A stretch of DNA of 44,271 nucleotides. Source: a virus. Taxonomy: Duplodnaviria; Heunggongvirae; Uroviricota; Caudoviricetes. Positions 1 to 44,271 of this stretch are shown in pieces (the first letter of the stretch is position 1; every line of letters begins with the position of its first letter). Where the stretch lies: IMG/VR virus record IMGVR_UViG_2565956725_000004. One strand, 5' to 3'. The translations under genes were made by a program, and so were the position numbers. Below the pieces are notes generated by a model that saw nothing but the letters and a program-made list of their open reading frames with translations, did not search any database and was not told the origin of the DNA.

Positions 1-90
1 TTGCCTCCCCCCCGTTGATGGGTAAAATAGCCGCAATTTTTCGTTTTCAACAAGCGCGGCGCGATGCCGCTTACTCAAGAAGAAAGAATT

Positions 91-165
91 ATGACGTTGT
101 CTCCTTATTTGCAAGAGGTGGCGAAGCACCGCACTTTTGCCATTATTTCTCACCCCAATAATTAA
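91..165 (+). pseudogene. prfC: Truncated 5' fragment of host peptide chain release factor 3 gene (first ~22 codons, then divergent sequence and a stop)
   Basis: ATG at 91 translates [22 protein letters not shown] then NN-stop; this matches the remembered RF3 N-terminus up to the point where RF3 continues with the GTP-binding loop; recall-based, not searched. Confidence 0.6.
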
Positions 166-385
166 GTCCAAATTAAAGCTCTTTCACTCTTTCAAAATCC
201 TTTCGGTTAATTGAGGTCGAGCTATATAACTCATTTAAATACATTTGGTTATGTGACTTCTTTAATTGAAAATTCTTTCATGTAACTTTAAATCGATCAG
301 GTTGCTTTCATCAAAAATCTGTACATATGCTTGTACATAATGTACAAAGCAGCAGAGGTGTTTTGCGATTTGTACAAGGTGAGTA

Positions 386-1600
386 ATGGCGCTGTCTGAT
401 GCGTGGTTGCGTTCAGTCGTTGGAAAGGAACGTGATAAGGTTTTGGTTAAATCCGATCGTGATGGTCTGTCTGTCAGAGTATCACCGAAAGGTCGCGTAG
501 TGTTCCAATATCGTTATCAATGGGCAGGGAAAGGTGAGCGTCTTGATATCGGAACTTACCCGGCAACTGGATTAAAAGAGGCCAGAGAAGAAGTTATTCG
601 TCTCCGTGGTGAACTCGAGTCAAACCGTAATCCACGATTGGTCAAGCAGGCTGAAAAACGAAAAGCTACTGAAGCCATGACGGTAGAGTCTGTGATCCGT
701 GCCTGGTATGAAGCATATTGTGTAAAAAATAAAAAAGGTTCTGAACAGATACTCCGCTCGTTTGAGCTGCACCTGTTCTCTAAAATCGGGAATATCCCTC
801 ACGATGCAGCTACATTGCATGATTGGTTAGAAGTCCTGGAGCCTCTTAGCACTAAGACTCCAGCAATAGCAGACCGATTGCTAATTAACGCAAAGCAGGC
901 CCATGTCTGGGCGTATAAGAGAAAGCTCATTGAAACTCGCCCGCTGTCGGATATCACGGGTAAAGATATGGATATCCGTAAAGGTCAGAAGAAACGGTTT
1001 CTGACACATGATGAAATTAAAATCCTTTATGCTGCGATCGATGGTTCTCGAATGGTTCCTAAATACCGGGCCTTCATTAAACTATTGCTTCATTTTGGTT
1101 GCCGTAGTTCAGAGCTAATTACCGCCAGGGTGGACGATTTTGATTTCATTAATAAAGTATGGACTGTACCACCAGAACGACATAAGACTGGGGAGATAAC
1201 AGGCGAACCGCTAAAGCGGCCCATTATTGAACCGGTTGAAGAGCTTATAAAGTACGCTATTTCTATGAACAATGGTTCCGATATGCTTTTTACTAAGGAA
1301 GGAAGCAGGGAACCCGTTGGTCGGACATCATTGCAGTCGCTGCCTTACAATTTAATGCAGTATGCATGGCGGCGTTTGGGTTATCAATTCCCTCATTGGT
1401 CTCTTCATGATTTGAGGCGAACAGCACGAACAAACTTTTCTGATCTTACTGCGCCTCATATTGCAGAAATTATGCTAGGTCATAAACTGCCAGGGGTATG
1501 GCAAGTTTATGACAAGAGCGATTATCTAGAAGAACAGCGTAAAGCCTACCAAGCGTGGTGGGAGAGGGTTGAATCGATCGTTACTTGTACTGGTTCATAA
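386..1600 (+). CDS. int: Tyrosine recombinase, P4-type phage integrase
   Basis: 404-aa ORF; C-terminal HxLRRT-like motif (LHDLRRTARTN) and terminal Tyr region typical of tyrosine recombinases; sits beside the att junction. Confidence 0.9.
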   Translation: MALSDAWLRSVVGKERDKVLVKSDRDGLSVRVSPKGRVVFQYRYQWAGKGERLDIGTYPATGLKEAREEVIRLRGELESNRNPRLVKQAEKRKATEAMTVESVIRAWYEAYCVKNKKGSEQILRSFELHLFSKIGNIPHDAATLHDWLEVLEPLSTKTPAIADRLLINAKQAHVWAYKRKLIETRPLSDITGKDMDIRKGQKKRFLTHDEIKILYAAIDGSRMVPKYRAFIKLLLHFGCRSSELITARVDDFDFINKVWTVPPERHKTGEITGEPLKRPIIEPVEELIKYAISMNNGSDMLFTKEGSREPVGRTSLQSLPYNLMQYAWRRLGYQFPHWSLHDLRRTARTNFSDLTAPHIAEIMLGHKLPGVWQVYDKSDYLEEQRKAYQAWWERVESIVTCTGS

Positions 1601-1975
1601 TCGAAATGATATTTTGCATATCTAGTACGCAATAAAATATGACAGTCCGCTTTGAGCTGCGGACATTGCTAGCAGCATTTTCTGTGAAGTAACGGGAGGT
1701 TGTTCAATATTGCCTCTGAAAAGGATAACCATTCAATTCTTCATTGAAAAAACTCATCGAAGATTTTATGGAGGGATGCAATTTATTTTGAGCGAATTTA
1801 ATTCATCACTAATGATCCTACATAGTTATTGCCTTGCTCACTAAAAGGTGAGATTTCATTAGCTCACCAACAATAATTAAATAGGATCATTAGCACTTTA
1901 TATCAGGCTATAATTTTAATAAATTACGTTATTTAAAGCCATTTTCTCCATCAAGTAATATCTTCATGCTAATGT

Positions 1976-2992
1976 TCACTTTTGTTTTAGCTTTATAATT
2001 TCTGATATCATAGTTGTTAGCTTTGAATCGGAAAGATTCTGCAGTCTATCTTTCTCAATAGAAACTGTAGTTTGTCCCTTTTCTAATATGAAATTTCTTT
2101 CTGTTTTCATTAAAAGCATTGCCAACTCTTTTATCATGTCTTCGTTCTTGAATTCTTGAGCATATTTTAGAGACATGACTTTCATCTCAATATTTGTGAT
2201 TTCATTCTGAAAATATTTGATTTCGTCAAACCCATTTTTATAGAGGCGTAGAAAAAAATAAGCAAACAATTCAACGACTATTACAAATGATAATTTAGGA
2301 AGGTGATGAATAAAAAATCCCACCCCATCCACAATGTCTGGCGCGCTGTAAAGAAAGTAAGCAAGAGATAATATCCCTGTCAACGCAATTATTGTTCCGA
2401 TTGCAAGGTTAAGCCCACCTCGTCGATTGAGTCTGTCTATTTCAGACTCTAATCTTAGAACCATATCAGTATGGAGTTTATGTAAGCTGTAGCTCTTCTT
2501 AAAATCAGATATATCGCTTTTTAGGCTGTTATCTGCCAGAAGTATTGTGTTTCCAATTATTCTCTTTTTTGCATCGGATATTAACTTCTCCCTTTCACTC
2601 TCTGTTATTTCAATGGAAACTCCGGAAGATGTTCTATTTTCAATTTCGCTCAATTTTTTATTTAGCTTAACTATTTCTTTGTGAAAAATATATCTCGTGT
2701 TTTCAATATCTCTACCACCAATTCCTTTGTTTAAATAAGAAGTCATTATTGCGACAAAAGAACCAACAAAAACTAGGGCAGTTGCTGTAAATAAAATAAA
2801 CTCTTTCTTCTCGTTTATTAAATTTACTATTGATGATGATTCCAGTTGAATGTCTGAAAGCGAAGTTTTAAGCACAAAATTCATCACAGGTGAAACCATG
2901 ATTATGGCAACAACTATAATAAATCCATATTTTTTTATAATGTAAATAAGAAGACCAAATAAATCTTTCATTTTATCTTTTACCTGAAACAA
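1976..2992 (-). CDS. Hypothetical multi-pass membrane protein with coiled-coil segments (moron, possible phage exclusion or abortive-infection protein)
   Basis: 338-aa ORF with about four hydrophobic helices separated by Lys/Glu-rich predicted coiled-coil regions; strongly A+T-rich codon usage unlike flanking phage genes; flanked by A+T-rich non-coding DNA. Confidence 0.6.
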   Translation of the reverse strand: MFQVKDKMKDLFGLLIYIIKKYGFIIVVAIIMVSPVMNFVLKTSLSDIQLESSSIVNLINEKKEFILFTATALVFVGSFVAIMTSYLNKGIGGRDIENTRYIFHKEIVKLNKKLSEIENRTSSGVSIEITESEREKLISDAKKRIIGNTILLADNSLKSDISDFKKSYSLHKLHTDMVLRLESEIDRLNRRGGLNLAIGTIIALTGILSLAYFLYSAPDIVDGVGFFIHHLPKLSFVIVVELFAYFFLRLYKNGFDEIKYFQNEITNIEMKVMSLKYAQEFKNEDMIKELAMLLMKTERNFILEKGQTTVSIEKDRLQNLSDSKLTTMISEIIKLKQK

Positions 2993-3344
2993 ATTTTTAT
3001 TAAAGTAACTTAAAAAATGATTGATTGCAAGATTTACTATTGCTGTTCATTTTAAATTACTATACCCCCCTATGCATACATATAATCCCATAGGGGAGAA
3101 GTTTATTAGTTAGTTAAGTTGAAGGCTATACCTACAATCTAATTCCCCTCCAACCTAACATGCACAAGCGTCAACCTATCGGTAGTGATAATTTTATGAG
3201 GATACGTATAAACAAGATTCTGAGTTGCTCCTATTCATTAAGACAATACATTTTGTAACTTCTGCTTTTGGCTCAGGGTGGGGTGTGAGATTAGGTTTGG
3301 CTCTGTGCCATAGATGTGTCAGTTCACATCTGAGCTAATACACA

Positions 3345-3539
3345 TTACTCAATCACTCCAGCAAACCTATATATCTTGTGTGACGCCCATTTATTTGGGC
3401 ATGATTTAATATCAGGATCTGGAAAATCAGGCCTGTATTTCTGGCCAGTTCTCCAGTTTACGCTGTTCCAGCGAAGAACTGTCGATACTGAAACGCCACA
3501 GAAGTCGGCGACTTGTTTAGTTGTCATTAAGTTGTTCAT
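3345..3539 (-). CDS. xis: Excisionase / AlpA-TorI-like small DNA-binding protein
   Basis: 64-aa ORF with HTH-like segment (TTKQVADFCGVSVSTVLRW); positioned between integrase and early-left genes. Confidence 0.7.
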   Translation of the reverse strand: MNNLMTTKQVADFCGVSVSTVLRWNSVNWRTGQKYRPDFPDPDIKSCPNKWASHKIYRFAGVIE

Positions 3540-4159
3540 TACTTCACCTCCTGCGGCGGTTCCGGTAGCGGCATCCAGTGGGTTACTTTCGATGCCGGTT
3601 CTTCCACATCGTCAGTAACTGCCCACCATTTGTTTCTCGACCAATCGTAATACCCTTCGAAGGTATCGCACTCAGTCCAGCCGTAAGACTTCCCCCAACA
3701 CCAAACATACTGTTTATCGTTCGGCATTCGCTCACTACAGCTTATCCAACCATCCGGAGTTACCGGAGAGTTGCCCGACAGCTCGTTCAACTTGTAAGTC
3801 TGGCTTACAGGTTCGGCACCATGAAGCATGGCGGTGCGGCAGGAGTTCCAGCCTTCATCAAAGCCGACTATGCCATTATTTAAAGACGGAAGACCATCCG
3901 GCACCACCGACACTGGCTGAGCCATATATAGCGGCTGAACATACCAGCCCTTTGATAACCAACTGTCAGCAATGTTTTTGCTCCTGGTTATTGCCGGAAT
4001 ACCTAAGCCATTGTCTGAATGCAGCCACGCCAACGGCTCTGCTTCCAGTGATGCCAGAGCAATTTCATAAGCACGGCGCTCAACATTGTCTCGCACGTGC
4101 AGGCTGCCGATTCGTTCTTTGATTTCTTTAATCAGTTCCTTATCGGTGAAAGTGGTCAT
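3539..4159 (-). CDS. Phage protein, DUF551-like C-terminus
   Basis: 206-aa ORF ending in the WMPLPEPP motif that I recall as the DUF551 signature; stop overlaps the xis start. Confidence 0.55.
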   Translation of the reverse strand: MTTFTDKELIKEIKERIGSLHVRDNVERRAYEIALASLEAEPLAWLHSDNGLGIPAITRSKNIADSWLSKGWYVQPLYMAQPVSVVPDGLPSLNNGIVGFDEGWNSCRTAMLHGAEPVSQTYKLNELSGNSPVTPDGWISCSERMPNDKQYVWCWGKSYGWTECDTFEGYYDWSRNKWWAVTDDVEEPASKVTHWMPLPEPPQEVK

Positions 4160-4521
4160 TATGCCCCAGCCTCCGGTGCTTTTGGCATTACTGCCCAGTG
4201 AGTGATATTGACGTTTTCAAGGTCCCCGACCTGAAATGTCCACTGCCATTCTCCGGTTTCTTTTTGTCCCCAGGTGTACCAGAGAGAACGCCAGCCAATC
4301 AGCCAGCCTTCTCCGTTAGTATCAAATAACAGAACACTTTCATTTGCTGGTGGAAGTTCAACTGACACTGGTATTACTTTGTTTTCCAGTGCCGCACATT
4401 TAGCTTCAAGCGCATCGAATTTACGTACCAGATACTCAGCATTTGTTTCATTCACTTTCAGATCTCGCGGTACACATTTCCCGCGAAGAAACCCTTCCAT
4501 TTCGAAAACATTCATGCGCAT
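4159..4521 (-). CDS. Hypothetical phage protein (YfdS-like size and position)
   Basis: 120-aa ORF contiguous with neighbouring early-left genes; Trp-rich C-terminal half. Confidence 0.5.
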   Translation of the reverse strand: MRMNVFEMEGFLRGKCVPRDLKVNETNAEYLVRKFDALEAKCAALENKVIPVSVELPPANESVLLFDTNGEGWLIGWRSLWYTWGQKETGEWQWTFQVGDLENVNITHWAVMPKAPEAGA

Positions 4522-5048
4522 TTGCGTAACTCCGATAACTCGTTAAAACGTTCCATAAACATCCCATAGGCATGGCCTGGCGACAGTGGAATAACTTTGA
4601 ACATCTCTGTTGCCGGGATACCTTCCAGTACAGGCCAGAAAGAGCCATCATCAAGCCCGAGATCGCGGCGTTCGGTTGCCAGCATGATGAGATCGGCATA
4701 TTTCACAGGCGTGCTCATAACCGGGGGTAACCCGTATTTCTCACGGATTACGGCGTCTATTTTTTCTTCCATCCGTTTATAGTCAGGAAGAAGGCGTTTC
4801 AGTGGCGCGGGGATGTCCTGGCAATACGCTTCTGTTGCATCATGCATTAACGCTTCAAAAGCAAATTCCTGCGGCACCAGCTGGCTGCAAAGCACCGCAT
4901 GCTGGGCGACGCTGTAGAAGTGTGAAAGATGTCCTGCAAAGCGACAGATATTTGAAAGGGAAACCGCGATATCGTTAATCACGATGTCGTCTTTATTTAT
5001 CCTGTCATAATAAAAATGCTTCCCGGAAAAAGTTTTAATAAATGACAT
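4512..5048 (-). CDS. yfdR: HD-domain phosphohydrolase (YfdR-like 5'-deoxynucleotidase)
   Basis: HD-type motifs (FAGHLSHFYSVAQHAVL ... MHDATEAY); start taken at the internal Met (MSFIKTFSGKHF) preceded by a GGAG ribosome-binding site, giving 178 aa. Confidence 0.8.
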   Translation of the reverse strand: MSFIKTFSGKHFYYDRINKDDIVINDIAVSLSNICRFAGHLSHFYSVAQHAVLCSQLVPQEFAFEALMHDATEAYCQDIPAPLKRLLPDYKRMEEKIDAVIREKYGLPPVMSTPVKYADLIMLATERRDLGLDDGSFWPVLEGIPATEMFKVIPLSPGHAYGMFMERFNELSELRKCA

Positions 5049-5175
5049 TTTGTTCTCCACGTATATGTGCTGCACCACGCTGAATTCTGGTAAAAGGAAG
5101 CCCTCACCATCCGGTGATTATTGAGTTAATTACGTTTCCATAAATGCCCCCGCAGGGGCATTTGCAGTAATGAAA

Positions 5176-6000
5176 TCAGGCGGTGAAAGTACCAATAAAG
5201 GTTTCTACTTTGCTGTCCTTGAATTTCTCAACAAGCAGATCACGAAATTCGTTAGCCATTTCCTCCTGCACTGCTTCCAGCTGAATAATGCGCAGAACCA
5301 GTACAGGACGATCGCCAGTGAGAATGCTGAGGCGTAATTTAAACGGACGTTCTTTCAGGCCTTCAAACGGAACGCATTTAAATTCAAATGCCACTGGCAT
5401 AATGTCTTTGGTTTTCGCTTCGACAGACTCCATCAGGGAGCGTTTGCCGCTGAAGTCATTGTCTTCAAAATCAGCGGTCTGGTTTGCTTCAATCGTGATT
5501 TTACGGACTGCCGCAGCCGCTTTTGTTGCCTGAATAGCGTCACCATTAGCATCAAAGCCCACAAGGTAGTCGGCCCAGTCTTCAATCCATTCTGCCAGTG
5601 ACTTCTGGGAGTTACGCTCGCCGTTAACAGACAACAGGGCAGAGAACGGTGCTGTCTTTTTCAGTTTGAGAGTGGCGGTGTTATCTGCGTGACCTGGTTC
5701 ATCAATAGTACCCAGGTTAAGTACACTGACGGCACGCATATTATCAGCATCGATAAAGCAGCGGGTGCCTTCATCTGCAAGATCTTTAGAATAACGGGTA
5801 AAGTCATCGATGCTGGCAGTGGAAAGCGCACCACGGAAACGGAAGCGATTTAAATTAAATTTTTCCAGATCATGAATGAGGAAATTCTCGGGCAATGCCA
5901 CAGCATCGGCACCAATCTTACTGATAATTTCATTAACACCCTGAGCAGAAATAAGGGCATGGATTTGATTAATTGCGGTTGCGTCTAAGTTCTGAGACAT
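5176..6000 (-). CDS. yfdQ: YfdQ-family (DUF2303-like) prophage protein
   Basis: 274-aa ORF; length and sequence character match the remembered CPS-53 YfdQ. Confidence 0.7.
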
Positions 6001-6065
6001 AATAAGTCCTCACTATATAAAGATATTCAGTGATGAGATAAATAATCAGTTAATTAAGAACGATA

Positions 6066-6428
6066 TTAATGACCTGCTGCGCGTAGTTTTCCGTCAGGTT
6101 CACCGGCAAGAGTCAGTAATTGTCCCTGGTCTTCCTGCAGAATAGTCAGACGACCACCGCGATTGACATACATCGGCGTTTCGGTGGTGTCTTCTTCGGA
6201 AATTTTCCCGCGGTTAGTCGGGCGAACATATGAGAGTTTGTGTTTGATTTTCACACGGTTCTCATCAAATGGTTCGATTTCCAGGTTGAGTGAGACCTTA
6301 CCTTTGGTTTTCGTGTTCATCACACCGGAAGCGACTTCACTGAGAACTGCGCCGATTTTGGTTTCAAATACGCCGCCGTCCAGCTCCCCGATAAATGCCT
6401 GCACATCAGTACTGCGTTCGCTAGCCAT
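6066..6428 (-). CDS. Hypothetical phage protein (YfdP-like position)
   Basis: Start placed at the internal Met (MASERSTDVQ) at 6428 because AGGAG lies 7-12 nt upstream; the longer ORF-track extension to 6746 has no ribosome-binding site and improbable composition. Confidence 0.6.
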   Translation of the reverse strand: MASERSTDVQAFIGELDGGVFETKIGAVLSEVASGVMNTKTKGKVSLNLEIEPFDENRVKIKHKLSYVRPTNRGKISEEDTTETPMYVNRGGRLTILQEDQGQLLTLAGEPDGKLRAAGH

Positions 6429-6896
6429 TTTGCTGCTCCTCATCATATCGACCCTGCAAGGTCGGTTGGTTTCTCCACAAAACAGAGAAGAACACCTGCG
6501 GTGGCAGCCGCCCGGATGGATTGGGTTATGAGCCCGTCGTCCGGTGATGCTCTTCTCTGTTTTGTAAAAAGAGCGGTACCAGCCGGAAGCAAGGGTACAA
6601 GCTGGTACCGCCAGGACTACACACAGCATAAAGTTGTGGTGCCGGGTGCCTCCCGGTGCCTGGCGAAGGTTGCACACCAGGCGGGTGGGTATCCACAGAA
6701 GGTCGACTGTCAGCCTCAACCTTAACCCGCGTGCGCTGAGCCGCATTCACCACAACGCTAAGGATTCTCTCTGGTTGAAAATACTTAGCTGTTATGTGCC
6801 TGCTTTTAGCCACATCAGGCGAGGTGGGCCTGGTTATTCCCCAACAACAAGGATTCGGCTAATCTGGATGACTCTGTTCTTAGAGGGGATAATTAA

Positions 6897-7409
6897 ATGG
6901 GAGCGATTTATGTTAAACGTTTGATTCTGTCGGTAGCACTGATAATACCGATAGCATCCAATGCTTCTGATGCTTTGAACCAGCCGAGCAGTAGTCTAAA
7001 TGATGGTGTTGAGACTTTTTTTATTTCCTGCTTTGATATGCCTCAGGAAACAACTACTGATATGGACGCTTGTCAGAGAGTTCAGTTAGCTCAGGTTAGT
7101 TGGGTTAAGAATAAGTATTCGGTGGCCGCCCTGAATCGTTTGAAACAAGACAACAAGGATGATCCACAGCGTCTGCAGGAATTAACTGCTTCTTTTAACG
7201 CGGAAAGTGAAGCTTGGACAGAATTAATTGAGAAAGCGTCAAAGTCCGTCCAGGTTGATTATGCAGGAGGAACTATAGCTGGCACTGCAGTTGCATCACG
7301 TCAAATTGGTCTTCTGGAATTACAATCCCACGATATCTGGGAGCACTGGCTACGATTCGAGGACTCAACTCCTCCTCTTTTGCCAGAACCAAAGTTCAAA
7401 TCTGAGTAA
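6897..7409 (+). CDS. Secreted or periplasmic moron protein (possible DUF1311/LprI-like)
   Basis: 170-aa ORF with N-terminal signal-peptide-like hydrophobic segment; transcribed against the flanking leftward operon; followed by a strong terminator. Confidence 0.55.
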   Translation: MGAIYVKRLILSVALIIPIASNASDALNQPSSSLNDGVETFFISCFDMPQETTTDMDACQRVQLAQVSWVKNKYSVAALNRLKQDNKDDPQRLQELTASFNAESEAWTELIEKASKSVQVDYAGGTIAGTAVASRQIGLLELQSHDIWEHWLRFEDSTPPLLPEPKFKSE

Positions 7410-7435
7410 TAAGTCATCCAGATTGTTAAAGAGCG

Positions 7436-7459
7436 AAGCGTCCTATAGGGCGCTTTTTT
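7436..7459 (+). terminator. Rho-independent terminator after the secreted moron gene
   Basis: 8-bp stem AAGCGTCC/GGGCGCTT (one G-U) with TATA loop, followed by a T-run. Confidence 0.6.
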
Positions 7460-7633
7460 GTTGCTAACGAATCATCCTGGACTTCATATGCCCCAGGCGG
7501 CTACTTCGTGGTCGTCCTGACTGTTCGTTTTTGACATTTACTGACCGCTTACGACACATGCACCATGCACCGTGTTGCAACCAGATTTTGTTGTAATCCT
7601 GTAGTTGGTCTGGAACAAAAGATAAAATTAAAA

Positions 7634-7670
7634 TGCGAGATGTGCAAGCAATATTTTGCGAGATGTGCAA
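7634..7670. promoter_or_regulatory. Candidate left operator (oL): two exact 14-bp direct repeats
   Basis: TGCGAGATGTGCAA at 7634..7647 and 7657..7670; half-sites resemble the TTGCG/CGCAA motifs in the cI-cro intergenic region. Confidence 0.45.
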
Positions 7671-7681
7671 AATGATGGGTG

Positions 7682-7704
7682 ATAAAAAGCCACCTTTCGG
7701 TGGC
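7682..7704 (-). terminator. Rho-independent terminator downstream of cI (minus strand)
   Basis: GCCACC-GAAA-GGTGGC hairpin followed by a U-run on the minus strand, 20 bp past the cI stop. Confidence 0.55.
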
Positions 7705-7724
7705 CGATGGATGGGATATTGAAG

Positions 7725-8417
7725 TTAATTATGTCTCTTAAGGGTTTGCGACTGACTGATTAAGACCTTTCCAAAGACCATGAATCGGTGTTCGTTTTCG
7801 CTAGTAATTCCCCATTCACGGTAAATCTGGTTATCAGAAATCACCAGCAGTTTGTCAGGAATCATTTGAAGTCTTTTAACGTATATTTTGTCATCAAAAC
7901 CAAAGACATATATACCATCACCATCAAACTGATTGATGCTGACATCAACGAAGATGAGATCTCCTGGCTCAATGGTTGGACACATACTGTCCCCACGAAC
8001 GTTGATAACTTTGATGTGATTGGCTGGTCGTCCGCCGAACATTGATACAGCATTATCAGTTCTGTATTCGATGGCATGAATCACATCAATGACATCACCG
8101 CCCTGGATAAGGCCATTTCCCGCACTGGCACTGATATCCAGCATTTCAATACGGAACACATCCTTCACCTGCGCAACATCCTCATCATTACTGTTTTTAT
8201 ATACAGTATTACTTTTGAGGGCAGAGGTAAAGAGATCAGCAATATCAACACCTAAGCTCTTGGCAATATTACTCAGTGTTTGTTCGGTAAATTGTTTCTG
8301 CTTACCCGTTTCTAAGCGCGAGATGTTCGCCGCATCTACTCCTATTGCTTCAGCGAGATCGGCGATTTTCATGTTCTTCGCTTGGCGAAGTTGTCTGACT
8401 CGGTTTCCTATGTTCAT
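7725..8417 (-). CDS. cI: CI-like prophage repressor (XRE HTH N-terminus, LexA-like S24 peptidase C-terminus)
   Basis: 230-aa ORF; N-terminal HTH (QLRQAKNMKIADLAEAIGVDAANISRLETGK); C-terminal S24-type Ser/Lys autocleavage region (GDSM ... KR); divergent from cro. Confidence 0.9.
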   Translation of the reverse strand: MNIGNRVRQLRQAKNMKIADLAEAIGVDAANISRLETGKQKQFTEQTLSNIAKSLGVDIADLFTSALKSNTVYKNSNDEDVAQVKDVFRIEMLDISASAGNGLIQGGDVIDVIHAIEYRTDNAVSMFGGRPANHIKVINVRGDSMCPTIEPGDLIFVDVSINQFDGDGIYVFGFDDKIYVKRLQMIPDKLLVISDNQIYREWGITSENEHRFMVFGKVLISQSQTLKRHN

Positions 8418-8437
8418 GCGTTTATTACATTTCTTTA

Positions 8438-8500
8438 TTGCGTGATAAGCAAATCAACTTGCGCAAAACACTTGCGTGAAATAACATGCATAACGCGCAA
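8438..8500. promoter_or_regulatory. Candidate right operator/promoter region (oR, pR/pRM) between cI and cro
   Basis: Repeated TTGCG/CGCAA half-sites: TTGCGTGATAAGCAA (8438..8452), palindrome TTGCGCAA (8459..8466), TTGCG (8472..8476), CGCGCAA (8494..8500). Confidence 0.5.
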
Positions 8501-8514
8501 TATTTGGAGGGTAT

Positions 8515-8775
8515 ATGCAATCACCATTACGAAATGTGCGTAAGGCGCATGGTTTCACTTTGCAGCATGTTGCTGCGGGTGTTCAAGTCAATCCAGCGAC
8601 GTTGAGTCGTATTGAGAGGCTGGAACAGATTCCATCTATCGAGCTTGCAGAACGTTTAGCCAATTTTTTTAAGGGTGAAATCAGCGAAATGCAGATTCTT
8701 TATCCGGCACGTTTTCAATCTAGCCAAAACCAGAATGGGTTTAAACCACAGGAACAGGAGGTGAACCGTGGGTAA
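8515..8775 (+). CDS. cro: Cro-like XRE-family HTH regulator
   Basis: 86-aa ORF with HTH (FTLQHVAAGVQVNPATLSRIER); first gene rightward of the operator region; GGAGG ribosome-binding site. Confidence 0.75.
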   Translation: MQSPLRNVRKAHGFTLQHVAAGVQVNPATLSRIERLEQIPSIELAERLANFFKGEISEMQILYPARFQSSQNQNGFKPQEQEVNRG

Positions 8776-9319
8776 GCATCACTGGAAAGTAGACAAACAG
8801 CCTGAGTGGTTCGTGAAAGCTGTCAGAAAAACTATCGCAGCGTTGCCTGGGGGTTACGCTGAAGCTGCTGACTGGCTGGATGTAACAGAGAACGCATTAT
8901 TTAACCGCCTTCGTGCCGATGGCGATCAGATTTTCCCGCTGGGATGGGCAATGGTTTTACAGCGTGCTGCTGGCACTCACTACATTGCGGATGCTGTCGC
9001 ACAGTCTGCTGGTGGGGTGTTTGTATCGCTTCCTGAAATTGAGGAAGTAGAGAACGCAGATATAAACCAGCGCCTGCTGGAAGTCATCGAACAGATCGGG
9101 AGTTACTCAAAGCAGATTCGTTCGGCAATCGAAGATGGGGTAGTGGAGCCACACGAGCAGACAGCAATTAATGATGAATTGTATCTGTCAATTTCGAAGC
9201 TCCAGGAGCATGCGGCACTGGTCTACAAAATTTTCTGCGTTCCAGAAAAGAGTGACGCCCGCGAGTGTGCAGCTCCGGGCGTCGTGGCGTTTTGTGTCTG
9301 TGGAGAAACTAACGCATGA
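8768..9319 (+). CDS. Hypothetical protein in the cII position (possible CII-like regulator)
   Basis: 183-aa ORF whose start overlaps the cro stop; assignment is by position only. Confidence 0.45.
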   Translation: MGKHHWKVDKQPEWFVKAVRKTIAALPGGYAEAADWLDVTENALFNRLRADGDQIFPLGWAMVLQRAAGTHYIADAVAQSAGGVFVSLPEIEEVENADINQRLLEVIEQIGSYSKQIRSAIEDGVVEPHEQTAINDELYLSISKLQEHAALVYKIFCVPEKSDARECAAPGVVAFCVCGETNA

Positions 9320-10152
9320 ACAGTTTAACGGCAAATAACCGTTTGTCGCAACAGCTGGTGGTCAGTGTCGCTGCACACCTGTTGTTACGGCATGAATGCA
9401 GATTACCAAATCACCTGGCTGTAAGTAACCACAGAGAACTTTACCTGACTGTGGGGGGCGAGTTGTGCAGGAACTTAACCGCTGGTTTCGTGACGGAAGA
9501 GGACTTTATGTTCATGTTATTCGTTGGGAGCCAGAAACACAGCGCGTTATCTATCTTCGCAAAGACTACCCGCATGAGTGCTTTAGTCCTTTGTGGAAAT
9601 TCAGGCGTGATTTTGTTGAGTGTGAAGGACCACCAGCACATTGATTCTGCCATTCCGGGACGTTACACTGTTCAGGCACCTTATAAAGCGGGTGCCGGGA
9701 TTGGCGTCCTGGAAATGTTATCGGCGATATATGACGCGCCAGCGTCTTTTTTATCGTCTGCGTCTGCGCACACCCAAATTATGGTGGGCTGGACGGGGGC
9801 ACTGAAAGGTGCGCCGGTTTCCGATAACGCCGGTTACGCCAACCCCGTTCAGTTCACCACCAGCGAAATTGGCGTTTCCGGTGGTGAAGGTAATTCACTG
9901 TTATCGGAGGCTGCCATCATGGCTACTGTCCCAGCCCTCACTCGTCTGAATGATGAAGACTTACATAAACTCAGTTATGTAACAACTGCACTACGTGCTC
10001 TGCGCAAGGTAACTCTTTCGGATCCGCAGGCGCATCAGGTTCTGGTAGAAACCCTTCTTAACTTGCAGGCTGAACGTATCCGTTTGGCGGATAAGGCTAA
10101 TTTTCATATTCACCGTCTCCTGAATATCAGCGGAGGGCATCGTCATGCTTAA
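9316..10152 (+). CDS. Hypothetical protein, start uncertain
   Basis: 278-aa ORF with typical enterobacterial codon usage in its distal two-thirds; the proximal part overlaps a plausible small ORF in another frame (9465..9644), so the true start may be downstream. Confidence 0.4.
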   Translation: MNSLTANNRLSQQLVVSVAAHLLLRHECRLPNHLAVSNHRELYLTVGGELCRNLTAGFVTEEDFMFMLFVGSQKHSALSIFAKTTRMSALVLCGNSGVILLSVKDHQHIDSAIPGRYTVQAPYKAGAGIGVLEMLSAIYDAPASFLSSASAHTQIMVGWTGALKGAPVSDNAGYANPVQFTTSEIGVSGGEGNSLLSEAAIMATVPALTRLNDEDLHKLSYVTTALRALRKVTLSDPQAHQVLVETLLNLQAERIRLADKANFHIHRLLNISGGHRHA

Positions 10153-10381
10153 TCCGTTGATCCTCAATATTTGCCGTTTGCTTCAGCGCAAAAAAACATC
10201 AATTCCTACAGTTGGGCAGTGGTACACCACGCCTGCAGGGCATGTTCTACGTGTTAGCCTGGTTGACCGTGAATGTCAGAAGGTGGTTTGTGAACCGCTG
10301 GGCCGTAATTACCGCGTCAGTATGCCGCTTATAGCCTTTCGCTCCGGAAAAAACATGAAGCATCTCGGAGGTGCAGCATGA
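10145..10381 (+). CDS. Hypothetical small protein
   Basis: 78-aa ORF overlapping the upstream stop (ATGCTTAA) and the downstream start (ATGA), consistent with translational coupling. Confidence 0.45.
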   Translation: MLNPLILNICRLLQRKKTSIPTVGQWYTTPAGHVLRVSLVDRECQKVVCEPLGRNYRVSMPLIAFRSGKNMKHLGGAA

Positions 10382-11196
10382 GTATGGAGCTGATGGTTAA
10401 AGCGATGAAAATTCGAGTGGGTAATCCATTGCGAAAACTGGTTCTGATCAAGCTGGCTGATAATGCCAGCGATCAGGGTGAGTGCTGGCCCAGCTACCAG
10501 CATATTGCTGACCAGTGCGAGATTAGCAAACGTTCTGTGATGAATCATATTGCGGCCCTTTGTGAGTCCGGGCTGGTAAAAAAAGTCACCCGGAAAGGTG
10601 AAAAAGGTAACTCAAGTAATATCTATCTCCTTCATCTTGATGGTGCAGGAGATTCACTAGGGGGTAGTGCAAATAATTCACTATCTGGTGCAGCAAATTC
10701 ACCAGGTAGTGCAGGAGTTGCACCAGGGGGTAGTGCAGGAGATTCACCCAGAACCAGTCACTCTTTTGAACCAGTCAAAGAACCAGTCAATGAACCAATA
10801 GCTGTTGGTGCATCTGCTGATGAGTCTGTGCGAGTTCGTTCAAACCGACCGGAATACTCTCCGGAGTTTGAGCAGGCATGGCTGGCCTATCCCAAACGTG
10901 CTGGTGGCAATTCAAAATCTGCAGCCTTCAAAGCCTGGAAAGCCCGTTTGAATGAGGGGGTAAACCCCGAAACCATGCTGGAAGGTGTGAAACGCTACGC
11001 GGGCTGGGTATCTGCGATGGGTAACAGCGGCACACAATTTGTGAAACAGGCTGTCACGTTCTTTGGTCCGGATCGTCATTTCGAAGAATCCTGGGAAGTT
11101 CCTGCAGTATCTGCAGCCAGACGCGAGGACCCGTACTTCAAAGCCAGTTACGACAACGTGGACTACAGCCAGATCCCGGCAGGATTCAGGGGGTGA
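10378..11196 (+). CDS. Replication initiator (lambda O-like / replisome-organiser type) with Gly/Ser-rich linker
   Basis: N-terminal winged-helix-like DNA-binding region, central Gly/Ser linker encoded by repetitive DNA, C-terminal domain; position after cro/cII. Confidence 0.6.
   Translation: MSMELMVKAMKIRVGNPLRKLVLIKLADNASDQGECWPSYQHIADQCEISKRSVMNHIAALCESGLVKKVTRKGEKGNSSNIYLLHLDGAGDSLGGSANNSLSGAANSPGSAGVAPGGSAGDSPRTSHSFEPVKEPVNEPIAVGASADESVRVRSNRPEYSPEFEQAWLAYPKRAGGNSKSAAFKAWKARLNEGVNPETMLEGVKRYAGWVSAMGNSGTQFVKQAVTFFGPDRHFEESWEVPAVSAARREDPYFKASYDNVDYSQIPAGFRG
10642..10790. repeat. Iteron-like direct repeats inside the initiator gene (candidate ori)
   Basis: GTGCAGGAGATTCAC at 10643 and 10733; GGGGGTAGTGCA at 10660 and 10726; GAACCAGTCA at 10751, 10768 and 10780. 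Confidence 0.4.
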
Positions 11197-11687
11197 TTAT
11201 GAGTCTTTTGAATGAAGTTCAGAAATTCATTGAAGCCCATCCGGGGTGTACTTCCGGAGACATTGCGGATGCTTTTGCTGGTTACTCACGGCAGCGCGTT
11301 CTGCAGTCAGCAAGCAAGTTACGTCAGAGTGGGCGTGTGGCTCACCGTTGTGAAGGAGATACACGCAGACATTTCCCGCGCCTGACTGAGAGAGCGCAGG
11401 AGCCGGAACCACAATCTGTTCGTGAAACCAGACCTGTGCGCAATTTCTATGTCGGCACTAACGACCCCCGGGTGATTTTGTGCCTGACCCGCCAGGCTGA
11501 AGAACTGGAGTCCAGGGGCTTATTCCGTCGAGCTGCAACGGTGTGGATGGCGGCATTCCGTGAAAGCCACTCCCAGCCAGAACGAAACAATTTTCTGGCG
11601 CATCGTGAGCGGTGCTTACGGAAAAGCAGCAAGCGCGCTGCATCGGGTGAAGAGTGGTATCTGTCAGGGAATTACGTGGGGGCTTAA
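11193..11687 (+). CDS. PerC-domain transcriptional regulator homolog
   Basis: C-terminal segment LESRGLFRRAATVWMAAF resembles the PerC/Pch family core as I remember it. Confidence 0.5.
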   Translation: MIMSLLNEVQKFIEAHPGCTSGDIADAFAGYSRQRVLQSASKLRQSGRVAHRCEGDTRRHFPRLTERAQEPEPQSVRETRPVRNFYVGTNDPRVILCLTRQAEELESRGLFRRAATVWMAAFRESHSQPERNNFLAHRERCLRKSSKRAASGEEWYLSGNYVGA

Positions 11688-12340
11688 TGAGTAATAAATA
11701 TTGCCAGGCGCTGGTGGAGCTGCGGAACAAACCAGCCCATGAACTGAAGGAAGTGGGCGATCAGTGGCGCACGCCGGACAACATTTTCTGGGGAATTAAC
11801 ACCCTGTTTGGCCCGTTTGTTCTGGATCTGTTCACTGATGGTGATAACGCCAAATGTGCCGCTTATTACACTGCGGAAGACAACGCGCTGGCGCATGACT
11901 GGTCTGAACGTCTTGCGGAGCTTAAAGGTGCTGCCTTTGGTAATCCCCCGTACAGCCGCGCCAGTCAGCATGAGGGGCAATACATCACCGGCATGCGTTA
12001 CATCATGAAACATGCCAGTGCCATGCGTGATAAAGGTGGGCGCTATGTTTTCCTGATCAAAGCTGCCACCAGCGAAGTTTGGTGGCCGGAAGATGCAGAC
12101 CATATTGCTTTTATTCGCGGGCGTATTGGTTTTGAACTGCCAGCCTGGTTTATCCCGAAGGACGAGAAGCAGGTGCCGACAGGCGCTTTCTTCGCTGGTG
12201 CTATTGCTGTTTTCGACAAGACCTGGAAGGGACCGGCAATCAGCTACATCGGGCGCGATGAACTTGAGGCATGTGGTGAGGCCTTTCTGGCGCAGGTTCG
12301 CCAGCAGGCGGAAAAACTGGTCAGGGAGATGGCGGCATGA
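11687..12340 (+). CDS. Phage N6-adenine DNA methyltransferase (Dam-like)
   Basis: NPPY catalytic motif (AFGNPPYSR); start at ATG 11687 (MSNKYCQ) overlapping the upstream stop in TAATG. Confidence 0.8.
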   Translation: MSNKYCQALVELRNKPAHELKEVGDQWRTPDNIFWGINTLFGPFVLDLFTDGDNAKCAAYYTAEDNALAHDWSERLAELKGAAFGNPPYSRASQHEGQYITGMRYIMKHASAMRDKGGRYVFLIKAATSEVWWPEDADHIAFIRGRIGFELPAWFIPKDEKQVPTGAFFAGAIAVFDKTWKGPAISYIGRDELEACGEAFLAQVRQQAEKLVREMAA

Positions 12341-12663
12341 CGACATTAACTCAATGCCAGCAGCAGGTGCTGGATATGCTGATTTCTTACCAGAAAGAAC
12401 GTGGCTTCCCGCCAACCAATCAGGAGGTGGCAACCATGCTGGGATACCGTTCAGTGAATGCAGCGGTGGAGCATCTTCGCGCACTGGAGAAAAAAGGCGT
12501 CATCACGATAAAGCGTGGCGTGGCCCGGGGGATAACGCTTCATACCACGGTGAAGGACGACGACAGCGAGGCGGTCGGGATTATCCGCTCACTGCTTGCC
12601 GGTGAGGAAAACGCAAGGCTGCGTGCAACCCACTGGTTACATGAGAGGGGCCTGAAAGCATGA
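12337..12663 (+). CDS. Small DNA-binding protein with LexA-like N-terminal winged-helix domain
   Basis: 108-aa ORF; LTQCQQQVLDMLISYQKERGFPPTNQEVATMLGY resembles the LexA DNA-binding domain; no peptidase domain. Confidence 0.55.
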   Translation: MTTLTQCQQQVLDMLISYQKERGFPPTNQEVATMLGYRSVNAAVEHLRALEKKGVITIKRGVARGITLHTTVKDDDSEAVGIIRSLLAGEENARLRATHWLHERGLKA

Positions 12664-13049
12664 AGCTGATCCTGCCTTTTCCGCCCAGCGTGAACACGTA
12701 CTGGCGACACCCCAACAAAGGGGCGTTTGCAGGTAAGAGCCTGATAAGCGCGGCGGGGCGCAAATTCCAGAGCGCGGCGTGTGCAGCAATAGTTGAGCAG
12801 TTACGTCGTCTGCCAAAACCAACGTCGGCACCTGCTTCAGTGGAGATCGTGTTGTTTCCTCCGGATAACCGGATCCGCGATCTGGACAACTATAACAAGG
12901 CGCTGTTTGACGCCCTGACCCACGCGGGTGTGTGGGAAGACGACAGTCAGGTGAAAAGAATGCTGGTGGAGTGGGGACCGGTTATCCCGGAAGGGAAGGT
13001 CGAGATCACTATCAGTAAGTACGAGAAAACGGCGGGTGCAGCCGCCTGA
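12660..13049 (+). CDS. rusA: RusA-family Holliday junction resolvase
   Basis: 129-aa ORF with RusA-like acidic catalytic region (DLDNYNKALFDAL); typical nin-region gene. Confidence 0.85.
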   Translation: MKLILPFPPSVNTYWRHPNKGAFAGKSLISAAGRKFQSAACAAIVEQLRRLPKPTSAPASVEIVLFPPDNRIRDLDNYNKALFDALTHAGVWEDDSQVKRMLVEWGPVIPEGKVEITISKYEKTAGAAA

Positions 13050-13068
13050 TTAAGAGGAGAAACGAAGT

Positions 13069-13911
13069 ATGAATAATCTGATGGTCATTGATGGTATTGA
13101 AGTTCGTCGTGATGCTTATGGACGTTACAGCCTGAACGATCTGCATCGCGCAGCAGTAGCATCTGGTGCAAATGCCAGAACCAAGGAGCCGGGAAAGTTT
13201 CTTTCCAGCCAACAGATTACTGAGCTGGTTCAGGAATTGATCGATACCCAAAATCTGGGTGTCGGTTCATTCAATGAAACTACCCAAAATTTGGGTAGTA
13301 AACCTGTCAGTAAAATAGAAGGGCGGAATGGCGGAACATATGTCTGTAAGGAACTGGTGTATGCCTATGCAATGTGGATCAGCCCGTCATTCCATCTGAA
13401 GGTGATCCGCACTTTCGACATGGTAACCAGCGCACCGGAAAAATTATCCGGGCAGGCTGCTGACAAGATGCAGGCTGGCGTGATTCTGCTGGACTTTATG
13501 CGCCGGGAGTTAAATCTGTCTAACTCATCAGTGCTTGGTGCCTGTCAGAAACTTCAGGAGGCTGTTGGCTTACCGAATCTGGCACCGCGCTATGCCATTG
13601 ATGCTCCTGCTGATGCACACGATGGCTCAAGTCGCCCGACACTGTCACTGAGTGCACTGCTGAAACAGTATGGTATACGCCTGACGGCTAATCAGGCATA
13701 TCACCAGATGGCGAAGCTGGGGATCGTTGAACAACGTGAACGATACAGCCGCACTGCGATTAACAACATCAAAAAATTCTGGTCGCTGACGGCGAAAGGC
13801 TGCATGTTCGGCAAAAACATCACCAGTCCCGCAAATCCGCGCGAGACGCAGCCGCATTTCTTCGAATCCCGATTCCCTGAGCTGTTAAAGCTGCTCGATA
13901 CCGTTCATTGA
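13069..13911 (+). CDS. KilA-N domain protein
   Basis: N-terminal region (IDGIEVRRDAYGRYSLNDLHRAA) resembles the KilA-N domain; 280 aa. Confidence 0.65.
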   Translation: MNNLMVIDGIEVRRDAYGRYSLNDLHRAAVASGANARTKEPGKFLSSQQITELVQELIDTQNLGVGSFNETTQNLGSKPVSKIEGRNGGTYVCKELVYAYAMWISPSFHLKVIRTFDMVTSAPEKLSGQAADKMQAGVILLDFMRRELNLSNSSVLGACQKLQEAVGLPNLAPRYAIDAPADAHDGSSRPTLSLSALLKQYGIRLTANQAYHQMAKLGIVEQRERYSRTAINNIKKFWSLTAKGCMFGKNITSPANPRETQPHFFESRFPELLKLLDTVH

Positions 13912-13912
13912 G

Positions 13913-14908
13913 GTGACCGTGAGAGCACTACTGACCCCTGAAATTGCCCCGCGTATGGGGATCGTATTGTTCAGGCCCGGTTCAGAGCTGATGCCCCTGT
14001 TTATGCAGGGGCGTGTCCTGCTGGAGCCTGAGCCGGAACGTTATTCATCTTTCGCCAGTGGTGCCGTTCCGGCGGCATCACAACCGCTGGCGGATGATCC
14101 TGCCGTTCGGGCCGTGTTCCGCAATGAGGCAGTGATCCGTCGTGCTGGTGGCGTGGAATGTCTTGAAAGCTGGTTACTTCGTGAAAAAGGCTGCCAGTGG
14201 CCTCATTCCGACTGGCACAGCGAGAACATGACAACAATGCGACACGCTCCGGGCGCAATCCGTCTGTGCTGGCACTGCGATAACCAGCTGCGCGATCAGT
14301 TCACGGAACGGCTGGAATCAATGGCAACGGATAACTGTACCCGCTGGGTGTTGTCTGTTGTGCGTCGGGATCTCGGTTTTGATGACAGTCACGTTGTGAC
14401 AATGCCGGAACTGTGCTGGTGGCTGATTCGTAATGACCTGGCGGATGCCTTACCGGAAAGTGCAGCCCGTAAGGCACTGAGATTACCGAAGCCTGTTGTG
14501 CCGTCTGTCACCCGGGAAAGTGACCTTGTGCCTTCGGTTCCCGCCACCAGCATCATCCAGAATAAAGCGAAAAAGGTGCTGGCGCTGAAAGTGGATCCGG
14601 AGTCGCCGGAGTCTTTTATGTTACGCCCAAAACGTCGCCGCTGGGTTAATGAAAAGTACACGCGCTGGGTTAAGACACAGCCGTGTGCATGTTGTGGAAA
14701 ACCTGCTGATGATCCCCACCACCTGATAGGTCACGGTCAGGGTGGAATGGCTACAAAAGCGCATGACCTCTTTGTGTTGCCTTTGTGCAGAAAGCATCAC
14801 GACGAGCTGCATGCGGATACCGTGGCATTTGAAGAGAAGTATGGCTCCCAGCTGGAGCTGATATTTCGTTTTATCGATCGTGCACTGGCAATTGGCGTGC
14901 TGGCCTGA
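13913..14908 (+). CDS. DUF968-family nin-region protein (YdfU-like) with Cys/His-rich C-terminus
   Basis: 331-aa ORF with CWHCDNQ and CACCGKP...HH...H motifs; immediately upstream of Q. Confidence 0.65.
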   Translation: MTVRALLTPEIAPRMGIVLFRPGSELMPLFMQGRVLLEPEPERYSSFASGAVPAASQPLADDPAVRAVFRNEAVIRRAGGVECLESWLLREKGCQWPHSDWHSENMTTMRHAPGAIRLCWHCDNQLRDQFTERLESMATDNCTRWVLSVVRRDLGFDDSHVVTMPELCWWLIRNDLADALPESAARKALRLPKPVVPSVTRESDLVPSVPATSIIQNKAKKVLALKVDPESPESFMLRPKRRRWVNEKYTRWVKTQPCACCGKPADDPHHLIGHGQGGMATKAHDLFVLPLCRKHHDELHADTVAFEEKYGSQLELIFRFIDRALAIGVLA

Positions 14909-14910
14909 TT

Positions 14911-15267
14911 TTGTGGAGAAAGTTGATGCGTGATATGTATGAAGTATTGGACCGCTGGGGTGCATGGGCTGCAGCAGATAACAGTGGTGTGGACTGGCAG
15001 CCTGTTGCTGCAGGGTTTAAAGGTTTACTACCTCATGGAAAGAAAACACGCCAACAATGCGATGATGATGAAGGAATCATGATTGACAGCTGTGTTGCGC
15101 GATTGCGGAAATATAAGCCCGAAGAGTATGAGTTGGTTATTGCTCATTTTGTTATCGGCATCTCACTAAGAACTATTGCAAAGAAGCAGAAGTGTTCTGA
15201 TGGGACAATAAGAAAAGAGTTGCAAACAGCTCTTGGTTTTCTGGATGGTGTGCTTTCAATGTTGTAA
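14911..15267 (+). CDS. Late-gene antiterminator Q (QuuD/phage-82 type)
   Basis: 118-aa ORF; the WGAWAA...GFKGLL...Q/CDDD region matches the remembered small Q antiterminators of E. coli prophages. Confidence 0.8.
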   Translation: MWRKLMRDMYEVLDRWGAWAAADNSGVDWQPVAAGFKGLLPHGKKTRQQCDDDEGIMIDSCVARLRKYKPEEYELVIAHFVIGISLRTIAKKQKCSDGTIRKELQTALGFLDGVLSML

Positions 15268-15271
15268 TATT

Positions 15272-15295
15272 AGGGGGAATTACCCCCCTTTTTTT
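15272..15295 (+). terminator. Rho-independent terminator immediately after Q
   Basis: AGGGGG-AATTA-CCCCCC hairpin followed by seven T; its reverse complement encodes the last codons and stop of the minus-strand 182-aa ORF. Confidence 0.65.
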
Positions 15296-15828
15296 CTCTG
15301 TTGCTTTAATAAAATTTTAATATTTTGTCTGATTATGATGAGGCAATGTAATAAAAGAAATACCGTTAGTATTGCAAGCCATACGCAAAATAAGCATGCA
15401 TATAAATTAGTTGAAAGTCCAATAGTGAATTGTGCAATTGCTGTTGTGATAGAACATAATATTGATGTATTAATAAATGAGGATAAATTGTCTAAAGGTT
15501 TATAAAGTACACTATCATTGATTTTGTCAATAGGTATACCAGTGGCAATGCTATAAATTTCCTTATATTCCTGAGTTGCAAAAACCTTATCGCGTAAATT
15601 TATTATGACAAAGGTATGCAGGCTCAATAAAAATGAGCCCACGGAAATAAAACCGGAGAAGAGATAGCCTCGTAAGTTTTTATGATAAAAATCAAAAAAG
15701 TTAACACTTACTTTAGGTGTGTTTCTGTACAATAGGTAAAGTGCAAGCAATGCCAGGATCGAGAATGCAAGCAGTGTAAGGTACTGATACCTCAATCTTT
15801 TATTTATTAGCCATTCATATAAAGGCAT
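15280..15828 (-). CDS. Hypothetical 4-TM membrane protein; second gene of the A+T-rich two-gene cassette (candidate effector)
   Basis: 182-aa ORF with about four hydrophobic helices and little soluble sequence; start overlaps the upstream gene by 14 nt; very A+T-rich. Confidence 0.6.
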   Translation of the reverse strand: MPLYEWLINKRLRYQYLTLLAFSILALLALYLLYRNTPKVSVNFFDFYHKNLRGYLFSGFISVGSFLLSLHTFVIINLRDKVFATQEYKEIYSIATGIPIDKINDSVLYKPLDNLSSFINTSILCSITTAIAQFTIGLSTNLYACLFCVWLAILTVFLLLHCLIIIRQNIKILLKQQRKKGG

Positions 15829-16741
15829 TTTTATTCGTCCCGTTCAGCATTTCTTCTTTTATCATATCAAAAACAGGGTTTGTTGTATAATTATCGTTTG
15901 TCAATCCATTGACTTTATCGGCAATTATATCGAAATCGTATGTTTCAAAAAAAACAGGGCAGTTCATAAAATCAATGGTTTTTTCTATTCCTGCATGGTT
16001 TACTGCAATAACCTGTGCTTTAGCAACTCCACTCATAGAATTATAAATATTTGAAAGATTCTGAGATAGTTGTTGCACTTTTGTTCTGTCGCTAGAATTA
16101 AAATTCATATCTATTGTGGTGGTGTTAACAAATTGTTCAAGCGCAGTCATTGGTCCACCTTTAAAATCTATATAATTAAATTTAAAGCTTGTGCTTTTAA
16201 TCTCTTTGAATTGACATAAAACACTCTGAATGTTGTTTTTATTTGTCATAAGGCTGAAAGTCAGTCTTTCTTTGTATTTTTTATTTATTGCAGTTACTTC
16301 TTTTTGTTTTGGTTTATCACCAAGTTTTTTTATTTCTTCTTTATTTTGATTTCTGATAAATTCATTACTTATTGTTTCTAAATGAGAAAAGAGAGTGTTC
16401 AGACTGCATGAACCGTGGTGATACATATAGAGACCAGAAAGATTAGATTTTTTAATTAAGAAAAAGTTGAAATTAGCAAGTTTGTCACTTCCTTGAAGAT
16501 CTTCAATTTTAAGCTGGAATTTACCATCAACAAATTGCGACTTACAGTTCTTTTTTTGGTTTCTGAATGTGACAACTAATCCATAATAGAAATCATTCAC
16601 ATCCGAAATGAGAATTTTACGAGTATAGTCTGTGCGACTGTGTTCTCTGTTTGATGCGTTGATAAAAGCATTCATTACGTCAACGGTATTAATATTTTTG
16701 TTATTGTTATTTATTGTAAATCCTATGCTTCTAACTTTCAT
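15815..16741 (-). CDS. Hypothetical cytoplasmic protein; first gene of the A+T-rich two-gene cassette (candidate sensor or enzyme)
   Basis: 308-aa ORF, Asn/Lys-rich, no hydrophobic helices; a perfect TATAAT lies on the minus strand at 16820..16825 about 80 nt upstream. Confidence 0.6.
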   Translation of the reverse strand: MKVRSIGFTINNNNKNINTVDVMNAFINASNREHSRTDYTRKILISDVNDFYYGLVVTFRNQKKNCKSQFVDGKFQLKIEDLQGSDKLANFNFFLIKKSNLSGLYMYHHGSCSLNTLFSHLETISNEFIRNQNKEEIKKLGDKPKQKEVTAINKKYKERLTFSLMTNKNNIQSVLCQFKEIKSTSFKFNYIDFKGGPMTALEQFVNTTTIDMNFNSSDRTKVQQLSQNLSNIYNSMSGVAKAQVIAVNHAGIEKTIDFMNCPVFFETYDFDIIADKVNGLTNDNYTTNPVFDMIKEEMLNGTNKNAFI

Positions 16742-16862
16742 GTGTATTCCAGGACCGACTAAAGATAGCGAGAATGGGGACGCATAGTTTATAAAAATCC
16801 TAACGCGTACGCAAAAAGTATTATATCGTGTTAAGAGTGGTTACTTCGCCACACAACTTAAA

Positions 16863-16885
16863 CCCGCCGCTGAGCGGTTTTTTTG
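16863..16885 (+). terminator. Possible rho-independent terminator (tR'-like) upstream of the late region
   Basis: Short GC stem (CCGC-TGA-GCGG) followed by seven T; weak stem so low confidence. Confidence 0.4.
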
Positions 16886-17005
16886 TACCTGTAAACCTTG
16901 TGCAGTACAGTAAACACGCTGGTGGTCGTGAATACTGGCTTTTTATCTTGCTGGCTTTTTAGACAAGAGTTATTGGTATGTCATGTTAACCAGAAGGGAA
17001 AAGAC

Positions 17006-17209
17006 ATGCTAAAACAGCAAGATATGACAGAAACCGCCGCCGCAGTCCTTCATTTCTTACCTGCTGGCAAGTGGGTAACGCCACGCATGATGACGAGAAC
17101 TACCGGAGTAAGCGAAGCCCGGTGCCAGTTAATACTGACTCAGTTAGTTCTGGCGGGTCTGGCGAAGGATAACGGCGGGTACGGGAATAAATTCAGACGC
17201 TGCCAGTAA
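17006..17209 (+). CDS. Small hypothetical protein, possible winged-helix DNA-binding protein
   Basis: Start chosen at the internal Met (MLKQQDMTE) preceded by AAGGGA; 67 aa; immediately upstream of a methyltransferase. Confidence 0.4.
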   Translation: MLKQQDMTETAAAVLHFLPAGKWVTPRMMTRTTGVSEARCQLILTQLVLAGLAKDNGGYGNKFRRCQ

Positions 17210-17359
17210 TGGCGGTTTCCTGCTGTGAAAATGGGCGGCTGGTGGGTGTTGGTAGCACCTGCCAGCCATTCGCTCATGCTTACTGGTCACAAGCGAACCA
17301 CGGCCCACTGCTTTAGCGCAAAAGCAGAGTGAGCCTACCAGAGTTACGCTTACTGATCC

Positions 17360-18412
17360 ATGAAAAATACTGTAAAAATAAACAGTGTTGATTTAATCAA
17401 CGCTGATTGCCTGCATTTTATTCAGTCCCTGCCTGATGATTCCATTGACCTGATTGTTACCGATCCGCCTTACTTCAAGGTGAAACCTAACGGTTGGGAC
17501 AATCAGTGGAAAGGGGACGAAAATTACCTTAAGTGGCTGGACCACTGTCTGGCCCAGTTCTGGCGGGTGTTAAAACCTGCCGGAAGCCTTTACCTGTTCT
17601 GTGGGCATCGCCTGGCATCTGATATTGAGATCATGATGCGTGAACGTTTCAACGTGCTTAACCATATCATCTGGGCGAAGCCGTCCGGACGTTGGAATGG
17701 GTGTAATAAAGAAAGTCTGCGCGCATATTTTCCTGCCACAGAGCGCGTTCTGTTTGCTGAACATTACCAGGGGCCATATCGCGGCAAAAGTGACGGCTAT
17801 GCGGCAAAAGAAAGGGAACTCAAACAGCACATAATGGCACCGCTGATATCGTATTTCAGGGATGCTCGTGCCGAACTGGGTATAACGGCAAAACAAATTG
17901 CCGAAGCCACAGGTAAGAAAAATATGGTTTCCCACTGGTTTGGTGCCAGTCAGTGGCAGTTGCCGAATGAGGCTGACTATCGGAAGTTACAGGCACTGTT
18001 TTCCCGTATAGCGGCAGAGAAGTTTCAGGAACAACAACTGGAACAACCACACCACCAGCTGGTGGCATCTTATGATTCACTGAATCGCAAATATTCTGAA
18101 TTGCTGGATGAGTTTAAATCTCTCCGGCGCTATTTCTCCGTATCAGTCTCCGTGCCTTATACCGATGTCTGGACGCATAAGCCCGTTCAGTTCTACCCGG
18201 GTAAACATCCGTGCGAGAAACCGGCGGATATGCTCCGGCAAATAATCAATGCCAGTAGTCGACCTGGTGATCTGGTTGCTGATTTCTTTATGGGATCCGG
18301 TTCCACAATAAAAGCAGCAATGGCGCTGGGGCGTCGGGCGTTAGGTGTTGAACTTGAGTCAGAGCGGTTTAATCAGACGGTGAAAGAGGTAAGTGAACTG
18401 GTGGGGAAATAA
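17360..18412 (+). CDS. DNA methyltransferase (N6-adenine/N4-cytosine type, ParB-less N6_N4_Mtase-like)
   Basis: DPPY catalytic motif (LIVTDPPYF) near the N-terminus and an AdoMet-binding-like FxGSGST motif (DFFMGSGSTIKAA) near the C-terminus; no cognate restriction gene adjacent. Confidence 0.8.
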   Translation: MKNTVKINSVDLINADCLHFIQSLPDDSIDLIVTDPPYFKVKPNGWDNQWKGDENYLKWLDHCLAQFWRVLKPAGSLYLFCGHRLASDIEIMMRERFNVLNHIIWAKPSGRWNGCNKESLRAYFPATERVLFAEHYQGPYRGKSDGYAAKERELKQHIMAPLISYFRDARAELGITAKQIAEATGKKNMVSHWFGASQWQLPNEADYRKLQALFSRIAAEKFQEQQLEQPHHQLVASYDSLNRKYSELLDEFKSLRRYFSVSVSVPYTDVWTHKPVQFYPGKHPCEKPADMLRQIINASSRPGDLVADFFMGSGSTIKAAMALGRRALGVELESERFNQTVKEVSELVGK

Positions 18413-18419
18413 TTCTGGT

Positions 18420-18445
18420 GGCCACGTTGCGTGGCCTTTTTATTT
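18420..18445 (+). terminator. Rho-independent terminator between methyltransferase and holin
   Basis: GGCCACG-TTG-CGTGGCC hairpin followed by TTTTTATTT. Confidence 0.6.
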
Positions 18446-18488
18446 CCAACACAGCACCCGCAAATATCGCGAGGTGAGAGATGACGAA

Positions 18489-18815
18489 ATGCCTCATAAC
18501 CCAAATACCTGGCTGGACTTGGTCCAGAGCTGGTGGCGTGGAGACACACCGCTGGGTGCAGTGATTATGTCGATCGTTATGGCTGGTTTGCGCATCGCCT
18601 ATTTTGGCGGTGGTGGTGGCTGGAAGCGAAAAACGCTCGAGATTTTGCTATGTGGCGCTCTGACGCTGACCTTTGCATCCGCTCTTGAGTATGTCGGATG
18701 GCCTAAATCACTTTCTGTTGCCATTGGTGGTGGGGTGGGGCTGATCGGTGTCGATGCTATTCGTGGGGCTGCAATGCGAGTAATCGGTAACAAATTTGGT
18801 GGCTCTAAGGAGTAA
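18489..18815 (+). CDS. Holin (lambda S-like class I)
   Basis: About 108 aa from ATG 18489 (GAGGTGA ribosome-binding site); hydrophobic helices and charged C-terminus; directly upstream of the endolysin. Confidence 0.7.
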   Translation: MPHNPNTWLDLVQSWWRGDTPLGAVIMSIVMAGLRIAYFGGGGGWKRKTLEILLCGALTLTFASALEYVGWPKSLSVAIGGGVGLIGVDAIRGAAMRVIGNKFGGSKE

Positions 18816-18818
18816 TTT

Positions 18819-19295
18819 ATGCAGGTACTAAATTCCCAGCGTAAAGCTTTCCTTGATATGGTGGCTTGGTCAGAAGGAACGGATAACGGGCGACAACCGA
18901 CACGTAATCACGGTTATGATGTTATTGTTGGCGGCGAACTGTTTACTGATTACTCTGATCACCCTCGCAAACTTGTCACGCTAAACCCCAAACTCAAATC
19001 AACAGCCGCCGGACGTTACCAGCTTCTTTCCCGTTGGTGGGATGCTTACCGTAAACAGCTTGGTTTGAAAGACTTCTCCCCCAAAAGCCAGGACGCAGTG
19101 GCATTGCAGCAGATTAAAGAGCGTAGCGCTTTACCTATGATTGATCGCGGTGATATCCGTCAGGCTATCGACCGTTGCAGCAATATCTGGGCTTCACTGC
19201 CGGGTGCTGGTTATGGCCAGTTCGAGCATAAGGCTGACAGCCTGATTGCAAAATTCAAAGAAGCAGGCGGAACGGTCAGAGAGATTGAGGTATGA
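18819..19295 (+). CDS. R: Endolysin, lambda R-type lytic transglycosylase
   Basis: 158-aa protein nearly collinear with remembered lambda R ([22 protein letters not shown] ... [27 protein letters not shown]). Confidence 0.9.
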
Positions 19296-19735
19296 GCAGA
19301 GTCACCGCGATTATCTCCGCTCTGGTTATCTGCATCATCGTCTGTCTGTCATGGGCTGTTAATCATTACCGTGGTAACGCCATTACCTATAAAGAACAGC
19401 GCGATAAAGCCACGTACATCATCGCTGACATGCAGAAGCGTCAACGTGATGTAGCAGAACTCGACGCCAGATACACAAAGGAGCTTGCTGATGCTAACGC
19501 GACTATCGAAAGTCTTCGTGCTGATGTTTCTGCTGGCCGTAAGTGGCTGCGCGTCAAAGCAGTCTGTCCGGACATGCATAAAACCACCGCCACCTCCGGC
19601 GTGGATGATGGCTCCAGCCCCAGACTTACTGACACCGCTCAACGGGATTATTTCGTTCTCAGAGAGCGCATCGAAACCATAACTAAACAATTGAATGGCC
19701 TGCAAGAGTATGTGAGATCACAGTGTTCATATTAG
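19292..19735 (+). CDS. Rz: Spanin inner-membrane subunit Rz
   Basis: N-terminus [27 protein letters not shown] matches lambda Rz; overlaps the R stop. Confidence 0.9.
19485..19682 (+). CDS. Rz1: Spanin outer-membrane lipoprotein subunit Rz1 (embedded in Rz, +1 frame)
   Basis: Lipobox (LAVSGC) followed by a proline run ([15 protein letters not shown]) as in lambda Rz1; wholly inside Rz. Confidence 0.85.
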
Positions 19736-19773
19736 AAAAGTCTTATCATAAGATTTTTGTATATGGATGCATT

Positions 19774-20148
19774 ATGTCTCAATACGCTCACGCTGCTTTA
19801 ATCGCTTATCATTTGGTTGCTGATAGCTCAATGCCTCCTCGTGATGCATGGGATGCAGCTGTCGCTGAGGTTACAGAAAGCGAATCGTCAAGAAAGAAGG
19901 TATGCCCAAGGGCAACATTTCTCGCCCTGGCGGATAGCGGTTACCTCAAGAATGTAAAACCACAGCATGGAGAGAAAAAGGGCGGTAAGTTGTACCAAAG
20001 GGCAATTGAAGTTGCGAATCTGATTCTTGATTTGCCCGGAATTAGCAAAGCTGAGCTAGTTGATAAAACTTGCTATAAAGACAGGCAAGGGTCTTATGAC
20101 ATTGCTCTAACTCTCGCTCAGCACGGATTACTCCAGCGTCCTCAATAA
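19774..20148 (+). CDS. Hypothetical protein downstream of the lysis cassette
   Basis: ATG at 19774 (MSQYAHAALIAY...); an alternative GTG at 19723 would overlap Rz; followed by a terminator. Confidence 0.5.
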   Translation: MSQYAHAALIAYHLVADSSMPPRDAWDAAVAEVTESESSRKKVCPRATFLALADSGYLKNVKPQHGEKKGGKLYQRAIEVANLILDLPGISKAELVDKTCYKDRQGSYDIALTLAQHGLLQRPQ

Positions 20149-20166
20149 TATATTAAGTGATTTATG

Positions 20167-20190
20167 GCCTCGCTTTTAGCGGGGCTTTTT
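20167..20190 (+). terminator. Rho-independent terminator after the lysis region
   Basis: GCCTCGC-TTTTA-GCGGGGC hairpin (one G-U) followed by TTTTT. Confidence 0.6.
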
Positions 20191-20594
20191 CATATCTGAA
20201 TCTCACCATGCATATCATCACCTGACTGGAACGTCAGGAGAATTCGTTACCGGGATTCGATAAAGGTATTCAAGCCTGACACATTATGCGCTGTATCGTC
20301 GCCGTATTCCCGCATTAACCATGACCGTAGCCCTACGGGGAACTCCTTCTGCGCGAGTGTGCGGGAATAATCAAAAACGATACACACCGGGTTTTTACCG
20401 CGTTTATGATTCGCGGGTTTGTCCCTCATGCTCGCCAGTCCTGTGCGGGGGTGGAAGAAACAGGACACTTACACTGATTCTTGTGAGCATGATGCTATGC
20501 CTTTCTGGATTATCCCGATGCCATTCATGCAGGGTGCTGTATCAGACGCTCGTCAGAGCTGTCAGGCTGACGGGTCCTCCCGGTGGGGTGGCCT

Positions 20595-20660
20595 GCCACG
20601 GGGCGGGAGCGTCGCGGAAAAAGGCTAGTTTTTGAAATTTCATTCGTCATCACCACTACT
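20595..20660. other. Candidate cos site (cosN/cosB) upstream of the small terminase gene
   Basis: GGGCGGGAGCGTCGCGG...TTTTTGAAATTT...TTCGTCATCACC resembles remembered lambda cos (GGGCGGCGACCTCGCGG...TTTATGAAAATTTT...TTCGTCATAAC). Confidence 0.5.
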
Positions 20661-20786
20661 GTAATAGATTGATATTACAGTGGTTTTATTTTTATGGTGT
20701 CGATTTTGATTGTTTTTTGTTCATCACTAACACCGTTTGCCTAAAGTTGTTCGCAAGATGCATGTTTAAAACATTCTGGAGCGGGT

Positions 20787-21281
20787 ATGGATCGAGAGTT
20801 GAAAAATCTGACGCTGAATATCAGTCAACTGGCGGCACTGTCAGGTGTACATCGCCAGACTGCTGCGGCAAGGCTGCAAAATCTACCCGTTGCAGGGGGG
20901 CATGAAAGCAACCTCAAGCTTTATCGGGTGGTTGATATTGTGTCGGCATTTCTGGCATTACCACCGCCGGTTGCAGAAGGCGAAATGGACGCGCATGAGC
21001 GCAAAGCCTGGTATCAGTCTGAACGTGAGCGTCTTAAGTTCGAACAGGAAACGGCACAACTCATTCCGGCCAGTGATGTCAGACGGGAGTTTGCCATCTG
21101 GGCAAAAGCGGTCGTGCAGGTGCTGGAGACATTACCGGATATTCTTGAACGTGACTGCGGTCTGCAGCCTGCCGCTGTGAGCCGTGTTCAGTTCATTATT
21201 GATGATCTGCGCGATCAGATAGCCCTGCGGGTGACTGAAGCAGGTGCGGATGATGAGGAGGAATTACAGCAGGAGGAGTAA
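20787..21281 (+). CDS. Terminase small subunit (Nu1-like)
   Basis: 164-aa ORF just downstream of the cos-like site; N-terminal HTH-like region and acidic C-terminus; stop overlaps the large-subunit start. Confidence 0.7.
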   Translation: MDRELKNLTLNISQLAALSGVHRQTAAARLQNLPVAGGHESNLKLYRVVDIVSAFLALPPPVAEGEMDAHERKAWYQSERERLKFEQETAQLIPASDVRREFAIWAKAVVQVLETLPDILERDCGLQPAAVSRVQFIIDDLRDQIALRVTEAGADDEEELQQEE

Positions 21282-23383
21282 TGCTGAATCAGGAAACCGC
21301 AAAGGCAGCACGAACCGATTCAGGTTATATCCTTCGAGCACCGAGACGAATGCGGGTTGCTGATGCCGTTGCTCAGTATATGCGGGTGCCCATGGGGGCA
21401 GGGAACTCAGTCCCGTGGGATCCGCTGGTGGCACCGTATGTTATTGAGCCGATGAACTGCCTGGCCTCGCGTGAATACGACGCAGTGATATTTGTTGGCC
21501 CGGCACGAACCGGCAAGACTATCGGCCTGATTGACGGCTGGGTGATTTACAACGTGATTTGCGATCCTGCTGATATGCTGATCATTCAGATGACGGAGGA
21601 AAAAGCCCGCGAACACTCCAAAAAACGACTCGCCAGAACGTTTCGCGTCAGCCCGGAAGTGGTCAGTCGCCTGAGTCCGAACAAAAATGACAACAACGTT
21701 TATGACAGAACATTCCTTGCTGGCAACTACCTGAAAATCGGCTGGCCGTCAGTCAATATCATGTCCTCATCAGATTATAAATGCGTCGCGCTGACGGATT
21801 ATGACCGTTTTCCGGAAGATATTGATGGCGAGGGGGATGCCTTCTCTCTTGCCTCAAAACGTACCACCACATTTATGTCCAGCGGTATGACGCTGGTGGA
21901 GAGTTCCCCCGGCAGGGATGTGAAGGATGTGAAATGGCGACGGACTTCACCGCATGAGGCTCCACCAACCACGGGGATCCTGTCGCTCTATAACCGTGGT
22001 GATCGCCGTCGCTGGTACTGGCCCTGTCCACACTGTGGTGAGTATTTTCAGCCCTGCGGCGATGTGGTTGCTGGTTTCCGTGATATTGCCGATCCCGTGC
22101 TGGCAAGTGAGGCGGCTTATATTCAGTGTCCTTCCTGTTCAGGACGGATTATGCCTGAACAAAAACGTGAGCTGAACGGACGTGGGGTCTGGTTGCGGGA
22201 TGGTGAATCCATCAATGCGGATGGCAGTCGTTATGGTGATCCCCGACGCTCACGTATTGCGTCATTCTGGATGGAGGGTCCGGCAGCTGCTTACCAGACA
22301 CTCTCGCAACTCGTTTACAAACTGCTTACTGCAGAACAGGAATACGAGACAACCGGAAGTGAAGAAACACTCAAGACGGTTATCAATACCGACTGGGGAT
22401 TACCTTATCTTCCCCGCGCCAGCATGGAGCAACGAAAAAGTGAACTGCTTGAGCAGCGGGCAGAGCCAGTTCTTTCCCGCAGTGTGCCGGATGGCGTTAA
22501 TTTCCTTGTGGCGACAGTGGATGTGCAGGCGGGACGTCATCGCCGTTTTGTGGTTCAGGTAACGGGCTATGGCAGCCGTGGCGAACGCTGGATTATTGAT
22601 CGTTACAACATCACGCAGTCATTGCGCGGTGACAGCGACGGGGAGAGCCAGCGAATTGATCCGGCCAGCTATCCGGAAGACTGGGATGTCCTGCTGACGG
22701 ATGTTTTTCATAAAAGCTGGCCGCTGGCCTCCAATCCTTCTCAACAAATGCGACTGATGGCAATGGCGGTGGACTCCGGCGGTGAAGACGGGGTCACTGA
22801 TAATGCCTATAAATTCTGGCGTCGTTGCCGTCGTGATGGCCTTGGTAAACGTATTTACCTGTTTAAGGGCGACAGCATCCGGCGCGCAAAACTGATCACC
22901 CGTACATTCCCTGATAACACCGGACGAACGGGCCGACGGGCGCAGGCCGCAGGTGATGTGCCGCTCTGGCTTCTTCAGACGGATGCCCTGAAAGACCGGG
23001 TGAATAACGCGTTATGGCGTGACTCGCCAGGTCCCGGCTATGTGCATTTCCCTGACTGGCTGGGGAGCTGGTTTTACGACGAACTGACGTATGAAGAGCG
23101 GAGCAGTGACGGGAAATGGAGTAAGCCGGGGCGCGGTGCCAACGAAGCTTTTGACCTGATGGTGTATGCCGAGGCTCTGGTCATTCTGCATGGATACGAA
23201 AAGATCCGCTGGCCGGATGCACCGGAGTGGGCGAGCCGGGAAACCTGGCTGGAGTGTGTCCCGGACAGTACCGAACCGTCACCCACACCGGAACCTGTAT
23301 CCACGCCTGTTAAAAAACAAAAACGGAAGAAAACAGTAACTGACGATGTTAACCCCTGGCTGACTTCCGGAGGATGGTTATGA
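21281..23383 (+). CDS. Terminase large subunit (gpA-like)
   Basis: 700-aa ORF with Walker A (VGPARTGKT) and a C-terminal nuclease-like domain. Confidence 0.9.
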   Translation: MLNQETAKAARTDSGYILRAPRRMRVADAVAQYMRVPMGAGNSVPWDPLVAPYVIEPMNCLASREYDAVIFVGPARTGKTIGLIDGWVIYNVICDPADMLIIQMTEEKAREHSKKRLARTFRVSPEVVSRLSPNKNDNNVYDRTFLAGNYLKIGWPSVNIMSSSDYKCVALTDYDRFPEDIDGEGDAFSLASKRTTTFMSSGMTLVESSPGRDVKDVKWRRTSPHEAPPTTGILSLYNRGDRRRWYWPCPHCGEYFQPCGDVVAGFRDIADPVLASEAAYIQCPSCSGRIMPEQKRELNGRGVWLRDGESINADGSRYGDPRRSRIASFWMEGPAAAYQTLSQLVYKLLTAEQEYETTGSEETLKTVINTDWGLPYLPRASMEQRKSELLEQRAEPVLSRSVPDGVNFLVATVDVQAGRHRRFVVQVTGYGSRGERWIIDRYNITQSLRGDSDGESQRIDPASYPEDWDVLLTDVFHKSWPLASNPSQQMRLMAMAVDSGGEDGVTDNAYKFWRRCRRDGLGKRIYLFKGDSIRRAKLITRTFPDNTGRTGRRAQAAGDVPLWLLQTDALKDRVNNALWRDSPGPGYVHFPDWLGSWFYDELTYEERSSDGKWSKPGRGANEAFDLMVYAEALVILHGYEKIRWPDAPEWASRETWLECVPDSTEPSPTPEPVSTPVKKQKRKKTVTDDVNPWLTSGGWL

Positions 23384-23592
23384 ACCAGAATGATATCGAA
23401 GCCATGATTCAGCGTTATACGGAAGCTGAAATGGCGGTGCTGGACGGAAAATCCGTCACCTTTAATGGTCAGCAGATGACCATGGAAAACTTATCTGAGA
23501 TCCGGCAGGGACGGCAGGAGTGGGAGCGCCGCCTTGCGGCTCTGATTACACGACGACGGGGGCATCCCGGGTACCGGCTGGCGAGGTTCTGA
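23374..23592 (+). CDS. Head-tail joining protein (lambda gpW-like)
   Basis: 72-aa ORF ending RRRGHPGYRLARF, reminiscent of the gpW C-terminus; lies between terminase and portal. Confidence 0.65.
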   Translation: MVMNQNDIEAMIQRYTEAEMAVLDGKSVTFNGQQMTMENLSEIRQGRQEWERRLAALITRRRGHPGYRLARF

Positions 23593-25100
23593 TGGCAATT
23601 CTTGATGATGTGATTGGCGTTTTTTCACCAGGATGGAAAGCGGCAAGGCTGCGTTCCCGTGCGGTGATCCAGGCTTATGAGGCCGTAAAAACGACGCGGA
23701 CACACAAAGCCCGGCGGGAAAACCGAACTGCCGACCAGTTAAGCCAGTACGGGGCCGTGTCGTTACGTGAGCAGGCCCGTTACCTTGATAACAACCACGA
23801 TCTGGTTATTGGTGTATTTGACAAGCTGGAAGAACGGGTGGTGGGGAAAAACGGGATTATTGTCGAGCCACATCCGGTATTACGCAATGGGGCCATTGCC
23901 CGTGACCTGGCTGCGGAGATTCGCACCCGATGGAGTGAATGGTCTGTCAGCCCGGAAGTCACCGGGCAGTTTACCCGTCCGATGCTGGAACGTCTGATGC
24001 TGCGTACCTGGCTGCGCGATGGTGAGGTGTTTGCCCAGATGGTTTCCGGGCGCATAAACAGCCTGACGCCTTCTGCCGGTGTTCATTTCTGGCTGGAGGC
24101 GCTCGAGCCGGACTTTATTCCCATGACCAGTGATGAGAGCAACAGGCTGAATCAGGGCGTGTTTGTTGATGACTGGGGGCGTCCCGAAAAATATCTGGTG
24201 TATAAAAGCCGTCCCGTATCCGGACGGCAGATGGAAACCAAAGAAGTGGATGCAGAGCGAATGCTGCATCTTAAATTTGTTCGCCGTCTGCACCAGATGC
24301 GCGGGACGTCTTTGTTGTCCGGTGTGCTGATCCGCCTCAGTGCCCTGAAAGAGTATGAAGATTCTGAGCTGACTGCAGCAAGGATCGCCGCTGCTCTGGG
24401 GATGTACATCCGCAAAGGCGACGGGCAGAGCTATGAACCGGATGGTAATGGCAGCAAGGATAAGGAACGCGAGCTTACCATTCAGCCAGGCATTATTTAC
24501 GACGATCTGAAACCCGGCGAAGAAATCGGAATGGTGAAGTCGGATCGTCCCAATCCTAACCTTGAAACTTTTCGTAATGGTCAGTTGCGTGCCGTGGCGG
24601 CGGGCAGTCGTCTGAGTTTTTCCAGTACGGCACGCAACTATAACGGTACTTACAGCGCCCAGCGTCAGGAACTGGTTGAGTCTACTGATGGCTACCTGAT
24701 CCTGCAGGACTGGTTTATTGGTGCCGTCACCCGCCCGATGTATCGTGCCTGGCTGAAACAGGCTGTGGCATCCGGTGTTATCAGGCTACCCCGCGATCTT
24801 GACCGTTCTTCACTGTATACCGCGGTGTATTCCGGACCGGTGATGCCGTGGATTGACCCTGTTAAGGAGGCTGAGGCCTGGAAAATCCAGATTCGTGGTG
24901 GAGCGGCGACAGAATCAGACTGGGTACGTGCAGGTGGTCGTAATCCGGATGATGTCAAACGTCGGCGCAAGGCCGAAATTGATGAAAACCGCAAGCTGGA
25001 TCTGGTATTTGATACCGATCCAGCCAGTGATAAAGGAGGCAGCAGTGCCGCAACGAAACGACAGGAGCCGCAGCATACCGACGACCAGTCCGAAGAATAA
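23592..25100 (+). CDS. Portal protein (lambda gpB-like)
   Basis: ATG at 23592 overlaps the gpW stop (TGATG); about 502 aa; position and size. Confidence 0.85.
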   Translation: MAILDDVIGVFSPGWKAARLRSRAVIQAYEAVKTTRTHKARRENRTADQLSQYGAVSLREQARYLDNNHDLVIGVFDKLEERVVGKNGIIVEPHPVLRNGAIARDLAAEIRTRWSEWSVSPEVTGQFTRPMLERLMLRTWLRDGEVFAQMVSGRINSLTPSAGVHFWLEALEPDFIPMTSDESNRLNQGVFVDDWGRPEKYLVYKSRPVSGRQMETKEVDAERMLHLKFVRRLHQMRGTSLLSGVLIRLSALKEYEDSELTAARIAAALGMYIRKGDGQSYEPDGNGSKDKERELTIQPGIIYDDLKPGEEIGMVKSDRPNPNLETFRNGQLRAVAAGSRLSFSSTARNYNGTYSAQRQELVESTDGYLILQDWFIGAVTRPMYRAWLKQAVASGVIRLPRDLDRSSLYTAVYSGPVMPWIDPVKEAEAWKIQIRGGAATESDWVRAGGRNPDDVKRRRKAEIDENRKLDLVFDTDPASDKGGSSAATKRQEPQHTDDQSEE

Positions 25101-25113
25101 TTCCTGGTTCAGG

Positions 25114-27072
25114 ATGCAGGCTGGTCACCAGAGTGACGCGGATATTTATATTTATGACGAGATTGGTTTCTGGGGTGTTACAGCGAAGCAGTTTATCAGT
25201 GATCTGAATGCACTGGGCGATATCACCCACATTAATCTCCATATTAATTCACCGGGTGGCGATGTCTTTGAAGGCATCGCCATTTTTAATGCGCTGAAAA
25301 CACATGGTGCGTCCATTACCGTTTATGTCGACGGTGTGGCGGCGTCAATGGCGTCGGTCATTGCGATGGTGGGAAACCCGGTCATTATGCCGGAAAACAC
25401 CTTCATGATGATTCATAAACCATTTGGCTTTACGGGCGGTGATGCGGAGGACATGCGCACCTATGCCGACCTGCTCGATAAGGTTGAGGCGGTTCTGTTA
25501 CCCGCTTATGCACAGAAAACCGGGAAAACCACCGATGAAATTGCTGCCATGCTGGCGGATGAGACCTGGATGTCCGGTGCCGAATGTCTGGCACATGGAT
25601 TTGCTGATCAGGTAACGCCAGCCGTTAAGGCAATGGCATGTATTCAGTCAAAACGTACAGAGGAATTTAAAAAGATGCCGGAATCCATTCGAAACATGAT
25701 TACTCCGCCACGCAACAGTGCTCCACGCGTACAGGATGATGAACCTGCAGCCTCCCGGACGCCAGTGCAGGCAGCAGCACCCGTGGTGGATGAAAACAGT
25801 ATCCGTGCGCAGGTACTGGCAGAGCAAAAAGCGCGTGTAAACGGTATTAATGATCTGTTTGCCATGTTTGGCGGGCGTTATCAGACGCTGCAGGCTCAGT
25901 GTCTTGCCGATCCTGAATGTTCGCTGGAGCGGGCCCGCGAAAAGCTGTTGAACGAGATGGGGCGCGAGTCCACGCCATCCAATAAAAATACCCCGGCTCA
26001 TATTTATGCCGGTAACGGTAATTTTGTGGGGGACGGGATCCGCCAGGCGCTGATGGCGCGTGCCGGATTTGAAAAAACCGAACGTGATAATGTCTACAAC
26101 GGGATGACCCTGCGTGAATATGCCCGTATGTCACTGACTGAACGGGGTATTGGGGTTTCCAGTTATAACCCGATGCAGATGGTCGGTGCGGCGTTCACAC
26201 ACAGTACGTCTGACTTCGGTAATATTCTGCTGGATGTTGCGAACAAAGCCATTCTGCAGGGCTGGGAAGATGCCCCTGAAACCTATGAACAGTGGACGCG
26301 GAAAGGTCAGTTGTCTGATTTTAAAATTGCCCATCGTGTGGGTATGGGGGGCTTCAGTGCTCTGCGTCAGGTGCGTGAAGGGGCGGAATATAAATACGTC
26401 ACCACCGGAGATAAACAGGCCACTATTGCACTGGCGACCTATGGCGAGCTGTTCAGTATCACCCGTCAGGCCATTATCAATGATGATCTGAATATGCTGA
26501 CCGATGTCCCGATGAAACTGGGCCGTGCGGCGAAATCCACTATTGCCGATCTGGTTTATGCCATTCTGACGTCTAACCCGAAAATCTCCACAGATAATGT
26601 AAGTCTGTTCGATAAAGCGAAACATGCAAACGTACTGGAGAGCGCTGCAATGGACGTGGCATCGCTGGATAAAGCCCGCCAGTTGATGCGCGTTCAGAAA
26701 GAGGGGGAGCGTCATCTGAATATTCGTCCTGCGTTCGTACTGGTACCGACGGCGATGGAGTCTGTTGCTAACCAGGTCATTCGCTCCTCAAGTGTCAAGG
26801 GGGCTGACATTAACGCCGGTATTATTAACCCGGTGAAAGATTTTGCGACCGTTATTGCAGAGCCTCGTCTTGATGATAACAGCCAGACCACCTTCTACCT
26901 GGCTGCGTCAAAAGGCTCCGATACGATTGAAGTGGCTTATCTCAACGGTGTGGATACGCCATATATTGATCAGATGGAGGGCTTCAGTGTGGATGGCGTG
27001 ACAACGAAAGTGCGTATTGACGCCGGTGTCGCGCCAGTTGATCACCGCGGTCTGGTGAAATGTACGGCGTAA
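25114..27072 (+). CDS. Fused prohead protease (ClpP/S49-like), scaffold and HK97-fold major capsid protein
   Basis: N-terminal ClpP-like protease motifs (INSPGGDVFEG, Ser in AASMASV), Ala/Glu-rich middle, C-terminal capsid-like domain; start at ATG 25114. Confidence 0.8.
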   Translation: MQAGHQSDADIYIYDEIGFWGVTAKQFISDLNALGDITHINLHINSPGGDVFEGIAIFNALKTHGASITVYVDGVAASMASVIAMVGNPVIMPENTFMMIHKPFGFTGGDAEDMRTYADLLDKVEAVLLPAYAQKTGKTTDEIAAMLADETWMSGAECLAHGFADQVTPAVKAMACIQSKRTEEFKKMPESIRNMITPPRNSAPRVQDDEPAASRTPVQAAAPVVDENSIRAQVLAEQKARVNGINDLFAMFGGRYQTLQAQCLADPECSLERAREKLLNEMGRESTPSNKNTPAHIYAGNGNFVGDGIRQALMARAGFEKTERDNVYNGMTLREYARMSLTERGIGVSSYNPMQMVGAAFTHSTSDFGNILLDVANKAILQGWEDAPETYEQWTRKGQLSDFKIAHRVGMGGFSALRQVREGAEYKYVTTGDKQATIALATYGELFSITRQAIINDDLNMLTDVPMKLGRAAKSTIADLVYAILTSNPKISTDNVSLFDKAKHANVLESAAMDVASLDKARQLMRVQKEGERHLNIRPAFVLVPTAMESVANQVIRSSSVKGADINAGIINPVKDFATVIAEPRLDDNSQTTFYLAASKGSDTIEVAYLNGVDTPYIDQMEGFSVDGVTTKVRIDAGVAPVDHRGLVKCTA

Positions 27073-27096
27073 ACGTCGCAGACAACAACTCTGATG

Positions 27097-27115
27097 GCCC
27101 GTAAGGGCTTTTTTT
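27097..27115 (+). terminator. Rho-independent terminator after the capsid gene
   Basis: GCCC-GTAA-GGGC hairpin followed by seven T. Confidence 0.55.
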
Positions 27116-27158
27116 GTACCTGAAATCAGCCCCTGTACGGGGCTGTGCGGAGACAGTT

Positions 27159-27482
27159 ATGGCAAAGAATTTTGTAGAAGAAGGAAAAACGGTGGCGATT
27201 GTTGCCAGTGCAGCCATCAGCAGCGGAGATCTGGTGCAGGTGGGTGATGTTTTTGCGGTGGCGCTGACCGATATTCCACAGGGTGAAACAGGCGACGGCA
27301 TGACCGAAGGTGTGTTTATGCTGCCTAAGCTGAAAACGGATGACATGAAAACGGGTAAGAAGGTTTATCTGAAGTCCGGAAAAGTTCAGCTGACTAACAG
27401 CGGCTCTGATCCGCTGGTCGGGGTTGTCTGGGCAGATGCCGGAACCAGTGCAGAAGAAGTGCCGGTAAAACTCAATGTCTGA
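27159..27482 (+). CDS. Small head protein (possible decoration protein, DUF2190-like)
   Basis: 107 aa from ATG 27159 (GGAGA ribosome-binding site); position right after the capsid gene. Confidence 0.5.
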   Translation: MAKNFVEEGKTVAIVASAAISSGDLVQVGDVFAVALTDIPQGETGDGMTEGVFMLPKLKTDDMKTGKKVYLKSGKVQLTNSGSDPLVGVVWADAGTSAEEVPVKLNV

Positions 27483-27750
27483 TCCCTTTTCCCGGCTGGC
27501 AGCGCGTATGGATGCGATCACGGTCAGAAAGATGGGAAAGACAGCCTCGATTAATGATGTCGATATGACTGTGATCCCGGGAGAAACACTGGCAGAGCTG
27601 AATGCTCTGTCCGGACCTGCGGTCTCTCTGGTGGTGTTTTCTTCGGGATACCGCCCACGGCGCGGGGATCGCGTTGTTTATGACGGACAACAATGGACGG
27701 TCACACGGCATGAACGCTTTAACGGTAAGCCAATGATCTTTATTGAGTAA
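27475..27750 (+). CDS. Head-tail connector/adaptor protein (FII-like position)
   Basis: 91-aa ORF overlapping the upstream stop; gene order between head and tail modules. Confidence 0.5.
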   Translation: MSDPFSRLAARMDAITVRKMGKTASINDVDMTVIPGETLAELNALSGPAVSLVVFSSGYRPRRGDRVVYDGQQWTVTRHERFNGKPMIFIE

Positions 27751-27761
27751 AGAGGTGTGGG

Positions 27762-28340
27762 ATGAAGGGGCTTGAGAATGCCATCCGCAATCTGAACAGC
27801 CTTGATACCCGTATGGTGCCACAGGCCAGCGCATGGGCGATAAACCGTGTGGCACAGAAAGCGGTCTCGGTTGCCACCCGGCAGGTTGCCGGGAATACCG
27901 TTGCGGGAGATAACCAGGTGAAAGGGATCCCCCTGAAACTGGTACGTCAGCGTGTCCGGGTGTTTAAAGCCAGTCCGTCAGGAAAAATGACGGCCAGGAT
28001 CCGCGTTAACCGGGGCAATCTGCCCGCCATTAAGCTGGGGATAGCCCGGGTCAGACTGGCCCGGCGTGGTGGAAAACTGCAGTACCGTGGCAGTGTGCTG
28101 AAGGTGGGTAAATATCTTTTCCGGGATGCGTTTATTCAGCAACTGGCGAATGGTCGCTGGCATGTGATGCGGCGTATTGATGGCAAAAATCGTTACCCCA
28201 TTGATGTGGTGAAAATCCCGCTGTCCGGACCGCTGACACAGGCATTTGAAGATGCCCGCGACCGCATCATTGCTGCGGAAATGCCGAAACAGCTGGGGTA
28301 TGCACTGAAACAACAACTGAGGTTATGGCTGACCCGATGA
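27762..28340 (+). CDS. Minor tail protein Z-like
   Basis: 192 aa, the same length as lambda Z, in the Z position before U. Confidence 0.6.
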   Translation: MKGLENAIRNLNSLDTRMVPQASAWAINRVAQKAVSVATRQVAGNTVAGDNQVKGIPLKLVRQRVRVFKASPSGKMTARIRVNRGNLPAIKLGIARVRLARRGGKLQYRGSVLKVGKYLFRDAFIQQLANGRWHVMRRIDGKNRYPIDVVKIPLSGPLTQAFEDARDRIIAAEMPKQLGYALKQQLRLWLTR

Positions 28341-28738
28341 ACCGACATACACAAATCCGCCAGGTCGTACTGGCACGCCTTCGGGAACAGTGTGGAGACA
28401 GCGCCACGTTTTTTGACGGGCTTCCGGCATTTGTTGATGCGCAGGAACTGCCTGCCGTGGTGGTGTGGCTGAGTGATGCTCAGTACACCGGAAAAATGAC
28501 GGATGAAGATGACTGGCAGGCTGTTCTGCATATTGCTGTCTTCATCCGGGCACAGGCACCGGATTCAGAGCTGGATATGTGGATGGAGAGCACCATTTTC
28601 CCGGCCCTGAATGATGTACCGGCACTTTCCGGACTCATCGACACCCTGATCCCACTCGGTTTTAACTATCAACGTGATAATGAGATGGCCACCTGGGCGA
28701 TGACGGAAATCACGTACCAGATCACGTACACGAATTAA
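28325..28738 (+). CDS. U: Tail terminator protein (lambda gpU-like)
   Basis: ATFFDG ... PAVVVWLSDAQYTG ... DSELDMWMES ... matches remembered lambda U. Confidence 0.8.
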   Translation: MADPMNRHTQIRQVVLARLREQCGDSATFFDGLPAFVDAQELPAVVVWLSDAQYTGKMTDEDDWQAVLHIAVFIRAQAPDSELDMWMESTIFPALNDVPALSGLIDTLIPLGFNYQRDNEMATWAMTEITYQITYTN

Positions 28739-28742
28739 GGAG

Positions 28743-29492
28743 GTGGCAATGACCACACCAAATCCACTGGCAAAGACGAAAGGTGCGGGGACGACGTTCT
28801 GGATGTATACCGGCAACGGCGACGCATTTGCGAACCCTTTGTCGGACACTGACTGGCTGCGTCTTGCGATGGTGAAGGATCTGCAACCTGGCGAAATGAC
28901 CGCTGATGCAGAAGATGATACTTATCTCGATGATGAAGATGCAGACTGGAAAACGACAACCCAGGGGCAGAAATCAGTCGGTGATACTTCGGCGACGCTG
29001 GCCTGGCGTCCGGGTGACAGCGGGCAGAAAAAACTGGTTCAGTTGTTCGACTCCGGTGAAGTCTGCGCGTTTCGTATCAAATATCCCAACGGTACTGTTG
29101 ATGTTTTCCGTGGCTGGCTGAGTTCACTGGGTAAAACCATTGCCTCAAAAGACGTGATGACCCGCACTGTGAAAATCAGCGGTGTGGGGCGTCCGTATCT
29201 GGCAGAGGAAGGCACTGAAACAGTGAGCGTTACCGGGCTGACGGTGGCACCGGCATCTGCCAGTGTAAAAGTGGGAGCAACCACCACGCTGACCTTTACA
29301 GTAAAACCTGACGGAGCCAGTGACAAAGCGATCAGTGTGCATTCGTCAGATCCACAGACTGCCACGGTGACCCTGAACGGGCTTGTAGCCACGGTGAAAG
29401 GCGTGAAGCAGGGCAGTGTCAGCATTGTGGGCATGACCGCTGACGGGAATTTTGTGGCTGTGGCTGCGGTGACTGTCAGCGCTGCAGGTTAA
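28743..29492 (+). CDS. V: Major tail protein V with C-terminal Ig-like domain
   Basis: KGAGTTFWMYTGNGDAFANPLSDTDW ... YLDDEDADW ... FPNGTVDVFRGW matches lambda V. Confidence 0.9.
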   Translation: MAMTTPNPLAKTKGAGTTFWMYTGNGDAFANPLSDTDWLRLAMVKDLQPGEMTADAEDDTYLDDEDADWKTTTQGQKSVGDTSATLAWRPGDSGQKKLVQLFDSGEVCAFRIKYPNGTVDVFRGWLSSLGKTIASKDVMTRTVKISGVGRPYLAEEGTETVSVTGLTVAPASASVKVGATTTLTFTVKPDGASDKAISVHSSDPQTATVTLNGLVATVKGVKQGSVSIVGMTADGNFVAVAAVTVSAAG

Positions 29493-29512
29493 CAGGACGA
29501 TACTCATCATTT

Positions 29513-29536
29513 GCCCCGGTTATCCGGGGCTTTTTT
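29513..29536 (+). terminator. Rho-independent terminator/attenuator after V
   Basis: GCCCCGG-TTAT-CCGGGGC hairpin followed by six T. Confidence 0.65.
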
Positions 29537-29549
29537 GCAGGTGGAGAAC

Positions 29550-29939
29550 ATGATGTTTCTGAAACAGGGCACGTTTAATTATGAAAAACAGTCCGTGGTG
29601 CTCAGTGAGCTGTCCGGGCTGCAGAGAATTGAATATCTGGCGTTTGTTCAGCAGCGAACGGCAAAGTTTGATGCCGGTGAGGGAGAACTGCCGGAGGCTG
29701 AACGACAGATTGCTTTTCTGCGGATGGGGATGGATATCAATGCCTGGCTGGTTTCCCGCTCACTGTGGAATGCGGATCAGTCTAAGGATGTAGAGACGCT
29801 TTGCGCATCCGTTATTACAACATGGTCGTATGATGCCCTGGGTGCGGGGGCGGAGATGGTTCTGTCGCTGAGCGGTATGGGGGCCATTGATAATGCCGGG
29901 GATGATGAGCATGAGGCGCTGACGCCGGAAAAGTCCTGA
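29550..29939 (+). CDS. G: Tail assembly chaperone G
   Basis: MMFLKQGTFNYEKQSVVLSELSGLQRIEYLAF resembles lambda G; GGAG ribosome-binding site upstream. Confidence 0.8.
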   Translation: MMFLKQGTFNYEKQSVVLSELSGLQRIEYLAFVQQRTAKFDAGEGELPEAERQIAFLRMGMDINAWLVSRSLWNADQSKDVETLCASVITTWSYDALGAGAEMVLSLSGMGAIDNAGDDEHEALTPEKS

Positions 29940-29947
29940 CGCGGGAA

Positions 29948-30277
29948 ATGCAGTTTGTCATGCGGCTTGCCCGGGAGTTCCGGCGGGCAGACTGGCGGCG
30001 GATGCTGTCGGAAATGTCGGCCACTGAGCTTGGTGAGTGGGGCGATTATTTCCGGATGCAGAGCTTCAGTGATGTGTGGATGGATGCGCAGTTTGCCTCG
30101 CTGAAGGCATTGATCGTGAGAATGGTGTCCGGCAGCAGTGATGCTGCGGTGGCTGATTTCAGCCTTTTACCGGAAGAGAACGGGATACCGGAGCGAACGG
30201 ACGAAGAACTGATGCATCTTGGGGAAGGTATTTCCGGAGGTGTGCGTTATGGACCAGATAGCCAACCTGGTCATTGA
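29948..30277 (+). CDS. T: T segment of tail assembly chaperone GT, expressed by -1 frameshift from G
   Basis: ORF in the -1 frame relative to G, open from 29915; candidate slip site GGAAAAG at 29927..29933; no independent ribosome-binding site. Confidence 0.6.
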   Translation: MQFVMRLAREFRRADWRRMLSEMSATELGEWGDYFRMQSFSDVWMDAQFASLKALIVRMVSGSSDAAVADFSLLPEENGIPERTDEELMHLGEGISGGVRYGPDSQPGH

Positions 30278-33200
30278 TTTGGGGATTGATGCGGCAGAGT
30301 TTAAAAATGAAATCCCCCGTATCAAAAACCTTCTGAATGGTGCAGCCAGCGATGCAGAACGGTCTTCTGCCCGTATGCAGCGTTTTATGGAGCGTCAGAC
30401 TCAGGCCGCCCGGCAGACAACGCAGGCGGCGTCTTCGGCTGCAACAGCCGCATCCGTCCATGCGCAGACGGTGGAGAAGAACGCACAGGCTCATGAACGC
30501 ATGGCCCGCGAGGTGGAGAAAACCCGCCAGCGCATGGTGGCGCTGAGCCAGAAAATGCGCGAGGAACAGGCGCAGGCCATGGCTCTGGCGGAGGCTCAGG
30601 ATAAAGCGGCTGCTGCGTTTTATCGTCAGATTGACAGTGTGAAACAGGCCAGTGCGGGTCTGCAGGAATTACAGCGTATTCAGCAGCAGATCCGACAGGC
30701 CAGAAACAGTGGCGGGATTGGTCAGCAGGATTATCTGGCGCTGATTTCTGAGGTTACGGCGAAAACCCGTGTTCTTACACAGGCTGAGGAAGAGGCTACC
30801 CGACAGAAAGTGGCGTTTATCCGTCAGCTTAAAGAGCAGGCAACCCGCCAGAATCTTTCTTCTTCTGAGTTGCTTCGTGCTAAGGCTGCCCAACTGGGGG
30901 TAAGCAGTGCTGCAGAAGTGTATATCCGCAAAATGGAGCAGGCAGGAAAAGCCACGCATTCGCTGGGGCTGAAAAGTGCAGCGGCCCGTCAGGAGATAGG
31001 CGTTCTGATAGGTGAACTGGCCCGCGGAAATTTAGGTGCGCTGAGGGGATCCGGAATAACGCTGGCTAACCGTGCCGGGTGGATAGACACATTGATGTCA
31101 CCGAAAGGCATGATGCTTGGCGGGGTTATTGGCGGTATTGCCGCGGCTGTCTATGGTCTGGGTAAAGCCTGGTATGACGGTCAGAAGGAGGGGGAAGAAT
31201 TTAACCGCCAGCTGTCGCTGACGGGGCATTATGCCGGAGTCACTGCCGGGCAGCTGTGGACGCTCAGTCGTGCTATTTCCGGGAATGGTATCACGCAACA
31301 TGCTGCAGCCGGTGCGCTGGCTCAGGTGGTGGGGAGTGGTGCATTTCGTGGAAACGATATCGGTATGGTGGCGAGAGCTGCCGCACAGATGGAGCGATCG
31401 GTTGGCCAGTCGGTCAGCGATACCATAAATCAGTTTAAGCGGCTGAAGGATGATCCTGTAAATGCCGCGAAGGCTCTGGACAATGAGCTGCATTTTCTTA
31501 CTGCCACTCAGCTTGAGCAGATACGCGTCCTTGGGGAACAGGGGCGGTCCAGTGATGCGGCACGGATAGCCATGTCTGCACTGGCAGAGGAAACCGGTCG
31601 GCGTACTGCGGATATTGATAATAACCTCAATGCGCTGGGCAGTACGCTGAAGTATCTGTCTGATTTATGGAGTCGTTTCTGGGATGCGGCCATGAATATT
31701 GGTCGTGAAGACTCGCTGGATGAACAGATTTCCGCTTTACAGGAGAAAGTGTCGCGGGCGAAAAGACTCCCCTGGATGGCATCATCTTCTCAGGTTGAGT
31801 ACGATCAGCAGCGTCTTAACGAGCTTCAGGAGAAAAAACGCCAGAAGGATTTGCAGGATGCAAAAGAGCAGGCAGAGCGGAATTATCAGGAGCAACAGAA
31901 ACGCCGTAATGCTGAAAATGCTGCACTGAACCGGATGAATGAAACGGAAGCAGCACGACATCTGCGTGAAATTGCGCGTATTAATGCCATGCAGTACGCC
32001 GATCAGGCTGTCAGGGATGCGGCGATACAACGTGAAAATGAACGTTACGAGAAAGCCCTGGCATCCGGTAAGAAAAAAACACGCGAAACCCGTAATGATG
32101 AGGCCACCCGGTTATTGCTGCAGTACAGTCAGCAACAGGCACAGGTGGAAGGACAGATTGCTGCTGCCAGACAGTCAGCAGGCATTGCCACGGAAAGGAT
32201 GACAGAAGCGCATAAACAGCTTCTGGCTCTGCAGCAGCGCATCAGCGACCTGGACGGGAAAAAACTGACGGCAGATGAAAAGAGTGTGCTGGCCCGTAAA
32301 GATGAACTGATTCAGGCACTGACGCTGCTGGATGTAAAACAGCAGGAGCTTCAGAAACAGACGGCACTCAACGAGCTGAAGAAAAAAACAATTCAGCTGA
32401 CCAGTCAACTGGCTGAAGAAGAGCGCGCTCAGCGTCAGCAACATGACCTGGATATCGCCACGGTGGGTATGGGTGATCAGCAGCGGCAGCGATATCAGGT
32501 ACAACTGAGTCTTCGCCAGAAATACCAGCAACAGCTGGAGCAGTTGAGGCGGGATAGTGAGCAGAAAGGGACATATAACACGGATGACTACAGAAAGTCC
32601 GAGCAGGCGCTGACGGAGAGCCTGAACCGACAACTGAATGAGAATCGCCGTTACTGGCAACAGCTTGAAGTTGTGCAGGGTAACTGGAAAAACGGAGTCC
32701 TGCGTGCATTTCAGGATTTTACCGTGGATGCAGACAATACGGCAGGAACAGCAGAACAGGTGTTCTCGTCAGCCTTCAGCAACATGGGAAATGGCCTGGC
32801 AACTTTTGTCACTACCGGCAAACTCAACTTCAAATCCTTCACCTCTTCGGTGCTGTCAGATATGGCGAAGATCCTGGCGCAGGCAACCGTGATGAAATCG
32901 ATAAAAGGGATTGGCAGTGTACTGGGATTTGATCTCAGCAGCCTTTCCCTGAATGCCAATGGGGGGATTTATCAGTCTGCTGATTTGAGTCGTTACAGTG
33001 GCACGGTGGTTAACCGTCCGACGTTTTTTGCTTTTGCAAAAGGCGCGGGTGTGATGGGGGAAGCTGGACCTGAAGCCATTCTGCCACTGCGTCGTGGTGC
33101 TGACGGTAAGCTGGGGGTTGTGGCGGACATTGGTGGTTCAGGTATGGCGATGTTTGCCCCGCAGTACAACATCGAGATCAATAACGATGGCACGAACGGG

Positions 33201-33314
33201 CAGATAGGTCCGGCTGCCCTGAAGGTGGTTTATGACCTTGGGAAAAAAGCGGCAGCGGACTTTATGCAACAGCAGGCCCGTGATGGTGGTCGGTTAAGTG
33301 GAGCATATCGGTAA
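30249..33314 (+). CDS. H: Tail tape measure protein (lambda H-like)
   Basis: About 1021 aa, Ala/Gln-rich coiled-coil throughout; ATG at 30249 preceded by GGAGG. Confidence 0.9.
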   Translation: MDQIANLVIDLGIDAAEFKNEIPRIKNLLNGAASDAERSSARMQRFMERQTQAARQTTQAASSAATAASVHAQTVEKNAQAHERMAREVEKTRQRMVALSQKMREEQAQAMALAEAQDKAAAAFYRQIDSVKQASAGLQELQRIQQQIRQARNSGGIGQQDYLALISEVTAKTRVLTQAEEEATRQKVAFIRQLKEQATRQNLSSSELLRAKAAQLGVSSAAEVYIRKMEQAGKATHSLGLKSAAARQEIGVLIGELARGNLGALRGSGITLANRAGWIDTLMSPKGMMLGGVIGGIAAAVYGLGKAWYDGQKEGEEFNRQLSLTGHYAGVTAGQLWTLSRAISGNGITQHAAAGALAQVVGSGAFRGNDIGMVARAAAQMERSVGQSVSDTINQFKRLKDDPVNAAKALDNELHFLTATQLEQIRVLGEQGRSSDAARIAMSALAEETGRRTADIDNNLNALGSTLKYLSDLWSRFWDAAMNIGREDSLDEQISALQEKVSRAKRLPWMASSSQVEYDQQRLNELQEKKRQKDLQDAKEQAERNYQEQQKRRNAENAALNRMNETEAARHLREIARINAMQYADQAVRDAAIQRENERYEKALASGKKKTRETRNDEATRLLLQYSQQQAQVEGQIAAARQSAGIATERMTEAHKQLLALQQRISDLDGKKLTADEKSVLARKDELIQALTLLDVKQQELQKQTALNELKKKTIQLTSQLAEEERAQRQQHDLDIATVGMGDQQRQRYQVQLSLRQKYQQQLEQLRRDSEQKGTYNTDDYRKSEQALTESLNRQLNENRRYWQQLEVVQGNWKNGVLRAFQDFTVDADNTAGTAEQVFSSAFSNMGNGLATFVTTGKLNFKSFTSSVLSDMAKILAQATVMKSIKGIGSVLGFDLSSLSLNANGGIYQSADLSRYSGTVVNRPTFFAFAKGAGVMGEAGPEAILPLRRGADGKLGVVADIGGSGMAMFAPQYNIEINNDGTNGQIGPAALKVVYDLGKKAAADFMQQQARDGGRLSGAYR

Positions 33315-33643
33315 TGGAGACGTTTCACTGGAAAGTGCGCCCGGATATGAATGTGGTATCAGAGCCGAAAGTGGTGACAGTGAAGCTGGGCGATGGTTAT
33401 GAACAGCGTCGTGCGGCGGGACTGAATAACCAGTTGTCGACTTACAGCGTGACGATACGTGTTCGTAAATGTGAACACCCATCTTTAAAAGCCTTTCTGG
33501 AACGGCACGGTGGCGTCCGCGCATTTCAGTGGACGCCACCTTATGACTGGAAGCCGATCAGGGTGGTTTGTCGTAAATGGTCGGTAAGCGTGGGGGCGTT
33601 GTGGGTAACCATAACGGCAGATTTTGAACAGGTCGTGGCATAG
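33314..33643 (+). CDS. M: Minor tail protein M
   Basis: 109 aa; FHWKVRPDMNVVSEPKVVTVKLGDGYEQRRAAGLN matches lambda M. Confidence 0.9.
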   Translation: METFHWKVRPDMNVVSEPKVVTVKLGDGYEQRRAAGLNNQLSTYSVTIRVRKCEHPSLKAFLERHGGVRAFQWTPPYDWKPIRVVCRKWSVSVGALWVTITADFEQVVA

Positions 33644-33652
33644 GAGTCTCTG

Positions 33653-34351
33653 ATGCAGGATATTCCACAGGAAACACATCATGAGACGACACGCCTCACT
33701 CAGTCAGCCCAGGTGGTGCTCTGGGAAATCGATCTGACAGTGGTCGGTGGAGAACGTTATTTTTTCTGTAATGAGCAGAACGAAAAAGGTGAGCCGGTCA
33801 CCTGGCAGGGGCGACAGTATCAGGCGTATCCCATTCAGGGGACGGGATTTGAACTGAACGGCAAGGGCAGTGCTGCCCGTCCGACACTGACGGTTTCTAA
33901 CCTGCACGGCATGGTCACCGGGATGGCGGAAGACCTGCAGAGTCTGGTCGGAGGAACGGTGGTCCGGCGTAAGGTTTACGCCCGTTTTCTGGATGCGGTG
34001 AACTTCGTCAACGGAAACAGCGACGCCGATCCGGAGCAGGAGGTGATCAGCCGCTGGCGCATCGAGCAGTGCAGCGAACTGAGTGCGGTCAGTGCCTCCT
34101 TTGTGTTGTCCACACCGACGGAAACGGATGGTGCTGTTTTTCCGGGGCGTATCATGCTGGCCAACACCTGCACCTGGACCTATCGCGGCGATGAGTGTGG
34201 TTATCACGGTCCGGCTGTCGCGGATGAATATGACCAGCCGACGTCCGATATCACGAAGGATAAATGCAGCAAATGCCTGAGTGGCTGTAAGTTCCGCAAT
34301 AATGTCAGCAACTTTGGCGGCTTCCTTTCCATTAACAAACTTTCGCAGTAA
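33653..34351 (+). CDS. L: Minor tail protein L
   Basis: 232 aa, near-identical to remembered lambda L (VVLWEIDLT ... GERYFFCNEQNEKGEPVTWQGRQYQ). Confidence 0.95.
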   Translation: MQDIPQETHHETTRLTQSAQVVLWEIDLTVVGGERYFFCNEQNEKGEPVTWQGRQYQAYPIQGTGFELNGKGSAARPTLTVSNLHGMVTGMAEDLQSLVGGTVVRRKVYARFLDAVNFVNGNSDADPEQEVISRWRIEQCSELSAVSASFVLSTPTETDGAVFPGRIMLANTCTWTYRGDECGYHGPAVADEYDQPTSDITKDKCSKCLSGCKFRNNVSNFGGFLSINKLSQ

Positions 34352-34356
34352 ATCCC

Positions 34357-35100
34357 ATGACACAGACAGAATCAGCGATTCTGGCGCACGCCCGGCGATG
34401 TGCGCCAGCGGAGTCGTGCGGCTTCGTGGTGAGAACGCCGGAAGGGGAAAGATATTTTCCCTGCGTGAATATCTCCGGTGAGCCGGAGGAGTATTTCCGG
34501 ATGTCGCCGGAGGACTGGCTGCGGGCAGAGACGCAGGGTGAGATTGTGGCGCTGGTCCACAGTCATCCCGGTGGTCTGCCCTGGCTGAGTGAGGCCGACC
34601 GGCGGCTGCAGGTGCAGAGTGATTTGCCGTGGTGGCTGGTCTGCCGGGGTGAGATTCATAAATTCCGCTGTGTGCCGCATCTTACCGGGCGGCGCTTTGA
34701 GCACGGGGTGACGGACTGTTACACGCTGTTCCGGGATGCTTACCATCTGGCGGGGATTGAGATGCCGGATTTTCATCGTGAGGATGACTGGTGGCGTCAT
34801 GGTCAGAATCTCTATCTGGATAATCTGGAGGCCACAGGGCTGTATCAGGTGCCGTTGTCAGCGGCGCAGCCGGGCGATGTGCTGCTGTGCTGCTTTGGTT
34901 CATCGGTGCCGAATCATGCCGCTATTTACTGTGGTGACGGCGAGCTGCTGCACCATATTCCTGAACAACTGAGTAAACGAGAGAGGTATACCGACAAATG
35001 GCAGCGACGCACACACTCCCTCTGGCGTCACCGGGCATGGCGCGCATCTGCCTTTACGGGGATTTACAACGATTTGGCCGCCGCATCGACCTTCGTGTGA
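34357..35100 (+). CDS. K: Tail assembly protein K (JAB/MPN and NlpC/P60-like)
   Basis: MTQTESAILAHARRCAPAESCGFVV ... ALVHSHPGG matches lambda K. Confidence 0.9.
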   Translation: MTQTESAILAHARRCAPAESCGFVVRTPEGERYFPCVNISGEPEEYFRMSPEDWLRAETQGEIVALVHSHPGGLPWLSEADRRLQVQSDLPWWLVCRGEIHKFRCVPHLTGRRFEHGVTDCYTLFRDAYHLAGIEMPDFHREDDWWRHGQNLYLDNLEATGLYQVPLSAAQPGDVLLCCFGSSVPNHAAIYCGDGELLHHIPEQLSKRERYTDKWQRRTHSLWRHRAWRASAFTGIYNDLAAASTFV

Positions 35101-35669
35101 AAACGGGGGCTGAAGCCATCCGCGCACTGGCCACACAGCTCCCGGTGTTTCGTCAGAAACTGAGCGACGGCTGGTATCAGGTACGGATTGCCGGGCGGGA
35201 CGTCAGCACGTCCGGGTTAACGGCGCAGTTACATGAGACTCTGCCTGATGGCGCTGTGATTCATATTGTTCCCAGAGTCGCCGGGGCCAAGTCAGGTGGC
35301 GTATTCCAGATTGTCCTGGGGGCTGCCGCCATTGCCGGATCATTCTTTACCGCCGGAGCCACCCTTGCAGCATGGGGGGCAGCCATTGGGGCCGGTGGTA
35401 TGACCGGCATCCTGTTTTCTCTCGGTGCCAGTATGGTGCTCGGTGGTGTGGCGCAGATGCTGGCACCGAAAGCCAGAACTCCCCGTACACAGACAACGGA
35501 TAACGGCAAACAGAACACGTATTTCTCCTCACTGGATAACATGGTTGCCCAGGGCAATGTTCTGCCCGTTCTGTACGGTGAAATGCGCGTGGGGTCACGC
35601 GTGGTTTCTCAGGAGATCAGCACGGCAGACGAAGGGGACGGTGGTCAGGTTGTGGTGATTGGTCGCTGA
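34998..35669 (+). CDS. I: Tail assembly protein I
   Basis: 223 aa; MAATHTLPLASPGMARICLYGDLQRFGRRIDL matches lambda I; overlaps the end of K as in lambda. Confidence 0.9.
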   Translation: MAATHTLPLASPGMARICLYGDLQRFGRRIDLRVKTGAEAIRALATQLPVFRQKLSDGWYQVRIAGRDVSTSGLTAQLHETLPDGAVIHIVPRVAGAKSGGVFQIVLGAAAIAGSFFTAGATLAAWGAAIGAGGMTGILFSLGASMVLGGVAQMLAPKARTPRTQTTDNGKQNTYFSSLDNMVAQGNVLPVLYGEMRVGSRVVSQEISTADEGDGGQVVVIGR

Positions 35670-35729
35670 TGCAAAATGTTTTATGTGAAACCGCCTGCGG
35701 GCGGTTTTGTCGTTTATGGAGCGTGAGGA

Positions 35730-38700
35730 ATGGGTAAAGGCAGCAGTAAGGGGCATACCCCGCGCGAAGCGAAGGACAACCTGAAGTCCACGCAGTTGCT
35801 GAGTGTGATCGATGCCATCAGCGAAGGGCCGGTTGAAGGTCCGGTGGAGGGATTAAAAAGCGTGCTGCTGAACAGTACGCCGGTGCTGGACACTGAGGGG
35901 AATACCAACATATCCGGTGTCACGGTGGTGTTCCGTGCCGGTGAGCAGGAGCAGACACCGCCGGAGGGGTTTGAATCCTCCGGCTCCGAGACGGTGCTCG
36001 GTACAGAAGTGAAATATGACACGCCGATCACCCGGACCATCACGTCGGCAAACATCGACCGTCTGCGCTTTACCTTCGGTGTACAGGCACTGGTGGAAAC
36101 CACCTCAAAGGGTGACAGGAATCCGTCGGAAGTCCGCCTGCTGGTTCAGATACAGCGTAATGGTGGCTGGGTGACGGAAAAAGACATCACCATTAAAGGC
36201 AAAACCACCTCACAGTATCTGGCATCGGTGGTGGTGGGTAACCTGCCGCCGCGCCCGTTCAATATCCGGATGCGCAGGATGACGCCGGACAGCACCACAG
36301 ACCAGCTGCAGAACAAAACGCTCTGGTCGTCATACACCGAAATCATCGATGTGAAACAGTGCTACCCGAACACGGCACTGGTCGGCGTACAGGTGGATTC
36401 GGAGCAGTTCGGCAGCCAGCAGGTGAGCCGTAATTATCATCTGCGCGGGCGTATTCTGCAGGTGCCGTCGAACTATAACCCGCAGATGCGGCAATACAGC
36501 GGTATCTGGGACGGAACGTTTAAGCCAGCATACAGCAATAACATGGCCTGGTGTCTGTGGGATATGCTGACCCATCCACGCTACGGCATGGGGAAACGTC
36601 TTGGTGCGGCGGATGTGGACAAATGGGCGCTGTATGTCATCGGCCAGTACTGCGACCAGTCAGTGCCGGACGGCTTTGGCGGCACGGAGCCGCGCATCAC
36701 CTGTAATGCGTACCTGACCACACAGCGCAAGGCGTGGGATGTGCTCAGTGATTTCTGCTCGGCGATGCGCTGTATGCCGGTATGGAACGGGCAGACGCTG
36801 ACGTTCGTGCAGGACCGACCGTCGGATAAGGTGTGGACCTATAACCGCAGTAATGTGGTGATGCCGGATGATGGCGCGCCGTTCCGCTACAGCTTCAGCG
36901 CCCTGAAAGACCGCCATAATGCCGTTGAGGTGAACTGGATTGACCCGAACAACGGCTGGGAGACGGCGACAGAGCTTGTGGAGGATACGCAGGCCATTGC
37001 CCGTTACGGTCGTAACGTCACGAAGATGGATGCTTTTGGCTGTACCAGCCGGGGGCAGGCACACCGCGCCGGGCTGTGGCTGATTAAAACAGAACTGCTG
37101 GAAACGCAGACCGTGGACTTCAGCGTGGGTGCAGAAGGGCTTCGCCATGTACCGGGCGATGTCATTGAAATCTGTGATGATGACTATGCGGGGATCAGCA
37201 TCGGCGGGCGCGTGCTGGCGGTGAACAACCAGACGCGGACACTGACGCTCGACCGTGAAATCACGCTGCCATCCTCCGGCACCACGCTGATAAGCCTGGC
37301 TGACGGACAGGGGAATCCGGTCAGCGTGGAGGTCCAGTCCGTCACCGACGGCGTGAAGGTAAAAGTGAGCCGTGTTCCTGACGGCGTTGCAGAATACAGC
37401 GTGTGGGGGCTGAAGTTGCCAACGTTGCGCCAGCGCCTGTTCCGCTGTGTGAGTATCCGTGAGAACGATGACGGCACGTATGCCATCACTGCCGTGCAGC
37501 ATGTACCGGAAAAAGAGGCCATCGTGGATAACGGGGCGCACTTTGACGGCGACCAGAGCGGAACGGTAAACGGTGTCACGCCGCCAGCGGTGCAGCACCT
37601 GACCGCAGAAGTCACCGCAGACAGCGGGGAATACCAGGTGCTGGCGCGCTGGGACACACCGAAGGTGGTGAAGGGGGTGAGCTTCCTGCTTCGCCTGACC
37701 GTAACAGCGGACGACGGCAGTGAGCGGCTGGTCAGCACGGCCCGGACGACGGAAACCACATACCGCTTCAGGCAACTGGCGCTGGGGCGTTACACGCTGA
37801 CGGTCCGGGCGGTAAATGCGTGGGGACAGCAGGGCGATCCGGCATCGGTATCGTTCCGGATTGCCGCACCGGCAGCGCCGTCGCGGATTGAGCTGACGCC
37901 GGGCTATTTTCAGATAACCGCCACGCCGCATCTTGCGGTTTATGATCCGACGGTACAGTTTGAGTTCTGGTTCTCGGAAAAGCGGATTGCGGATATCAGG
38001 CAGGTTGAAACCACAGCCCGCTATCTTGGCACGGCGCTGTACTGGATAGCCGCCAGTATCAATATCAAACCGGGCCATGATTATTATTTTTACGTTCGCA
38101 GTGTGAACACCGTCGGCAAATCGACATTCGTGGAGGCTGTCGGTCAGCCGAGTGATGACGCATCCGGCTATCTGGATTTTTTCAAAGGAGAGATAGGAAA
38201 AACACACCTGGCTCAGGAGTTGTGGACGCAGATTGATAACGGTCAGCTTGCGCCTGACCTGGCTGAAATCAGGACATCCATTACGGGTGTCAGCAATGAA
38301 ATCACGCAGACCGTCAATAAGAAACTGGAAGACCAGAGTGCAGCGATCCAGCAGATACAGAAGGTTCAGGTTGATACAAATAATAACCTGAACAGCATGT
38401 GGGCTGTGAAGCTGCAGCAGATGCAGGACGGACGCCTTTATATCGCGGGTATCGGTGCCGGTATTGAGAACACCCCCGACGGTATGCAGAGTCAGGTGCT
38501 GCTGGCGGCAGACAGGATTGCGATGATTAATCCTGCGAATGGCAACACAAAGCCGATGTTTGTTGGGCAGGGCGATCAGATATTCATGAACGAAGTGTTC
38601 CTGAAATATCTGACGGCTCCCACCATTACCAGCGGTGGCAATCCCCCAACGTTTTCACTGACACCTGACGGGCGACTGACGGCGAAAAATGCGGATATCA

Positions 38701-39212
38701 GCGGTAACGTGAACGCGAACTCCGGGACGCTCAACAACGTCACGATTAATCAGAACTGTCGGATTCTGGGAAAACTGTCAGCTAACCAGATTGAAGGTGA
38801 TATTGTCAAAACGGTGGGAAAAGCCTTTCCGAGAAATGGCAGTTATGCCAGCGGTACAATAACGGTCACTGTGTACGATGACCAGGCTTTTGACCGTCAG
38901 ATAGTAATCCCCCCCGTTCTGTTTCGCGGTGGTAAGCATGAAAACTTCAACAGCAACAACCAACAGTCATACTGGTATTCAACCTGTAAGCTGCAGGTGC
39001 TGAAGAACGGACAGGAAATCTTTCAGCAACCCGCGACGGATGTCAGCAGGGTATTTTCATCAGTCATTGATATGCCTGCCGGACACGGCCATGTCACCCT
39101 GACTTTCAATGTTTCTTCATATGGTGCTAATAACTGGACGCCAACGACCAGTATCAGCGACCTTCTTGTTGTTGTGATGAAGAAATCTACAGCTGGTATC
39201 AGTATCAGTTGA
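35730..39212 (+). CDS. J: Host specificity / central tail fibre protein J
   Basis: 1160-aa ORF, N-terminal and central regions lambda-J-like; C-terminal receptor-binding region not compared. Confidence 0.95.
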
Positions 39213-39264
39213 ATTTTATAACCCAGATACGGGTGCCAGAAATGGCGCCTTTTTTATTTGTGGA

Positions 39265-41331
39265 GTGAATATGGCAGTACAGATTTCAGGCGTGCTGAAA
39301 GACGGTGCAGGAAAACCGATACAGAACTGCACCATTCAGCTCAAAGCAAAACGTAACAGCACCACGGTTGTGGTGAACACGGTGGCCTCAGAAAATCCGG
39401 ATGAAGCCGGACGTTACAGCATGGATGTCGAGTATGGCCAGTACAGCGTTATCCTGCTGGTTGAAGGTTTTCCGCCTTCACATGCCGGGACCATCACCGT
39501 GTATGAGGATTCTAAGCCGGGGACGCTGAATGATTTTCTGGGTGCCATGACGGAAGAGGATGTCATGCCGGAGGCATTGCGTCGTTTTGAGGTAATGGTG
39601 GAGGATGTGGCACGCAACGCTGAAGCCGCCTCTCAGAGCGCAGCGGCAGCAAAGAAATCAGAAACAGCAGCGGCATCGTCCAGGAACGCGGCGAAAACAT
39701 CAGAGACGAATGCAGGTAACAGCGCGAAAGCGGCAGCTTCTTCAAAAACAGCCGCACAAAACGCAGCAACAGCGGCAGAACGTTCAGAGACAAATGCCCG
39801 TGCGTCAGAAGAAGCCTCCGCAGACAGTGAAGAGGCTTCCCGCCGTAATGCAGAGTCAGCCGCTGAAAATGCCGGAGTCGCCACCACAAAAGCGCGGGAG
39901 GCTGCAGCAGACGCAACAAAGGCCGGGCAGAAAAAGGATGAGGCTCTGTCGGCAGCGACACGAGCTGAAAAGGCGGCAGACCGCGCAGAAGCCGCAGCGG
40001 AAGTGACTGCAGAGCCCTATGCGAATATAGTGCCGCCGCTGCCTGATGTGTGGATACCGTTTAACGATTCACTGGATATGATTGCGGGTTTTTCTCCGGG
40101 CTATAAAAAAATAGCTATTGGTGACGATGTGGTTCAGGTCGCCAGTGATAAACAGGTTAATTTCAGTCGCGCATCAACGGCAACATATATCAACAAATCT
40201 GGCGAACTGAAAACGGCGGAAATTAATGAGCCGCGATTTGAGTGTGATGGCCTGCTTATTGAGGGACAAAGAACGAACTACATGCTCAATTCGGAAAGTC
40301 CAGCCAGCTGGGGGAAGTCATCAAACATGGATGTGCCCGAAACCGGGACGGATAGTTTTGGTTTTACTTATGGAAAGTTTGTCTGCAACGATTCTCTGGT
40401 TGGGCAAACTTCGGCTATTAATATGGCATCAATTGCTGCAACAAAGTCAGTTGATGTCTCAGGCGATAATAAGTACGTGACAACCTCATGCCGTTTTAAA
40501 ACAGAACGACAGGTAAGGTTACGTATACGGTTTGATAAGTATGATGGTAGTGCAACAACTTTTCTTGGCGATGCGTACATTGATACGCAAACGCTTGAAA
40601 TTAATATGACAGGTGGTGCTGCCGGCAGAATTACGGCACGAGTCAGGAAGGATAAGACCACAGGCTGGATTTTTGCAGAGGCAACGATTCAGGCAATTGA
40701 TGGTGAGTTAAAAATAGGCTCTCAGATACAGTATTCTCCTGAGCGGGGTGGGGCAACAGTATCTGGTGACTATATTTATCTTGCCACCCCACAAGTAGAG
40801 AATGGGCCGTGTGTATCATCATTTATTATTTCAGGAGGCAGCGCAACGACAAGAGCCAGTGATTTGGTTAGTATCCCCACCAGAAATAATCTTTATAAGT
40901 TACCATTTACTTTTTCACTTGAGATTCATAAAAACTGGGATATTGCACCAAACGCCGCACCCCGCGTGTGGGATATAGCAGCAGCCAATACCGGGCAATC
41001 AGCAATTGCAGCAATCAACAGAGGTAGTGGTAAGTTATATATGAGTCTGTCAAACCCTTCAGGCTCGTATGTTAATAGCGCAGCGACAGATGTATTTGCA
41101 GAGAAAACCACATTTGGATGTATTGCAAAAGCTGATGGTTACTTTCATGTGGTGACAAATGGTAAAGCGGTTAATGAAGTTTATTGTGAATATAATGGCG
41201 TGACCGCTGATAAAAATATCCGATTTGGAGGGCAGACGAATACTGGAGAACGACATCTGTTTGGCCATATTCGCAATTTCCGCATATGGCATAAAGAATT
41301 AAATGACAGGCAATTAAAAGAGGTCGTATGA
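39265..41331 (+). CDS. stf: Side tail fibre protein (lambda Stf-like N-terminus, Ala-rich shaft, divergent C-terminal lectin-like domain)
   Basis: N-terminus MAVQISGVLKDGAGKPIQNCTIQLKAKRNSTTVVVNT matches lambda Stf; C-terminus (HLFGHIRNFRIWHKELNDRQLKE) resembles LamG/concanavalin-like domain endings. Confidence 0.8.
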   Translation: MNMAVQISGVLKDGAGKPIQNCTIQLKAKRNSTTVVVNTVASENPDEAGRYSMDVEYGQYSVILLVEGFPPSHAGTITVYEDSKPGTLNDFLGAMTEEDVMPEALRRFEVMVEDVARNAEAASQSAAAAKKSETAAASSRNAAKTSETNAGNSAKAAASSKTAAQNAATAAERSETNARASEEASADSEEASRRNAESAAENAGVATTKAREAAADATKAGQKKDEALSAATRAEKAADRAEAAAEVTAEPYANIVPPLPDVWIPFNDSLDMIAGFSPGYKKIAIGDDVVQVASDKQVNFSRASTATYINKSGELKTAEINEPRFECDGLLIEGQRTNYMLNSESPASWGKSSNMDVPETGTDSFGFTYGKFVCNDSLVGQTSAINMASIAATKSVDVSGDNKYVTTSCRFKTERQVRLRIRFDKYDGSATTFLGDAYIDTQTLEINMTGGAAGRITARVRKDKTTGWIFAEATIQAIDGELKIGSQIQYSPERGGATVSGDYIYLATPQVENGPCVSSFIISGGSATTRASDLVSIPTRNNLYKLPFTFSLEIHKNWDIAPNAAPRVWDIAAANTGQSAIAAINRGSGKLYMSLSNPSGSYVNSAATDVFAEKTTFGCIAKADGYFHVVTNGKAVNEVYCEYNGVTADKNIRFGGQTNTGERHLFGHIRNFRIWHKELNDRQLKEVV

Positions 41332-41606
41332 AAGATTTAACTTTGAAGTTTCATGACTAACTGCAGTTTAAGGCCTTCCTGTCATCTCTTGGCTGGGCGG
41401 AAGATGAAGACCTCCAGAATAAACTGTTAGTTGATGAAATTGGTTTCACCTACACAGAAACAGGGGTAACAGAAGAGGGAGAACCTGTCTGTATCCGGAA
41501 TGATGGTTATTTTGTCAACATTCGCATTCTTGATGACTTGTTTGATGTTTCTGTATTCTCTGATTATGTCGTGGAGCTGGAAACACCGCTTCGGGAATGG
41601 AGCTGA
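41328..41606 (+). pseudogene. Small ORF interrupted by an in-frame TAA after codon 10 (possible nonsense-inactivated gene)
   Basis: ATG at 41328 overlaps the stf stop (ATGA); TAA at 41358..41360; the same frame stays open for 81 more codons to TGA 41604..41606 with no internal ATG. Confidence 0.4.
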
Positions 41607-41618
41607 AAGGAGGAAATA

Positions 41619-41912
41619 ATGGATATAAGCCCCTTACTTCATGCACTTTGTGCTGTGGCTGCGCAGATACTGGTTGGTCTTTTTACCGGAAACTGGGCTT
41701 ACGGAGCGATAGCCGGTTGTACGTTCTTCATTGCGCGTGAACATACCCAGGCAGAATATCGCTGGATTGAAATGTTCGGGCATGGCAAGCGAATGAATAT
41801 GCCGTGGTGGGGTGGTTTTGATCCGCGTGCTTGGGATGTGGCAAGCCTGATGGATTTTGCTGTGCCGGTGGTGGCGTGTCTGCTGGTCTGGGTATTTATC
41901 CGTTCAACATAA
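41619..41912 (+). CDS. Hypothetical small inner-membrane protein
   Basis: 97-aa ORF with strong AAAGGAGG ribosome-binding site; hydrophobic helices at both ends. Confidence 0.55.
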   Translation: MDISPLLHALCAVAAQILVGLFTGNWAYGAIAGCTFFIAREHTQAEYRWIEMFGHGKRMNMPWWGGFDPRAWDVASLMDFAVPVVACLLVWVFIRST

Positions 41913-42253
41913 AAAGTCGCAGCAACTTGTCATGGCGGAATACTGCGGCTTGCTGGCGAACCTTTGATAGTTCGGGTATTGAATAATTTCCAGCCATTAC
42001 TGATTTTATGTATTTTTTGCATGAGAGGATTTGCTCCTCCTTACACCGAGCTTACATGATTACACGCTACTGTTTTAGGTGTGCTATGTGCCAGAAGTAG
42101 ACATAGTTTTATCTTACTTTATGTACAATAAGCTAAGAACTTACTTGCGCACTATTTCTGTTAGGTAGTATGAAAAAAATGGGAGTATATTCAATTAGGT
42201 ATAAACAGGAGTTTCTGATGCATCAGACATATCTTGGATAATTGGATGTTGAT

Positions 42254-42280
42254 TGATCAGGGTTGCAGCAACCCTGATCA
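42254..42280. repeat. Near-perfect 27-bp palindrome (13-bp arms, 1-nt centre) downstream of the OLD-family gene
   Basis: TGATCAGGGTTGC-A-GCAACCCTGATCA; a second perfect 14-bp palindrome TCTGATGCATCAGA lies at 42214..42227. Confidence 0.5.
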
Positions 42281-42387
42281 GAAATTTCATATTGCTAAAT
42301 TTAACTCTTATTAATTAATGGAACCATATCACTAATATCCAATATAATTGTAACTTTAAAAGTTACGATAATATAGATTTTAAATTT

Positions 42388-44271
42388 TTACTCCTGAATT
42401 CCTGGTAATACTTCCGGTATAATGGTAATTGGGTTTTGGGATGGGGAGATTTCAAATGGGAAAGTCGTACGCTCAAACAATGGTGAGACTATATCAACTT
42501 TAAGCTTAAGCTGTTGCTCAGTAGATTTATTCGTTAATTTGAATACTGTTGCATCAACCCCGATGGTAGATCTAGCTAGTGTATCAAGTTCTTGATCGCT
42601 ACTGTTCAATGTCATTTCAAGCATCACTGGTGTCAACATAGCACCGAGCTTCATACGAAGGAGACGATCTTCATCGACAAACTGATTTGGAGCCGTATGA
42701 TTTAAGGCATCATAAATATCATTATAACACATTGCAAGTTCTTTCTGAGTTTTAGCATCAAATCCAGCAGCTTCTAGTGCAGCACGATCTGGTTTTCCAG
42801 TTCCAATTTCTTCTATCGTCCCGTAATAGTTTTCAATTGCTCCTCGACGTAAAAAAAAGCACCCAAGATTACTTAATGCCTTCAAAAGCACATTGTATTT
42901 TCTACAAAGACTTTCGGCTCGAGAAGATGCTTCTGTACCAAAGCTTGTTGGATCAGTAAGAATACGAGCTAACGTCACGCGACGTTTGCTATCAGCCCCA
43001 GAATCTTTACTTGACCAATTAGGATAACTTTCAGCTGCTATCTCAACCTCTTCCTTAAAGTCAGTCATGAAGGTTGTAATTTCTGCACGCAAATCTCTGT
43101 CAAGATCAGCGAGACTTGTTCTTCCGACTTGGTCTGCAATCGCCCTAGCTTCTGTTAATCCACTGAAATAGTTGACTAAATTATTATCGTCAGCTAAGGC
43201 GTCGAGATCTGCAAGCAAACTAACTCGTTTATTCATCAAGCGAAACAGTTTGGCAGCTTCGATAAACTCTCCCTTACCAGTAACTGGAAGTATCTGAGCA
43301 TTACGTGCAAGGAGACGGAGACCGAACTTTCTTGCAAGTTGTGTTACTATTATTTCATCACTAGGACCTTCGACTAATAAAACATGCTCAGCGAACATAG
43401 CTGTTCGATGGGTAGCGCTAAGGCGTGCTATTAATGCGGCCAGTTTTGTGCTGCAAAGAATATCTGCATTTTTTGGTATCTGAACTGGAGGTTGCTGTGC
43501 GGAGTTGAAAAAGATTATTTTTGATAACTCTTCAATTCGTCGCAGCGGTAGTATTGAAGGTGAATGTGTCGCTATGATTATCATTTTTTTCTTTGGATTT
43601 TGAGGATCACCGGCTACCAGTTCCATCTCTTCGAGCAGAAATGCTTGATGCTGTGGGTGTAGGGAGATTTCTGGCTCATCGATAATCAATGCACCTATTT
43701 CGTCATTATGAATTGCAGTTAGTAACGAGACAACCTGCAGTATACCGCTGGCTTCGTGATTAGCTGCGTAGCCATCGCCGCCAGTGACGGATGTTATTCT
43801 AATAGTCATTCCATTTTGAGACCACTTGAGCTCAACGCTTCGATCAAACAACTGCTGTAGGCGTGCTTCAATCTTTAGTTTGAGGTCTGGTCTCTGGTCT
43901 AAGATCATTAAGTCACCAGTAACACTTTCATAATTCCACCATTGCTCAACGTAACTCGCGTTTCCAATAGCAGCATCGCTAGAATTGATGCCATAAGGAG
44001 AATCTGAGCTAGATCTATAGGATTCAAATGGACTACACCGTCCTGCCGAAAGAAAATGTACTTTTCTATTTTGTCCAATTATTCGGTTTTCACTCAATAA
44101 TTTTGATTTTATTGCACGCAGTGCTCGGGTTTTACCACTACCATTTGGCCCGACCATCGTTGTAATACCTGGTCCGACTTGTATTATCGCTTTTGTGGAT
44201 GAATTATCGACTAATGAATATTCAACGTCCATCGGCCACATAAGGTCTTGATCTGCAGTATCTAAGCTCAT
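42388..44271 (-). CDS. OLD-family nuclease (N-terminal ABC-type ATPase, C-terminal Toprim domain); N-terminus at window edge
   Basis: Walker A GPNGSGKT, Walker B ALIIDEPEISLHP, ATHSP, then Toprim-like LLVEGPSDE and DLDALADD; A+T-rich codon usage; the ORF reaches the last base of the window, so the true start is unconfirmed. Confidence 0.8.
   Translation of the reverse strand: MSLDTADQDLMWPMDVEYSLVDNSSTKAIIQVGPGITTMVGPNGSGKTRALRAIKSKLLSENRIIGQNRKVHFLSAGRCSPFESYRSSSDSPYGINSSDAAIGNASYVEQWWNYESVTGDLMILDQRPDLKLKIEARLQQLFDRSVELKWSQNGMTIRITSVTGGDGYAANHEASGILQVVSLLTAIHNDEIGALIIDEPEISLHPQHQAFLLEEMELVAGDPQNPKKKMIIIATHSPSILPLRRIEELSKIIFFNSAQQPPVQIPKNADILCSTKLAALIARLSATHRTAMFAEHVLLVEGPSDEIIVTQLARKFGLRLLARNAQILPVTGKGEFIEAAKLFRLMNKRVSLLADLDALADDNNLVNYFSGLTEARAIADQVGRTSLADLDRDLRAEITTFMTDFKEEVEIAAESYPNWSSKDSGADSKRRVTLARILTDPTSFGTEASSRAESLCRKYNVLLKALSNLGCFFLRRGAIENYYGTIEEIGTGKPDRAALEAAGFDAKTQKELAMCYNDIYDALNHTAPNQFVDEDRLLRMKLGAMLTPVMLEMTLNSSDQELDTLARSTIGVDATVFKLTNKSTEQQLKLKVDIVSPLFERTTFPFEISPSQNPITIIPEVLPGIQE

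Follow-up and report, generated by a model that had tools for sequence, protein, structure and literature searches.

The 5' end of prfC, the gene of release factor 3 (RF3), is a described integration site of lambdoid phages as well as of conjugative elements. It has been reported as an Stx-phage site, with the Stx1 phage of an O103 strain showing the same RF3 N-terminal change that is described below and with the native prfC promoter and ribosome-binding site being lost (Ogura 2007, PMC2323221); the prfC site of Stx1a/Stx2c phages has been studied in CC119 STEC (PMC10132054), and the site also appears in reviews. The SXT/R391 ICEs integrate in the 5' end of prfC as well (Hochhut and Waldor 1999, as cited in passages of PMC8409611 and PMC2791158), sharing with the prfC phages both the site and the trick of replacing the 5' end of the gene. 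Membership of SXT/R391 is defined by an Int nearly identical to IntSXT, which the phage discussed here is not known to have, and the integrase of phage cdtI has been placed together with IntSXT in one "SXT cluster" (Smyshlyaev 2021), a published clustering on which the kinship of the phage Int discussed here to IntSXT rests.

Other systems resemble this one in part. The dusA-targeting elements, such as IMEVchUSA3 (PMC8409611), likewise enter a conserved gene at its 5' end, but their target is another one, they are not phages, and for dusA the expression from the new promoter has been measured. Phage 21 and e14, in icd, also carry a copy of the displaced gene end and thereby keep the length of the open reading frame; there, however, it is the 3' end that is duplicated and the host promoter stays in charge, while insertion at prfC exchanges the 5' end along with the start codon and the promoter. 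Gifsy-1 enters lepA, a translational GTPase gene, within its coding sequence and at a site near its 5' end, and is a lead only. Its insertion in lepA of Salmonella is mentioned in a large prophage survey, which also counts prfC among the core genes "disrupted" by integration (Bobay 2013, PMC3603311).

The window analysed here, that is, the whole 44,271-nucleotide stretch of IMG/VR virus record IMGVR_UViG_2565956725_000004, covers the left end of a lambda-like prophage that sits in E. coli prfC at codon 22. With a probability of roughly 0.9, it begins with the attL of a lambdoid prophage that integrated by site-specific recombination in prfC codons 16-22 and rebuilt prfC at its far end. The features on which this reading draws are the following.

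1 to 90, plus strand: spacer between yjjG and prfC, holding the native ribosome-binding site of prfC and a predicted promoter, identical to intact loci
91 to 165, plus strand: prfC 5' stub, 24 codons plus stop; codons 1-22 from the host; the last base of codon 22, the residues NN and the TAA from the phage
132, plus strand: G-to-A change private to this stub, which is non-functional; CGC becomes CAC (R13H); sole mismatch to every compared locus
136 to 155, plus strand: attachment core, 20 bp, TTTGCCATTATTTCTCACCC, common to attL, attR, attB and attP in a four-way alignment
156 to 385, plus strand: phage P' arm of the attachment site; shortly before int, at 320-376, it has four repeats centred on TGTACA
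386 to 1600, plus strand: integrase, 404 aa, tyrosine recombinase of the P4/SXT type, from Pfam domains and phrog_1
3345 to 3539, minus strand: excisionase, 64 aa, phrog_1553 "excisionase" (E = 1e-35), with a weak HTH_17 match
156 to 44271, no strand assigned: lambda-like prophage body, from identity to the annotated Combat2C1 prophage; it leaves the window about 1 kb before attR

According to the mechanism that we propose, window 1-385 would be an attL made by site-specific recombination into prfC. The attP of the phage would carry, in this order, a short imitated prfC start, which comprises a ribosome-binding site, an ATG and 14 codons; a core of 14-20 bp; a stop codon placed two codons past the core; the arm sites; and int. 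An exchange by Int within ATTATTTCTCACCC would strand the host promoter, together with 22 host codons, in a dead stub of 24 codons before int, which is the state seen in the window, and, at the far end, would join the phage-borne start in frame to the remaining prfC, giving an RF3 of 528 aa.

The host side of the junction is well delimited. A preliminary description of this DNA, made from the letters alone, had recognised the N-terminus of RF3 behind the ATG at 91, and residues 1-22 of the stub indeed equal those of RF3 save for R13H. The stub reads, from 91 to 165, ATG ACG TTG TCT CCT TAT TTG CAA GAG GTG GCG AAG CAC CGC ACT TTT GCC ATT ATT TCT CAC CCC AAT AAT TAA, in which 22 of the 24 codons derive from the host (codon 22 with two-thirds of its bases) and two from the phage, with the TAA at 163-165. 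Window 1-155 comprises the spacer between yjjG and prfC and, of prfC itself, the initial 21 and two-thirds codons, with 99.4% identity (E = 2e-72) to the intact spacer and prfC 5' end of E. coli; in the alignment with a K-12-like locus, the identity stops after base 155 and is lost from 156. The alignment to an uninterrupted locus that had been proposed as a check thus matches through base 155, and the departure of the frame from RF3 ahead of the stop at 163-165 was correctly read. The integrase gene that had been placed 220 bp past the stub stop is there too, as the tyrosine integrase frame at 386-1600. All details of the described junction hold.

By megablast, window 1-400 finds matches in 5425 of 5426 complete E. 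coli genomes, most of which cover only window 1-155, on an annotated prfC start; in 701 genomes the full 400 bp are covered, and there the stub is annotated as a "hypothetical protein" and a tyrosine recombinase gene comes next. In Combat2C1, an E. coli lysogen, the equivalent of the stub is an incomplete pseudogene in the RefSeq annotation. The window starts directly after the stop codon of yjjG, and the order rsmC-holD-rimI-yjjG lies upstream both in one occupied and in one empty genome; since this is the order of the uninterrupted locus, there is no intact prfC upstream, the presence of which the preliminary description had named as fatal to its proposal. The substitution at 132 is shared by no intact prfC and by no other occupied site among those compared, and may reflect either relaxed constraint on a dead fragment or a sequencing error.

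Two observations on the neighbourhood of the stub can be added. The native prfC promoter (TTGCCT-16-TAAAAT, at 1-28, by prediction only) points through the stub into int, and window 1-420 contains no terminator-like site; it may be, by way of speculation, that promoters are swapped in the lysogen, with the host promoter driving int and the phage arm driving prfC. A tRNA or another structured RNA as the target was also considered and is ruled out, given that the window has no tRNA gene and that Rfam gives chance-level matches only near the junction.

The attachment core had been estimated at about 140-160, and it maps to 136-155, narrowing to 142-155 in phages with one mismatch in attP. Strand exchange is confined to the latter interval, ATTATTTCTCACCC: the phage side reads TTTGCAATT... 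in cdtI and several lysogens, and the four lysogens examined keep its A in attR, while attL has the host C, which places the exchange within these 14 bp. The same stretch is the 14-bp duplication annotated in Stx2c phage records, and the core extends to 20 bp here because the lineage of the window has GCC, not GCA, at one position. Both ATTATTTCTCACCC and the P' arm are also found in the attP of cdtI and Ayreon and in the attL of Stx2c_EH0430. Regarding the protein, the core covers the I-I-x-H-x codons, just before the P-loop, and the 17-bp attP consensus of SXT/R391, ATcATcTCtCACCCtGA, lies at the same position, matching the E. coli sequence ATTATTTCTCACCCGGA at 14 of 17 positions. An inverted repeat around the overlap, ATTATT-N9-AATAAT, present in attL and attP, was tried as a pair of core-type sites and discarded, as it is not conserved in the Trabulsiella and Pantoea junctions described below.

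As for the arms, TGTACA occurs nine times in the window, which equals the chance expectation, with four of the nine packed into 57 bp at 320-376. The other attP arm has four more, including the same 22-bp unit, TGTACATNTGNTTGTACATAAT, and in attR three of the repeats fall within 70 bp of the start of the hybrid prfC. Repeats of this kind also precede int genes that are 84% (Trabulsiella and Pantoea), 52% (a gammaproteobacterial metagenome bin) and 41% (Moraxella phages) identical to that of the window, and are presumed to be putative arm-type Int binding sites.

The body of the element is that of a phage. The window is colinear to its last base with the Combat2C1 prophage, with an identity of 99.94% over 1-35197 and of 99.39% over 35424-44271; between both, a patch at 35198-35423, in the tail-assembly gene region, does not align with that prophage. 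The Combat2C1 annotation comprises an XRE-type repressor, a Q antiterminator, a holin, a lysozyme and a spanin, as well as a terminase, a portal, a protease-capsid fusion and lambda-like tail genes, together with immunity and replication genes, so that the lambdoid gene content (Q antiterminator, lysis cassette, terminase, portal and long tail) is read from this near-identical, colinear copy. Unlike cdtI and the Stx phages, that copy has no stx or cdt genes in its annotation, and the core is of 20 rather than 14 bp.

The integrase itself contains PF13356 Arm-DNA-bind_3 (E = 1.9e-16), PF22022 Phage_int_M and PF00589 Phage_integrase, the first of which we take to be the domain known as DUF4102. 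It fits the architecture of the IntSXT subgroup, with an N-terminal arm-binding domain of the DUF4102 type and a tyrosine recombinase catalytic domain (Smyshlyaev 2021). It is identical to the Int of cdtI at 399 of 404 residues, and 99.3% and 98.5% identical to those of Ayreon and of an Stx2c phage, respectively. More generally, it is 98-99% identical to the integrases of the prfC-integrating lambdoid phages (cdtI, the Stx1 O103 phage, the CC119 Stx1a/Stx2c phages and Ayreon), and the element shares with phages of the cdtI and Ayreon type the same attL, core and P' arm and, judging from the near-identical Combat2C1 prophage, probably the phage-encoded prfC start. The integrase region is found in 33 phage records at 95-97% DNA identity, among them Stx1a- and Stx2c-converting phages, cdtI, Ayreon and 2H10. 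Beyond E. coli, Trabulsiella guamensis and Pantoea stewartii carry 84%-identical integrases after prfC stubs cut at the same codon, the residues after the junction being |HKT... and |HES..., respectively.

A conjugative element of the SXT/R391 type, or some other genomic island at prfC, in place of a phage would agree with the shared gene, the shared 17-bp position and the shared integrase cluster. Against it, the inserted DNA holds terminase, portal, capsid, tail and lysis genes, the closest integrases come from sequenced phages (Ayreon, cdtI and the Stx1a/Stx2c phages), and neither the conjugation nor the regulation core genes of SXT/R391 are annotated in the element, only phage genes. The lack of annotated conjugation genes makes the element a phage, and the conjugative reading, refuted by gene content, has practically no chance of being right.

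Further genes of the prophage deserve a mention on their own. Directly after int, at 1976-2992 on the minus strand, a frame of 338 aa matches phrog_5157, of unknown function (E = 2.7e-226), and no Pfam or PADLOC family. The stretch between int and xis is a typical spot for cargo genes. On the side proximal to attR, at 42388-44271 on the minus strand, lies a 627-aa OLD-family ATPase-TOPRIM nuclease (Pfam AAA_21 and OLD-like_TOPRIM), at whose start codon the window ends exactly and which the Combat2C1 annotation calls an ATP-dependent nuclease. It matches the PADLOC models of GajA, Old and AriA with E = 1e-17 to 1e-22, and its gene is probably cargo with an anti-phage role.

The distal junction was expected to fall outside the window, which is correct: the window contains no second copy of the core, even with up to three mismatches allowed, and attR therefore lies beyond it. 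In Combat2C1, about 1 kb past the point where the window ends, there is a phage-supplied ATG followed by 14 codons, the 20-bp core and host prfC in frame. The order at this attR is phage-derived ATGACAAGCCTTTTGGCCGCAGAGGTAGCGAAAAGAAGAACC, core and host prfC; a dinI-like gene comes first, then ...caaagagacaacaattATGACAAGCCTTTTGGCCGCAGAGGTAGCGAAAAGAAGAACCTTTGCCATTATTTCTCACCCGGACGCCGGTAAG..., running on as an annotated full-length prfC. A phage-borne prfC start fused to host prfC is present in Combat2C1 and in four other lysogens. In addition, the free phages Ayreon (packaged) and cdtI (circular) have the prfC mimic in their attP, ending in a stop and directly upstream of int, and its presence there means that the replacement start belongs to the phage DNA and does not arise through integration. 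The earlier proposal that the phage brings a replacement 5' end for prfC is thus supported by the attR of Combat2C1 and by the attP of Ayreon and cdtI, and would extend to the genome of the window by way of these relatives. We infer from them that the attR of the window has the same form, in which case it would read dinI-like gene, then ...AATTATGACAAGCCTTTTGGCCGCAGAGGTAGCGAAAAGAAGAACC, core and GGACGCCGGTAAG..., on into a full-length prfC.

The surroundings of this junction show a further peculiarity. Two sites resembling LexA boxes, CTGT-N8-ACAG, were seen by eye over the predicted promoter of the dinI-like gene (L001 48012-48059, about 0.8 kb past the end of the window); the gene is divergent from the rebuilt prfC, and the sites lie 160-200 bp upstream of the rebuilt prfC start.

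In the particular genome from which the window comes, the prophage could also be rearranged or partly deleted, with attR missing and prfC not rebuilt. The window does stop about 1 kb short of the expected attR, and the stub does bear a private mutation; yet the sequence is colinear to its last base, at 99.4-99.9% identity, with a prophage whose attR is complete, and the counts of both ends across complete E. coli genomes are nearly equal (attL in 701 and attR in 692 of 5426, about 13%). Such a loss in this strain has a very slim chance. Where a rebuilt prfC was seen with its annotation, the gene under attR is named prfC in all seven lysogens, Combat2C1 included, and none of the four lysogens opened as annotated regions has a pseudogene flag on the hybrid.

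Taking prfC as rebuilt, what does the hybrid encode? The protein has 528 aa and is identical to the RF3 of K-12 at 521 of 521 residues from Glu9 (E9) on, the change being limited to residues 1-8, where MTLSPYLQ becomes MTSLLAA. Solved RF3 structures of other species align only from about residue 7 of the hybrid, which fits a poorly conserved N-terminal tail. Right after this segment, the mimic and the host gene can be compared codon by codon.

Host prfC, codons 9-15: GAG GTG GCG AAG CGC CGC ACT
Phage mimic, codons 9-15: GAG GTA GCG AAA AGA AGA ACC

They differ at seven nucleotides in five codons, and all differences are synonymous; only 2.5e-5 of random sets of seven substitutions keep the peptide. 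This comparison of mimic and host was used instead of dN/dS, given that the mimic has diverged too little across E. coli phages. Seven synonymous differences out of seven argue that the mimic is under selection to encode RF3 and that the hybrid would be translated, and constitute the best evidence here.

It is with this evidence that a purely disruptive insertion has to be weighed, in which the prophage inactivates prfC, the open reading frame at attR is unexpressed or its product inactive, and the loss is tolerated as RF3 is dispensable. The native promoter and ribosome-binding site are in fact separated from prfC, the survey cited above places prfC among the disrupted genes, and Ogura 2007 (PMC2323221) states that expression of the hybrid is unknown. 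Moreover, prfC is non-essential according to the same study, so that an intact reading frame in lysogens says less about function than it would if the gene were essential. A simple scan of the phage arm on its plus strand, ahead of the hybrid start, returned no consensus sigma-70 promoter; a TACAAT noticed by eye about 60 bp before the hybrid ATG was set aside, since its -35 is poor, and no claim is attached to it. On the other hand, the phage-borne ATG follows an AATT and a purine-rich stretch at native-like spacing, 14 RF3 residues are kept in the mimic through the seven purely synonymous differences, the hybrid goes without a pseudogene flag in the four lysogens mentioned, a Moraxella relative recodes its own target in a like manner, and SXT has been reported to supply a promoter at the prfC site. 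Inactivation by disruption is left with a small chance. On the reading of a rebuilt gene, transcription of the hybrid prfC would start at a promoter within the phage arm, and its product would be an active RF3.

The Moraxella relatives are worth a closer description. Prophages Mcat15-19 of Moraxella catarrhalis have an integrase 41% identical to that of the window. In Mcat19 (984-1049), a host stub, MMPTPSHLTTISIIGHTNDDI-stop, stands just before int, and at the far junction of Mcat17 (37746-39146) a phage-supplied start, MINVNKIKNLTTISIIGHTN, is followed by a 22-bp core, TCTATCATCGGACACACCAATG, and a GTPase of 466 aa; the att sites annotated in both records look misplaced. Whether these phages also target prfC can be answered in the negative, the target being a DUF3482 GTPase gene; a tblastn search with RF3 found no Moraxella records. 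The target GTPase of Mcat17 has the domains MMR_HSR1 and DUF3482, the four codons to the left of the core show synonymous recoding, and TGTACA repeats immediately precede the phage-supplied start. A phage that has a different GTPase target thus shares both the 5'-replacement design and the position of the core on I-I-x-H-x before the P-loop.

A broader idea may be drawn from this, tentative and rather unlikely to be right: the clade of Int and IntSXT would be specialised for the motif ATYATY-NNN-CAC-NCC, which encodes the beta-strand before the GTPase P-loop, and its members would always carry a recoded gene start, with the RF3 of lysogens expressed from a phage arm packed with integrase sites and the host promoter directed into int. 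The presence of a 41%-identical integrase at an unrelated GTPase gene in Moraxella supports the part of this idea that concerns the motif of the clade.

The phenomenon as such is real, ordinary, common and already published, and its significance for annotation is modest. In lysogens of this kind, prfC should be labelled as a rebuilt hybrid and not as disrupted, and the 24-codon frame as an attL remnant and not as a gene; since the sequences considered here show the prfC reading frame rebuilt, counts of disruption such as those of Bobay 2013 overstate gene loss at prfC. The exact core (136-155) can serve in insertion-site typing, because prfC is occupied in about one in eight complete E. coli genomes, including by Stx- and Cdt-converting phages. 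Finally, if the tentative idea of a motif-specialised clade with phage-driven RF3 were true, the level of RF3, and with it the quality control of termination, could depend on the state of a prophage in about 13% of E. coli strains.

Follow-up and report, generated by a model that had tools for sequence, protein, structure and literature searches.

A leftward-oriented, STnc100-like RNA core within the probable modular leader of a phage early-left operon

What occupies the gap between yfdP and the rightward moron gene of this phage? The window studied here (the whole 44,271-nucleotide stretch of IMG/VR record IMGVR_UViG_2565956725_000004, Caudoviricetes) holds at this point a 468-bp interval (6429–6896) that PGAP annotates as a frameshifted pseudogene and in which some phage records place hypothetical ORFs. 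A first-pass annotation, made from the letters alone, had proposed instead a GC-rich, structured, non-coding segment—a candidate sRNA or leftward-operon leader, with a recombination or protein-binding site as the fallback. The GC-rich peak is borne out (GC 0.53–0.60 over 6400–6800 vs. 0.37–0.49 in the flanks), as are the 15-bp perfect inverted repeat (6477–6491/6551–6565), which lengthens to 25-nt arms of 84% complementarity (6477–6501/6541–6565), and the GGTGCC/CCCGG repeats, including a tandem CCGGGTGCCT/CCCGGTGCCT at 6642–6661. A second inverted repeat is present as claimed, though as an 11-nt perfect pair (6573–6583/6601–6611) rather than one of 10 bp. The proposed lack of any credible ORF also held, since the four ORFs that overlap the interval are all without a Pfam match and reading frames differ between homologues.

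The gap is a leftward-transcribed stack of conserved RNA structures that together probably form the modular, non-coding leader of the PL early operon (Table 1). Each of them is oriented on the minus strand, as the leftward PL operon is; G.U pairs and a U-tract fix the strand. From 5′ to 3′ the order is the H0 element, a hairpin (P0), the core RNA, a linker, a terminator-like hairpin (T1) and the 25-bp hairpin of the yfdP leader. The Rfam STnc100 match, covariation, T1 and the yfdP-leader hairpin thus support the earlier reading of a structured non-coding RNA, while the strand, the RNA family and the meaning of the GGTGCC/CCCGG repeats go beyond it.

Table 1. Features of the interval between the moron gene and yfdP, in order of leftward transcription (hyphenated coordinates run 5′ to 3′ on the minus strand, except for the I2 partner).
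Feature	Coordinates	Strand	Description and basis
Left arm of 24-nt inverted repeat (I2)	6861..6884	.	79% complementary; partner 7401-7424
G-loop hairpin	6829..6852	minus	CCUUGUUGUU-GGGG-AAUAACCAGG; just 5′ of lambda-conserved element; structure by eye only
H0 element	6798..6827	minus	CCACCUC-GCCUGAUGUGGCUAAAAGCAGGC; exact-pattern scan
Hairpin P0	6757..6789	minus	GCUAAGUAUUUUC / GAGAAUCCUUAGC; inverted repeat I6; directly 5′ of core
STnc100-like RNA core, type B	6633..6756	minus	Rfam STnc100, 22-mer, covariation, MFE fold
Core P1	6756-6748 with 6641-6633	minus	9 bp
Core junction AAU	after P1	minus	
Core P2	within 6747-6732	minus	
Core P3	6730-6725 with 6686-6681	minus	
Core pseudoknot	6723-6717 with P4 loop 6672-6666	minus	AAGGUUG with CAACCUU
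Core P4 hairpin	6681-6659	minus	CCUGGUG/CGCCAGG
Core P5	6656-6642	minus	CCGGG-AGGCA-CCCGG
Single-stranded linker	6613..6632	minus	conserved motif CUGUGUGUAGUC at 6626-6615
T1, intrinsic-terminator-like hairpin	6564..6612	minus	12-13 bp G+C-rich stem, 15-17 nt loop, then CUCUUUUUAC; inverted repeat I5 and fold
Long hairpin of yfdP 5′ leader	6477..6565	minus	25 consecutive basal pairs; inverted repeat I1 and fold
Small hairpin	6466-6447	minus	fold; within 6429..6466 segment
yfdP ribosome-binding site	6441-6436	minus	GAGGAG; just downstream of long hairpin; then spacer to start codon at 6428

The family of the core was recognized by a covariance-model search. The Rfam STnc100 model (RF02076) aligned end to end (model positions 1–206) with the minus strand at 45.4 bits (E = 3e-8), just under its gathering score of 47 bits, which neither the window core nor the other type B loci reached; the match came from an E-value scan, while a gathering-threshold scan showed only isrK and C4 elsewhere in the window. 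A 22-mer, CACCGGGAGGCACCCGGCACCA, comprising the P5 hairpin and the 3′ strand of P1, is found exactly at 6658–6637 and nowhere else in the window (shuffles gave none even with 3 mismatches), and it is common, letter for letter, to at least 120 viral contigs. True STnc100 loci (70–165 bits; “type A” below) carry this same invariant block and the same 5′ GGUGAAU motif, and the GGTGCC/CCCGG repeats of the first-pass annotation prove to be a single invariant hairpin, P5, together with the helix that closes the core. The likeness extends to P1, to P4 with its pseudoknot, to the linker followed by an intrinsic terminator, to carriage by prophages and to orientation in the sense of the phage operon.

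However, the core (~124 nt, pseudoknotted) departs from STnc100, an sRNA encoded by lambdoid prophages of Salmonella and E. coli, in more than its score. No STnc100 P2 hairpin (CCCCC-UGUGCGG-AGGGG) follows GGUGAAU in the window, even when 3 mismatches are allowed, and AAUGCGGCUCAGCGCACGCGG (UGCG-GCUCAG-CGCA) stands in its place; helix P3 is an addition. The window copy lies in the early-left operon by cI, is single (no second core, of type A or C, was found elsewhere in the window) and has no sigma-70-like promoter directly upstream, whereas STnc100 lies between Q or stx and the lysis genes in tandem arrays, often with its own promoter. The core is a divergent sister or subtype (“type B”) of the STnc100/PasD family, with its early-left position, replaced second helix and lack of a recognizable promoter of its own: the element is real, yet amounts to a variation on phage RNA elements already known. 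PasD1 and PasD2 of EPEC, which we compared by description only, fall within the same wider family through the proposed structural homology of PasD and STnc100 (bioRxiv 10.64898/2026.05.13.724894); they differ in their late-region location and their linkage to Q antiterminator and lpxR genes.

Covariation across the family supports P1, P3, P4 and the pseudoknot, with compensatory changes in dozens of independent phage lineages. It was measured by per-sequence parsing with a cross-lineage permutation control; a MAFFT alignment of type B lineages was set aside for pair counting because the variable middle was misaligned, and shuffling each sequence by itself had too little power for helices of 5–7 bp. 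Between the pseudoknot strand and the P4 loop, a mean of 6.36 bases are complementary in cis vs. 4.28 across lineages (66 lineages; 0 of 5000 permutations as high), and the two partners change jointly in >20 different sequence versions. The outer pair of P1 is A-U in 32, G-C in 31 and G.U in 8 of 74 sequences, and in phage LLS the P5 stem becomes GGUGG/CCACC around an unchanged AGGCA loop. The pseudoknot is not in the Rfam STnc100 structure, yet it is present in STnc100 members. Both parts also fold far better than shuffled sequence: the minus-strand segment 6760–6629 has an MFE of −58 kcal/mol (z = −2.70; matched by 1 of 200 shuffles), and 6632–6440, downstream, one of −83.6 kcal/mol (z = −6.14; matched by none of 200). 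The MFE fold of the core recovers P1, P4 and P5, and also predicts a local hairpin, AAGGUUGA/UCGACCUU, which competes with the AAGGUUG/CAACCUU pseudoknot.

The modules beside the core are each conserved as well. At the P0 position, ST64B retains a hairpin of other sequence (GAUAAGAGUUUUUC/GAGAGAACUCUUAUC). The H0 pattern occurs in at least 120 IMG/VR contigs and in 98 phage records, including lambda, HK620, HK140 and SPN9CC, where it borders a slot holding a rightward gene (sieB in lambda, the moron in the window); in phage LLS it lies ~18 nt downstream of the PL start. Its lambda counterpart (34397–34429, between the sieB start and ral) is ~94% identical to 6827–6798 over ~32 nt and sits at the same position relative to the rightward gene in the PL operon, but adjoins no STnc100-like core; we know of no function assigned to it. 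Judged from its letters, H0 may form an H-type pseudoknot (CCAC/GUGG with GCCUG/CAGGC), a putative fold for which no covariation was found. At the G-loop hairpin site, related phages hold one or two G-loop repeat units, and similar units are found at other loci and in lambda. The arms of the 24-nt inverted repeat flank the rightward moron (6897–7409), a slot filled in relatives by other genes or by none.

Downstream, the linker motif and a terminator follow the core in 21 of 31 distinct type B flanks, and also follow 4 type C elements, with terminator stems that differ. In the window the T1 stem spans 6612–6572 and is followed by CUUUUUAC at 6571–6564; the 11-bp repeat is this stem, with the U-tract next on the minus strand. 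The Rfam STnc100 model places its terminator stem here, and the core is followed by a terminator as STnc100 is, whose members end in one ~25–70 nt past the core. Stems in relatives differ in sequence, with a U-run after every one; a consensus terminator scan missed T1 because its loop exceeds 8 nt. The long hairpin then takes in the T1 U-tract, its pairs reaching 6570–6472, and its apical part is conserved in sequence. RNAalifold on the window, ST64B, LLS and phiNP gives it 36 pairs, 4 of them with compensatory double changes, and it accompanies yfdP (whose product matches phrog_204) also in phages that lack the type B core. As a 25-bp near-perfect duplex in the PL transcript, directly before a ribosome-binding site, it resembles the RNase III-processed leader hairpins of lambda (N leader, sib), though it has no sequence similarity to them and also draws the U-tract of T1 into its pairing. 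Most likely it serves stability or RNase III-type processing, in which case the enzyme would cut here.

The element always lies in operon sense, downstream of cI-like repressors and upstream of yfdP/Q/R, and in the window between the cI-like repressor gene and yfdP. In phiES15 the same RNA precedes kil rather than yfdP. A sigma-70-like promoter within 130 nt upstream was found in 0 of 26 distinct type B upstream regions, compared with a promoter-like site 6–9 nt before the RNA in 18 of 89 type A copies, so that type B is not evidently an sRNA gene in its own right. The one promoter-like match on the minus strand (6916–6889) falls within the moron cassette and is no more than chance would give. 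In the window, ST64B, LLS and phiNP there is no ORF between PL and yfdP, but there are one or two intrinsic terminators, an additional one standing between PL and the element in ST64B and LLS. The 468-bp interval, which includes the separate yfdP-leader module, has some match in 2781 of 5426 complete E. coli genomes. K-12 CPS-53 was rejected as a source of expression data since it has no element upstream of yfdP, and the literature on sRNAs of ST64B or SL1344 yielded nothing on this locus. The interval is clearly mosaic and the core behaves like an exchangeable cassette: identity to Stx2c phages and mEp460 ends exactly at 6613, and in mEp460 a type C element replaces type B between the same conserved ends.

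We suggest, with a probability of roughly 0.55 for the explanation as a whole, that the element yields a prophage small RNA of the Hfq type, with a 3′ end set by termination. Inactivation of the cI-like repressor would allow leftward transcription from PL (near 7620), antisense through the moron, to produce the RNA. T1 would stop most polymerases (end near 6566) and leave a stem-loop with a U-tail, the type of 3′ end bound by Hfq; trimming of the 5′ side would give a stable species of ~130–230 nt, presumably acting in trans like the Hfq-associated, base-pairing RNAs STnc100 and PasD. Polymerases that read through would transcribe the 25-bp hairpin, which would absorb the terminator U-tract and provide a likely RNase III site, and cleavage there would part the small RNA from the yfdP-yfdQ-yfdR message. 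For related RNAs there is published evidence: STnc100 copies in EHEC are expressed at about 160–210 nt, one of them confirmed by Northern blot (PMC5331693), and PasD, for which alone in the family both Hfq-dependent stability and RNA partners are directly documented, has many of the latter by RIL-seq (PMC8550237). Against this sRNA reading stand the sub-threshold score and the replaced family P2 (CCCCC...GGGG), the missing promoter in the 26 type B upstream regions, the extra terminator between PL and the element in ST64B and LLS, where the transcription route is unexplained, and the failure to find a complementary target for the conserved linker within the prophage. In the loci L282 and L309 the linker motif follows H0 immediately and the core is missing; it may thus belong to the leader rather than form an sRNA seed.

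An unlikely but substantial alternative is that the core is a cis-acting leader RNA that modifies polymerase, i.e., a processive antiterminator like HK022 put or Bacillus EAR, so that the folded RNA would permit read-through of T1 (and of T0 in relatives) into yfdP...int and, in the late operon, towards the lysis genes. An N-like gene is missing from these phages in the stretch from PL to the first terminators, type B lacks its own promoter, and the ORF-free, terminator-bearing PL-to-yfdP leaders of the four phages named above would suit this reading. So would the confinement of the wider set of elements to exactly two places, the early-left operon head (types B and C) and the Q-to-lysis interval (types A and C), always in sense and just upstream of terminators, and an elaborate pseudoknotted fold whose junctions and loops do not vary, something uncommon in an sRNA made of seed and terminator. 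On the contrary, type A RNAs are discrete species of ~190–210 nt that end at the terminator right after the element (model length 206; Northern, PMC5331693), so termination there proceeds in spite of the element. Type A also behaves as a stand-alone RNA gene (tandem arrays by tRNA genes, own promoters in 18 of 89), and leaders exist with H0, linker and T1 but without the core. Like the core, put (putL, putR) is a structured RNA in the leader of an N-less early lambdoid operon, upstream of intrinsic terminators; it suppresses termination in cis and is blocked by mutations in the zinc-binding domain of rpoC. However, put is ~70 nt, folds into two stem-loops and is found close to the promoter or at it, whereas the window core is ~124 nt with a long-range closing helix and a pseudoknot ~860 nt from PL, and the two have no alignable sequence and no common fold. 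A by-eye likeness of 6735–6700 to put stem II of HK022 putL and putR failed; the PL-proximal segment 7540–7462, the only one with put-like motifs (CGAAC(A/G)G and GGAUGA), was rejected as well (no common fold by RNAalifold; folding z of −1.4 and 0.0). EAR (eps-associated RNA) of Bacillales is a structured RNA of ~120 nt that lies within its operon and promotes read-through of downstream terminators; it belongs to another phylum and context, no Rfam antiterminator family matched the window even at E ≤ 10, and the likeness is functional speculation only.

The other readings fare less well. That the interval encodes an N-terminal extension of YfdP, or the decayed “frameshifted hypothetical protein” of PGAP, is rejected. 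A 226-aa ORF with an ATG start (6066..6746) does span the region, phage SfIV is annotated with a 226-aa ORF and an overlapping plus-strand ORF, the PGAP pseudogene covers about 6443–6753, and the frame upstream of sb37 in ST64B is likewise open; but high GC alone explains long open frames. Beyond the absent Pfam matches, the homologous core is read in different frames (…QAPGGTRHHNF… in the window vs. …PDTGRHPAPQRY… in ST64B), the yfdP-extension frame of mEp460 contains two stop codons, substitutions are compensatory across helices with no codon pattern, yfdP has a strong GAGGAG site of its own, and phiES15 carries the RNA before kil. Quite improbable, too, is a DNA-level feature, the fallback of the first-pass annotation, which has no direct support for the structured core. 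In this case recombination boundaries, the ends of a small mobile cassette or binding sites of a phage DNA-binding protein would account for the conserved ends (GTTGTGGTG...CACCACAAC) and the short invariant blocks, and the RNA fold would be incidental. Strong mosaicism (identity stopping exactly at 6613, the B-to-C swap in mEp460), the inverted repeat bracketing the moron and the H0-marked edge of the rightward-gene slot in many phages fit a DNA-level feature, but cassette exchange agrees with an RNA gene module and would be expected of one, and the cI-like repressor operators lie elsewhere (7634–7670 and 8439–8452). Moreover, the covarying helices use G.U pairs, which function on one strand only, and the pseudoknot partners co-change, so that selection acts on a folded single strand rather than on duplex DNA sites. 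Improbable as well is a protein-binding or decoy scaffold, in which P1, P2 and P5 would form a tRNA-like three-way junction that shows its variable middle to a host or phage protein (e.g., a processing enzyme or a defence nuclease). Type C elements lend themselves to this idea: they share P1, the AAU junction and the P5 position, with 63 different inserts of 16–166 nt in 39 unrelated clusters; their P2 loop GCUGAU is complementary to the P5 loop AUCAGC; and three inserts hold 29 nt that are 86–90% identical to 16S rRNA 254–282. Copies also stand beside phage tRNA arrays. Yet ARAGORN recognizes neither a tRNA nor a tmRNA in the window and no tRNA-like gene in the elements it was run on, no partner protein gene lies consistently beside the element, and the loop-loop complementarity, though conserved, shows no covariation (of three variants, one is compensatory, another is not and the third has lost the partner); the proposal is speculation from anatomy.

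It is doubtful whether types A (STnc100), B and C are one superfamily of phage scaffold RNAs whose conserved pseudoknotted or tRNA-like scaffold binds RNA polymerase or a host protein, and which are not classical seed-pairing sRNAs. They would then share P1 (GUGGUG/CACCAC), the AAU junction, P2 and P5 hairpins and a freely exchangeable middle, as cassettes inserted at the heads of the two antiterminated lambdoid operons, i.e., in the PL leader and the Q-to-lysis interval. If true, N-less lambdoid phages would possess a new class of processive antiterminator made of RNA only, or else the RNAs would be decoys that display variable RNA inserts.

The RNA identity of the interval corrects the PGAP pseudogene and hypothetical-ORF annotations. 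The layout found here—promoter, structured RNA, terminator, long hairpin and first gene, with no N gene—raises the question of how leftward transcription in phages of the SfV/ST64B/mEp460 type gets beyond one or two terminators in the leader and on as far as xis and int. The STnc100/PasD family is extended to a sub-threshold subtype in the early-left operon, and its family-wide pseudoknot, together with the unannotated type C, implies that the Rfam model covers only part of a larger, modular RNA family.

The interval at 6429–6896 lies between a yfdP-like gene and a rightward signal-peptide gene (the “moron”), with genes for a cI-like repressor, a cro-like protein and a cII-like protein to the right of the latter. 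Three operator copies place PL, the leftward early promoter, near 7620 and pointing left, and the interval therefore belongs to the leader of the operon that PL drives. While Rfam at curated thresholds gave no match in the interval, under a permissive scan the whole STnc100 model (RF02076, positions 1–206) aligned to the minus strand at 6786–6564 with 45.4 bits (E = 3e-8), i.e., below the gathering score of 47. Conservation is highest in the block CACCGGGAGGCACCCGGCACCA, which the window contains a single time (6658–6637) and which recurs as an exact match in at least 120 IMG/VR contigs (57 flank clusters); the loci that carry it include genuine STnc100 copies scoring 70–165 bits. Anchoring all copies on this block yielded a common architecture. 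The element is related to a known family of prophage sRNAs but scores below its threshold, differs from it in structure and location, and is one part of a leader made up of RNA modules.

Features of the leader region, shared architecture of the core RNA and P4-loop pairings
Feature	Position	Strand	Remarks
yfdP-like gene	6066–6428	-	phrog_204
T1 terminator	6612–6564	-	loop 15–17 nt
P0 hairpin	6789–6757		upstream of core; ST64B retains a hairpin of different sequence
H0 element	6798–6827	-	upstream of core; CCACC(U/G)C-GCCUGAUGUGGNUAAAAGCAGGC, 30 nt
Moron	6897–7409	+	signal peptide; phrog_7681 (unknown function)
Clean intrinsic terminator	7435–7456	+	after moron
Operator copies	7634–7647, 7657–7670		TTGCACATCTCGCAA
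Related operator copy	8439–8452		from sequence
cI-like repressor	7725–8417	-	right of moron
P1			closing helix (N)GUGGUG/CACCAC(N)
AAU junction			after P1 5′ strand
P2			hairpin after AAU junction
Variable middle			between P2 and P4
P4			hairpin directly before CACCGGGAGGCACCCGGCACCA
P5			invariant hairpin CCGGG-AGGCA-CCCGG
P4-loop pairing, window			AAGGUUG/CAACCUU
P4-loop pairing, phiES15			AAGGCUG/CAGCCUU
P4-loop pairing, L016 (compared locus)			GACUGACAAA/UUUGUCAGUC
P4-loop pairing, Stx-phage copies			AUCAGCG/UGCUGGU
P4-loop pairing, Klebsiella copies			CCAGUC/GACUGG

The surroundings hold further modules. The two arms of a 24-nt inverted repeat (AATCTGGATGAC..., 6861–6884 and 7401–7424, 79% complementary) flank the moron, whose protein resembles the lysozyme inhibitor LprI in Pfam at a score below the cut-off (E = 0.006; 17.3 bits, cut-off 22). 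Adjacent to each other downstream of the cII-like gene are isrK (9676–9752 (+), 63.7 bits) and a C4 antisense RNA (9777–9864 (+), 79.8 bits), both of which exceed their Rfam gathering scores; this pair, also present in mEp460 and the compared locus L059, is an immunity module of the IsrK / C4-antirepressor type. Within the stretch fetched for ST64B, isrK alone was detected.

Copies of the core fall into three subtypes. Beside type A (STnc100 proper), type B comprises the window, SfIV/SfV-like prophages of E. coli and Shigella, ST64B, phiES15 and several IMG/VR lineages; here the STnc100 P2 (CCCCC...GGGG) is swapped for UGCG-GCUCAG-CGCA, an extra helix, P3, is present, and no locus reaches the Rfam threshold. 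Type C, discovered by a scan with the shared 5′ motif, has invariant ends (GUGGUGAAUGCGCAGGCUGAUGCGC ... GCCGGAGAUCAGCACCGGCCACCAC) that enclose 63 different inserts of 16–166 nt in 39 unrelated clusters (loci L129 3203–3336 (-) and L131–L250), the shortest element being 68 nt (L221), and a P2 loop complementary to that of P5 (GCUGAU/AUCAGC). The mEp460 locus, the only one of type C that was scanned, had no Rfam match even at E ≤ 10, and it occupies exactly the site of the window's type B element, with the same flanking modules on either side. Three type C inserts (L216, L194, and L204) carry 29 nt that are 86–90% identical to E. coli 16S rRNA 254–282, the helix 11 region (best E = 4.7e-6, computed against this single rRNA); that of L248 looks tRNA-like by eye and was not called by ARAGORN.

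Across lineages the pairing strands change together, and selection on the core is therefore on the RNA fold. The P4 loop is complementary to a strand that follows immediately on P2 in type A and on the 5′ strand of P3 in type B, a pseudoknot absent from Rfam's STnc100 structure. In 66 lineages, the longest complementary stretch between a lineage's own loop and its own pairing segment had a mean of 6.36 nt, versus 4.28 nt between lineages, and 5000 random re-pairings never gave a mean as high as that observed. Among 74 type A sequences, the first P1 pair past the invariant part is A-U 32 times, G-C 31 times and G.U 8 times; P3 occurs as GGGU/ACCC, GGGG/CCCC, GGAA/UUCC, and GGC/GCC; and in phage LLS the P5 stem has become GGUGG/CCACC around an unchanged AGGCA loop. 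The G.U pairs and the downstream U-tract identify the minus strand as the one transcribed, and as minus-strand RNA both halves of the interval fold better than shuffled sequence (z = -2.70 and -6.14).

The modules around the core are themselves conserved. The linker 3′ of the core holds the motif CUGUGUGUAGUC, which 21 of the 31 distinct flanks downstream of type B elements retain and which also follows four type C elements; the terminator stems that follow it vary, with a G+C-rich stem and a U-run in every case. In the window this terminator, T1, was missed by a consensus scan because of the size of its loop. The 15-bp perfect inverted repeat reported in the first-pass annotation is really a pair of 25-nt arms, giving 25 consecutive pairs as RNA with the terminator U-tract included; its second repeat is also present, as a perfect pair of 11 rather than 10 bp, and the GGTGCC/CCCGG repeats (as tandem CCGGGTGCCT / CCCGGTGCCT) and local GC maximum were recovered as described. 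The long hairpin accompanies yfdP under other upstream sequences (Stx2c phages, mEp460, LLS, phiNP), and RNAalifold on four phages gave 36 pairs, four with compensatory double changes. RNase III cleaves a duplex of such length just upstream of a ribosome-binding site in the lambda PL transcript, and by analogy it may cleave the window's hairpin.

At least 120 viral contigs contain the upstream element H0, as do 98 phage records, among them lambda (J02459 34397–34429, between the start of the rightward sieB and ral), HK620, HK140, HK446, and SPN9CC; in LLS it lies ~18 nt past the PL start (L253 about 2395–2425 (-)). Its place in the PL operon is always the edge of a rightward-gene slot (sieB in lambda), with one or two G-loop repeat units before it, and it could form an H-type pseudoknot; at several loci an extended -10-like TGGTATNCT lies in its reverse complement, upstream of the rightward gene. 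Two leaders (L282 and L309) have H0, linker and T1 and lack the core, which therefore behaves as an optional cassette in a conserved leader. A PL-proximal segment, ACGAACAGUCAGGACGACCACGAAGUAGCCGCCUGGGGCAUAUGAAGUCCAGGAUGAUUCGU (7462–7540 (-)), is conserved in ST64B (L001 3094–3176 (-)) and phiNP (L252 about 2700–2780 (-)), where PL immediately precedes it. Two of its short motifs, CGAAC(A/G)G and GGAUGA, recur in the HK022 antiterminator RNAs putL and putR; however, RNAalifold detected no shared structure, and the segment itself folds with z-scores of only -1.4 and 0.0. A put-like role is conceivable but unsupported. In ST64B (L001 about 2885–2930 (-)) and LLS (L253 about 2330–2375 (-)) a further hairpin resembling an intrinsic terminator separates PL/H0 from the STnc100-like element (CUGGCGG...CCGCCAGCUUUUUC and CUGGCUG...CAGCCAGCUUUUUAAG, respectively), so that yfdP is preceded by two leader terminators and by no protein gene.

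A census of neighboring ORFs found the element always in operon sense. Types B and C follow cI-like repressors and precede yfdP/Q/R, and types A and C come after Q or RusA and before holin, lysozyme, and Rz. Type A copies may stand in tandem, as do four in locus L014 and three in L022, and may adjoin tRNA arrays, as the tandem copies of these two loci do. A good sigma-70 promoter, its -10 ending 6–9 nt before the RNA, precedes 18 of 89 type A copies; for type B, 26 upstream regions had none within 130 nt. The STnc100 copies of late regions sit close together with other Rfam sRNAs (L055 7075–7327; L128 3812–4164; L014; L022), e.g., a convergent AgvB immediately after STnc100 in L055, and isrJ directly 3′ of the Q gene, followed by STnc100, in L128.

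The relatives are genuine small RNAs according to the literature. All eleven annotated STnc100 copies of EHEC (159–210 nt) are expressed, one confirmed by Northern blot (PMC5331693), and PasD, reported to be structurally homologous to STnc100 (bioRxiv 10.64898/2026.05.13.724894), needs Hfq to be stable and has many partners by RIL-seq (PMC8550237). On the simplest interpretation, the element is probably a member of this wider STnc100/PasD family embedded in the PL transcript. Upon induction, transcription from PL would make the RNA, the terminator would provide an Hfq-type 3′ end, and read-through transcripts would be cut in the long hairpin, freeing the yfdP message. Weighing against this interpretation are the sub-threshold score and altered P2, the lack of a promoter, the additional terminator that ST64B and LLS have between PL and the element, and the conserved linker, a leader feature found without the core too.

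The main rival is a cis-acting RNA that modifies polymerase, as in antitermination by put or the Bacillales EAR RNA. It is conceivable because an N-like gene is missing between PL and the one or two leader terminators of these phages, and because the superfamily stands at the heads of exactly the two operons requiring antitermination. We nevertheless consider it unlikely: type A RNAs end right after the element and their copies behave as stand-alone genes, sometimes tandem, with their own promoters in 18 of 89 cases, leaders without the core exist, and the element does not align with put. K-12 data sets are uninformative on the element, since its cryptic prophage CPS-53 (L130 7248–7604) retains yfdP and its ribosome-binding site without the STnc100-like core, terminator or long hairpin.

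None of the protein calls in the interval (a 226-aa ORF extending yfdP, SfIV ORFs, a PGAP “frameshifted hypothetical protein”) was supported. The candidate proteins had no Pfam match, the homologous core runs in different reading frames in the window and ST64B, mEp460 has stop codons in the would-be coding stretch, and in phiES15 the same RNA precedes kil, not yfdP. The PGAP pseudogene (L006 3015–3325) corresponds to about 6443–6753 of the window, the SfIV record has a 681-bp long form of yfdP with an overlapping plus-strand ORF (L002 2138–3050), and gp36 and gp37 of mEp460 overlap its type C RNA. Fold, covariation, the Rfam match and the absence of a supported protein bear out the main interpretation of the first-pass annotation, a structured RNA rather than coding DNA. 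A more novel by-product is a single scaffold family, divided into three subtypes of which Rfam lacks one, and a pseudoknot unannotated in Rfam's structure; in public annotation, this RNA region is carried as protein.

Follow-up and report, generated by a model that had tools for sequence, protein, structure and literature searches.

The stretch of DNA analyzed here (44,271 nucleotides; hereafter, the window) is a lambdoid prophage, and the middle of its replication initiator gene carries an array of five dyad-symmetric repeats that are conserved as DNA and not as protein; the repeats are thus most likely iterons bound by the initiator. Together with the block of 10-mer repeats that follows them, they probably form a replication origin of the lambda type, with type-specific iterons and a conserved unwinding or loading element, set within that part of the initiator's own gene that encodes a disordered linker. 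The repeats are non-random, their DNA sequence is retained independently of the reading frame and co-varies with the recognition helix of the encoded protein, and they stand in a fixed geometry to the block. Origins whose iterons lie within the gene of the initiator are a classic, known arrangement; no published description was found for this prophage family, and the most original elements are the frame independence of the putative iterons and a 37-bp block that is invariant in nucleotide sequence across prophages of the Gammaproteobacteria. No origin annotation or description for this initiator family was found in the literature and database records covered (the genome papers of SfV and ST64B, in subscription journals, lie outside this coverage): the papers found offer the general precedent of lambda, P22, and phage L and the case of DopC only, none speaks of iterons or an origin in SfV, ST64B, cdtI, mEp460, the Stx2c phages, or CPS-53, the iteron and block strings appear in none of the relevant ones, and none of the best 40 phage records annotates a rep_origin or a repeat where the gene matches.

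The initiator gene (10378..11196, plus strand; 272 aa) was recognized from its Pfam HTH_36 and PHROG 270 matches, a 99% DNA identity to phage replication genes, and the domains of an AF2 model. It lies in the early-right operon, the order of which is cro-like, cII-like (8768-9319), Ash-like (9316-10152), a small ORF, the initiator, PerC-like (11193-11687), Dam (11654-12340), LexA-N-like, RusA, KilA-N, DUF968/HNH, and Q, with a lambda-like tail region downstream of Q; the integrase (386-1600) and a cI-like repressor (7725-8417, minus strand) are encoded to the left. Neither a helicase, a primase, nor a loader gene was found in the early operon of the prophage, and no P-like loader downstream of the initiator. 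At the DNA level, the gene shares 98-99% identity with its counterparts for replication in SfV, cdtI, mEp460, Ayreon, and numerous Stx2a, Stx2c, and Stx2k phages, and 89% with sb42 of ST64B; it was found, whole or in part, in 2718 of the 5426 complete E. coli genomes, and a homolog search on the family returned 5428 homologs. The product is, as judged from its sequence, a winged-helix phage replication initiator of the SfV/ST64B/cdtI/Stx2c-phage family. This family includes phages that convert for Stx2a, Stx2c, Stx2k, and Cdt as well as Shigella and Salmonella serotype-converting phages. Placing the origin would give work on induction and on the amplification of toxin genes a defined target; it would also let the recognition helix and iteron class predict replication specificity (incompatibility, immunity to replication interference), and would yield a compact module of N-domain, iterons, and block for phage-derived replicons.

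Profile searches matched the initiator to Pfam HTH_36 (E 1.8e-11) and to PHROG 270, 'replication initiation protein' (E 1e-88), and its C-domain to PHROG 1701, 'DnaD-like helicase loader'. Further Pfam matches were to B-block_TFIIIC, HTH_20, and, weakly, DnaD_N (24.3 bits, below the cut-off of 27 bits), and the NCBIfam search returned weak HTH matches only; no Pfam or NCBIfam model matched the C-domain, the Pfam searches gave no match to Rep_3 and none to Phage_rep_O at E <= 0.01, and the search of solved structures by sequence found no relative. The initial annotation had called the protein 'O-like', a description that holds for its role and its PHROG names, whereas in Pfam terms it belongs with HTH_36 and not with Phage_rep_O; the N-terminus of lambda O is itself reported to be related to HTH_36 at the level of HHpred (PMC5509034). 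In the AF2 model, residues 1-90 form a winged-helix domain (pLDDT 65-88 in 10-residue blocks), residues 94-157 an unstructured linker (pLDDT < 50), and residues 160-230 a helical C-domain. The predicted recognition helix comprises residues 51-63 (KRSVMNHIAALCE; codons at 10528..10566, plus strand) and is followed by a beta-hairpin wing at residues 67-85; from the class of this helix, the sequence of the repeats can be predicted in 181 loci. Foldseek with the model retrieved generic winged-helix folds only, including a staphylococcal Rep-DNA complex (5kbj) and the DnaD N-domain (2v79), the latter as one among many (E ~0.03).

Within this gene, the initial annotation had noted three exact repeats at 10640-10800, and all three are present as described: GTGCAGGAGATTCAC at 10643-10657 and 10733-10747, GGGGGTAGTGCA at 10660-10671 and 10726-10737, and GAACCAGTCA at 10751-10760, 10768-10777, and 10780-10789, that is, three copies in 39 bp. 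The region was also correctly read as encoding a Gly/Ser-rich linker; residues 88-141 (GAGDSLGGSANNSLSGAANSPGSAGVAPGGSAGDSPRTSHSFEPVKEPVNEP) are rich in Gly, Ser, and Ala, and are largely unstructured in the AF2 model. The three strings, each inside the ORF at 10378-11196 (plus strand), are fragments of one regular five-unit array (10643..10747, without assigned strand) of 15-bp cores of the form GTGCA-N5-T(T/G)CAC, spaced by 24, 21, 21, and 24 bp. The cores are GTGCAGGAGATTCAC (core 1, 10643-10657), GTGCAAATAATTCAC (core 2, 10667-10681), GTGCAGCAAATTCAC (core 3, 10688-10702), GTGCAGGAGTTGCAC (core 4, 10709-10723), and again GTGCAGGAGATTCAC (core 5, 10733-10747); core 2 has four mismatches to the motif and was recognized by its register. 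In every core the inverted arms GTGCA and T(T/G)CAC are complementary at 4-5 of 5 positions. The five units code for residues 89-123, between the winged-helix domain and the C-domain. Allowing up to three mismatches, the motif occurs eight times in the 44-kb window, compared to 1.2 expected, and four of these matches are inside the array. Against the proposed origin, the array itself contains no IHF consensus, and no DnaA-box consensus was found in or beside it, the near-consensus sites (one mismatch) being at 10597 and 11040 only.

The same architecture was observed at homologous loci, which were collected as three sets: 10 diverged phage homologs; 80 genomic loci of 40-63% G+C found by N-domain peptide patterns only and belonging to Pseudomonas, Xenorhabdus, Photorhabdus, Shewanella, Marinomonas, Aeromonas, Enterobacter, and other genera; and 120 viral contigs found by the block pattern. 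At every locus, tandem units spaced by 21-24 bp begin directly past the winged-helix domain. Among 181 distinct loci, five units are present in 77 and four in 64, the final spacing is 24 bp with few exceptions, and 17 bp separate the start of the final core from the block. Unit number varies more widely among near-identical E. coli genes, those encoding 242, 250, 272, 294, and 302 aa having one, two, five, eight, and nine units, respectively, and the cdtI phage has eight; this range counts against the proposed origin, as either copy number is loosely constrained or some of the copies are in defective prophages.

Direct evidence that selection acts on the DNA comes from the reading frame. At 65 of the 181 distinct loci, at least one unit is out of frame with the others while its DNA motif is the same; at these units, spacings of 23 and 22 bp replace those of 21 and 24 bp, and the translation reads VQEIHQ instead of AGDS(L/P). 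The DNA motif is therefore kept where the linker peptide diverges, a comparison that the initial annotation had proposed as a check on its candidate origin. The 15-bp motif of the window is kept in prophages of E. coli, Salmonella, Aeromonas, Pseudomonas, Enterobacter, and Shewanella, and in those of the latter four genera that have the same recognition helix it is unchanged. Such frame-independent iterons would be a clean example of selection at the DNA level dictating the sequence of a protein linker.

A second line of evidence is the correspondence between units and protein. Dyad symmetry is found in all unit types, each of them a 15-mer, as would suit a winged-helix protein that binds as a dimer, and the classes of recognition helix partition the unit consensus across the 181 distinct loci. 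Helices of the type (K/R)RS(V/A)..H occur with GTG(C/A)A-N5-T(T/G)CAC units, RSTVK.HIR with GGGC(A/G)G-N3-CTGCCC, KSAVR.HI with TGCC(A/G)-N5-..GCA, RSTVR(K/R)HIK with TAGGCCCAGAAAGCA, and RTTAINHIK with GTGTAAAAATTACAC. In one Pseudomonas strain, two prophages (L016 and L058) differ in class, showing that class goes with the protein rather than with the host. The proposal of the initial annotation, namely that the repeats are origin iterons lying within the initiator gene, is hence supported by frame-independent conservation of the DNA coupled with co-variation of the helix, from which origin activity is inferred.

The array is followed by a block that is nearly invariant in nucleotide sequence. 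In the window, the family-invariant part, CCAGAACCAGTCACTCTTTTGAACCAGTCAAAGAACC (10748..10784, no strand assigned), holds the first two copies of GAACCAGTCA, 17 bp apart, and is extended in this phage by an additional copy with a 12-bp period, GAACCAGTCAAT, and a partial copy, GAACCA (10780..10797, no strand assigned); TRF reported a period of 12 with 2.5 copies at 10768-10797. Starting 17 bp past the start of the last core, the sequence thus reads AGAACCAGTCAC-TCTTTT-GAACCAGTCAAA-GAACCAGTCAAT-GAACCA (10750-10797). Among 86 distinct homologs, picked by N-domain peptide patterns only and hence blind to the block, the major base at each position of the 37-bp consensus CCAGAACCAGTCACTCTTyTGAACCAGTCAAnGAACC has a frequency of ~0.9-1.0. 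The codons AGA, ACC, AGT, CAC, TCT, TTT, and GAA are the sole codons used for their block residues (fraction 1.00) in these homologs, and CCA and GTC have fractions of 0.93 and 0.95, compared to a mean top-codon fraction of 0.53 for conserved residues of the N-domain. These codons are also kept in Pseudomonas loci of ~60% G+C, where they are disfavored. Variation within the block is found at its pyrimidine spacer (TCTTTT, TCTTCT, or TCTCTT, encoding F, S, or L) and at the codon between copies. With up to six mismatches of 28 allowed, the block was found in 91 of 91 loci, and it always accompanies the N-domain, the exceptions being truncated contigs. GAACCAGTCA is present twice in 116 and three times in 49 of 174 distinct loci, at spacings of 17 and 12 bp, but conservation figures from this set are biased since it includes loci selected by the block pattern itself, and the argument consequently rests on the 86 homologs. 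A 278-aa variant from E. coli has one extra EPVK unit.

The 37-bp block may, tentatively, be regarded as an unrecognized nucleotide-invariant core of the origin: either an element for unwinding or for entry of the helicase, or another class of initiator site, possibly single-stranded, that would be bound by an invariant part of the N-domain. As such, it would be common to thousands of prophages of the Gammaproteobacteria irrespective of iteron specificity, C-terminal domain, and host G+C, and the peptide PRTSHSFEPVxEP would be a by-product of selection on the DNA rather than a protein motif. The block is, in any event, a specific candidate site for duplex opening or helicase entry. Its top strand is rich in A and C (36 of 53 nt), and in 40 of 90 loci no 40-bp window within +-500 bp is less stable than the block (median z 2.3).

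An A+T-rich unwinding element beside the repeats had been named by the initial annotation as something to look for, and what is present in the window is modest. The block, on the right-hand side, has 38-42% G+C and is mildly unstable (z = 1.7). The left flank of the array (10598..10642, no strand assigned) has 33% G+C, encodes the conserved wing GEKGNSSNIYLLHL, and includes the least stable 40-bp stretch nearby; by nearest-neighbor calculation, no windows in 9378-12196 are less stable than those with starts at 10598-10603, which lie ~3.3 standard deviations above the mean (z = 3.3). With the least stable stretch on the left and a block that is only mildly unstable, the place of melting is uncertain.

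Given these features, a mechanism may be proposed that resembles that of lambda. Dimers of the N-terminal winged-helix domain would bind the five dyad-symmetric 15-bp iterons (10643-10747), which, being about two helical turns apart, would place the proteins on one face of the DNA, and the bound initiators would assemble into a wrapped nucleoprotein complex. The resulting stress would be relieved by melting of the adjacent GAACCAGTCA block (10748-10797), possibly together with the A+T-rich left flank; alternatively, the block might serve for entry of the helicase or as a second contact for a conserved part of the initiator. Recruitment of the host DnaB helicase would then fall to the C-terminal domain and tail. 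Because the early operon lacks genes for a helicase, primase, or loader, the initiator would need to use host DnaB/DnaC directly. Transcription from the early-right promoter would cross the site, as it does in lambda.

Comparisons of lambda, phi80, and 82 in about 1980 reportedly found type-specific iterons beside a conserved right-hand part; this would be the same pattern as seen in the family of the window. A direct precedent is ori-lambda, where the central part of O contains iterons together with an A+T-rich tract; two iterons with the tract are enough for unwinding, and O also binds the tract in single-stranded form (PMC7466680). Both ori-lambda and the six-iteron origins of the Stx phages 933W and P27 share with the window an initiator gene whose central part holds tandem dyad-symmetric repeats, with roughly two helical turns from one to the next (PMC7466680; PMC8022706). 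In the known origins, a less stable tract lies on one side and unwinding starts there, a feature that the flanks of the array in the window may match in modest form; as in the window, the site falls between the regions for a DNA-binding domain (N-terminal) and a domain for recruiting the helicase (C-terminal, putative in the window), and the number of iterons varies (four vs six). The differences are that the initiator of the window is of the HTH_36 and not the Phage_rep_O type, that its 15-bp cores have another sequence, that the flanking tract is an invariant 10-mer block that is not strongly A+T-rich, and that no P-like loader gene is found downstream. Lambda O and gp18 of phages P22 and L each have their own type-specific repeats inside the coding region (PMC8022706). 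In the case of gene 18 of P22 and L, likewise lambdoid phages with distantly related ori-binding proteins, the origin was also proposed from sequence (PMC8022706), but the repeats differ from those of the window, being ~20 bp in P22 and an 11-bp TGTCCAACGGA present six times in L, and a DnaB-type helicase gene (gene 12) is next door, whereas the window prophage is without one.

Iteron plasmids offer a second comparison, and their origins are the subject of a review (PMC4980987). Their iterons are located outside of the rep gene, DnaA boxes are usual, and the initiators are of the Rep_3 type, none of which applies to the window. With RK2 (oriV/TrfA), F (RepE), and pPS10 (RepA), winged-helix initiators bind direct iterons that are situated beside an unwinding element composed of 13-mers, and Rep also contacts one strand of this element. 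By analogy, the copies of GAACCAGTCA spaced by 12 and 17 bp could play the part of the plasmid 13-mers.

An alternative to an origin, though an unlikely one, is that the units are sites at which the initiator or another phage protein exerts autoregulation, copy control, or handcuffing, or forms a roadblock to early-right transcription, with the origin positioned elsewhere. Plasmid iterons are known to mediate autorepression and handcuffing as well, the flanks of the array in the window are not strongly A+T-rich, and isolated iteron-like sites occur outside of the array at 11350 (two mismatches) and at 9465, 9884, and 13480 (three mismatches each). However, the array is the sole tandem-repeat cluster in the early region (6500-14500), no sigma-70-like promoter site is present in 10300-11300, and the array is held at a fixed distance from an invariant and relatively unstable block for which an operator would have no need; its geometry, moreover, matches that of ori-lambda (PMC7466680; PMC8022706). 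The iterons could nevertheless serve autoregulation or copy control besides, or instead of, initiation. An explanation of the region as a promoter or terminator was rejected, again for want of a sigma-70-like site in 10300-11300.

Somewhat less probable still is the notion that the GAACCAGTCA block, and perhaps the array, is maintained mainly as a joint for homologous recombination, permitting the exchange of N-terminal (origin-specific) and C-terminal (helicase-recruiting) modules. C-terminal domains and the neighboring replication genes do differ among homologs downstream of the block, where a primase-helicase gene is found in F451/Min27, a helicase gene in ZF40, and no partner gene in the window, and in two hybrids (P0064 and P0072), foreign N-domains with their own repeats are fused to a C-domain of the window type exactly at the block. 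Yet occasional recombination cannot hold ~35 nt invariant across genera while the flanking codons have diverged to ~50-60% amino-acid identity, and hence purifying selection on the DNA is needed. The two roles are compatible, as a conserved functional core of an origin would also serve as a crossover point.

The initial annotation had itself allowed that the repeats might only reflect a repetitive linker, i.e., that recent in-frame duplications produced a low-complexity Gly/Ser/Ala/Pro sequence whose DNA has no function of its own. That the region codes for a disordered linker, that the same 15 nt recur in two of the five units, and that unit number ranges from one to nine among near-identical E. 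coli genes, as would be expected of slippage-prone repeats, would each agree with such an origin of the repeats. The DNA is, however, more repetitive than the protein repeat requires: repeated 10-mers span 137 nt of the ORF, compared to a mean of 6 nt (maximum 64) in 2000 dinucleotide shuffles and a mean of 10 nt (maximum 80) in 2000 synonymous-codon resamplings that kept the protein, so that the observed value is above all of the latter. Codon choice in the linker is fixed, with Ala encoded by GCA in 7 of 7 cases and Leu by CTA in 2 of 2, the usage of CTA being 0.01 among the genes of the prophage. Across homologs, the conserved cores are separated by variable spacers, the motif is kept in hosts of 40-63% G+C as the peptide changes, and the unit sequence tracks the recognition helix. 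Most decisively, no constraint at the protein level and no single overlapping ORF explains the frame-shifted units, and sequencing errors or pseudogenes are unlikely to account for 65 independent loci with intact ORFs; the linker-only explanation, accordingly, was rejected as highly improbable. That the conservation reflects a signal in the initiator mRNA (structure, pause, or frameshift) or an overlapping or antisense small gene is barely credible, for although alternative-frame ORFs exist (10667-10801, plus strand; 10586-10747, minus strand) and use of two rare codons (AGA and CTA) is invariant, no single overlapping ORF survives the changes of frame from unit to unit, Rfam gave no significant match (a single one, to mir-875, with 22 bits vs a gathering score of 84), dyad symmetry and helix co-variation point to recognition of double-stranded DNA, and pairing of the block with its only long-range complement, at 10437-10446, was rejected since the upstream DNA is not conserved in homologs.

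Returning to the proposed origin and its initiator, the C-terminus of the protein provides a possible connection to the host. The last nine residues, SQIPAGFRG (11167..11193, plus strand), were found by BLASTP to be common to the C-terminus of E. coli DnaT, where residues 171-179 (SQIPPGFRG) are identical at eight of the nine positions and are likewise the last of the protein. The resemblance is confined to this tail, and a relationship to DnaT beyond it was rejected (hhalign probability 0.2%). The tail may possibly act as a handle on the helicase-loading machinery of the host, which is offered as a lead and not as a result. A similar combination is known from DopC, a domesticated lambda-O-like protein of the Cellvibrionales and Oceanospirillales with an HTH_36 domain and a DnaT C-terminal motif (PMC5509034), and the initiator of the window resembles it in having both an HTH_36 N-domain and a DnaT-like C-terminal motif. 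According to the same report, DopC loci have no iteron-like repeats and are not origins (PMC5509034), in contrast to the window, where the repeats are present and conserved.

The block at 10748-10784, which directly follows the last iteron of the candidate lambda-type origin within the initiator gene and is invariant across the family at the nucleotide level, is also the module junction, because natural hybrid initiators change over exactly there. In these hybrids (proteins P0064 and P0072; loci L005-L009), a foreign N-domain together with its own iteron type is followed by a C-domain of the window type, and the two parts meet precisely at the invariant GAACCAGTCA block. Positions 10437-10446 and 10749-10758 also form a perfect inverted match of 10 nt (ACTGGTTCTG / CAGAACCAGT), one arm lying in the codons for KLVLIKL in the N-domain and the other where the invariant block starts. 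This match probably arose by chance, since the upstream arm (10437-10446) showed no conservation in homologs at the DNA level.

The number of iterons is polymorphic among near-identical initiator genes of E. coli and Shigella (homologs of window 10643-10747; L004), the products of 242, 250, 272, 294, and 302 aa corresponding to one, two, five, eight, and nine units, respectively. A 278-aa form carries one additional copy of the 12-bp GAACCAGTCAAA, encoding EPVK, while phage cdtI possesses eight units. With the homologous locus of Pseudomonas bharatica CSV86 (L050; gene start 1501), the last two units are 23 apart, not 24, a 1-nt shortening that places the invariant block out of frame, such that the ORF stops at …VVQELHPEPVTLLNQ*. 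This gene is likely a pseudogene or the result of a sequencing error; it reveals the peptide encoded by the alternative frame of the block.

Beyond the array of five iterons, four iteron-like sites were identified, compared to approximately 1.2 expected in the entire window. The site GTGAAGGAGATACAC at 11350-11364, within the PerC-like gene, has two mismatches, and those at 9465-9479, 9884-9898, and 13480-13494 (minus strand) have three each; these isolated sites may reflect chance or serve as auxiliary binding sites.

No helicase, primase, or loader gene was found in the early-right operon (8515-15267), where the initiator gene is followed by genes for PerC-like, Dam, LexA-N-like, RusA, KilA-N, DUF968/HNH, and Q. 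Unlike the window, relatives with another C-terminal domain do have a partner gene, which codes for a primase-helicase in the case of F451/Min27, for a helicase in that of ZF40, and for a 'replication protein' in that of Klebsiella phage ST13-OXA48phi12.5. The last nine residues of the initiator are SQIPAGFRG (11167-11193), a sequence identical at eight of nine positions to the SQIPPGFRG at the extreme C-terminus of the E. coli primosomal protein DnaT; outside its tail, DnaT has no similarity to the initiator. The tails of other members of the family differ from this one (…DYGQSSCDW, …GESGENLNF). The SQIPAGFRG tail may be a short motif for docking helicase-loading proteins of the host.

Other repeats occur elsewhere in the window. 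The palindromic 16-mer TACCCAAAAT(C/T)TGGGT is present twice, at 13245-13260 and 13281-13296 (spacing, 36 bp), within the KilA-N-domain gene (13069-13911). Immediately downstream of the minus-strand gene for the cI-like repressor (7725-8417) are two exact copies of the 14-nt direct repeat TGCGAGATGTGCAA, 23 bp apart (7634-7647 and 7657-7670), and a 21-bp tandem repeat, TTTCATTCTCAAAATATGTGA (2.2 copies; 2180-2224), is located within an ORF at 1976-2992 (minus strand), close to the integrase end of the prophage.

Follow-up and report, generated by a model that had tools for sequence, protein, structure and literature searches.

An in-frame stop codon in a small conserved gene behind the side tail fibre gene of an Escherichia coli prophage

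The stf locus

In the DNA analysed here (44,271 nt, referred to as the window), the side tail fibre gene stf is followed by two small genes (Table 1). We use the name ORF-A for the disabled 92-codon gene and ORF-B for the membrane-protein gene downstream of it. ORF-B is the final gene of the conserved late/tail block, and the homology of phage 21 to the window stops at approximately 41891. The stop codon of stf (TGA, 41329-41331) is overlapped by the ATG of ORF-A (41328-41330) in the tetranucleotide ATGA. Reading of the sequence confirmed the nonsense-interrupted frame reported at this site in the preliminary description, i.e. the start/stop overlap, the peptide MKDLTLKFHD, TAA and 81 further open codons. 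The accompanying statement that these codons contain no internal start holds for the first 60 of them but not beyond, since the earliest canonical in-frame start past the TAA is TTG at 41538 (codon 71), followed by GTG at 41571. The chance probability of an open run of 81 codons is ~0.02; the real evidence for one gene is homology, both segments forming a single 92-codon gene in relatives. The ribosome-binding site of the 97-codon ORF-B, previously noted as very strong, is indeed a perfect AAGGAGG.

Table 1 Features of the stf locus, with positions as in the window
Feature	Position	Strand	Remark
stf, side tail fibre gene, 686 aa, intact	39271..41331	+	continuous ORF; length as in phage 21 stf
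ORF-A, 5' piece: ATG, ten codons (MKDLTLKFHD) and ochre stop	41328..41360	+	sequence reading
Premature TAA in ORF-A	41358..41360	+	T at 41358, compared with A (AAA, Lys-11) in intact relatives
ORF-A, remainder: 81 codons and natural TGA (41604-41606)	41361..41606	+	open; identical to the mEp460 allele
Shine-Dalgarno sequence AAGGAGG of ORF-B	41607..41613	+	five bases 5' of ATG; annotated RBS in phage 21
ORF-B, 97-aa membrane protein with three predicted helices (phrog_1443), intact	41619..41912	+	profile match

The most likely start of stf is ATG at 39271, which gives the 686-aa protein annotated in phage 21, and not GTG at 39265. Stf is ~98% identical to the phage 21 protein and equal to it in length. 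It consists of a lambda-Stf-type N-terminus, an Ala-rich coiled coil, a middle part resembling the GTA head-spike fibre and a lectin (LamG/galectin)-like C-terminus. Matches were obtained to PF08400 in Pfam (E 5.8e-69), to NF048003 in NCBIfam (E 1.2e-14) and to the PDB entries 9e7m and 6tb9. No Pfam match to Peptidase_S74 (PF13884) was found at the C-terminus of the 688-aa ORF. The distinct, lectin-like nature of the fibre C-terminus, which had been recognized from the sequence before, was upheld in substance. It is indicated weakly by Laminin_G_3 (E 1.2e-4, under the gathering score) and better by the 46.6% identity of the last 159 aa to the C-terminus of IrisVonRoten Gp22, for which Humolli et al. 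(2025, PMC11990801) proposed a galectin-like domain by modelling.

The stop codon at position 11 of ORF-A

In phage 21 and mEp460, alignment and translation give ORF-A as one 92-codon frame in which codon 11 is AAA (Lys). The A→T change at 41358 is the sole difference between the window and mEp460 across the 279 nt of ORF-A (41328-41606). Position 11 is a sense codon (K, N or R) in every aligned homologue. The comparison with intact relatives thus bears out the earlier suggestion of a recent nonsense mutation in a single frame. Among the 34 loci compared, 31 have A at position 41358 and three have T. A 57-bp probe matched 22 complete E. coli genomes at 100% and 559 records at 95-99%; the TAA allele is present in 22 of the 580 probe-matching complete genomes, and full identity over 701 bp was found for 17 complete genomes. 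The mutant ORF-A carries no second lesion.

Membership of phrog_1361 goes with an uninterrupted frame of about 85-110 codons, which is broken here by the TAA at codon 11, and the family is represented in the window by a pseudogene. One A→T transversion (AAA for Lys-11 to TAA) has very probably inactivated ORF-A, giving rise to a recent, lineage-restricted null allele. The prophages of JNE25-003 and A24 have an intact ORF-A (AAA) together with the same ORF-B protein, nuclease cargo and prfC flank. The intactness of the sister prophages that share this prfC site argues for a recent null allele and against readthrough. The lesion represents commonplace, recent decay of a gene in a single lineage of E. 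coli prophages; routine in itself, it highlights two conserved genes that lie behind the fibre gene.

Programmed readthrough or recoding, in which the TAA would be decoded at a useful rate and the 92-aa protein would still be made under regulation, was ranked as the less likely explanation in the preliminary description, and we also regard it as extremely unlikely. The 81 codons following the stop remain open and unchanged, and the base after the TAA is C, which provides the weakest UAA context in E. coli. However, UAA is the most efficiently terminated stop codon in this species, and the stop is missing from all homologues, being limited to near-identical sequences in 22 genomes. Moreover, AAA is read at this position in sister prophages at the same site, and ARAGORN detected no tRNA, hence no suppressor, in the window. 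The probability that the TAA is a sequencing or assembly error, not present in the real DNA, is practically negligible, since 22 complete genomes, which were sequenced independently and originate from several countries and hosts, share this base with one IMG/VR contig. In addition, the TAA is found in two different prophages of three genomes.

In some genomes, the TAA allele has been transferred by gene conversion to another prophage, which carries sitABCD. The sit-prophage of RIVM_C029670 shows no difference from the window at 39000-41644 and that of EC36 none at 41141-41812, both being diverged outside the respective tract. An intact copy in a co-resident prophage might complement ORF-A in trans.

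In the NCBI PGAP annotation, which was examined for the identical prophage in strain F11, the stretch after the TAA is given as a CTG-initiated 81-aa CDS (WP_029404370.1), and exactly this CDS is called in BH100N, RIVM_C029670 and EC36 as well. The RefSeq version might be functional, possibly by termination-reinitiation, as ribosomes terminating at 41360 would adjoin the CTG. This explanation is nevertheless very unlikely: E. coli initiates very poorly at CTG, no Shine-Dalgarno-like sequence lies 5' of it, and the protein would lose residues 1-11 including the nearly invariant MKDLTLKF, which provides strand 1 of the sheet in the AlphaFold2 model. No natural homologue begins at this point; in an exhaustive HMM search, which gave 88 phrog_1361 representatives, the full-length matches start at profile position 1. 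On the reading that ORF-A is inactivated, translation would end after the 10-residue peptide. Since the 81 codons downstream have neither a Shine-Dalgarno sequence nor a canonical start and lack the conserved first β-strand, essentially no functional ORF-A protein would be expected. A low level of reinitiation at the CTG, or of readthrough at the UAA, may occur.

RefSeq thus conceals the ORF-A pseudogene as an 81-aa 'hypothetical protein' with a CTG start, and it also breaks the intact stf into a pseudogene and a second CDS. As a consequence, automated predictions of prophage integrity and host range will be wrong at this locus in a uropathogenic-type group of E. coli.

The ORF-A family and the fibre tip

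The mEp460 ORF-A, from which the window differs by one base, matches phrog_1361 with E 3.2e-42 over residues 1-91 of 92. Homologues were found in 147 phage records comprising lambdoids, Drexlerviridae, Dhillonvirus, Queuovirinae and T5-like phages; Vequintavirus also has ORF-A. The family adjoins the 3' side of side or lateral fibre genes with a GTA-spike-like and lectin-like C-terminus. The start of ORF-A overlapped the fibre stop in all 15 loci checked, and in JeffSchatz it coincides with the last annotated base of the fibre gene. In the alignment, no variation occurs at M1, D3 and F8 and almost none at K2, L4, T5 and L6; residues 2-8 form strand 1 of the AlphaFold2 model (pLDDT 88.7). The dN/dS values of 0.13-0.41, with synonymous sites saturated between lambdoid clades without a distal-fibre gene, show that ORF-A is under purifying selection. 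ORF-A is a small acidic protein, and we infer that it is cytoplasmic and translationally coupled to fibres ending in the GTA-spike-like and lectin-like cassette.

Neither ORF-A nor ORF-B gave anything above noise in Pfam, NCBIfam or PADLOC, and PDB sequence searches with the two family profiles yielded no useful match. In BFVD, ORF-A matched uncharacterised phage proteins only and ORF-B matched none. A literature search by accession or family name returned no paper, and no experimental work dealing with an ORF-A homologue turned up; the papers on the branched fibres of DT57C deal with S74-ended fibres and not with the GTA-spike/lectin type. No fusion of ORF-A to a fibre protein was found among 1.84 billion representatives. 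The few long matches to ORF-A are PKD-repeat proteins with short repeated matches and were set aside as probably spurious.

The absence of a Tfa-like chaperone, already pointed out in the preliminary description, was confirmed. The best tblastn hit of lambda Tfa in the window had an E of 0.69, no tail fibre assembly protein is listed in the PGAP annotation of the identical F11 prophage, Pfam matched neither Caudo_TAP nor Peptidase_S74 in Stf, ORF-A or ORF-B, and hhalign of ORF-A against Tfa gave a probability of 0.1%. The position of Tfa is occupied by the interrupted ORF, which is a better candidate for a fibre accessory than ORF-B. Like Tfa, P2 G and Mu U (Caudo_TAP), ORF-A is a small gene located directly 3' of the fibre gene, with a start-stop overlap (in lambda, tfa begins on the final base of the stf 3' ORF), and is exchanged with the tip. 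Unlike Tfa, ORF-A is half the size, has another predicted fold and shares no sequence or profile similarity with it. The tips differ as well, that of the ORF-A client being a lectin-like sandwich and that of the Tfa client interdigitated and trimeric.

The fibres of JeffSchatz and rV5 are 87% identical as far as the tip, and the 196-aa gene downstream is 100% identical. The rV5 fibre (gp41) has an S74/IMC tip and is encoded without ORF-A, whereas the JeffSchatz fibre has a lectin-type tip and its gene is followed by ORF-A. The virion proteomics of rV5 is uninformative for ORF-A because this phage lacks the gene. In Vequintavirus, ORF-A alternates with an intramolecular-chaperone C-terminus at the same locus, the Peptidase_S74 IMC (as in T5 pb1, K1F endosialidase and rV5 gp41) being the alternative state. 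Whereas the IMC works in cis and is removed by cleavage, ORF-A is a separate polypeptide without S74 similarity. That ORF-A travels with the tip cassette and alternates with an in-cis chaperone points to an accessory for the fibre tip which would act in trans, either as an assembly factor or as a bound cap, and would fulfil the role of Tfa without kinship to it. On the assignment of ORF-A as a trans-acting fibre accessory unrelated to Tfa, probably an assembly factor, our judgement is evenly balanced.

An alternative function of ORF-A would be that of a connector for a distal S74-domain fibre protein, in which case it would be a functionless remnant in the window and the mutation neutral. An S74 or distal fibre gene does come next in KarlJaspers, IrisVonRoten, JenP1, tonn, PhiR55_1 and the L045/L046 prophages, and the distal Gp24 of IrisVonRoten was modelled as attached to the proximal Gp22 (Humolli et al., PMC11990801). 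This function is unlikely, however, since lambdoid clades without a distal-fibre gene keep ORF-A intact at saturated synonymous sites and a dN of about 0.28, and the sense codon is kept in 559 records. Furthermore, the 196-aa distal tail protein encoded after ORF-A in JeffSchatz is the same as in rV5, which lacks ORF-A, so that ORF-A is not present for the sake of this gene. In IrisVonRoten (Bas32), gp22 is homologous to the window Stf and gp23 is an ORF-A homologue (49-50% identity) with the same stop overlap. This phage has the distal T-shaped fibre gp24 and an intact gp23, whereas the window has no distal fibre and has ORF-B. The IrisVonRoten fibre was modelled without the use of gp23 (Humolli et al., PMC11990801).

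The co-variation of ORF-A with parts of the fibre is weak (Spearman 0.17-0.32). ORF-A identity does not track that of the last 150 fibre residues, unlike in a tightly co-evolving chaperone-client pair: the respective identities are 90% and 42% for ev203 and 50% and 80% for KarlJaspers. Such clear counter-examples show mosaic boundaries at the stf/ORF-A junction and, together with the weak correlations, make co-evolution unusable as evidence.

If ORF-A serves the fibre tip, the side fibres are probably defective or absent in virions of the window prophage, which would keep their infectivity through J. The precedent is lambda PaPa, in which Hendrix and Duda reportedly found a stf frameshift in 1992. 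This frameshift is mentioned in PMC11990801 and PMC11338833. In both cases a point lesion lies in a lambdoid side-tail-fibre module, loss of the fibres is expected and the phage is viable via J. In contrast to lambda PaPa, the window has an intact stf with the lesion in the coupled small gene, and the fibre loss is what we infer here. Natural damage comparable to that in lambda PaPa was found in the stf genes of A24, which carries a frameshift, and Lambda_4C10, which is interrupted by three 'mobile element protein' genes, an insert that we take to be IS66-like. Lambda_4C10 is a plaque-forming isolate, and side fibres are dispensable, as is evident from such isolates with an interrupted stf.

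A conserved 92-aa protein is the translationally coupled partner of a large group of coliphage lateral fibres, which includes those of BASEL collection phages and kinds usable in engineered lambda particles. Grafting of a lectin-type tip onto another phage may require that ORF-A be moved along with it, which is the practice for Tfa. Near-isogenic material for elucidating the role of ORF-A is provided by the F11-type prophage together with JNE25-003, phage 21 and mEp460 as intact sisters.

ORF-B, a membrane protein encoded behind receptor-binding genes

ORF-B matches phrog_1443, a family of 577 clusters, over its full length (E 1.6e-57), and AlphaFold2 predicts three long helices. H8, E41 and H42 and the motifs REHTQAEYRWI and MPWWGGFD are invariant. 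The homologues are 60-70% identical across genera whatever the type of the adjoining fibre, and they also occur 3' of tailspikes of the P22 type and fibres of the P2 type; in phiHAP-1 the gene immediately preceding the homologue is Tfa-like. The suggestion that the membrane protein stands in place of a chaperone had to be abandoned in view of this independent and widespread occurrence. ORF-B is a separate, highly conserved gene that follows receptor-binding genes in many phage types. In the window it would still be expressed from the Q-antiterminated late transcript by means of its own strong ribosome-binding site.

Several functional assignments of ORF-B were considered and rejected. A role as lysis holin was discarded since a holin of the lambda family is already encoded by the prophage, along with an endolysin and a spanin-like lysis protein. 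A lipoprotein of the Cor/Llp type was discarded as well: HALC is not a lipobox, Cys11 varies (A, I or S) and PADLOC gave no match. The membrane protein gp29 encoded after the fibre gene of rV5 is not homologous to ORF-B.

Tentatively, and with our judgement leaning slightly towards doubt, we propose that ORF-A represents an unrecognised class of trans-acting accessories (chaperone or tip-bound cap) of GTA-spike/lectin fibres in at least six siphovirus and myovirus lineages. Its members would be interchangeable with, but unrelated to, Tfa and S74 chaperones, and the F11-lineage prophage would be a natural knockout. ORF-B would be, as part of the same proposal, a pan-phage inner-membrane protein which accompanies receptor-binding genes and whose target in the envelope is conserved.

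We know of no exclusion phenotype for ORF-B. Cor/Llp cassettes and gtr operons are receptor-linked exclusion or conversion genes located after receptor-binding genes (PMC13164509). ORF-B resembles them in being a small envelope protein encoded in that position and bordering variable cargo. Unlike Cor/Llp, it has no lipobox, its three helices are not a lipoprotein fold and it is not receptor-matched, as follows from the 60-70% identity irrespective of the fibre neighbour. In the P22-like phage JEP4, the ORF-B homologue lies between the tailspike gene and int, the position at which P22 carries its gtr genes.

The interrupted gene downstream of stf

A complete lambdoid prophage makes up the window. 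Prophages with 100% identity to it at the locus of ORF-A, the 92-codon gene directly following the side tail fibre gene stf, are present in E. coli F11, ECONIH2, Combat2C1 and other strains, where they are inserted between yjjG and prfC. The overlap of ORF-A with the stf stop, the codons for MKDLTLKFHD, the TAA and the 81 open codons behind it, and the strong ribosome-binding site in front of ORF-B, the gene of a 97-aa membrane protein, were all read in the sequence as the preliminary description had claimed.

Features of the fibre region and of two further genes in the window
Feature	Position	Strand	Remark
Small hypothetical gene	about 6467-6777	-	flagged as frameshifted by PGAP (comparison locus L044, 7699-8009)
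Gene J	end 39212		upstream of stf
Hairpin and T-run	39231-39250		terminator-like; annotated terminator in phage 21
stf	39271-41331	+	single unbroken frame
ORF-A, 5' piece	ATG 41328	+	overlaps stf TGA; MKDLTLKFHD
Premature stop TAA	41358-41360	+	ORF-A frame
ORF-A, remainder	up to TGA 41604-41606	+	81 sense codons
TTG	41538		codon 71; earliest canonical start past TAA in ORF-A frame
AAGGAGG	41607-41613	+	5' of ORF-B ATG 41619
ORF-B	41619-41912	+	97 codons
Cargo nuclease gene	42388-44271	-	extends past window end

Comparison with homologues showed that the two segments are one gene. The intact lambdoid phages 21 and mEp460 carry a single 279-nt CDS at exactly the position of ORF-A, and in a three-way alignment the window differs from both at codon 11 solely by T instead of A, i.e. 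TAA instead of AAA (Lys). Position 41358 is the only mismatch between the window and mEp460 over 41328-41606. The surrounding 48-mer was located in 34 loci, with A at the site in 31 and T in three. In a search of 5,426 genomes, a 57-bp probe with the site at its centre matched 22 complete E. coli genomes at 100% identity, and 559 records differed from it at one or two positions; the TAA allele is rare. Its replication across many independent assemblies rules out an assembly error. The prophages of JNE25-003 (Japan) and A24 (Mexico) are of the same type, occupy the same site and share the ORF-B protein, the downstream nuclease gene and the prfC flank with the window, yet their 279-nt gene is intact, which indicates that the mutation arose inside this prophage lineage. 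The allele is young since no second lesion has accumulated. The recent nonsense mutation suspected earlier is thus borne out, and the lesion represents pseudogenisation of an ordinary kind, recent and within one prophage lineage.

Stop-codon readthrough had been ranked below mutation, and this order is upheld by a sense codon at position 11 in every aligned homologue, the lack of tRNA genes in the window and the type of the stop (UAA). An 81-aa CDS (WP_029404370.1) is annotated in RefSeq from a CTG immediately past the TAA. No Shine-Dalgarno sequence precedes this CTG, and the product would be devoid of MKDLTLKF, which is invariant or nearly so in the whole family and is strand 1 of the AlphaFold2 model, a confident one (pLDDT 88.7). 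Trace reinitiation or readthrough may occur; we conclude that the TAA allele is null.

In RIVM_C029670 and EC36, the TAA is also found in a second, phage-21-like prophage with sitABCD (loci L035 and L036, respectively). This copy is identical to the window over 39000-41644 in RIVM_C029670, with divergence on either side, and over 41141-41812 only in EC36. Such identical tracts with different end points point to two separate gene-conversion tracts between co-resident prophages. In most other TAA carriers the second copy seems to keep the sense codon, judging from the reported best places of the probe.

RefSeq/PGAP splits stf in two (4022-6082 in locus L033), an N-terminal pseudogene labelled 'incomplete' and a CDS of its own called 'phage head spike fiber domain-containing protein'. 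Since the 686-codon frame is unbroken and equal in length to phage 21 stf, this split is an annotation artefact. Apart from it and the small frameshifted hypothetical gene, the F11 annotation calls every gene of the prophage intact, and the element thus looks complete in other respects.

The ORF-A family and fibre tips

ORF-A (10.7 kDa, acidic, computed pI 4.2) is a member of phrog_1361, a family annotated as function unknown. It matched nothing in Pfam, NCBIfam and PADLOC, and no publication on the protein was found in the literature searched. Homologues were detected by tblastn in 147 phage records, spread over lambdoid Jouyvirus-type phages, Drexlerviridae (tonn, KarlJaspers), Dhillonvirus, Queuovirinae (JenP1) and T5-like Demerecviridae (IrisVonRoten); Vequintavirus JeffSchatz encodes a 110-aa homologue (hhalign probability 98.65%). 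Searched exhaustively with an HMM, 1.84 billion representatives yielded only 88 members, nearly all of them stand-alone proteins of 85-110 aa. PKD-repeat-rich proteins of 1,300-2,700 aa (P0186, P0189, P0227, P0234) also matched the profile in several short stretches, probably as compositional or repeat noise; two of these matches cover about 75-80 residues outside PKD domains.

In all 15 dissected loci, ORF-A lies directly 3' of a fibre gene whose product ends in ...HLFGHIRNFRIWHKELxDxQLKExV, and the two genes overlap, the ORF-A start codon sharing bases with the stop of the fibre gene (ATGA, TAATG or GTGA); in JeffSchatz the start is the last annotated base of the fibre gene. The dN/dS (0.13-0.41), together with saturated synonymous sites at a dN of about 0.28 between lambdoid clades without a distal-fibre gene, shows that ORF-A is a genuine gene subject to purifying selection.

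ORF-A occupies the position of the lambda tail fibre assembly chaperone Tfa, yet is unrelated to it. Neither Tfa, whose absence had been pointed out before, nor a Peptidase_S74 intramolecular chaperone (S74/IMC) was found in the window. The client fibre is of a distinct type, with a lambda-type N-terminus (PDB 9e7m), a middle domain related to the Rhodobacter GTA head spike fibre (NF048003; PDB 6tb9, E 1.4e-9) and, in agreement with the preliminary description, a different, lectin-like end, homologous to the C-terminus of IrisVonRoten Gp22 described as 'galectin-like' (PMC11990801).

The JeffSchatz fibre is 87% identical to gp41 of Vequintavirus rV5 as far as the tip, and the 196-aa gene next in line is 100% identical, whereas the tip is of the S74/IMC type without ORF-A in rV5 and of the lectin type with ORF-A in JeffSchatz (L059 vs L069, 2200-6018). 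The difference is a natural cassette swap of allelic fibre tips at a single locus. ORF-A accordingly belongs to the tip cassette and alternates with an in-cis chaperone, from which we infer a trans-acting accessory of the fibre tip, most likely an assembly factor, possibly a bound cap. The evidence is against a strict chaperone-client pairing, because ORF-A identity does not track that of the last 150 fibre residues and fold searches with ORF-A gave no informative match. The rival idea, ORF-A as the connector of a distal S74 fibre, is consistent with the virulent phages but leaves both the JeffSchatz case and the conservation of ORF-A in lambdoids without a distal-fibre gene unexplained.

In the lambdoid phages PhiR55_1 (L037, 3319-4002) and IdasGreatGrand (L038, 3298-4002), a gene for 227-234 aa is inserted between ORF-A and ORF-B. 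The scan covered the PhiR55_1 copy, which matched tail-fibre PHROGs and looks by sequence like an S74/IMC domain; the resulting order is stf, ORF-A, short distal fibre, ORF-B.

Expected consequences of the ORF-A loss

If the fibre needs ORF-A, virions of the window prophage would be without working side fibres, and infection would continue through J. Dispensability of the side-fibre module is plausible in view of three cases. In the plaque-forming isolate Lambda_4C10, the 3' part of stf is interrupted by three 'mobile element protein' genes (L060, 4848-7514), which we take to be an IS66-family element, with ORF-A and ORF-B intact downstream; in A24, J and stf are both frameshifted; and lambda PaPa, mentioned also in PMC11990801, is the classical precedent for an infective phage without side fibres. 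The Lambda_4C10 insertion is probably also present in 4A7, 1W and 3W, according to BLAST coverage.

No promoter-like site was found on the + strand between stf and ORF-B. Lambdoid late transcription is Q-antiterminated, and antitermination suppresses Rho polarity. ORF-B should therefore still be expressed, as it also has its own strong ribosome-binding site. If the J-stf hairpin is a working terminator, expression of stf, ORF-A and ORF-B would need antiterminated read-through. The prophage lineage represents a natural knockout of one conserved post-fibre family. The two such families described here, with functions at the candidate level, are a by-product of moderate interest.

ORF-B and the adjacent cargo

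ORF-B belongs to phrog_1443. Three helices (4-23, 26-52 and 74-96) are predicted (pLDDT 87.3), and the core is strikingly invariant (H8, REHTQAEYRWI, MPWWGGFD); an alignment of 17 sequences, ranging from Escherichia to Aeromonas and Comamonas, has 32 invariant columns. Homologues follow a P22-like tailspike directly in JEP4, P2-like fibres directly in Leclercia and Aeromonas prophages, a J-like gene in a Comamonas prophage and stf with ORF-A in the plasmid-prophage PhiR41_1, and one, on a 160-kb Salmonella contig, has tailspike genes on both sides. These contexts comprise P22-like, P2-like, Hapunavirus and other unclassified phages, often with a start-stop overlap with the fibre or tailspike gene; one Aeromonas copy is chromosomal, outside any prophage. 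ORF-B is an independent module placed after receptor-binding genes of many kinds. It does not stand in for a chaperone, contrary to what had been supposed; in phiHAP-1 it directly follows a Tfa-like gene.

No lipobox was found in ORF-B and no defence model matched it. That it is conserved whatever the fibre type speaks for an envelope target that is itself conserved, and against an exclusion factor matched to the receptor; a role in envelope modification or of the exclusion type is suggested only tentatively.

Homology to phage 21 stops at about 41891, slightly inside the 3' end of ORF-B, and the cargo beyond differs in each phage. The cargo gene of the window encodes an OLD/GajA-like ATPase-nuclease (PADLOC GajA E 5e-22, Old E 9e-18; 'ATP-dependent nuclease' in PGAP), with no GajB-like partner annotated next to it in F11. 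mEp460 proceeds straight to dinI and int, and phage 21 carries sitABCD in place of the nuclease gene.

Follow-up and report, generated by a model that had tools for sequence, protein, structure and literature searches.

The gene at the right end of the viral record IMGVR_UViG_2565956725_000004 (44,271 nucleotides in all, hereafter the window) likely encodes a functional single-gene OLD nuclease, which a lambda-like Escherichia coli prophage integrated between yjjG and prfC carries as cargo for lysogenic conversion. Blocking of competing phages would be its most likely role, and the product is probably an abortive-infection nuclease. It is an untested variant of OLD nucleases, from a likewise untested branch of this well-known family. 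The gene is an uninterrupted open reading frame of 627 codons plus stop codon (42388..44271, minus strand), and its product is entered in RefSeq as WP_000050924.1, ‘ATP-dependent nuclease’. Its ATG begins at the last base of the window. RefSeq annotates this start too, identical genomes have AAGGA in front of it and its position agrees with that in the homologues, so that the gene is complete in the window.

The gene is intact and under purifying selection, which spans its entire length: comparison with the Enterobacter asburiae copy gives a dN/dS of 0.17 for the gene as a whole and of 0.03 for the Toprim core. Homologues (n = 531) occur across Proteobacteria; 25 full-length ones that we aligned show 59–85% identity, and the full architecture is kept in relatives down to about 27% identity. 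Pfam detects AAA_21 (1.2e-16), AAA_15 (2.4e-13) and, at residues 292–357, the OLD-like_TOPRIM family PF20469 (2e-13, 51 bits against a cut-off of 23.2). The Pfam scores, the homologues and the dN/dS values argue that the reading frame and its motifs are not due to chance.

The original prediction of an OLD-family ATPase joined to a Toprim nuclease is borne out by sequence profile, predicted fold and residue conservation. The motifs that it named can all be read directly from the sequence: GPNGSGKT (residues 41–48), IDEPE (197–201) and ATHSP (234–238) in the ATPase, LLVEGPSDE (298–306) and DLDALADD (355–362) in the Toprim domain. It had also pointed to a missing Toprim fold, or a loss of the catalytic acidic residues on alignment, as grounds for giving it up; the fold is present in the structure prediction and the acids are kept. 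AlphaFold2 reached a pLDDT of 75.7 with 26 close homologues and 93.2 with 54 diverse relatives, and the predicted structure combines a complete set of ABC ATPase motifs with an OLD-type Toprim fold. The ATPase motifs are invariant or nearly so in the alignments of the 25 full-length homologues and the 54 relatives; among the latter, E301, D357, G477 and E480 are invariant, and D305, D355 and K493 are conserved in at least 90%.

When the protein is aligned with Thermus OLD (6p74) by HMMER, E301 falls on E377, D305 on D381, and D355 and D357 on D431 and D433. The two-metal ligands are kept, with E301, D355 and D357 for metal A and D305 and, by motif similarity, E480 for metal B. The last of these lies in RRGAIENYY, whose family consensus RKGTIExYY corresponds to the (S/T)xE metal-B motif of the Thermus and Burkholderia OLDs (PMC7049728); the Ser/Thr ligand position, a Ser in Class 1 OLDs, is Ala478 in the E. 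coli clade. Motif similarity would equate E480 and K493 with Thermus E480 and R487, and K493 is a candidate for the catalytic Lys/Arg. No solved chain matches the protein in sequence past about residue 390, and no Pfam family covers the segment from RRGAIENYY to the C-terminus. The features are collected in Table 1.

Table 1. Features of the OLD gene and of the region downstream of it (window coordinates)
Feature	Position	Strand	Residues or basis
ABC-type ATPase head	43402..44271	-	residues 1-290
Walker A, K47	44128-44151	-	ATPase head
Walker B, D198/E199	43669-43680	-	ATPase head
Signature-like E173-A-S-G176; H-loop H236		-	ATPase head
Toprim core, strands 1-3	43183..43401	-	residues 291-363
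E301	43369-43371	-	Toprim core
D355-x-D357	43201-43209	-	Toprim core
D305; D361		-	Toprim core
Helical insertion within Toprim, between DxD strand and last strand	42868..43182	-	residues 364-468
Last Toprim strand with RRGAIENYY, C-terminal domain and stop codon	42388..42867	-	
E480 in RRGAIENYY	42832-42834	-	codon
C-terminal helical domain with small beta-sheet		-	residues 493-627; AlphaFold2 secondary structure
A+T-rich palindrome	42342-42374		
13-bp perfect-arm palindrome	42254-42280		
3' non-coding cassette tail	42088..42387	-	E. asburiae homology
Prophage backbone adjoining cassette junction	41913..42087	.	

The architecture differs from that of every characterised single-gene OLD. The Walker A Lys and the Walker B Asp are 151 residues apart, against 262 in P2 Old, 258 in YbjD, 242 in Thermus OLD (K34, E276; PMC7049728) and 265 in Vibrio OLD (K48, D313; PMC12392090). 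The ATPase is about 100 residues shorter just where these four proteins carry the dimerisation insert, through which Thermus OLD dimerises and the tetramer of P2 OLD is locked (PMC7049728; PMC12445682; bioRxiv 10.64898/2026.07.10.737580). The Pfam AAA_21 match leaves out profile positions below 220 and the model of pLDDT 93 contains only short helices at residues 80–142, so that this helical insert is absent or vestigial. Membership of the Vibrio Vc OLD clade was rejected on account of the long ATPase insert of Vc OLD (K48 to D313), and motif searches of part of the Cran1 dataset, in which sequences are incomplete, found no member of the subfamily in clades U1–U11.

The opposite end of the protein is extended. 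In the prophage OLD 270 residues follow the DxD motif, compared with 92–131 in characterised Class 1 OLDs (92 in Thermus), and 123 residues separate DxD from the (S/T)xE-type Glu, compared with 45 in Thermus OLD (PMC7049728). Whereas the Thermus Toprim domain is compact and has no C-terminal helical domain after it, that of the prophage OLD contains an insertion of 105 residues, helical in the model of pLDDT 93, and is continued past K493 by about 135 residues of helices and a small sheet. In common with Class 1 OLDs, the prophage OLD has its Toprim Glu 54 residues before DxD (53–55 in the others) and keeps the metal A and metal B acids; sequence similarity to them does not reach outside the span between Walker B and DxD. 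P2 old is likewise prophage cargo with its own transcription unit.

Among solved relatives, profile comparison ranks Thermus Class 1 OLD first (3e-28) and GajA next (2e-17); P2 Old is matched by hhalign at 5e-10. Both profile and fold place the protein nearer to Thermus OLD and GajA than to P2 OLD or AriA/AriB. By context, the gene is a single-gene (Class 1) OLD: it stands alone, without a conserved partner, at the E. coli locus and in nine further contexts. The dimerisation insert and the compact Toprim domain of Class 1 are both lacking. It is conceivable, if short of probable, that the subfamily forms a distinct unnamed class that has lost the insert and in which assembly, auto-inhibition and sensing reside in the C-terminal module of 270 residues. 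If so, this class would answer a different infection cue from that of the P2, Vibrio and Thermus OLDs, and perhaps act on another substrate. No model of PADLOC (2023 release) spans the full length of the protein, the best being a partial GajA match (5e-22), and the subfamily is thus not among the families modelled there.

The gene lies between the tail-fibre gene and attR, and several observations uphold the earlier suggestion that it is right-arm cargo placed after the tail fibre genes, with an A+T-rich composition that sets it apart from the phage structural genes. Its G+C content is 40–43%, falling to about 33–35% at the 3' end, against 56–63% in the tail genes. Moreover, it was imported as a cassette of 2.3 kb with its own 5' leader: homology to E. 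asburiae, where the cassette occupies an unrelated chromosomal site, runs from window position 42088 to 124 nucleotides upstream of the ATG. The region 41913..42387, described beforehand as non-coding with two palindromes, indeed holds both palindromes and no reading frame of at least 40 codons wholly inside it, and it is composite, 42088–42387 belonging to the imported cassette and 41913–42087 to the prophage backbone. The 13-bp palindrome is probably a transcript-end hairpin; a hairpin is kept with a different sequence in Citrobacter. The downstream tail has no Rfam match and no canonical terminator. It is 66% identical to E. asburiae, compared with 73% at four-fold sites, which argues that it evolves neutrally, and the small reading frames of the gap are not conserved. 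For these reasons we rejected the idea that the gap of 475 nucleotides encodes a conserved product, whether RNA or a small protein.

We propose that, in the lysogen, the OLD protein would remain idle as an auto-inhibited oligomer. Upon infection by another phage, the ATPase head would sense a signal, most probably a phage protein or DNA of abnormal structure. The Toprim site would then open as ATP is bound or hydrolysed and would cut nucleic acid, so that the infection is stopped and the cell sacrificed (exclusion or abortive infection). Self-association and auto-inhibition may come from the region of 270 residues after DxD instead of the missing insert. Our best guess for the substrate is DNA, whose nicking or cleavage would block replication, since Thermus OLD and GajA, the solved proteins most closely related to the prophage OLD, both act as DNA nucleases. 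This choice is weak, because cleavage of DNA in vitro misled the field on P2 OLD, whose real target is tRNA.

Precedents for the individual steps are found among characterised OLDs. The Toprim domain has a two-metal site, and both domains are needed in vivo (PMC7049728). Among single-gene OLDs, that of Vibrio acts as an abortive nickase (PMC12392090), and P2 OLD is a tRNase that its dimerisation region keeps in an inactive tetramer until DNA structures trigger it (PMC12445682; bioRxiv 10.64898/2026.07.10.737580). However, OLD proteins are not uniformly nuclease-dependent defences, given that YbjD can dispense with its Toprim domain (PMC13261556) and that archaeal Cran1 is an OLD acting in the cell cycle (PMC12796447).

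The main alternative is a single-gene defence whose effector cleaves the anticodon stem/loop of host tRNA in place of DNA, causing translation arrest. P2 OLD, the archetypal prophage single-gene OLD, is a tRNase in vivo and cuts DNA in vitro (PMC12445682; bioRxiv 10.64898/2026.07.10.737580), AriB of PARIS is a Toprim tRNase (PMC12409363), and the prophage OLD has its Toprim catalytic set in common with tRNase OLDs, besides the hhalign match to P2 Old mentioned above. We nevertheless consider this target rather unlikely, as the profile and fold comparisons lie nearer the DNA nucleases, AriB models are not among the top PADLOC matches and nothing in the sequence points to a tRNA-binding surface. 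We would give much less credence to a non-defence function, either as a selfish maintenance or addiction module or as a DNA-processing or repair enzyme benefiting the element or the host; post-segregational killing on plasmids and a chromatin or cell-cycle role like that of Cran1 are examples. Members of the subfamily do reside on small Acinetobacter plasmids among toxin–antitoxin genes, others are solitary among housekeeping genes, Cran1 is an example of an OLD clade with a role outside defence (PMC12796447), and PADLOC offers no full-length defence model. On the other hand, the distribution of the gene is patchy and horizontal (28 of 5426 complete E. coli genomes, low G+C content, 59–85% identity across distant Proteobacteria), the opposite of the vertical inheritance of Cran1, the gene recurs at prophage ends, its insertion point is also that of avs2, and no antitoxin-like partner is conserved.

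It would be very surprising if the gene were an orphan from a multi-gene system (a retron effector, part of PARIS, or GajA without GajB) and had at best partial function when alone. The original prediction had seen no partner in the window, the 475 nucleotides downstream being non-coding and followed by prophage genes, and had directed the search past position 44271. There, in identical E. coli genomes, a 75-codon divergent reading frame, a dinI-like gene and host prfC follow, and no UvrD-like helicase, reverse transcriptase or other partner is present. The 75-codon frame lies outside the cassette common to E. asburiae and has no Pfam or PADLOC match, and was rejected as a partner. No neighbouring gene is conserved in nine further neighbourhoods (E. 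asburiae, Citrobacter, Aeromonas, Achromobacter, Burkholderia, and Acinetobacter and Synechocystis plasmids, with a 28%-identical member included), nor is there a UvrD-like helicase, a reverse transcriptase or a separate Toprim gene within 5–7 kb in any of the ten contexts. Class 2 OLDs, which comprise Gabija GajA (8U7I, 8SM3) and the Burkholderia pseudomallei OLD known from its C-terminal region (6NK8), have GajB or a UvrD-like helicase and an insertion in the ATPase head that the prophage OLD lacks; the profile match to them is weaker than that to Class 1 (2e-17 against 3e-28), and the PADLOC GajA match extends only from Walker B to DxD. In PARIS (Class 4), the ATPase AriA and the Toprim protein AriB are separate genes, whereas the prophage OLD is one fused reading frame, of which AriA models match the ATPase part only (residues 105–241). 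The retron Eco8 OLD effector (Class 3) goes with a reverse transcriptase and an msr/msd non-coding RNA, both absent at the prophage locus; Rfam found no retron or other RNA family, only a sub-threshold sRNA match elsewhere, and the NCBIfam model of the Eco8 effector scores 37.8 bits against a cut-off of 250. With no partner beyond the window or conserved in relatives, the gene does not belong to Gabija, PARIS or a retron, and its full-length purifying selection and conserved architecture are not those expected of a decaying orphan.

A single-gene OLD defence carried by the prophage would add to the least understood branch of a family from which Gabija, PARIS and retron effectors also come. Only three single-gene OLDs (P2, Vibrio and YbjD) are reported to protect against phages, and these differ in substrate and trigger; the present gene adds a compact, naturally prophage-borne OLD from a uropathogenic E. 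coli lineage. As the dimerisation insert, the auto-inhibitory lock according to recent work on P2 OLD, is missing, it offers a natural experiment on the coupling of ATPase sensing to Toprim cleavage. Little would be lost should it prove inactive or ordinary, since the OLD-family assignment of WP_000050924.1 is already in RefSeq.

The genes ea59 and ea31 of the lambda b-region occupy the same place and strand, after the side tail-fibre genes, leftward and before att. Lambda Ea59 is also an ABC-type ATPase and matches the Walker B/H-loop region (hhalign 1.5e-6). Homology over the whole length of Ea59 was rejected, as the match is confined to about 60 residues around Walker B and a Toprim domain is lacking in Ea59; in lambda, ea59 is followed by the separate HNH nuclease gene ea31, while the prophage OLD is fused and of Toprim type.

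At 50% identity the subfamily falls into about 170 clusters, with members on prophages, plasmids, integrative and conjugative elements (ICEs) and islets, from Proteobacteria to cyanobacteria; one ICE member lies next to reverse-transcriptase and Fic genes, and several relatives are set among housekeeping genes and not in defence islands. No GenBank phage record contained the OLD gene in DNA and protein searches. Four proviral contigs of IMG/VR carry full-length members, one of them just past the tail genes and on the opposite strand. Positions 41945–42048, in the prophage backbone, have short matches of 80–88% in 35 other E. coli genomes. In FORC_031 and WS0115A, this junction segment follows tail-fibre, tfa and pinE genes and precedes avs2 by about 400 nucleotides. 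The OLD gene marks the tail-fibre/att end of lambdoid and e14-like prophages as a site at which defence genes would be swapped, OLD in one case and avs2 in others, and which could be mined for more cargo.

The OLD gene is one unbroken ORF of 627 codons. Of 5426 complete E. coli genomes, 28 carry the DNA of window 41900..44271 with 100% identity; RefSeq annotates the same ORF there as an 'ATP-dependent nuclease' (WP_000050924.1). The ATG at the window's last base is the true start codon: homologues start at the same position and AAGGA lies upstream in the genomes. In one of the 28 carriers, E. coli HB37 (NZ_CP053080.1, 4386874-4389244), a one-base deletion, either a natural inactivation or a sequencing error, frameshifts the gene into 'AAA family ATPase' and 'TOPRIM domain' ORFs.

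All the motifs cited in the original prediction are present in the protein (see table). Its assignment as an OLD-family ATPase-Toprim protein is borne out by the agreement of Pfam matches (AAA_21, 1.2e-16; AAA_15, 2.4e-13; OLD-like_TOPRIM PF20469, 2e-13, exceeding its cut-off), fold comparison and residue conservation. A word-indexed search returned 531 homologues, and 25 full-length ones, from Enterobacter, Citrobacter, Aeromonas, Achromobacter, Burkholderia, Rhizobium, Methylobacterium and acetic acid bacteria, were aligned at 59-85% identity. Exhaustive HMMER searching of 1.84 billion cluster representatives gave 169 matches at E<=1e-30, most of them 600-640 aa long and aligning end to end down to ~27% identity; members of the subfamily occur on plasmids of Synechocystis, Acinetobacter and Vibrio. 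Among 54 diverse members, K47, D198, E201, E301, D357, G477 and E480 are invariant, and D305, D355, H236 and K493 are at least 90% conserved. Against the Enterobacter asburiae copy, dN/dS is 0.17 for the whole gene and 0.03 for the Toprim core.

Positions of features in the prophage and in the OLD protein, with structure comparisons
Feature	Window position	Residues	Structure comparison
Integrase	386-1600		
338-aa ORF	1976-2992 (-)		
182-aa and 308-aa ORFs	15280-16741 (-)		
J	35730-39212		
Side tail fibre, 688 aa	39265-41331		
Backbone segment	41945-42048		
13-bp perfect palindrome	42254-42280		
OLD gene	42388..44271 (-)		
Walker A GPNGSGKT		41-48	
Walker B IDEPE		197-201	
H-loop ATHSP		234-238	
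Toprim LLVEGPSDE		298-306	
DLDALADD		355-362	
GajA			16.4; 368
Thermus OLD			16.3; 324
Burkholderia OLD Toprim region			13.8; 151 (2.6 A)

HMMER alignment places E301 and D305 on E377 and D381 of Thermus scotoductus OLD, in which metal A is bound by E377, D431 and D433, and metal B by D381, S478 and E480 (PMC7049728). The Glu-to-DxD spacing, 54 residues, is identical in the two proteins. The segment RRGAIENYY holds the invariant Glu; the family consensus RKGTIE matches the (S/T)xE motif. In the E. coli clade, Ala478 stands at the Ser/Thr position of this motif. Loss of the Toprim fold or of the catalytic acids had been named as fatal to the original prediction; the predicted fold matches those of GajA and Thermus OLD and the acids are conserved in the 54 members, so that neither check refutes the prediction.

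The build of the protein is unlike that of characterised Class 1 enzymes. Only 151 residues separate the Walker A Lys from the Walker B Asp, as compared with 262 in P2 Old, 258 in YbjD, 242 in Thermus OLD (PMC7049728) and 265 in Vibrio OLD, and where these four proteins carry a four-helix dimerisation domain, the AF2 model predicts short helices only. Conversely, 270 residues follow the DxD, as opposed to 92-131 in the others. For some 260 of its 627 residues, the best full-length alignments to solved OLD structures offer no equivalent; the C-terminal part is covered by no Pfam family, and no PADLOC model spans the protein, every match being partial, from Walker B to DxD. Both the short Walker A-B distance and the long post-DxD region are present in plasmid relatives at 33% identity. 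The gene is already in RefSeq under a generic annotation, and a prophage-borne OLD nuclease is in itself unsurprising; what is new is a subfamily of single-gene OLD proteins whose architecture sets it apart.

OLD proteins are sorted by neighbourhood into Class 1 (stand-alone), Class 2 (next to a UvrD-like helicase, as in Gabija), Class 3 (next to a retron), Class 4 (divided into AriA and AriB) and Class 5 (archaeal Cran1), plus 11 uncharacterised clades (PMC10568477; PMC12796447). The original prediction left room for a partner beyond the window end. Read in strain Combat2C1, this DNA holds 217 non-coding nt, a divergent 75-aa ORF, a dinI-like gene and host prfC, with neither a helicase nor a reverse transcriptase nor another nuclease before prfC. 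Nor was any conserved neighbour found across ten contexts, including the E. coli prophage, E. asburiae and Citrobacter islets, an Aeromonas ICE, Achromobacter, a Burkholderia prophage, Acinetobacter and Synechocystis plasmids and a 28%-identical member. This settles the partner question: the gene has none and is Class 1 by context. Among solved chains, the best profile match is the Thermus Class 1 OLD (3e-28; GajA, 2e-17). In the Aeromonas hydrophila ICE (L044 979-5884), a 70%-identical homologue adjoins two reverse-transcriptase genes, a Fic protein and a ptaRNA1-type toxin, a defence-island-like neighbourhood, whereas the enterobacterial copies are solitary.

The gene had been described as A+T-rich cargo of the right arm, following the tail fibre genes, and this description is sustained by its GC content (40-43%, against 56-63% in the tail genes), by a cassette common to E. 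asburiae and by a junction that elsewhere carries avs2. Blastn against the 85%-identical E. asburiae gene, at an unrelated chromosomal site, delimits the cassette from window 42088 to 124 nt past the window end: a 124-nt 5' leader, the gene and 300 nt of 3' DNA. This 3' tail evolves near-neutrally: its identity to E. asburiae is 66%, against 73% at four-fold sites. It matched no Rfam family and has no canonical terminator; the hairpin of its palindrome, retained in Citrobacter with a different sequence, is taken for an ordinary transcript-end structure. Directly left of the cassette, a backbone segment of ~100 nt is found again, with 84-88% identity, in the e14-like prophages of other E. coli (L083, L084 6001-6104), where it follows the tail-fibre, tfa and pinE genes, with the AVAST gene avs2 ~400 nt further on. 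That one junction sequence carries different defence genes suggests that the tail-fibre end of prophages is a common swap site for defence cargo.

Taken together, these comparisons establish an intact, horizontally mobile single gene under selection, encoding a predicted ATPase-Toprim enzyme with a full two-metal site. We propose that it would provide defence by lysogenic conversion, staying in an auto-inhibited state that a phage cue at the ATPase head would lift; the released Toprim site would then cut nucleic acid and abort infection. In P2 OLD, both domains are needed, the dimerisation region keeps the tetramer inactive, DNA structures are sensed and tRNA is cleaved (PMC7049728; PMC12445682; bioRxiv 10.64898/2026.07.10.737580); the OLD of Vibrio, also encoded by a single gene, is an abortive nickase (PMC12392090). 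As the lock element of P2 OLD is absent here, the family-specific C-terminal module might assume assembly and control, the most tentative step of the scheme.

DNA is weakly favoured as the substrate, since the nucleases most closely related to the protein act on DNA; the main rival is tRNA, the target of P2 OLD. A non-defence role is less likely for a gene that sits in a prophage cargo slot holding a known defence gene elsewhere. The gene could also be an orphaned component of a multi-gene system, again less likely for one with no conserved partner in the ten contexts.

The window represents nearly an entire lambda-like prophage inserted between yjjG and prfC, ordered as integrase, early genes, Q, lysis, terminase, head, tail, J, side tail fibre, two small ORFs and the OLD gene, the last on the opposite strand. 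Phage lambda carries ea59 (ABC-type ATPase) and then ea31 (HNH endonuclease) in the same relative place and on the same strand (L048 6010-8474, lambda 24509-26973): both lie past the side tail-fibre genes and ahead of att, with leftward transcription. ATPase and nuclease are thus split between two genes in lambda and fused here; similarity of Ea59 to the OLD protein is confined to ~60 residues around Walker B (hhalign, 1.5e-6). The side tail-fibre gene is a single intact ORF with a GTG start, phage_tail_N and a Laminin_G_3-like C-terminus, which RefSeq divides into an N-terminal pseudogene fragment and a 'head spike fiber' gene.

A 69-nt 'partial hypothetical protein' flanked by yjjG and the integrase gene (L052 4256-4324, just left of window 386; cf. 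L001 15123-15343) may be a copy of the prfC 5' end duplicated on integration (attL); attR would then lie between the dinI-like gene and prfC. The 338-aa ORF adjoining the integrase gene, 'hypothetical' in RefSeq, matched nothing in Pfam or PADLOC, and neither did two overlapping antisense ORFs flanked by the Q antiterminator and holin genes, which constitute a second cargo locus of unexplained role in the same prophage.
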